DNA of 17,533 nucleotides from Nitrososphaeraceae archaeon (GTDB lineage: Archaea; Thermoproteota; Nitrososphaeria; Nitrososphaerales; Nitrososphaeraceae). The notes under the pieces are model-generated. The model saw only the letters and a list, made by a program, of their open reading frames with translations. It had not been told where the DNA came from and did not search any database. Positions 1-17,533 of the stretch are shown here, one piece after another. The stretch spans positions 1 to 17,533 of the forward strand of contig DATFEP010000046.1 of the NCBI GenBank assembly GCA_035250975.1, written 5' to 3'. The translations under genes and the position numbers were made by a program. The stretch's first letter is position 1. Every line of letters begins with the position of its first letter.

Positions 1-191
1 CTTTCTTTTCAAATAAAGATCATATTGAGGTATGTGATTAACTCTTAGCAGCTGTTTTTGTTAATTATAAAAAAGTATTCAATTAATGTTTTTCATAGAT
101 ACATTAACCTCAGCATTTTAATAGATTTTTTTATTTATAAAATGATAGATAAATAAGCCTTTAAAATTAGTGCACAATAAATTGAATTTAG

Positions 192-210
192 TTGAGGCTG
201 GGTTATAATT
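192..210 (+). repeat. Left terminal inverted repeat of IS
   Basis: TTGAGGCTGGGTTATAATT; its reverse complement matches 1347-1365 at 17/19. Confidence 0.85.
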
Positions 211-1363
211 ATTCCATTTTCATAACGAATAAAGCTAGTTTATTGGTGTATGATGTTTTGGTGTAACTATCATCCAAACCAACAAACTAACACAGCAGAA
301 AAGATCTACATCTATTCTAATTAGTATTTTGTATTTAATTGGTTTGATTCGTTGGCCTCATAACAGTAGAGGAGGAGGACGTGGTAGACCATATGTCTAT
401 TCGCCTACTGTTATTTTGAGATGTTTTGTAGTACGTATATGGTTTCGATTGGATTCCAACAGAGCATTGCATGAATACCTTGCAATGGAAGTACCATATA
501 ACAAAAAGGTAATGAGAGTATGTGGACTATCCAGAATACCTTGCAGACGAACATTTGATAGACGTATTGCTACGATATCTAATGATATCAAAAACAGAAT
601 TACTACAATGGGTAAACTTTTTGTGCATGATAAAATGATTGATCCATCTATTCTTTCAACAGATAGTACTCTCATAAAGGCTAAAGGTCATGTATGGCAC
701 AAATCATTTATGAAGAAAAAAGTAGTACCTCGTTCTGGTATCGACATAGATGCAATGTGGGGATTCAGCCATACAAAGGGTTGGATATTTGGATATAAAC
801 TACATCTGATATCTACCAGTACCGGTTCTATCATTGTACCTTTGGCAGCCGATTTTACAACTGCCAACATACCTGACAATCAAATGTACAGTATATTGGT
901 AGCAAGTCTACCTCTTGCAATAATCAGAAGAACATTATACATGTCTGCAGATCCTGGATATGATGATCATGAATTGTATGATCTCAGTACAGATATGGGA
1001 TTTAGATTGGTGTGTCCTGTACAGAGATATAAAAATACACCTGCTGACAGGATAAAACTGATAGAATTTTATGAATCGGATATTGGACATGCTATCTATT
1101 CTCTAAGAAGTATATCAATTGAACCGTTGATAGGGCATATCAAATCTGCGTTCAGGATAGATCCATTACCTATTAGAGGATATACTAGGGCTTGTGCAAT
1201 AGTCCTATTGTCAGTACTACTTTACCAGATAGTTGTATATTATAACTAAGACAACCAACAAAGATAATCCTATCGCAATCAAATACATGTTAGGAACATA
1301 AAGATTGACTACATGCTAGTGTAAACATTACAATATTTGTTAATCGAATTATGACCCAGTCTC
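194..1363 (+). mobile_element. Insertion sequence (~1.17 kb), IS4/IS5-superfamily DDE type
   Basis: Imperfect terminal inverted repeats TTGAGGCTGGGTTATAATT (192-210) and AATTATGACCCAGTCTCAA (1347-1365; 17/19 match to the reverse complement) enclose a single DDE transposase ORF. Ends placed at GAG...CTC, uncertain by ~2 bp. No clean target-site duplication seen. Confidence 0.85.
329..1249 (+). CDS. DDE transposase (DDE_Tnp_1-like), probably C-terminally frameshifted
   Basis: N-terminal GRGRP..Y motif; STDST (D1), GWIFGYKLHL, SADPGYD (D2), YSLRSISIEPLIGHIK (YREK-like, E). The frame is open upstream to 254, so the true start may precede 329. After the TAA at 1247-1249 another frame reads KTTNKDNPIAIKYMLGT* to 1301, the likely original tail. 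Confidence 0.88.
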   Translation: MYLIGLIRWPHNSRGGGRGRPYVYSPTVILRCFVVRIWFRLDSNRALHEYLAMEVPYNKKVMRVCGLSRIPCRRTFDRRIATISNDIKNRITTMGKLFVHDKMIDPSILSTDSTLIKAKGHVWHKSFMKKKVVPRSGIDIDAMWGFSHTKGWIFGYKLHLISTSTGSIIVPLAADFTTANIPDNQMYSILVASLPLAIIRRTLYMSADPGYDDHELYDLSTDMGFRLVCPVQRYKNTPADRIKLIEFYESDIGHAIYSLRSISIEPLIGHIKSAFRIDPLPIRGYTRACAIVLLSVLLYQIVVYYN

Positions 1364-1365
1364 AA
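1347..1365 (-). repeat. Right terminal inverted repeat of IS
   Basis: AATTATGACCCAGTCTCAA, 45 bp after the probable original transposase stop. Confidence 0.85.
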
Positions 1366-1393
1366 TTATCTGCACATTATACATATTGTCCAA

Positions 1394-1573
1394 TCACACA
1401 TAGAATTGAAATTTCTTTATCTGAAATGAAACATCCTCTTCATACAGTCACTTTCAAATACTCTTTATTATTCCATCTTCAATTATCAAAAGTCGATCAT
1501 TGTTCTCAAAAGGATCTGTAAGAATATCAACATCGATTTCAACCTTTAATCTCACGCGACTGCTCGATACCAT
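1394..1573 (-). pseudogene. Probable pseudogene of a small (~59 aa) hypothetical protein
   Basis: Manual translation MVSSSRVRLKVEIDVDILTDPFENNDRLLIIEDGIIKSI*K*LYEEDVSFQIKKFQFYV*. Two in-frame TGA (1454-1456, 1448-1450), each one base from TCA/GGA. Resembles, from memory only, small thaumarchaeal hypotheticals. Confidence 0.5.
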
Positions 1574-1977
1574 AAAAATTATAATGGCATCTCAAGAATT
1601 GATTGTATGTTATTAATTGAAAAATCATTATTGAATAATCCATACCTTTCAAGTTATTATATTTCTAGTATTGGCAAACCATTCTATTTATTTGTGTATC
1701 TCTATGAAACGATTTTTTATCGAAAAAAGAATGAAATACTACGACCAGACTAGAAAAAAAATGACAAACATAGGATATATTGGAATATTGATTGTTGATA
1801 TTAGATTTTGTCCTTAAAGTCACTTATTTTAGTAATCTATGCTCACTACTATCCAACTGAAAGTTTTATTGAAATATTGATTATGCATAATATATCGGAT
1901 CAATAGAGTCATTAAGATATCTATATGTTGTCTATAGTAGTATAAAAAATAAATACTAGTAGTTTAAATACAATACA

Positions 1978-2406
1978 TTGTCAAATATAAGAAATTTAAA
2001 TACACCTGTAGTTGAAATTGGTGCAAATGAAAAACCACGAGATATTGAACATATTCTTGATTTGAAAAACATACATGATCAACTAAAAATTAGTACTAAT
2101 ACGCAGAAAACAATTCTAAAAAAATTAGAAGGCGAAAATGATCATTATTCAAAACTAGAAAAAATTTTGCTGGATGTGAAAAATGCCGTTAAATCGACTA
2201 ACAATCCTAATCACAAAAGGGAATTACAATCACTGGGACAGATCAAATCTCAAATCTCCCAACTGCAATCAAATGTAAAGAAAATTGGTAGTGATATAGA
2301 TACAATAAATACATCAAAATATAATAATAAAAAGAAAGAGGAGAAGCAGAAGAATAAACAAATGAAGAAAGAGGAGAAGCAGAAGAATAAACAAATGAAG
2401 AAATAA
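1978..2406 (+). CDS. Hypothetical coiled-coil protein with Lys/Glu-rich repeated C-terminus
   Basis: 142-aa ORF with TTG start; heptad-like L/I..Q/K pattern; ends KKKEEKQKNKQMKKEEKQKNKQMKK. Confidence 0.65.
   Translation: MSNIRNLNTPVVEIGANEKPRDIEHILDLKNIHDQLKISTNTQKTILKKLEGENDHYSKLEKILLDVKNAVKSTNNPNHKRELQSLGQIKSQISQLQSNVKKIGSDIDTINTSKYNNKKKEEKQKNKQMKKEEKQKNKQMKK
2332..2403 (+). repeat. Perfect 33-bp in-frame tandem repeat (2.2 copies)
   Basis: AAGAAAGAGGAGAAGCAGAAGAATAAACAAATG at 2332-2364 and 2365-2397, plus AAGAAA. Confidence 0.95.
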
Positions 2407-2438
2407 TCCTATAATTGATAACACTATATTTGGCAAGA

Positions 2439-2474
2439 CATGGATCTCATATCAAAATCGGTATGAGGTCCGTG
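2439..2474 (+). other. 15-bp stem-loop (3 G.U pairs, 6-nt loop) between convergent genes
   Basis: CATGGATCTCATATC-AAAATC-GGTATGAGGTCCGTG; uninterrupted pairing only as + strand RNA. Confidence 0.6.
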
Positions 2475-2651
2475 GTAGAATGTTCTTGATAAATCCAGTT
2501 TCCATCAGCACATCGCGACATTTTATGACGGATTCACTATATGCAGACCAGTTTCTTTGAGATTCTGAGAATAATGTTGTTACAAGATAATAATGCTACA
2601 CACTAGGTCGGTTAATATAAAACGGGAGAAATTTTATTTTATTATTTTGAA

Positions 2652-3425
2652 TTATTTATTGAATGGAACTTTTAAAAATTGATCTATTTTTTGTTTTAAC
2701 TCGTTAAGTACTTCTTCTACTGTTCGATTTCCATTAATTTTAATAATTCCATATTTTCTTTGTATTCTACTAAATTCTTGCTTCATTTTCTTTTGATAGA
2801 GAATAAAAGATTCTAAAAGATCTTCAGAGAACCCCATATCTTCTCCAGATTCGTAATAATCAAGAAAATTATCTTTATCAAAAATTCCTTTCAAAAGTTC
2901 CTCTGTAGATTTTTGAAAGGCCCTTCGTATAAGTTCATTTGGATCTACATCTAAATAAAAAACAAGATCGGGTTTAATTGCAAAACCATATAAATTATAT
3001 GACCATATTCTATTAATTTTTCTTACAGCATCCCTAGCCATAAGTGTGTAGATATACCTATCTGCTAATACTATATATCCGGCTCTCAAAGCTGGGATTA
3101 TTTTGTTCTCTAGTTGATCTGCAAAATCTGCAGCATAAAATAAACTCATGGTCCTTTTTCTTAATAAATGTCTTTCTTTTGCCTCTAGTATTCCTTCACT
3201 TACCAGTTCAGATCTTCTGAGACCTGTATTAAGAACTGCGTGACCATTTGCTTCAAGATAATTATTTAATAATAAGATTTGTGTACTTCTTCCGGATGAA
3301 TCTGGTCCTTCTAATATGATCAATCTACCTTTTAATTCTATATTTTTTAAATAAGGAATTCCATGTCCATAATATTTAATAATATTAGATTTTTCCATTT
3401 TTTTTATCTTATTTGAATTATTCAT
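2652..3425 (-). CDS. Thymidylate-kinase-like P-loop protein, subunit B (variant Walker A)
   Basis: LIILEGPDSSGRSTQ, AGYIVLADRYIYT, KPDLVFYLDV, INGNRTVEEV; TMPK fold motifs; ATGA overlap with upstream paralog. Confidence 0.9.
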   Translation of the reverse strand: MNNSNKIKKMEKSNIIKYYGHGIPYLKNIELKGRLIILEGPDSSGRSTQILLLNNYLEANGHAVLNTGLRRSELVSEGILEAKERHLLRKRTMSLFYAADFADQLENKIIPALRAGYIVLADRYIYTLMARDAVRKINRIWSYNLYGFAIKPDLVFYLDVDPNELIRRAFQKSTEELLKGIFDKDNFLDYYESGEDMGFSEDLLESFILYQKKMKQEFSRIQRKYGIIKINGNRTVEEVLNELKQKIDQFLKVPFNK

Positions 3426-4144
3426 TTTACTATCTCTCCCGGAATAGTATTGTTAAATTTTTCTCTAACCATTTTTTGTTGTTGTTCTATATTTAGTGTT
3501 CCGTCTATAACAGTGAAATTTTCAGTCGTGGCCATTTTCTCATATTGTTCTATTATTCTACTTTGAAAAATACGATAACTTTCATAAATATCATTACTTA
3601 AATTTAGATCCATCCCCGCCTCGTAATATTTTAGCTTGGGTCTTCCAGATAATATTCGTCCTGCAGCTACATCCACCGGAACTCTGAAATAAAATGTGAT
3701 ATCAGGTTTTAAAGCAAAATCATATACTTTTCTGATCCATAGCGGATCACATCCTCTTACTATATCTCGTGCATATGCTGTATAGACATATCTATCTGCC
3801 AATACTATGTAACCAGCTCTTAATAATGGAAAAATATTCCTTTCGTACCGATCTGCAAAATCAGTTGCGTGGAGTAACGAAAATGTTGTAGGTGTAAGTT
3901 GTTCTTTTTTCTTACCTCTAGAGGTAACATTTTTTACAATTACAGATGAATTCCACTCTGATAAAAAAGCTGGTGTATTCTTAAATTTAAGCCATTTATC
4001 AAGAAGATGAATTTGTGTTGATTTTCCTGATCCATCAATTCCTTCAACTATAATTAATTTACCTTTTATATCGTACTTATTTTTTCTTTTGGTTGTGGTA
4101 TTAGCTGTTATTTTACTAGATCTTCTTATTTTTATCTGTGTCAT
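3422..4144 (-). CDS. Thymidylate-kinase-like P-loop protein, subunit A (intact Walker A)
   Basis: LIIVEGIDGSGKSTQ, AGYIVLADRYVYT, KPDITFYF, VIDGTLNIE; ATGA overlap with ppx stop. Confidence 0.9.
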   Translation of the reverse strand: MTQIKIRRSSKITANTTTKRKNKYDIKGKLIIVEGIDGSGKSTQIHLLDKWLKFKNTPAFLSEWNSSVIVKNVTSRGKKKEQLTPTTFSLLHATDFADRYERNIFPLLRAGYIVLADRYVYTAYARDIVRGCDPLWIRKVYDFALKPDITFYFRVPVDVAAGRILSGRPKLKYYEAGMDLNLSNDIYESYRIFQSRIIEQYEKMATTENFTVIDGTLNIEQQQKMVREKFNNTIPGEIVK

Positions 4145-5775
4145 TTACTATATGTACTCCTTTTTTTGCCTTGGACCAATAATGTATATTCTATCGAAAG
4201 ATCAAATGAAGACTTAAAATCTGAAATTATTTCTTTAAATAAAATTTCTGGAAAGGAAAAGATGTCTTTATTTTTATCACCTTGTATTACGATTTCCAGT
4301 AAAAGCTTGTTTGTTATTTTTGTAAATTCTTTGATTTGAATTATTAATTTGTTATTTTTCACAAAATTTAAAAATCGTAAGAAAGTTGATATTCTTTCGA
4401 TAATGTTTTTAATCTTTTTTTTATCATAATAATAATATAATAGATTTCTATAATTTTCAGATAGTTCAAGAGCTATTTTCGGCTTATTGATTGCCAGCAG
4501 GGATAATGCTAATAAAATATGTTGATGATGATCCAGATTCGCGATATCCTCGTTGATGAGAATATAAAATTGACCAATATTATCATTAATGAGAATCTTG
4601 GACATATATAATATCGATTGATTAATAATAGTGTATTCATTTTTTGTTATAATTCCATTTGATAAGAATTTCTTTGCTAAGCTCGAATTGCATCTGTCTT
4701 TATTGTAACAGTTATTTAGCAGATAATTGTCCAAATTAGTTCTATTATCCAAATGACAGGATTCAAGAAAATTTAGGAGCACTCCCTCTCGTAATCCTTT
4801 TGTACTAACAATAATACTCTTAAAACCGAATTTGGACATAAGGAAGTAGATTACATATAATCCTGTCTTGATTGTTTCTGCTCTATTTGCTCCTATTACA
4901 TCTATCTTAGATAGCTCTTCTTTATTCATGTTAGATAGATGATCTTTGATGGTTGATAAAGAACGAAAATCTAGTTTGTAGTTATGTAATCTTGTGATTG
5001 GGTATTCTTTGATCAATTGATCATATCTTGCAATCGTTCTGAGAGTTCCCCCAACACCTATTAATACAGTAGATTCACTATCTATTTCTAATTCTTTTGA
5101 ATCAGGTAATTGATTCTCAATATGTTCTCCTAAAATATTGCAAACAACCTTAAATTTTTTACTAGTGGCAGTTTTGTTATCTTCATTATTTGAAAAAAAT
5201 TTCTGGGTTAGCTTCAATGCTCCCAAGGGAAGAGATATTACTCTCCTAATTCTATAATCTTTAGAACTTACTAATTCTATAGTTCCTCCCCCCAGATCAA
5301 AAAATAAGCAATTTGAAACACATAGTGAGTTCAATGCACCTAGATATGAATATGCAGCTTCTTCATTAGCTGATAATAATTTGAATTTAAATCCTGTTTC
5401 TTCTTCTACTTTTTTCAGAAACAATTTCTTATTTTGCGCTTCACGTACTGCGCTAGTAGCAAATGGTATTGTAAATTCAATAGATTCAGAATTAATAACA
5501 TCACGAAAATATTTTAGAGATTCAATAGTTCTATCGATAGCCTCTGTTCGAAGGTATCCTGTTTTGTTTAGACCATCTCCAAGTTTCACCCTGATAGTTT
5601 TCTCATAGTATTTTGTATAAGATTTATTAGGAGATATGATATAATGAACTAATTTTAGAGAATTATATCCCAAATCTATTACCGATACTTTACGGTATGA
5701 AAGTTTTCCATAAGTCATTTTGTTTATGGTCTTACTTAGATGATACTCTTTAATACTCTCGGTGTAAGTAACCAT
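4141..5775 (-). CDS. ppx: Ppx/GppA family exopolyphosphatase (likely true start ATG at 5718)
   Basis: ASKHA motifs IDLGYNS, ATSAVREAQN, EEAAYSYLG, DLGGGTIEL, SLPLGA, GVGGTLRTIA, GLREG; divergent helical C-terminal region. Confidence 0.92.
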   Translation of the reverse strand: MVTYTESIKEYHLSKTINKMTYGKLSYRKVSVIDLGYNSLKLVHYIISPNKSYTKYYEKTIRVKLGDGLNKTGYLRTEAIDRTIESLKYFRDVINSESIEFTIPFATSAVREAQNKKLFLKKVEEETGFKFKLLSANEEAAYSYLGALNSLCVSNCLFFDLGGGTIELVSSKDYRIRRVISLPLGALKLTQKFFSNNEDNKTATSKKFKVVCNILGEHIENQLPDSKELEIDSESTVLIGVGGTLRTIARYDQLIKEYPITRLHNYKLDFRSLSTIKDHLSNMNKEELSKIDVIGANRAETIKTGLYVIYFLMSKFGFKSIIVSTKGLREGVLLNFLESCHLDNRTNLDNYLLNNCYNKDRCNSSLAKKFLSNGIITKNEYTIINQSILYMSKILINDNIGQFYILINEDIANLDHHQHILLALSLLAINKPKIALELSENYRNLLYYYYDKKKIKNIIERISTFLRFLNFVKNNKLIIQIKEFTKITNKLLLEIVIQGDKNKDIFSFPEILFKEIISDFKSSFDLSIEYTLLVQGKKRSTYSK

Positions 5776-6266
5776 CTTAATTCTCCCTGTAAAGTAGGTA
5801 CAGTGGAAGTTATTCTAATTTTCGATAAACCTGCCTTCTTTAGGATAATATTACTATTTGATTTTATGTCATTATTAGTCTTATTTTTATTACTACTAGT
5901 ATTTGATATGATGTCACTAATCATGGTACTGAGATATGGTTCATGTCCAACAATTAGAATAGAAGACATTTGATTAAATTCAGATATAATTTTGTAAACA
6001 TTTAATATATTTCCTTCTGGTTGTAGATCTTTGCATTTTAAGATTTTTACTTTTTTATTAAATAAATTATTTATTATATCCGCAGTTTCTAGACTTGAAG
6101 AGATAGTACTTGATAATATCAGATCGATTTTGATTTTTAATTTTTTAATTGATTTTCCTATTTTTTCAATTTCAGATCTTCCTGAAAATGTTAGAGAGTG
6201 ATTGGAATCTACAGACGAGTATAGTTTTTTAGATGTTTCTCCATGTCTAAGTATATAGAGTTCCAA
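5736..6266 (-). CDS. sixA: SixA-like histidine phosphatase superfamily protein
   Basis: LYILRHG, ILIVGHEP, LKKAG, LRWLLTP; first gene of the operon; some pocket arginines missing. Confidence 0.85.
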   Translation of the reverse strand: MELYILRHGETSKKLYSSVDSNHSLTFSGRSEIEKIGKSIKKLKIKIDLILSSTISSSLETADIINNLFNKKVKILKCKDLQPEGNILNVYKIISEFNQMSSILIVGHEPYLSTMISDIISNTSSNKNKTNNDIKSNSNIILKKAGLSKIRITSTVPTLQGELRWLLTPRVLKSII

Positions 6267-6629
6267 GATATTGATTCAATTGTTATATAGGAATAAGAAA
6301 TTTTAGTTTTACATATGTATTCAATATAGTATATCATAGTAAATATAGTAGACAATAGAAAATTATCTGGAAAGATATAAGCATATTCTTTAAAGTTTTA
6401 TCTTAAATATATGCAAATTGATATACATTAGATAAAATGATGCAGTCTAACATATTAAATAATGATGAAAATTTAGTAAAGGGAATAAAATGAAATCGTC
6501 AAATGTGTCGTTTAATAATCAAAAAAATAATGATAATGATAGAAGAAATAATTTTTGGAAGAAATTCTACGGAGCAAAGATGAATTTCAAAAGGTATATT
6601 TTTTATTTTATAATTCCATTAATTAAGAT

Positions 6630-7193
6630 ATGTCTTTTCTAAATACACTACATTCCGGAAAAAACCCCCCAGAAGATATTAATGTAGTCATAGAGATTCC
6701 AAAGGGCAGTAACATAAAATATGAATTAGATCCTACAAATGGTATTTTGTATCTAGATAGAATACTGTCAGTTGAAATGGTTTATCCTTTTAATTATGGA
6801 TTCATTCCGAATACTCTTGAAAAGTCAGATAAACTTACCACTTCCAAAGATAATTTAGATGTCTTTGTTATCGGGATCGAGTCCCTACAACCGAAAAGTG
6901 TTGTTAACTGTGTTCCTATTGGAGCAATCTTAACTGAAGATCAAGATGGACTAGACTCGAAAATAATTGCAAGACCATCGTCAAAAACAGATAAATTAAA
7001 TAATGAGTTTTTAAATGATTTAGAAGATATAAATTCACATATCCTGAAAAAATTAATACACTTTATTGAACATCATAAGGATCTAGAAGACAATAAATTT
7101 GTAAAAATTATAGAAATTGCACACAAAGAAAGAGCAAAAAGAATAGTTTTAGAGGGAATAAAGAATTATGAAAAGCATGTCAAATCGTTATGA
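6630..7193 (+). CDS. ppa: Family I soluble inorganic pyrophosphatase
   Basis: VVIEIPKGSNIKYELD, LDR, YPFNYGFIPNT, DNLDV, EDQDGLDSKII, HKDLE. Confidence 0.93.
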   Translation: MSFLNTLHSGKNPPEDINVVIEIPKGSNIKYELDPTNGILYLDRILSVEMVYPFNYGFIPNTLEKSDKLTTSKDNLDVFVIGIESLQPKSVVNCVPIGAILTEDQDGLDSKIIARPSSKTDKLNNEFLNDLEDINSHILKKLIHFIEHHKDLEDNKFVKIIEIAHKERAKRIVLEGIKNYEKHVKSL

Positions 7194-7299
7194 AATAATC
7201 AATATATCAGAATCTTTTCGTTAGTAAACATAGGCTCTTATGTATTAGATCTCTATCGCATATGAGCGAAAAATTTCTTTTTTTGGCAAAAAATTTTAT

Positions 7300-7968
7300 C
7301 TATGAGAAACTTTTATGATTCAACTTTATCCATTCTGGATATCCAACTGAATTCTTTCGTTCAAGTTTTATCGCGAAATCTTTCAAGATCTTTTGAACTG
7401 CCTTACGAAATTCTCTCTCATTATTCCTCTTTCCAATACTCTCAAATCCTATTGTCCACCATGCTGTAGCATTTTCGTTCATAATCTTGGTAATTTCACA
7501 TTGTAGCCCGTCATCTTTATCGATATTGATCCATTCAACTGATTTATATGAATTCTCTTGAAAAAGATATCTCCTTAGAAACCTCAATTTTTCTAACTTT
7601 AAAATAGGTCCATTATTTGGACTGGGAAAAGGGTCGATTCTACTGTCATTGGATAGCGGAAGGTCATCTAATATCCATCCCAACTTTGTCCAATCTTCCA
7701 TATTGCCATATATCTGTCTCCCTGTTACTGAAAAATCAGATTTTATATCTTTTCTCCATTTTATTTCAAGTCTGAATCTCGGTTTATTTGTTTTTTCATC
7801 ATTAAAAGGCCTTAACTTGATACCAATATCTTCGCTATTTAGGAGAAAGATATATCGGTCTTCTCGAGGATCCTCTCTGATAAACACATCATCAATCGTT
7901 TTAAACCAATCCAAAGCTAATTTGTAATTAGTCATATCATCTTCAAACCATCTGAGTTCCCAAGGCAT
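7300..7968 (-). CDS. Hypothetical protein, probable CYTH/triphosphate-tunnel-like fold
   Basis: Order of motifs WELRWF, REDRY, GIKLR, LEIKWR, KLRFLRRY, CEIT, TIGFES, GYPEW mirrors the CYTH strand pattern; polyP gene context. Confidence 0.6.
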   Translation of the reverse strand: MPWELRWFEDDMTNYKLALDWFKTIDDVFIREDPREDRYIFLLNSEDIGIKLRPFNDEKTNKPRFRLEIKWRKDIKSDFSVTGRQIYGNMEDWTKLGWILDDLPLSNDSRIDPFPSPNNGPILKLEKLRFLRRYLFQENSYKSVEWINIDKDDGLQCEITKIMNENATAWWTIGFESIGKRNNEREFRKAVQKILKDFAIKLERKNSVGYPEWIKLNHKSFS

Positions 7969-8205
7969 GATTAAAATATTATATAGATAAATAAAAATAA
8001 TGTGAACATATTATAACGATCATTAGCTTCATTAGAATATTATAATTCTTATTTTATTAGCAATAGTATATAGTAGTATTAATAGAAATGATGTTATGAT
8101 TCCAAGAACCCAAAAAAGAACTATTAATTATTTTTCGATCTATTATTCACAATTTTATCTATAATATAAGGTAACATAAAAGGTAACATCGTTCAAGAAT
8201 GTGTG

Positions 8206-10263
8206 TTATACCAGAAATTTATCACGCCTTTGAATATGATTCTCTTTGTTTTTCGCATCATTATCAAAATCAAATATACCATTCTGCCAAGTAAATTCTC
8301 TAAATATCTGTCTTTTCTTTATATTATGCTGTTGTTCAGTTTTTAGTAATAATGATAATATCTTCACCGCTTCCACTATAAACTTGCCTTTGTTTAGCAT
8401 TACGCATTCGGCCCTATGACCTCTTGCGGCATCAGTTATTTCAGCCCTTGTAGGTAGACCACTCTTAGCTAATGTTTCAAGAACTTGTGTAGCCAAAATA
8501 ACAGGAACGTGTGCAGCTTCACATAAACACAAGATATCCTCTTGAATTAGAGACAAATTTTCAAATCCCATTTCTACAGCAAGGTCCCCTCTTGCAATTA
8601 ATACACCAAATTTAGGCAAGGAAAGTCCGGTTAAAAGAATTTTTCCTAAATTGTGAACAGCATTACGATTTTCTATTTTTGCTATTACTCCAAAATCAGT
8701 ATTTCCCAGTTTTACCAACTCATCATACAAATTTCTTACATCTTCAGGAGAATGCGCAAAGGATATTCCTACTGCAGTTGCATTTTTCACAATAAATTTT
8801 AGATCTTTAATATCTTGGGATGTTATAGCAGGAATATCTAAATTTGAATCGGGAAAATTCAATCCCTTCTCTGATTGAATCTTTGCAGTCTTATCTGATG
8901 GATATGTTATTTCTAATTCTAAATATTGATCGTTAGTGGATATTACTTTAGCATCAATTTTTCCATCATCTATTAAGACTCTATGACCTATCTCCACTTT
9001 GCTTAAAACTTCTGGCATTGTACAACTAATTCTACCATAACCCTCGAAAAGATTCGAGTTTTCGTTAAATTCTTTCTTATTGATCAAAATTTTATCACCT
9101 GCCTTTACTTCAAGATCTATCGGATGTGGTTTAATTGTGCCAATGACAATACCTCGCTGAATTTCTCTAGGATATGGACACAGGTTAGTATTGTCTTCTT
9201 TGTTTTTGATGTAGAATTTGTTAACAAAATATTTCTCTCTATGTATAATTAAACCTTCATCCAGATATACTGATTTGTCTATTCCAACACGTGTTCGGGT
9301 TTTACTTACCTTTTCGAGAACAGTCATCATTCGATATTTTCCCCGAGAATCATAAAATAATAATCTCTCTCCTACCTCAAGTTCAGTTAATTCTTGCTTT
9401 CCATCTGATACAGAAATTACAAAACTTTCAGGAACGCCTATCAAATTTGTTCTTTCAGTATATTCTGCCTCACAATCGAAAAATCCCTCAACCAATTTAA
9501 CGGATCTTCCGTATGTGTCCTTCGGAACAGTAATTTTTAAAGGACCTGTTCCTAAACTCGTCTGTTTTATTCTGATTTTGGGTCCGGCTAAATCCATAAC
9601 AATTCTGCATTTTCTACCAACACCATGACCGCTCTGAATCAACCTATCCTCGGTATTTCTGATAGATTCTATTATCATTTTCCAGTTTTGTTCTGTATCA
9701 TAAGCACAGTTTATTCTTGCAATATCCATTCCGTTCTTTAGTAACTCCTCTAGTAATTGCGGCTGGTGAGCTATGCCAATATCTACAGTCACCATTATAC
9801 GAGTTGTTCTATTATCTCTGGGACGGCCTAATAATAATCGACTACGGTTTGTAATTATTACTTGAGCATCATCTTGATTTATTTTCTCCAGAGTTGTATT
9901 AGAATTGATAACGTATCCATAATGTTTCAAAATTTGTTCTATACTAATTAGTACATGATCTTCTAATCTTCCTAAAGAAGAAAGACCATCCTCAGCCAAT
10001 CTTAGTTGAAGTTGTTCTATGTTTCTTTTTCTTAAAACAAGATAACACAATAGGTTGTCACAGCATTTGTTCTTTGACTGAAAATTACTGTCATTTATCT
10101 TGAAATATTCTTTTATTTTTTCAGACTCATTGATTATACCATTATATAATAAATATAGATCCCTTCCTAACTTTCTCTGTTCATTAGTGAGGGAGATTGA
10201 TTGAATATCATCTGTATAATCGTTATTTGTGGCTAGATTCATTTTTGTTCCACTGTAAAACAA
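8206..10263 (-). CDS. pyk: Atypical long pyruvate kinase family protein
   Basis: TRIMVT, GMDIARINC, DLAGPKIR, IDDGKI, KGLNFP, IAKIE, IARGDLAVE, ATQVLE, PTRAEITD, CVMLNKG. Has a ~150-aa N-terminal extension (YLVLR...GLSSLGRLE) and no C-terminal allosteric domain. Confidence 0.9.
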   Translation of the reverse strand: MFYSGTKMNLATNNDYTDDIQSISLTNEQRKLGRDLYLLYNGIINESEKIKEYFKINDSNFQSKNKCCDNLLCYLVLRKRNIEQLQLRLAEDGLSSLGRLEDHVLISIEQILKHYGYVINSNTTLEKINQDDAQVIITNRSRLLLGRPRDNRTTRIMVTVDIGIAHQPQLLEELLKNGMDIARINCAYDTEQNWKMIIESIRNTEDRLIQSGHGVGRKCRIVMDLAGPKIRIKQTSLGTGPLKITVPKDTYGRSVKLVEGFFDCEAEYTERTNLIGVPESFVISVSDGKQELTELEVGERLLFYDSRGKYRMMTVLEKVSKTRTRVGIDKSVYLDEGLIIHREKYFVNKFYIKNKEDNTNLCPYPREIQRGIVIGTIKPHPIDLEVKAGDKILINKKEFNENSNLFEGYGRISCTMPEVLSKVEIGHRVLIDDGKIDAKVISTNDQYLELEITYPSDKTAKIQSEKGLNFPDSNLDIPAITSQDIKDLKFIVKNATAVGISFAHSPEDVRNLYDELVKLGNTDFGVIAKIENRNAVHNLGKILLTGLSLPKFGVLIARGDLAVEMGFENLSLIQEDILCLCEAAHVPVILATQVLETLAKSGLPTRAEITDAARGHRAECVMLNKGKFIVEAVKILSLLLKTEQQHNIKKRQIFREFTWQNGIFDFDNDAKNKENHIQRRDKFLV

Positions 10264-10311
10264 TTAAATATTTATATTTTAAATAACCTTTCTTTAGTTT
10301 TATAAAATTCA

Positions 10312-10452
10312 TTAATGTTCTTTTTCGCTCTCTCTTCTGTCTATTAACGCTATAACAATATTATTACCTTCACGATCTTGTATTTGTATTTCTTTACCAG
10401 TAAACGATACACCTTCAGCTCCTTTTTTTATATGAGTATATTTTTTTTTCAT
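10312..10452 (-). CDS. Small hypothetical protein (46 aa), not in ORF track
   Basis: MKKKYTHIKKGAEGVSFTGKEIQIQDREGNNIVIALIDRRESEKEH*; ATG start, co-oriented, ends 48 bp before the pyk ORF. Confidence 0.35.
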   Translation of the reverse strand: MKKKYTHIKKGAEGVSFTGKEIQIQDREGNNIVIALIDRRESEKEH

Positions 10453-11095
10453 TTCTTTAGTATAAAATATTGGAAACTAATTTATTTAGTCTTATTCTAT
10501 TAAAACTATTTAGATCATTATAGGGAACCTGTTAACCACAATAGATGTTCCACTTCTATGCACTACTTTGTCGATCTTTTAGTTTAATGAGGCATGTACT
10601 GTATTGTTATTACTATATTTGATAAATGGAAAATGTCTTTTGAACTAAGAATTTGCATTATTTATTACGCTATCTCTATCTTTAGGAGTTGCAGGTTTCT
10701 GAATCCATACAAGACGTTTTATTCAATAAATTATGTAGTATAGCTAAAATCGTGGTTTGAGTTTGTTATGAAATTTGAGTTTTATCGATTGTATTTGGTC
10801 TTTTAGAACCATACGGTCAATCCACCTGCTACTTTGTGTGCCATTTCCAGTATATATAAAAAATCATCCGAAATACACCATATGTTTTATATGTCATCTA
10901 ATTTAGACGCACATATTTCTGTCGAAAACGGCGTCTTCTTATTTTTTTCTAAACCTCTTTATATTGTAAACGGGATAATAAGCCTCACTTTTATCTAGTT
11001 AAAGAGTGTACTTTAGTTATGCAATAATACAATGCCAAGCAGAGTGCATTTATAAAAAATATTAATAACAATAAATATAGTAGATATTATCAAAG

Positions 11096-11923
11096 TTGCT
11101 AACTCTATTACCATTTTTAATAAAACTACATCAAAGTATTGAAAGATTGAACCATAGAACCAATGCATATATTAAAAATTCTAATGAAAAAAATATCCAC
11201 GATGTAAGAACTTCTGTTAGAAGATTCAACTCGACATTTTTGTCATTACCTAAAAAATACAGAACCGGACCAATGTTACTATCTGAATATAATCAAATTG
11301 CAAATAAATTTTTTAAAATTAATAGTAAAATCAGAGATTACGATATTATCTTTGACATATTAAATAATTACCCACAAAACAGTCAGAGAGATCTAGTTAT
11401 TGATTCTATTAAAAAAGATAGACAATCAAATTTAGAAAAAGCAAAAACAATAGCAATTTCTCTAAAAGATCTCGGTGCTAATGAAGTTGTAGATAAAATG
11501 AATATTACAGAAAGGGAATTGCAGAAACGATATAATAAAGTTCTTTCAAACCTCATTTCAAAAATAGAATTAAACCTTCCTATTGTAATAACTAATGCTA
11601 AAAAAATAGAAGAATTACATCAATTGAGGAAAGACTGTAAAAAAATGAGATATATGTTGGAGTTATTACCGGAAGAAAACAGAGATGCAATAGAATTAAA
11701 AAAGATTTTTGAAAAAATTCAGGATCATCTTGGCTCTATTCACGACTTTGATATAACTATCAATTATTTACAATCATTGCAACCGAATAAAGAAATTCAA
11801 GAAATGATAAATACTGAAACAGAAAAAAGGAGATTGAAATATGAAGAATTTTTGAACTTTTCCAAAAGACGTTTACAGTTAACAAGAGATTCTTTCCTCA
11901 TAAGAATCAAGATCTTGAAATAA
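11096..11923 (+). CDS. CHAD domain protein (polyphosphate-binding)
   Basis: Two His/basic repeats IHDVRTSVRR and LHQLRKDCKKMRY, plus IRDYD and QDHLGSIHD; stand-alone all-helical domain. Confidence 0.92.
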   Translation: MLTLLPFLIKLHQSIERLNHRTNAYIKNSNEKNIHDVRTSVRRFNSTFLSLPKKYRTGPMLLSEYNQIANKFFKINSKIRDYDIIFDILNNYPQNSQRDLVIDSIKKDRQSNLEKAKTIAISLKDLGANEVVDKMNITERELQKRYNKVLSNLISKIELNLPIVITNAKKIEELHQLRKDCKKMRYMLELLPEENRDAIELKKIFEKIQDHLGSIHDFDITINYLQSLQPNKEIQEMINTETEKRRLKYEEFLNFSKRRLQLTRDSFLIRIKILK

Positions 11924-12213
11924 TGTCTATGACTATAATAATAATTTATTTTCCTTCATTATCTAGAGTATTAAAAAAGTGTCTACTATTACCCCAACTA
12001 GTTTATCGATGAATTAATGCTATCTCCTTTTTTAAAAGTATTCTTTAATCAAACTATATGGTCCCTACTATAGGTCATGTTCATAGAATATATGTTAAAT
12101 TTTTTATATTGTAATCTATTTAAAAAATTTGATATCTAAAAAATAAAATATAAAAGGTTTCTAAATAATAATCTTTATCTTTTATATACAAAATACATAT
12201 CTAGTAAGAAAAT

Positions 12214-12660
12214 TTGGCAATAGAATGGGATAGCTTAGTAATAGAAATGATACTTCTTGCAGGAATAATTTGGTTTGCAGTATACATTGAACATTGGGCA
12301 TATAAAAGGACTCAACAACAACAGGATAAAAAGACTAGAAATAATATTTTCCTATTCATCAAAGACGACCTTGAACATAGATTACGTTTTATAGAAGAAT
12401 CAATTAATTACAAAGATTATAAGCCTTTTTTTACTGATATGTGGGATGCTGTAATTCTATCTGGCAAACAATCTTTTCTCTCGTTTGAATTATTTCAAAA
12501 TATTCAAAGAACATATTCATGGATGAAATATTATAATAGTGAATTAGAAAATAATAAAAATAGTGTCTCAAAAGAAAAAATACTGGTAGAATTATTGGAA
12601 GATGTAAAAAAGTATATCAACAAATCTTTACATAGGATTCAGATTGAGGGAGAAAATTAA
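12214..12660 (+). CDS. Hypothetical protein with N-terminal membrane anchor
   Basis: 148 aa; hydrophobic LVIEMILLAGIIWFAVYI followed by a helical soluble region (FFTDMWDAV, YSWMKYYN). Confidence 0.75.
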   Translation: MAIEWDSLVIEMILLAGIIWFAVYIEHWAYKRTQQQQDKKTRNNIFLFIKDDLEHRLRFIEESINYKDYKPFFTDMWDAVILSGKQSFLSFELFQNIQRTYSWMKYYNSELENNKNSVSKEKILVELLEDVKKYINKSLHRIQIEGEN

Positions 12661-12943
12661 GAGAAAAAGAGTTACATTACTGATACCCACAAGCATAATG
12701 AAAATATCTCAAAAACATAAGGTAATCACAATGAATTCTTAACGTTCAAATTTAACAATAAAAACCAATTGTTTGACAAGAAAAATTTATGCAGTATTAT
12801 TGAAATGACTTTACTACTGGTGTCATAGACCTAATCGATCCAATTTAATTCATATTCATAATATTCATACCTTAATACAGAATGTTCTTGGTTCCAGAAT
12901 AAAGGCTCAAGATGTGTAAGAAAGGTTATTAGGATCCAATTTC

Positions 12944-14020
12944 TTAGAGTGTATCAAGGCTTAGATTAGGATTATCACTTTGGTTATCTGCAGATTTTTC
13001 TATACTAAATTTGTCCTTAATTTCGCCGTCATTTCCATAAAATTTCGCATCAAGTCGGTTTCCATTGTCTACAACTTTTATTTCCAAAAATCCATACTCT
13101 TCAAATTGCTCCGCATTAAAATAAGACTGATCGTCCAATTGGTGAAAATCCTTTCCTCCAGTACCAACTATTGCAAAAATAGTACCTTGGGAATCAACGT
13201 ACAAATCTTCTCCCGACCCTTCTCCTAAAACTGCTGCTTGGATAATTGTAGGTTTTGCCGGATTTTCATCATTATATAATAGTGGATAAGTTCTTTGATA
13301 ATTATGAAGATGTCCTTGTAATACTAAATCTACTCCAAATTTTTCAAAGAGACCGTGATAAGTATCCCTAAATGATTCTAATCCCTCGTGATTACTTTTG
13401 GAAGTATACATTGCCTGATGGAAATATATGATTATCCAGTCAATAGATGAATCAGTTTTTGTTTTTATTAAATCATCATGAACAAATTGAAATTGTTTTG
13501 ACCCCTCTTCATAAGGTGCTTCTGTAGACATTGCTATAAAATGGACATTGTTATGATTAAAAGAATAATACTGTTGATCAACATTTGTATAATCCATATA
13601 TTGTTTTGCTAATGATTGGCTCTCGAATTCGTGATTACCAAAAGATATTTTGAGTTTTTGAGGATCTATTTCTTCTACAATGTCCTTCCAACATTTCATA
13701 TTCTTCTGATAGGAATAATCTCCTAATCCCAATATTATGTCAGGATTTGTAGCTAGAATATTACTAGCAGTTTTTATTGCTTCTTTATTACAACTCCAGT
13801 CTCCTACTGCTGCAAAAGTGAAATCTTGCTCACCGAAGTCATTTGCTCCATGATCTTTTTTCTGCTCTATATTAACAGAATTATAAGAAACAAAAGAATT
13901 GTTAGGCATCTTCTCCGAATACGTTAATTTCGGACAAAAAATAATGGATATACTAGTTAACATTATAAAACACAATACTACTATTGATGTTGTACCTTTT
14001 TTCAAATTTATTAAACTCAT
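12944..14020 (-). CDS. Secreted or membrane-anchored calcineurin-like metallophosphoesterase (purple acid phosphatase-like)
   Basis: AAVGDW, GLGDYSY, FGNHE, YFH, QGHLHNYQR, VGTGG motifs; N-terminal basic plus hydrophobic signal/TM segment. Confidence 0.9.
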   Translation of the reverse strand: MSLINLKKGTTSIVVLCFIMLTSISIIFCPKLTYSEKMPNNSFVSYNSVNIEQKKDHGANDFGEQDFTFAAVGDWSCNKEAIKTASNILATNPDIILGLGDYSYQKNMKCWKDIVEEIDPQKLKISFGNHEFESQSLAKQYMDYTNVDQQYYSFNHNNVHFIAMSTEAPYEEGSKQFQFVHDDLIKTKTDSSIDWIIIYFHQAMYTSKSNHEGLESFRDTYHGLFEKFGVDLVLQGHLHNYQRTYPLLYNDENPAKPTIIQAAVLGEGSGEDLYVDSQGTIFAIVGTGGKDFHQLDDQSYFNAEQFEEYGFLEIKVVDNGNRLDAKFYGNDGEIKDKFSIEKSADNQSDNPNLSLDTL

Positions 14021-14326
14021 TATTTACTATAATCACTTGAATGGTAAAAAGGAAATCGATAGTATATGGTTTAGCAATATAAAGAACTCTATATTATGTA
14101 TAGAAGTCAAGTAATAATATAAAACATCCATAAAGATATTTACAAATAGAACTATCGTACTAGCAATAAGTCAGTATCATTGTTACTAGAACAATGGTCA
14201 CTGCCAATAATAACTTATACACTTAGAATATGGAGAAGAATATAGAGAATAGTAGAAACTATTATCAATCTAAATAAATTAGTATGTGGAATAAATAATG
14301 AGGAATACACATTGTAACCCTATGAA

Positions 14327-14367
14327 GTACGGAGTAAGTCTTGCGTTCGATTATGCTTGCTCCGTAT
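14327..14367 (+). other. 13-bp stem-loop (3 G.U pairs, 15-nt loop) in intergenic region
   Basis: GTACGGAGTAAGT-CTTGCGTTCGATTAT-GCTTGCTCCGTAT. Confidence 0.5.
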
Positions 14368-14616
14368 ATCTAAAATTTCTAAATGTATTTACGAGAGTGT
14401 TGTCGATTATATGAGAATATTTTATAGAACCGTAATAGAGAAATTTTTTACAAGCCTCCTTGATGCAGTAGCTTCAGATAATTTATAATTTTGTCCATAG
14501 TCATATATAGATCTCTATAATATATATTTATTATTTATATTTGACCACTTATTAGATACAGATCTTCAGAAAAAACCTGCACATTGTTTATATATCTACT
14601 TTTAAGTAATAAAATA

Positions 14617-14736
14617 ATGAATATGAAGAGTATTGCAATATCCATAACATTGGGCATTGTACTAATGAGTATTTTGTCATTGGGCAGTATCTACGCACTC
14701 AGGGATGAAGATGGCTTGACCATAACATTTTACTGA
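14617..14736 (+). CDS. 39-aa ORF consisting mostly of a signal peptide (small protein or truncated gene)
   Basis: MNMKSIAISITLGIVLMSILSLGSIYALRDEDGLTITFY*; TTTATATA box at 14587-14594 spaced as for a leaderless archaeal transcript. Confidence 0.4.
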   Translation: MNMKSIAISITLGIVLMSILSLGSIYALRDEDGLTITFY

Positions 14737-14833
14737 TAGCTCTAGTAGTATGTTTCTTTTCCAATCAATCAGTTTTTGTAGTAAATATTCGTGCTCATAT
14801 ATTGATATTGCAATTTTCTCTTCTCATAATATA

Positions 14834-15610
14834 TTAAGACACAAATGAGTTTTGGTATTTTTGAGTACGTGACTTATACCCATTATTCATTCTTGCGTTT
14901 GCAATCTTAAATTTTTCAGAATCTTTTTCTATACCTATGAATTTTCTCTTCATGTTAAAAGCAGCAATTCCAACAGTGCCTAATCCCATCATAGGATCCA
15001 ATACCGTTTGATATTCTATTGTAAGATTTTTTATGATATATTCTGCTTCAACTGAGGACTGTTCCCGGTCATCAGGTGTTTTAGGTAAAGGTTTAGCATC
15101 AATATGGTCTCCAATTGTATTAGATAAAGTCAAGTTATTTGTTTTGTCTCCTTTCACATACCATAGCATTGGATTCCATTCTACACAAACATTCCTTGGA
15201 TAGACTTTCGAATGATTTCGGGAATGCTTAACGCAAAAAATCCACCAGTATTTTAGATTATCATTATTGTCGTCAAATAGCCGTATAACGTGATCCAGAA
15301 TTACATGATCTACAAAAAAGACCAGACTACCTCCTGGTTTCAGTACTCTATCAGCTAGCCATGCTAGCCCCTCATAAATGGAAAGTGCTTCAAATCCGTA
15401 AGGTGGTTCCGTCAGAATGAGGTCGATAGAATTATCATCTATAATGTACTTCTCTTTTTCCATGAAATCTGCATGAATCAACCTGCAGTTACTTGATCCA
15501 TTATTATTATTGGCATCAATATTAGACAAGACAATTTTAACATCCTGGAGATACAAGCAAGCCATATCGTGTACATAGTTCGCTGAAATTATTTGTAATA
15601 TCATGAACAA
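14834..15610 (-). CDS. Orphan N6A/N4C DNA methyltransferase, beta-class order, variant motif IV
   Basis: SIDLILTEPPY (motif IV), RVLKPGG, VLDPMMGLGTVGIAA (motif I), RKFIGIE...IANAR. Start may be the ATG at 15565. Confidence 0.85.
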   Translation of the reverse strand: MFMILQIISANYVHDMACLYLQDVKIVLSNIDANNNNGSSNCRLIHADFMEKEKYIIDDNSIDLILTEPPYGFEALSIYEGLAWLADRVLKPGGSLVFFVDHVILDHVIRLFDDNNDNLKYWWIFCVKHSRNHSKVYPRNVCVEWNPMLWYVKGDKTNNLTLSNTIGDHIDAKPLPKTPDDREQSSVEAEYIIKNLTIEYQTVLDPMMGLGTVGIAAFNMKRKFIGIEKDSEKFKIANARMNNGYKSRTQKYQNSFVS

Positions 15611-16038
15611 AAAGATCGTACACTGATATTATTGCTAATGCTAAAAGAAACACTATAATCAATGCTATGACAGTGAATGTAACATAACTTTTGATTTTAA
15701 TTTTTTCTACATACATAGTTATAATTTTTCAGCAAGATACTCCTATTTACTCTTGTAGTACATAGTACACTGTCCATTATATTGATATAAGTTAATATCT
15801 ATAGATACCAGTTTTAGAATACAGCTTCATACTACTGCTAAATTGTAATTAAATTATAGTCTCATTACAATTGATTATCTTTTACAAACTTTTTCTATCT
15901 ATCATTCATTGCTTGCAAAGGCAAATTTCTTCTTAACTACTTTTCTCCTCTGGACTCGAATGTCCAAAAAGTATTTCTGTTATTCCAGTGAAAAAAGAAA
16001 TCAATTATTCTATTAGTTACTACTATATTGGATTGGTA

Positions 16039-16422
16039 TTGCAAAAATTCTTTAAATGGACGGGAGAGTAAAATTTAAGGATCAGATCGAAGAAAAAATA
16101 GAGGGTTAGGTAATTCTAATAAACAAATTCAATGTAGAATCAGACAAAGTTGAACAGTTTTTAAAGGATTGGGCAGAGTATGCTGCTAACTTTAAACAGC
16201 AACCCGGATTTATTTCTCCACAACTGCACAAAGGGATTGGAAAAAGTAGTATATTAATTAATTATCCTGTTTGGGAATCGATAGAACATTATAAAGAAGC
16301 GGTTAACAAAATATTTTAGTTCTGAAACACAATCGTCACTTTTAAAATATGATGATGATAATTTAGTAGTTTCACCACATTTATTCAAGAAGGTCCATGT
16401 TCCAGGAATATGTGTAGAGTAA
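16039..16422 (+). pseudogene. ABM (antibiotic biosynthesis monooxygenase / dimeric alpha-beta barrel) family pseudogene
   Basis: From ATG 16056: MDGRVKFKDQIEEKIEG*VILINKFNVESDKVEQFLKDWAEYAANFKQQPGFISPQLHKGIGKSSILINYPVWESIEHYKEAVNKIF, then a shift in the T4 run (16314-16317) to SSETQ...SPHLFKKVHVPGICVE*. In-frame TAG at 16107-16109. Possible out-of-frame original TTG at 16039. Confidence 0.85.
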
Positions 16423-16559
16423 TAATATAAAATAATTTGCCACAATGATAAAAAAAATTAACAATCATATAGTCTAAATACCAAAGAAAATCTCTATTGA
16501 CGTACAAGTTTTACAACAATCAATTTTAAAGTTATCTTAAACGAAAGAATACTATCCAC

Positions 16560-16787
16560 ATGGAAACCAGAAGAAAAAGAACTTTTTTTGAATGGTGGAA
16601 TAGTATTCCAGATGAGTTAAAAAAAGAAGCTGATTTCAACTCTAACAATGAAAATAGTAAAAAAATGGTAAATAGCATTAACTATATTTTGTTAAAAGCT
16701 GATGTATCTAGAATGAATCATATAAAGCCCAGGATTGAAGAATTAAAATACTGGATTCATACTGGACAAATTAAAAATTTATCTTGA
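16560..16787 (+). CDS. Small hypothetical protein (75 aa)
   Basis: ATG start, protein-like composition (TFFEWWNSIP...KPRIEELKYWIHTGQI). Confidence 0.65.
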   Translation: METRRKRTFFEWWNSIPDELKKEADFNSNNENSKKMVNSINYILLKADVSRMNHIKPRIEELKYWIHTGQIKNLS

Positions 16788-16872
16788 CCTAATTTTATAT
16801 AGTCTATATTAAATATAGCCGATAGGTTAACGTAGTTTCAGACCATATTTAGATAATAGGAGATAATTAAAA

Positions 16873-17049
16873 ATGTCTAATAAACAAACTGTTAGCATAA
16901 CTAAAAATTATTATGACAAATATAATTGTAAATTTGCATTTTGTGAATCATGTTGTTGGTTTGCTACTATTTTAATAAATAAATTCAATATTAATCATTG
17001 CTATAACTGTAAAAAAAAAGATATTCATATGCAAACAATATTAATTTAA
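16873..17049 (+). CDS. Small zinc-ribbon-like protein (58 aa), not in ORF track
   Basis: MSNKQ...FAFCESCCWFATILINKFNINHCYNCKKKDIHMQTILI*; two CxxC pairs; GGAGA at 16859-16863. Confidence 0.6.
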   Translation: MSNKQTVSITKNYYDKYNCKFAFCESCCWFATILINKFNINHCYNCKKKDIHMQTILI

Positions 17050-17533
17050 ATAATTACGTCAGTAAAAATAAATATAACAAAAGGAACAAATAAGAGAAAA
17101 AATCAAAGAAATCAATCCTAAACTTATAAGCACTGGAAGATCTAAGTTATGCCAAATCTGCAGATTGTTGTGCTTATATCATTTCACCATTTAAATCAAA
17201 ATTAAAGTTATCCATGAGAGACCATGAATATCATGATAGAAAAGAAGGATAAAACAATTAACGAAATGGTATAACATTCAAAGGAAGTATAATAGCACAT
17301 CATAATCATCTTCATCTTTTTCTATTATATCATCATCTCAACTAACCATATTATCATCTTCTTCATCATTACTGTCACCATCATTATTTTTTATTATTTT
17401 GCTTCCCTAGCACAATACGGTTATAAAATGAAATTACAATATTTTCAAATAATGAAATATTTGGTAAAAATGGAATATATGTATCTTTTCTAATCTGCTT
17501 AAGTTAAAAGCGCTTTATAATTTTATTATTGAT

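What the first reader, a model, noticed from the sequence alone, without database searches (positions are those of the whole stretch)
2652..4144. Coupled pair of thymidylate-kinase-like paralogs in a ppx operon: candidate two-subunit polyphosphate kinase / polyP:nucleotide phosphotransferase
Seen: two paralogs (shared LRAGYIVLADRY[VI]YT, KPDxxFY, YYE[AS]GxD) joined by ATGA overlaps to each other and to ppx. Both lack TMPK signatures: REP is replaced by SEWNSS or TGLRRS, and LFxADR reads LHATDF or FYAADF, so the dTMP-binding Arg is replaced by Phe. Established: PPK2 enzymes share the thymidylate-kinase-like P-loop fold, and some are two-domain fusions; ppx/sixA/CHAD clusters commonly contain a ppk. 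Inference: these are not DNA-precursor kinases. They form a hetero-oligomer that fills the missing ppk slot, making polyP or using it to phosphorylate nucleotides. I know of no biochemical characterisation, but could not search.
Basis: partly seen in the sequence, partly recalled or inferred. Interest (0 to 1): 0.9.

Follow-up and report, generated by a model that had tools for sequence, protein, structure and literature searches.

The report
Known archaeal polyphosphate kinase PPK3 pair

Summary
Two 35%-identical thymidylate-kinase-like paralogs (3422-4144 and 2652-3425, minus strand) are joined by ATGA overlaps to each other and to ppx, with sixA upstream.

In Sulfolobus acidocaldarius, Saci_2019 (catalytic, cPPK3) and Saci_2020 (regulatory, rPPK3) form an alpha2beta2 enzyme. 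It prefers ADP + polyP -> ATP. The paper names Nitrososphaeraceae as a main home of the family, and the window comes from a Nitrososphaeraceae genome.

The upstream gene scores 216 bits against the solved cPPK3 homolog STK_15430. In a tree both genes fall in the c and r clades, apart from canonical dTMP kinases. A canonical tmk lies elsewhere in the genome.

Two corrections. The genome also has a PPK2, so no ppk slot is missing. The window's r subunit keeps the DRX arginine that the paper says rPPK3s lack. Its defect is a Walker-A Lys->Arg, seen in 103 of 107 r-type genes; DRX loss occurs in only 15 of 107, 14 of them in Sulfolobaceae.

In passing I found cPPK3-like domains fused to SPX or MFS domains, one of them in a protist.

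Verdict: already known, low interest.

The parts
3422..4144 (-). cPPK3-like catalytic subunit (P0002, 240 aa), annotated 'dTMP kinase' in public records
   Evidence: 216.5 bits, E 3.8e-63 to PDB 2plr/5h70 (STK_15430, the cPPK3 homolog named in the paper). Motifs GIDGSGKST, SEWNSS, HATDFADRYE and DRY are present. It sits in the upstream-gene (c) clade of the tree. Its ATG overlaps the ppx stop.
2652..3425 (-). rPPK3-like regulatory subunit (P0001, 257 aa), with Walker-A Lys->Arg (GPDSSGRST) and DRY kept
   Evidence: 35% identical to P0002. 120.4 bits to 2plr. It sits in the downstream-gene (r) clade, SH-aLRT 99, together with the Sulfolobaceae downstream genes. Its ATG overlaps the stop of the upstream gene.
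4141..5775 (-). ppx, exopolyphosphatase (P0003, 544 aa)
   Evidence: Pfam Ppx-GppA 166.2 bits; TIGR03706 239.9 bits, below its 307 cut-off. It is the only Ppx-GppA match in the genome.
5736..6266 (-). sixA-like histidine phosphatase (P0004, 176 aa, TTG start)
   Evidence: His_Phos_1 33.6 bits; TIGR00249 sixA 68.7 bits, cut-off 74.5.
6630..7193 (+). inorganic pyrophosphatase, divergent neighbour (context)
   Evidence: Pfam Pyrophosphatase 144.4 bits.
11096..11923 (+). CHAD-domain protein (context, about 5 kb beyond the sixA end of the operon)
   Evidence: Pfam CHAD 54.8 bits.

Best explanation
The two genes encode the catalytic (3422-4144) and regulatory (2652-3425) subunits of a family-3 polyphosphate kinase (PPK3). 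They are co-transcribed with sixA and ppx in a Nitrososphaeraceae archaeon. By homology to SaPPK3, the c subunit binds ATP/ADP at the P-loop, as a dTMP kinase does. It uses a basic cleft in place of the dTMP site to hold polyP. It transfers phosphate reversibly between polyP and ADP/ATP, with the balance towards ADP + polyP -> ATP. The r subunit is a non-catalytic paralog that oligomerises with c (alpha2beta2 in Sulfolobus) and raises its activity. Shown here: orthology, synteny, motif states, a separate canonical tmk, and weak support from a complex prediction. Inferred from the paper: the activity, its direction, the stoichiometry and the energy-buffer role.
For: Published biochemistry of the orthologs: Saci_2019 alone makes polyP and Saci_2020 is inactive but activates it. 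Neither has dTMP kinase activity, the complex is alpha2beta2 by SEC, and ADP is the preferred acceptor (PMC12995831, sections 4 and 7). The paper names Nitrososphaeraceae as a main host (abstract), and public names of near-identical proteins say Nitrososphaeraceae.

P0002 scores 216.5 bits against STK_15430 and at most 54.2 bits against true dTMP kinases. Locus L024's upstream gene is identical to STK_15430 over 201 aa, which anchors family f21 as Sulfolobaceae.

Synteny: in 109 loci (29 from a 401-genome phylum sample, the window included, and 80 from genome contigs) the upstream gene is c-type in 109. An r-type gene follows on the same strand in 107. ppx was found in 24 of 29 loci with 1.5-kb flanks and in 63 of 80 loci with up to 5-kb flanks.

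Tree (79 rows = 36 of the 109 loci plus 7 canonical kinases; quick IQ-TREE): the PPK3 clade and the canonical clade are split at 100. The downstream genes are one clade at 99. The window's genes sit in Nitrososphaerales clades at 99.

A canonical tmk lies on contig 44 at 125.8 bits.

Invariant basic residues: 8 in the 34-row c alignment (K41, K78, R99, R118, R126, R130, R163, K172) against 2 in the r alignment. This matches the paper's basic cleft in c only.

Complex prediction of c + r: verdict 'weak support', score 0.55, best of 3 controls 0.01. The mark was reached by 58 of 80 solved complexes and 2 of 110 mismatched pairs. At 0.60 or under it was reached by only 7 of those 80 and by both mismatches. 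The runs agree in at least 91% of contacts, and partner pLDDT is at least 81. dTMP-kinase homodimers are solved, so the pass may reflect likeness.
Against: No enzyme of the Nitrososphaerales or bacterial branch has been assayed. The window's proteins are only 47-54% (c) and about 30-33% (r) identical to the Sulfolobaceae ones.

The paper explains rPPK3 inactivity by loss of the DRX arginine. The window's r subunit keeps DRY, as do 92 of 93 non-Sulfolobaceae r-type genes, so its inactivity is not established.

The genome also has a PPK2, so PPK3 is not the only route between polyP and nucleotides here.

The complex prediction is only weak support. Co-transcription is inferred from overlapping stop/start codons. 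Short contigs from three RNA-labelled runs cover parts of the three genes, but none bridges a junction, and DNA carry-over is not excluded.
Confidence: 0.88

Rival explanations
1. This is a PPK3 in which the second subunit is not a dead scaffold. It keeps the DRX arginine and only swaps the Walker-A Lys for Arg. It could therefore be a nucleotide-binding sensor of the ATP/ADP ratio, or a weakly active second site, which would make the Nitrososphaerales/bacterial enzyme mechanistically different from SaPPK3.
For: Walker-A Arg is present in 93 of 93 non-Sulfolobaceae r-type genes, and DRX Arg is kept in 92 of those 93. All 14 Sulfolobaceae r-type genes have DGY, and 4 of those 14 keep the Walker Lys. 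Strict conservation of GRS[T] suggests the site is still used. That K->R in Walker A usually spares binding and cripples transfer is established knowledge, recalled rather than tested here.
Against: The r alignment has few invariant basic residues. Saci_2020 is inactive. There are no binding data for any r subunit.
Confidence: 0.25
2. Both genes are ordinary nucleotide-monophosphate (dTMP or other NMP) kinases duplicated next to ppx by chance, as the public annotation 'dTMP kinase' says.
For: Both pass the Pfam and TIGR00041 cut-offs. Public names say 'dTMP kinase'.
Against: The dTMP-binding Arg and the EP/FPD motif are replaced in both genes, while all 7 canonical kinases keep them. A better-scoring canonical tmk exists elsewhere in the genome. 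The pair forms a clade apart from canonical kinases. The orthologs lack dTMP kinase activity. The c-then-r order holds in 107 of 109 loci.
Confidence: 0.02
3. The pair works mainly as the cell's polyP synthase, with net ATP -> polyP, as the first reader's 'missing ppk' idea implies.
For: No PPK1 was found. SaPPK3 can make polyP at high ATP/ADP ratios (abstract). The pair sits in an operon with ppx, as ppk1 often does (paper section 8).
Against: SaPPK3 strongly favours ATP formation. A PPK2 is present in this genome. The genome is 94.6% complete, so absence of PPK1 is not proven.
Confidence: 0.2

Closest known systems
SaPPK3 of Sulfolobus acidocaldarius (Saci_2019 cPPK3 + Saci_2020 rPPK3; Hofmann et al., JBC 2026, PMC12995831) and the solved cPPK3 homolog STK_15430 (PDB 2plr/5h70)
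   Same: Two adjacent dTMPK-superfamily paralogs lie in the order ppx - c - r, with sixA and CHAD nearby. The c subunit shares GIDGSGKS, TEWNSS, HATDFxDRYE, DRY and a basic lid. The dTMP site is lost, and a separate canonical tmk exists.
   Different: The window's c subunit is nearer to bacterial ones (55-66% identity) than to Sulfolobaceae ones (47-54%). Its r subunit keeps the DRX Arg and carries Walker-A Arg. CHAD is not in the operon. The host is a mesophilic ammonia-oxidiser lineage that also has PPK2. It has not been assayed.
PPK2 (Pfam PF03976), including two-domain class II enzymes
   Same: A P-loop kinase fold, a polyP-dependent nucleotide kinase bias, and one active plus one inactive module (paper discussion).
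   Different: P0001 and P0002 do not match PF03976. PPK2 is a separate family, and a true PPK2 is encoded elsewhere in this genome.
Canonical thymidylate kinase (TIGR00041 / PF02223)
   Same: The same superfamily and the same P-loop, DRX and lid layout. Both window proteins pass the model cut-offs.
   Different: The dTMP-binding Arg is replaced by Phe, and the EP/FPD motif by EWN or GLR. The pair forms a separate clade at support 100. The orthologs show no dTMP kinase activity.

Membership tests
PPK3 (family-3 polyphosphate kinase) | Two adjacent dTMPK-superfamily paralogs on one strand, c-type upstream of r-type | tested here: met
   The same order holds in 107 of 109 related loci.
PPK3 (family-3 polyphosphate kinase) | The upstream gene is orthologous to the characterised or solved cPPK3 (Saci_2019 / STK_15430) | tested here: met
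   216.5 bits, E 3.8e-63 to 2plr/5h70. In the tree it falls with the upstream genes, apart from canonical kinases at support 100. The c rows form two starred clades in an unresolved fork with the r clade.
PPK3 (family-3 polyphosphate kinase) | The downstream gene belongs to the rPPK3 lineage | tested here: met
   All 36 downstream genes in the tree, the 8 Sulfolobaceae ones included, form one clade at SH-aLRT 99 (quick search).
PPK3 (family-3 polyphosphate kinase) | dTMP-binding residues are not conserved, and a canonical dTMPK is encoded elsewhere | tested here: met
PPK3 (family-3 polyphosphate kinase) | Conserved basic residues (the polyP cleft) in c but not in r | tested here: met
   8 invariant Lys/Arg in the c alignment against 2 in the r alignment, 34 rows each. 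The cleft itself was not modelled here.
PPK3 (family-3 polyphosphate kinase) | The r subunit lacks the DRX arginine (the paper's stated reason for its inactivity) | tested here: not met
   P0001 reads ADRY. Only 15 of 107 r-type genes lack the Arg: 14 Sulfolobaceae and 1 bacterial. 103 of 107 have Walker-A Arg. So this feature fits the Sulfolobaceae branch, not the whole family.
PPK3 (family-3 polyphosphate kinase) | Linkage to polyP genes (ppx, sixA, CHAD) | tested here: met
   The window has sixA-ppx-c-r, with CHAD about 7 kb away. ppx is present in 24 of 29 and 63 of 80 related loci.
PPK3 (family-3 polyphosphate kinase) | A heteromeric c/r complex (alpha2beta2) | tested here: inconclusive
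   The heterodimer prediction gave 'weak support': score 0.55 against best control 0.01. The tetramer was not modelled.
PPK3 (family-3 polyphosphate kinase) | Reversible polyP:ADP phosphotransferase activity and no dTMP kinase activity | not testable with these tools
   Known only for SaPPK3.
PPK2 | A match to the PPK2 domain (PF03976) | tested here: not met
   P0001 and P0002 have no PF03976 hit. The genome's PPK2 is a different gene on contig 32.
Canonical dTMP kinase | The dTMP-binding Arg and the EP/FPD motif | tested here: not met
   all 7 canonical kinases have them, and none of the 216 PPK3-type rows has Arg at that column.

The most novel reading that the evidence does not exclude
Outside Sulfolobaceae, the PPK3 regulatory subunit is not a degenerate scaffold. 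It is a conserved nucleotide-binding pseudo-kinase (Walker-A Lys->Arg fixed, DRX Arg kept) that senses the adenylate charge and gates the catalytic subunit. On this reading the widespread soil-bacterial and ammonia-oxidiser PPK3 is an allosterically switched polyP/ATP buffer working beside PPK2. SPX- and MFS-fused cPPK3-like domains in protists would extend the same chemistry to eukaryotic phosphate sensing.
Probability: 0.2. Interest if true: 0.5.

Novelty: already known. Interest (0 to 1): 0.22.

Why it matters
It confirms that a sequence-only reader can re-derive a real and recently discovered enzyme family. It also flags that public annotation still calls these genes 'dTMP kinase'. For ammonia-oxidising archaea, the polyP/ATP buffer machinery is PPK3 plus PPK2 plus PPX, not a missing kinase. 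The small new points are these. The r-subunit hallmark across the family is Walker-A K->R rather than DRX loss. The family is common in Acidobacteriota and other soil bacteria. Fused forms exist, one of them an SPX-linked form in a eukaryote. These points could guide mechanistic work on PPK3 regulation.

Tried and rejected
The sigma-70 promoter and terminator scan of 2300-6700 gave 32 promoter-like sites against 28.8 expected and 1 terminator-like site against 1.0 expected. It is uninformative and not suited to archaea.

RNA evidence: three RNA-labelled runs from three studies each gave two short contigs, 95-100% alike, on parts of r, c and ppx. None bridges a gene junction and DNA carry-over cannot be excluded, so neither expression nor co-transcription is shown. 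Parts without cover mean nothing.

The 552 tblastn-confirmed stretches cannot be used as a count of PPK3, because the search pattern EGIDGSGK also fits canonical kinases. Only the 80 loci that were kept were examined.

My first extraction script picked far-upstream ATGs and then crashed. I replaced it with tblastn-core fragments. Five of those fragments held 1-2 stop codons, probably alignment run-over into the upstream gene; they were read as X and not examined further.

The tree used 36 of 109 loci to save time and a quick search only. No AU test and no careful search were run.

I considered folding each subunit and running a fold search. I dropped this because the sequence match to a solved structure was already decisive.

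They may already show the Walker-A change, the bacterial spread or the PPK2 co-occurrence.

Full report
What is there. On the minus strand the window carries four genes in a row. They are sixA (5736-6266), ppx (4141-5775), a 240-aa thymidylate-kinase-like gene (3422-4144, P0002) and a 257-aa paralog (2652-3425, P0001). The ppx stop overlaps the start of P0002, and the P0002 stop overlaps the start of P0001, each as ATGA. The paralogs are 35% identical (E 5e-46). Both pass the Pfam Thymidylate_kin and TIGR00041 thresholds.

What it is. A literature search found Hofmann et al., J Biol Chem 2026 (PMC12995831) and its bioRxiv version of 2024. I read the JBC abstract and sections 4, 7 and 8, plus passages found by word search. 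Of the preprint I saw only the search listing. In Sulfolobus acidocaldarius the operon is sixA - ppx - saci_2019 - saci_2020 - CHAD. Saci_2019 (cPPK3) makes polyP from ATP. Saci_2020 (rPPK3) is inactive but activates it about ten-fold. The complex is alpha2beta2 by SEC, and neither protein is a dTMP kinase. The reaction is reversible with a strong bias to ADP + polyP -> ATP. [quoted passage not shown] Near-identical public proteins are named Nitrososphaeraceae archaeon, 'dTMP kinase'.

Membership tests. P0002 scores 216.5 bits (E 3.8e-63) against PDB 2plr/5h70, the STK_15430 protein that the paper calls a cPPK3 homolog. It scores at most 54.2 bits against true dTMP kinases. P0001 scores 120.4 bits against the same chain.

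A search of 401 genomes of the phylum found the adjacent pair in 2 of 2 other genomes of the window's family. It also found the pair in 12 of 56 genomes of a sister family. A strong c-type match turned up in 14 of 15 genomes of family f21. One f21 locus encodes a protein identical to STK_15430 over 201 aa, so f21 is Sulfolobaceae. A scan of one genome per GTDB species returned 80 best loci: 19 archaeal, 58 bacterial (34 of them Acidobacteriota) and 3 unplaced.

Across these 109 loci the upstream gene is c-type in 109. An r-type gene follows on the same strand in 107. The two exceptions, L044 and L049, come from one MAG. ppx lies in 24 of 29 loci with 1.5-kb flanks and in 63 of 80 loci with up to 5-kb flanks.

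A quick IQ-TREE tree of 79 rows (36 of the 109 loci plus 7 canonical kinases) gave three clear results. Canonical dTMP kinases separate from the PPK3 rows at support 100. All downstream genes form one clade at 99. The window's two genes sit inside Nitrososphaerales clades (99 each), which nest among bacterial sequences. That nesting is in line with the paper's view of transfers from bacteria.

The genome has a better-scoring canonical tmk on another contig: 125.8 bits, against 78.2 and 74.3 for the pair. All 7 canonical kinases examined keep the Arg that both paralogs replace by Phe. The c alignment has 8 invariant Lys/Arg and the r alignment has 2, as expected for a polyP cleft on c only.

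A heterodimer prediction gave 'weak support'. The score was 0.55 against 0.01 for the best of 3 controls. The mark was reached by 58 of 80 solved complexes and 2 of 110 mismatched pairs. At 0.60 or under it was reached by only 7 of the 80 and by both mismatches. Contact agreement was at least 91% and partner pLDDT at least 81. Because dTMP-kinase homodimers are solved, this pass may only reflect likeness.

Where the window differs from the published picture. First, the paper attributes rPPK3 inactivity to replacement of the DRX arginine. In my census of 107 r-type genes, that arginine is lost in 14 of 14 Sulfolobaceae genes (DGY) and in 1 of 93 others. The window's P0001 reads ADRY. By contrast, the Walker-A lysine is arginine in 93 of 93 non-Sulfolobaceae r-type genes and in 10 of 14 Sulfolobaceae ones. 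The paper's main text does not mention this, and its supplements could not be read. So the family-wide mark of the r subunit is GxxxxGR[ST]. Whether the window's r subunit is truly inactive, or is a nucleotide-binding regulator, remains open.

Second, the genome is not short of a ppk. A PPK2 (233.4 bits) lies on contig 32, and PPK2 is found in 5 of 7 other genomes of the family. The PPK3 pair was found in 7 of the 8 family genomes examined. Five of the 8 hold both, though in one of them the PPK2 frame has two stops. PPK1 domains were not found in the window's genome, which is 94.6% complete. The expected anti-correlation with ppk2 therefore does not hold in this family.

How it most likely works. 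The c subunit binds ADP/ATP at GIDGSGKST. Its DRY arginine and lid arginines position the phosphates. PolyP lies in the basic cleft that replaces the dTMP site. The r subunit, by homology, forms the core of a hetero-oligomer and stabilises the active state. Net flux follows the adenylate charge: polyP is drawn down to ATP when ADP rises and is built only at high ATP/ADP. PPX and SixA in the same operon, and PPase and CHAD nearby, complete a polyP turnover island. Only the orthology, the synteny and the residue states are shown here. The chemistry is inferred from SaPPK3.

Verdict. However, it is already known, and the family and its presence in Nitrososphaeraceae are in print. The residual new points are minor: the r-subunit hallmark, coexistence with PPK2, the wide bacterial spread and the fused forms.

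Noticed in passing
window 3282-3311 (P0001 P-loop) and 107 r-type genes in L006-L121: The Walker-A Lys is Arg in 103 of 107 regulatory-type subunits. The DRX Arg, said in the paper to be replaced in rPPK3s, is lost in only 15 of 107: 14 Sulfolobaceae and 1 bacterial.
   Followed up: yes
G000 contig 32: 20535-21194 (locus L005, ORF 1438-2274 minus strand): A single-domain PPK2 (278 aa, 233.4 bits) is encoded in the same genome. PPK2 is found in 5 of 7 other genomes of the family, so PPK2 and PPK3 coexist in this lineage. The paper's introduction says Crenarchaeota lack PPK1 and PPK2.
   Followed up: partly
proteins P0194, P0191, P0209: cPPK3-like domains, 39-41% identical to P0002, occur fused to other domains. 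One carries an N-terminal SPX domain (P0194, a transcript of the protist Ancoracysta twista by its EukProt name). Others carry an MFS transporter (P0191, P0209). All have a C-terminal DUF2252/APH-like domain. Their motifs are near cPPK3 but not identical ([RS]WN[ST]S, [QE]ATDL). No paper holds both 'SPX domain' and 'thymidylate kinase'.
   Followed up: partly
proteins P0125, P0135, P0145, P0150: Single-chain forms with two TMPK-like domains exist. P0125 (460 aa) is from Alicyclobacillaceae. Others of 650-696 aa add a Ppx-GppA domain III/HD module. These are probably c+r fusions, which the paper mentions only as one possible exception.
   Followed up: partly
L042-L121: 58 of the 80 best c-type loci in one-genome-per-species contigs are bacterial: 34 Acidobacteriota, and also Chloroflexota, Armatimonadota, Nitrospirota and others. 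All carry the c-then-r pair. They are 55-66% identical to P0002, closer than the Sulfolobaceae genes. This is wider than the paper's 'a few bacteria'.
   Followed up: partly
L044 and L049 (one Thermoproteota MAG): Two sixA-ppx-cPPK3 loci have no r-type gene downstream. In L049 a convergent unrelated gene follows. Whether an r gene lies elsewhere was not checked.
   Followed up: partly
window 2865-2900 approx. (P0001 residues 176-187): P0001 has a 12-residue insert in the lid region that is absent from the other 14 Nitrososphaerales r-type proteins aligned.
   Followed up: no
window 8206-10263 (-), 7300-7968 (-), 12944-14020 (-), 329-1249 (+), 14834-15610 (-): Other genes lie around the operon. 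There is a 685-aa protein whose pyruvate-kinase barrel match starts only at residue 376, a 222-aa ORF with no Pfam match, and a calcineurin-like phosphoesterase. There is also a DDE transposase about 1.4 kb beyond the r gene, and a DNA methylase.
   Followed up: no

Follow-up and report, generated by a model that had tools for sequence, protein, structure and literature searches.

The long pyruvate kinase (PK) encoded by a Nitrososphaeraceae archaeon, an ammonia oxidiser of soil (NCBI GenBank assembly GCA_035250975.1, contig DATFEP010000046.1), is, judged by its sequence, an archaeal member of the Pyk2-type family NF011314 (PRK14725), and is considered here, with moderate confidence, to be an ADP-dependent kinase which was recruited into a polyphosphate (polyP), phosphate and energy-stress module. 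The corresponding gene is located in a polyP gene island within the 17,533-nucleotide stretch of DNA that was analysed in full (named "the window"), and the analysis suggests that the kinase links phosphoenolpyruvate (PEP) to polyP and the energy reserve. The genes of the island are located in the window as follows:

2652..3425, (-) strand: second dTMP-kinase-like paralogue, candidate partner subunit of PPK3 (2plr/5h70, E 1e-33)
3422..4144, (-) strand: dTMP-kinase-like protein, candidate PPK3 subunit (best solved relative 2plr/5h70, E 3.8e-63)
4141..5775, (-) strand: exopolyphosphatase of the Ppx/GppA family (PF02541, E 1.4e-48; TIGR03706, 240 bits)
5736..6266, (-) strand: SixA-like histidine phosphatase (TIGR00249, 71.3 bits at a cut-off of 74.5; PF00300)
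6630..7193, (+) strand: Family I inorganic pyrophosphatase (PF00719, E 3e-42; NF002317, 173 bits)
7300..7968, (-) strand: divergent TTM/CYTH-fold protein of 222 aa, directly downstream of the long PK on the same strand (AF2 and Foldseek)
8206..10263, (-) strand: long (Pyk2-type) pyruvate kinase homologue (PF00224 and NF011314 matches)
11096..11923, (+) strand: CHAD-domain protein (PF05235, E 1.7e-14), divergent from the long PK

Identification of an archaeal member of the Pyk2-type family

The open reading frame at 8206-10263 of the (-) strand comprises 685 aa when counted from a TTG start, while gene callers and orthologues place the start at Met8, the ATG at 10242, which is probably the translation start and yields a protein of 678 aa. 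The Pfam PK barrel PF00224 matches this protein in two stretches (E 2.6e-51; 175.1 bits at a cut-off of 30), and because it is the sole Pfam family found at E<=0.01, no model of a C-terminal domain was matched. The model NF011314/PRK14725, which represents the long PK subfamily whose occurrence in bacteria had been pointed out in the original prediction, aligns end-to-end (E 1.1e-180; residues 27-659 on model positions 13-609) with a score of 602 bits against a curated cut-off of 642. This cut-off is exceeded in none of 61 related genomes and is straddled by the neighbouring clades, L033 (653 bits), L075 (651) and L090 (656) being placed above it and L081 (638) and L096 (553) below. In a quick IQ-TREE phylogeny, and also with FastTree, the branch between the long PK family and canonical PKs received 100% support, and the archaeal clade was recovered within the bacterial family as sister to Nitrospirota and Heliobacteria, so that the kinase nests among the bacterial members above the cut-off, i.e. 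the three listed above and L087 (760 bits). Pyruvate kinases are also its top structural matches (Foldseek, VIA).

Purifying selection acts on the gene, whose dN/dS against four orthologues is 0.13-0.18, and a profile search of the 2.49-Mb source genome retrieved PF00224 matches in the long PK only; a PEP-synthase/PPDK-like gene is present in the same genome. Contigs of low depth that are 90-99% alike cover parts of 8763-10276 in three libraries labelled metatranscriptomic, of which X18 and X19 are flagged as probably DNA and X20 as RNA; these contigs were set aside as a sign of expression, since contigs cannot show transcription.

Domain architecture

The protein is organised into the following parts:

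9814..10242, (-) strand: helical N-terminal extension, residues ~8-150 (AF2 helices at 27-145)
9568..9813, (-) strand: TIM-barrel A domain, part 1, residues 151-232, with RINCAYD and DLAGPKIR (PKM2 alignment; Pfam positions 2-88)
9139..9567, (-) strand: extra beta-rich lid insert, residues ~233-375 (AF2 strands; unmatched by Pfam PK)
8869..9138, (-) strand: canonical lid (B) domain, residues 376-465, with IDDGKI (Pfam and PKM2 alignment)
8329..8868, (-) strand: A domain, part 2, residues 466-645, with KGLNFPD, AKIEN, ARGDLAVE, ATQVLE and CVMLNKG (Pfam and PKM2 alignment)
8206..8328, (-) strand: short basic C-terminal tail (KKRQIFREFT...) and stop codon, with no C-terminal effector domain

The original prediction had described a helical N-terminal extension of ~150 aa and the lack of a C-terminal effector domain, and both descriptions hold. 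The structural alignment to solved PKs begins at about residue 150 (VIA Z 27.7), i.e. behind the helices, and at the other end the AF2 model has its last barrel helix at 629-645, after which ~40 aa, including KKRQIFR at 649-655, remain until the end of the protein. The extension carries the family motif DNLL.YL.LR...LQ..LA..GLSSLGRLE, in which S95, S96, L97, G98 and E101 are invariant across 20 sequences. It has no Pfam match even at E<=10, and it is positioned outside the coverage of the top VIA and Foldseek matches, for which it was searched as part of the full-length model. With regard to the structure and electrostatics that the original prediction had proposed to inspect, the helical nature of the extension was recovered by AF2, while its net charge varies from -9 to +8 across relatives; a simple polybasic polyP-binding arm was dropped as an idea because this charge is not consistently basic.

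A feature that had been overlooked in the original prediction is the lid insert of ~140 aa, which precedes the canonical lid domain, contains a clade-specific loop of low confidence at 343-372 and, over 23 aa, shows a faint resemblance (E 0.007) to that canonical domain; L086 and L092, both short relatives, lack it. Proteins of 1200-3425 aa were searched at E<=1e-30 for fused or longer forms of the kinase that might hint at a functional partner, and none was encountered.

Active-site residues

Motifs were read from a HMMER alignment to PKM2 chains, in which the rabbit-muscle numbers correspond to the chain index of 3bjt_A, and conservation was assessed in two family alignments, A1 (20 sequences) and A2 (10 sequences). 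RINCAYD of the long PK aligns with RLNFSHG of PKM2 (R183=R72, N185=N74, A187=S76, Y188=H77), DLAGPKIR with DTKGPEIR (D224=D112, L225=T113, K229=E117, R231=R119, I232=T120), and MLN----KG with MLSGETAKG (N624=S361, G362-A365 being deleted); further correspondences are K466=K206, N469=N209, K529/E531=K269/E271, D560=D295 and T592=T327. The departures from NFSHG, MLSGET and Glu117 which had been noted beforehand are therefore all visible in this alignment, as is the retention of the PEP and metal residues: R183, R231, K466, K529, E531, D560 and T592 are invariant across 20 family sequences and align with R72, R119, K206, K269, E271, D295 and T327, which we take to be the phosphoryl-transfer and metal residues of PK. 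In PK, R72, R119, K206 and N209 act at the nucleotide phosphates, and the residues aligned to all four are kept in the long PK.

The monovalent-cation site is altered, in that N185 and D224 are kept while S76, T113 and E117 are replaced by A187, L225 and K229, respectively, and the MLSGET loop (S361, E363) is shortened family-wide and not just in the source protein. RINCAH/Y, DLAGPK[ILV]R and MLNKG, together with the architecture, are common to all 29 aligned sequences, and the complete set of traits (the N-extension with GLSSLGR.E, the lid insert, the absent C domain, RINCAH/Y, GPK.R and MLNKG) is present in the long PK (A1, A2). The odd traits of this kinase are thus the defining traits of NF011314 (PRK14725), not peculiar to one gene.

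Compared with canonical PKs (PKM2, E. coli PykF and Geobacillus PK, with PF00224 and PF02887), the long PK has a TIM-barrel A domain and a lid of the same kind, the top structural matches (Z 27.7) superposing 326-329 residues at an rmsd of 2.6-3.7 A, and keeps the catalytic residues R72, N74, D112, R119, K206, K269, E271, D295 and T327. It differs from them in its ~20% identity, the 150-aa N-extension, the doubled lid, the missing C-terminal effector domain and the changes S76 to Ala, T113 to Leu, E117 to Lys and S361 to Asn with deletion of G362-A365.

The combination of L113, K117 and L, I or V at 120 is described as the signature of K+-independent PKs in the parts of the literature used here (PMC5501398, PMC4284704, PMC8835810). 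The long PK resembles this Lys117 cluster at all three positions (K117, L113 and I120), but differs from it in having Ala instead of Gln at position 114. Lys is likewise found at the E117 position in three Corynebacterium sp. homologues (L084 and L087 as aligned; L089 clusters with L087), and because Pyk2 is reported to be K+-dependent, yet these homologues carry Lys, the rule of K+ independence may not hold in the Pyk2-type family.

Comparison with Pyk2 of Corynebacterium glutamicum

Pyk2 of C. glutamicum (NCgl2809; Chai et al. 2016, PMC5112673) is described, in the parts of that study used here, as a protein of 67.6 kDa with a 120-aa N-extension and no C domain, for which a hexamer was reported. 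It is active with PEP and ADP (kcat of 5.6 per s; S0.5 of 4.6 mM for PEP and 0.33 mM for ADP), complements pyk1, is activated by FBP and inhibited by ATP, and its K+ dependence was reported, while its gene, specifying a second isozyme, is transcribed together with ldhA and shows a 14-fold induction when cells are deprived of oxygen (PMC5112673). Pyk2 was placed in NF011314 by means of this published architecture, of the three Corynebacterium sp. homologues (two of them scored) and of the single genome among 14 control genomes that passes the cut-off of the model.

The long PK shares with Pyk2 the long N-extension, an unmodelled insert between the A-domain halves and the absence of a C-terminal domain. 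It is 31-32% identical to the Corynebacterium homologues, of which L087 and L084 (760 and 705 bits on NF011314) have RINCAH, DLAGPK[IV]R and MLNKG in common with it, and its lid insert is longer than that of the Corynebacterium relative (143 versus 115 aa). In contrast to Pyk2 as a second isozyme, the long PK is the only PK that its autotrophic archaeal host encodes, and its gene belongs to a polyP island.

The polyphosphate gene island

The long PK gene is flanked by the TTM/CYTH-fold gene and the CHAD gene, and the PPK3-like pair together with Ppx and SixA is located 4 kb away, which agrees with the polyP-island setting and the CYTH-like neighbour of the original prediction. This 222-aa neighbour matches no Pfam family at E<=10 (CYTH PF01928 included), and a profile built from 51 of its relatives, of which 280 are present in the representative library, found no solved CYTH protein by sequence. 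Its AF2 model (pLDDT 92.1, pTM 0.88) retrieved YgiF 5a60 (6e-5), 1yem, HpAC1, AtTTM3 and SaTTM 7ns9 as top Foldseek matches (E 6e-5 to 5e-4, probability 1.00, TM 0.44-0.60), and the protein is accordingly modelled with the eight-stranded TTM/CYTH tunnel fold. TTM/CYTH proteins carry an N-terminal ExExK motif; the N-terminus of the 222-aa family reads E4-x-R6-W-F, in which E4 and R6 are nearly invariant, while K51, K70, K127, R129 and E158 are invariant.

The product of 3422..4144 has its next-best thymidylate kinase at only E 1.6e-13, that of 2652..3425 is 38% identical to this 240-aa paralogue, and the pair matches true thymidylate kinases at only E 1e-13 to 1e-15. The structure 5h70 represents a homologue of Saci_2019 according to the consulted parts of PMC12995831, and the pair at 2652-4144, located beside ppx, sixA and CHAD, appears to fit the definition of PPK3, closest to Saci_2019/STK_15430, and is considered a candidate PPK3. 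In the same parts of that report, the PPK3 operon of S. acidocaldarius is given as sixA-ppx-dTMPK2-dTMPK3-CHAD, and Nitrososphaeraceae are named as PPK3 carriers. The window resembles this operon in its two dTMPK-like genes, Ppx, SixA-like and CHAD, and differs from it in that three genes, for the long PK, the TTM-fold protein and the pyrophosphatase, are added between CHAD and the ppx operon. In vitro, PPK3 favours the breakdown of polyP, and SaPPK3 synthesised polyP only with a pyruvate kinase/PEP system holding ATP/ADP high (PMC12995831). A PK neighbour of the PPK3 operon was not found mentioned in the parts of this report and its supplement that were used; PK appears there only as the in vitro ATP-recycling enzyme.

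The source genome encodes PPK2 in addition to the PPK3-like pair, and PPK1 was not found in it. In the window, a secreted-type metallophosphoesterase is encoded at 12944-14020, and neither a Pho box nor a Pho regulator was identified. An operator common to the divergent promoter regions 6267-6629 and 10264-11095 was sought and rejected, as the single shared 13-mer is about what chance gives in AT-rich DNA.

Distribution and gene neighbourhoods of relatives

Among the Nitrososphaeraceae genomes, the long PK is present in 16 of the 27 with the PPK3-like pair and in 0 of the 10 without it; all 16 long-PK genomes of the archaeal family therefore carry the pair. In eight of these 16, the kinase shares a contig with PPK3-like or CHAD genes at a distance of 0.6-17 kb, and in G016, G018, G019 and G026 the CHAD gene is 0.6-1.3 kb away. 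The remark in the original prediction that a glycolytic PK has little obvious role in an autotroph is in line with the 21 of 37 genomes of the archaeal family in which no PK-family match was found.

Next, 154 homologue loci drawn from genomes and metagenomes were analysed for polyP genes in their flanks. PPK1, PPK2, PPK3-like, Ppx or CHAD/CYTH genes were present within 10 kb of the long PK at 18 of these loci, and in 14 of the 18 at no more than 2.5 kb. The dTMPK-like matches of the heliobacterial L075 and L081 (30% identity, E 1e-12 to 1e-13), tried as PPK3, were read as true thymidylate kinase and are excluded from this count, and L140, with PhoU only, was scored as Pho rather than polyP. 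The 18 loci occupy seven or more separate positions of the tree in archaea and bacteria, and the adjacency involves three unrelated polyP kinase families, as exemplified by the gene orders PhoU-Ppx-PK-PPK2-x-CYTH/CHAD-PPK1 in L105 and PPK1-SixA-like-PK in L131. The original prediction would have been countered by a lack of polyP-gene enrichment near homologues; with such genes present at 18 loci in several lineages, it is not refuted on this point.

At the other 136 loci, no polyP gene was found in the flanks with the queries used, and the contexts varied. The long PK is embedded in 2-oxoacid dehydrogenase operons in L042, L072 and L099, adjoins hexokinase in L081, PGK in L047 and glycogen phosphorylase in five loci, and is part of arginine-deiminase/ornithine carbamoyltransferase clusters in L031 and L043, the latter with an amino-acid-kinase-family gene; these contexts point to pyruvate and ATP. 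Pho-type neighbours comprise PhoD and GDPD in Corynebacterium (L087, L089), PhoU, PhoX and PPK1 in L062, PhoR-PhoB-PhoU-PstS in L140, and a phosphodiesterase, HAD and a phosphonate transporter in L132, while HD-domain, cNMP-binding, DksA and Usp neighbours occur at some homologue loci. All five bacterial genomes with the long PK that were tested also carry one or two canonical PKs. A search of the literature returned no report linking the Pyk2-type family to polyP or Pho genes, and no paper under the name PRK14725.

Discussion

As a recruited Pyk2-type enzyme, the long PK would most likely perform the ordinary reaction PEP + ADP -> pyruvate + ATP, an activity shown only for its bacterial relative Pyk2. 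The TIM barrel, with its retained phosphoryl-transfer and metal residues, would support this chemistry, Lys229 being located at the position of Lys117 of K+-independent kinases, and slow turnover is probable because the proton-relay loop (S361/E363) is shortened. The helical N-domain and the doubled lid may stand in for the C-terminal effector domain, regulation and oligomerisation being probably theirs. The kinase would then represent an accessory rather than a housekeeping glycolytic enzyme, with the PPK3-like pair, Ppx, SixA, PPase, TTM and CHAD as presumed partners of its module. Its physiological coupling to the polyP system, as we infer it, would consist in linking the pool of PEP with the ATP/ADP couple read by the polyP kinases, and it could provide ATP alongside polyP during respiratory failure or, alternatively, recycle ADP so that polyP gets built.

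Against this explanation stand the 136 loci without a polyP gene in their flanks, the score of the kinase below the NF011314 cut-off (as in all of the related genomes), the change of Ser76 to Ala and the deletion of the S361/E363 loop. In addition, the one characterised relative, Pyk2, is a poor PK, and a better substrate or a missing activator is possible. Pyk2 is also inhibited by ATP, which argues against an enzyme that keeps ATP/ADP high to allow polyP synthesis.

A stronger version, which can be put forward only tentatively, holds that the long PK drives polyP synthesis where PPK3 and PPK2 prefer breakdown, through PEP -> ATP -> polyP at the granule. The kinase, encoded beside PPKs and the CHAD/TTM granule proteins, would recycle ADP to ATP from PEP, the sensing of the polyP system or the docking to it would fall to its N-extension and doubled lid, and PPK1, PPK2 or PPK3 polyP islands in Bacteria and Archaea would have the family as a conserved accessory.

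It is rather unlikely that the long PK is an ordinary PK which closes lower glycolysis or supplies pyruvate and that its location in the polyP island reflects chance gene order within a single archaeal lineage. Such a role would fit the PK activity of Pyk2, the 136 of 154 homologue loci at which no polyP gene was seen nearby, and the glycogen phosphorylase, hexokinase, PGK and 2-oxoacid dehydrogenase contexts, which represent plain carbon metabolism; however, polyP adjacency recurs in seven or more lineages that are separate from each other and involves polyP kinases of three unrelated families, and the long PK is confined to the archaeal family genomes that have the PPK3-like pair. Moreover, the gene is dispensable in the archaeal family, since 21 of 37 genomes are devoid of a PK homologue, and in bacteria it constitutes an extra copy beside canonical PKs.

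A phosphate-starvation bypass, in which a PEP phosphatase or a low-adenylate PK isozyme is expressed with the Pho regulon and frees or spares phosphate, would account for the Pho-type neighbours in several lineages (L087, L089, L062, L140, L132) and for the metallophosphoesterase gene of the window, but we regard it as improbable in view of the ADP dependence of Pyk2 activity, the report that Pyk2 is induced by oxygen deprivation (PMC5112673) and the outcome of the search for a Pho box or regulator in the window. Still less probable is a different partner, be it GDP or another NDP, a small molecule, or a reverse ATP-dependent phosphorylation, with an N-extension that senses polyP, FBP or (p)ppGpp; in its favour, FBP activates Pyk2 despite the absent C domain, the invariant GLSSLGR.E may resemble a phosphate-binding loop, and HD-domain, cNMP-binding, DksA and Usp genes are found as neighbours, whereas neither Pfam (E<=10) nor the top structural matches provided a fold or family for the extension.

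The least probable explanation is a direct passage of the PEP phosphoryl group to polyP, PPi or Pi by a PEP-dependent polyP/PPi synthase with ADP as a side reaction. In its favour, the proton-relay loop and K+ site are altered, Pyk2 is kinetically poor as a PK, the CHAD, TTM, PPase and Ppx genes are adjacent, and the genome has PPK2 and the PPK3-like pair with PPK1 not found and PPK3 reported to favour polyP breakdown in vitro. Against it, the ADP dependence of Pyk2 was measured (S0.5 of 0.33 mM), the long PK conserves the counterparts of R119, K206 and N209, the competent polyP synthase PPK1 adjoins the kinase in L105 and L131, and the N-extension is not consistently basic. The non-ADP acceptor advanced in the original prediction is not supported, because the odd motifs are family-wide and the architecture-matched Pyk2, which uses PEP and ADP and complements pyk1, is a slow, genuine ADP-dependent PK; the earlier interpretation as a whole is partly supported.

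The proposed recruitment of a Pyk2-type kinase bears on the question of how polyP is built in archaea without PPK1. As a PK is encoded inside a PPK3 island, and is present only in those genomes of the family that carry PPK3, the in vitro arrangement of PK and PEP becomes a hypothesis that can be tested in the cell. The Pyk2-type family, hitherto treated as a minor glycolytic isozyme of Corynebacterium, is recurrently linked, in Bacteria as well as in Archaea, to genes of the polyP and Pho systems, and in soil ammonia oxidisers the island of the long PK suggests an accessory module that would help the cell to survive when energy or phosphate is short.

A polyphosphate island around the long kinase

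The pyruvate-kinase homologue (hereafter long kinase) lies in AT-rich DNA (26-35% G+C), among genes assigned as follows.

Genes of the polyphosphate (polyP) island
2652-3425 (-): thymidylate-kinase-like gene 1; best solved relative 2plr/5h70, E 1e-33
3422-4144 (-): thymidylate-kinase-like gene 2; best solved relative 2plr/5h70, E 3.8e-63
4141-5775 (-): Ppx/GppA exopolyphosphatase
5736-6266 (-): SixA-like phosphatase
6630-7193 (+): inorganic pyrophosphatase
7300-7968 (-): 222-aa ORF with a TTM fold, without a Pfam match even at E<=10
8206-10263 (-): 685-aa ORF, long kinase
11096-11923 (+): CHAD protein

The polyP island claimed in the original prediction is real, since the thymidylate-kinase-like (dTMPK) pair is closest to 2plr/5h70 (true thymidylate kinases match both proteins far more weakly, E ~1e-13), and since the window has the same gene set as the PPK3 operon (sixA-ppx-dTMPK-dTMPK-CHAD) described in PMC12995831, according to which 5h70 is a homologue of the PPK3 subunit Saci_2019 and the listed PPK3 carriers include Nitrososphaeraceae. 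With its pair of dTMPK-like paralogues, its Ppx and its SixA-like gene, the stretch 2652-6266 (-) makes up a full operon of the PPK3 type, and the same genome also carries PPK2 on another contig (G000:C32:20535-21194). The 222-aa ORF, previously called CYTH-like, was correctly described at fold level: its predicted structure (pLDDT 92) best matches the solved YgiF, AtTTM3, SaTTM and thiamine triphosphatase, i.e. triphosphate tunnel metalloenzymes (TTM). It has 280 relatives in a representative library of 1.84 billion proteins; the family is divergent, with E-x-R-W-F replacing the usual N-terminal motif and with K51, K70, K127, R129 and E158 invariant.

The 832-bp region between kinase and CHAD gene (10264-11095) is unusually long and, when read by eye, seems to contain a short ORF on the minus strand immediately upstream of the kinase. 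A 148-aa ORF without family (12214-12660, +), with one predicted N-terminal hydrophobic stretch, accompanies the island, as tblastn matches of 50-90% identity occur near the kinase in the homologue loci L024, L039, L045, L052 and L055. The calcineurin-like metallophosphoesterase that adjoins the island (12944-14020, -) has a hydrophobic N-terminus and may be a secreted phosphatase; L045 and L064 have similar genes close to the kinase, and L024 has one of 81% identity. The island edge carries an IS-type DDE transposase (329-1249, +), adjoined by a 142-aa Lys/Glu-rich ORF (1978-2406, +) ending C-terminally in a duplicated KKEEKQKNKQMKK. An N6/N4 DNA methylase gene (14834-15610, -) has no obvious restriction partner among the listed ORFs.

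Architecture and family of the long kinase

Earlier statements on the sequence of 8206-10263, including kept PEP/metal residues, altered motifs and a missing C-terminal domain, all hold upon Pfam search, alignment to PKM2 and structure comparison. The Pfam scan reported the pyruvate-kinase barrel only, in two stretches (175 bits), with no C-terminal-domain model. The helical N-extension likewise stands, as the AF2 model (pLDDT 74.8) contains helices at residues 27 to 145 and structural alignment with solved kinases starts at about residue 150 (Z 27.7); the start codon is likely the ATG at 10242.

Residues of the long kinase and their pyruvate kinase (PK) counterparts, from HMMER alignment to PKM2 chains
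R183, N185: PK R72, N74; kept
A187: PK S76; changed
Y188: PK H77; changed
D224: PK D112; kept
L225: PK T113; changed
K229: PK E117; changed
R231: PK R119; kept
K466, N469: PK K206, N209; kept
K529, E531: PK K269, E271; kept
D560: PK D295; kept
T592: PK T327; kept
N624: PK S361; changed, four following residues deleted

A beta-rich insert of ~140 aa (residues 233-375), absent from the original prediction and missing in two short relatives, precedes the canonical lid; its faint similarity to that lid (E 0.007) hints at a possible lid duplication. The dN/dS values of 0.13-0.18 against four orthologues show that the gene is maintained.

The NCBIfam model NF011314 (PRK14725) aligns with the long kinase end to end (E 1e-180, 602 bits, cut-off 642), and the motif GLSSLGR.E of the N-extension, RINCAH/Y, DLAGPK[ILV]R and MLNKG are common to all relatives aligned. 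These comprise sequences of ~50% identity (Nitrososphaeraceae, Nitrospirota, Heliobacteria) and of 31-41% identity (thermophilic Bacillaceae, Corynebacterium, Pseudomonas, Bacteroidota). Judged from these alignments, the odd features of the long kinase are traits of a known family and not peculiar to this gene. With canonical archaeal kinases as outgroup, the long family forms a single branch (100% support), within which the archaeal members nest beside Nitrospirota and Heliobacteria; this fits acquisition from bacteria, the root being the outgroup's only. In two Nitrososphaeraceae assemblies (L052, G026:C59:37223-39082; L039, 9926-12044) the long kinase is interrupted by an in-frame stop or split into two ORFs, which may reflect decay or assembly error.

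Distribution among genomes

No second PK homologue and no PPK1 were found in the window's genome (2.49 Mb, 94.6% complete), which holds a PEP-synthase/PPDK-type gene. Among 37 genomes of the same family, which are related, hence not independent, and several of which are incomplete, the long kinase occurs in 16, whereas 21 lack any PK-family match; the PPK3-like pair is present in 27, and carriers of the kinase number 16 of these 27 vs none of the 10 without the pair. Eight of the 16 carriers have PPK3-like or CHAD genes on the kinase's own contig, 0.6-17 kb away from it; on the large kinase contigs of G012 and G036 there are none. One or two canonical PKs accompany the long form in the five bacterial genomes tested, where it is an accessory isozyme.

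Neighbourhoods of homologues

Neighbourhoods were surveyed at 154 loci (74 from species genomes, 80 from metagenomes; 1561 kb of flanks in all), using tblastn with polyP proteins from window and loci and Pfam scans of nearby ORFs. The proposed link to polyP genes was supported: PPK1, PPK2, PPK3-like, Ppx or CHAD/CYTH genes flank 18 loci (within 2.5 kb in 14), falling at seven or more separate places in trees, against a chance expectation of ~2 that assumes a background of ~5 such genes per 4 Mb genome; counting against it, the flanks searched at the other 136 have none. Of the ten archaeal loci found, nine belong to the subclade of the window or lie near it, and one (L055) belongs to another. 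Three are from Nitrospirota, with CYTH-CHAD fusions at the Nitrospiraceae loci L033 and L067 and PhoU, PPK1 and PhoX at L062. Six are metagenomic and bacterial: L105 (PhoU-Ppx-kinase-PPK2-x-CYTH/CHAD-PPK1), L131 (PPK1-SixA-like-kinase), L114 and L126 (PPK2), and L123 and L155 (CYTH-CHAD). The L105 contig (1-9872) is a dense polyP island that also has RpiA, a two-domain PPK2 and, as x, an unassigned ORF, its end cutting PPK1.

Pho-type neighbours recur, with PhoD and GDPD in Corynebacterium, PhoR-PhoB-PhoU-PstS at L140, and a phosphodiesterase with a phosphonate transporter at L132. Themes other than polyP are as common or commoner, including glycogen phosphorylase (5 loci), hexokinase and PGK, Usp, Hsp20 and CBS proteins, 2-oxoacid dehydrogenase operons enclosing the kinase (L042, L072, L099), and arginine-deiminase/ornithine carbamoyltransferase clusters (L031, L043). 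In the Nitrospirota operons the kinase lies between the E1 and E2 genes (L042 8053-13166, L072 6084-11899, L099 2456-6616), followed in L072 by a second ATP synthase operon. In other Nitrososphaerales (L043 5799-14134, L031 2095-6885) arginine deiminase, ornithine carbamoyltransferase and CBS genes lie beside the kinase, in L043 with Usp and amino-acid-kinase-family genes; the cluster looks like a substrate-level ATP module, unexpected in ammonia oxidisers.

Proposed function

The family and one enzyme of it are already known; the archaeal member, its sole-PK status and the cross-domain polyP-island link were not found in our literature search, nor in the available portions of PMC12995831 and two of its supplements, other supplements of which may list neighbours. 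The known enzyme is Pyk2 of C. glutamicum, described in PMC5112673 as a 67.6 kDa protein with a 120 aa N-extension, no C domain, and a segment without model separating the two A-domain halves. It runs as a hexamer and requires Mn2+ plus a monovalent cation; its substrates are PEP and ADP (kcat 5.6 per s, S0.5 4.6 mM PEP and 0.33 mM ADP), FBP activates it and ATP inhibits it. Pyk2 can stand in for a deleted pyk1, and oxygen deprivation induces it 14-fold; homologues were noted in Corynebacterium, Mycobacterium and Geobacillus. Its probable placement in NF011314 rests on this published architecture, on Corynebacterium sp. homologues (705 and 760 bits) and on a control-genome match (1 of 14, C. 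glutamicum among the 14, above cut-off).

Since Pyk2, so placed by description and homologues, uses ADP in that account, the non-ADP acceptor proposed originally is not the most economical interpretation. Judged from the Pyk2 data and from the gene contexts in carbon metabolism, pyruvate is the most likely product and ADP the most likely acceptor. The slow Pyk2 kinetics and the deleted S361/E363 loop leave room for an additional activator or substrate. Direct PEP-to-polyP transfer by the long kinase is possible but unsupported, and we consider it highly improbable.

The polyP, Pho and CHAD links, which involve three unrelated polyP kinase families, most likely tie the long kinase to the ATP/ADP couple of the polyP kinases. 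It could act in two directions. It would recycle ADP and let PPK enzymes build polyP, a direction favoured because polyP synthesis by SaPPK3 (the Sulfolobus acidocaldarius enzyme) needed a PK/PEP system (PMC12995831); PEP-driven polyP synthesis via the long kinase is a tentative and rather unlikely proposal. Alternatively, it would be an emergency ATP source parallel to polyP, a direction favoured because Pyk2 is ATP-inhibited and hypoxia-induced. That the long kinase is an ADP-dependent kinase and a module member is moderately likely. Its gene contexts have a theme in common, namely storage polymers and the making of ATP at substrate level during stress.
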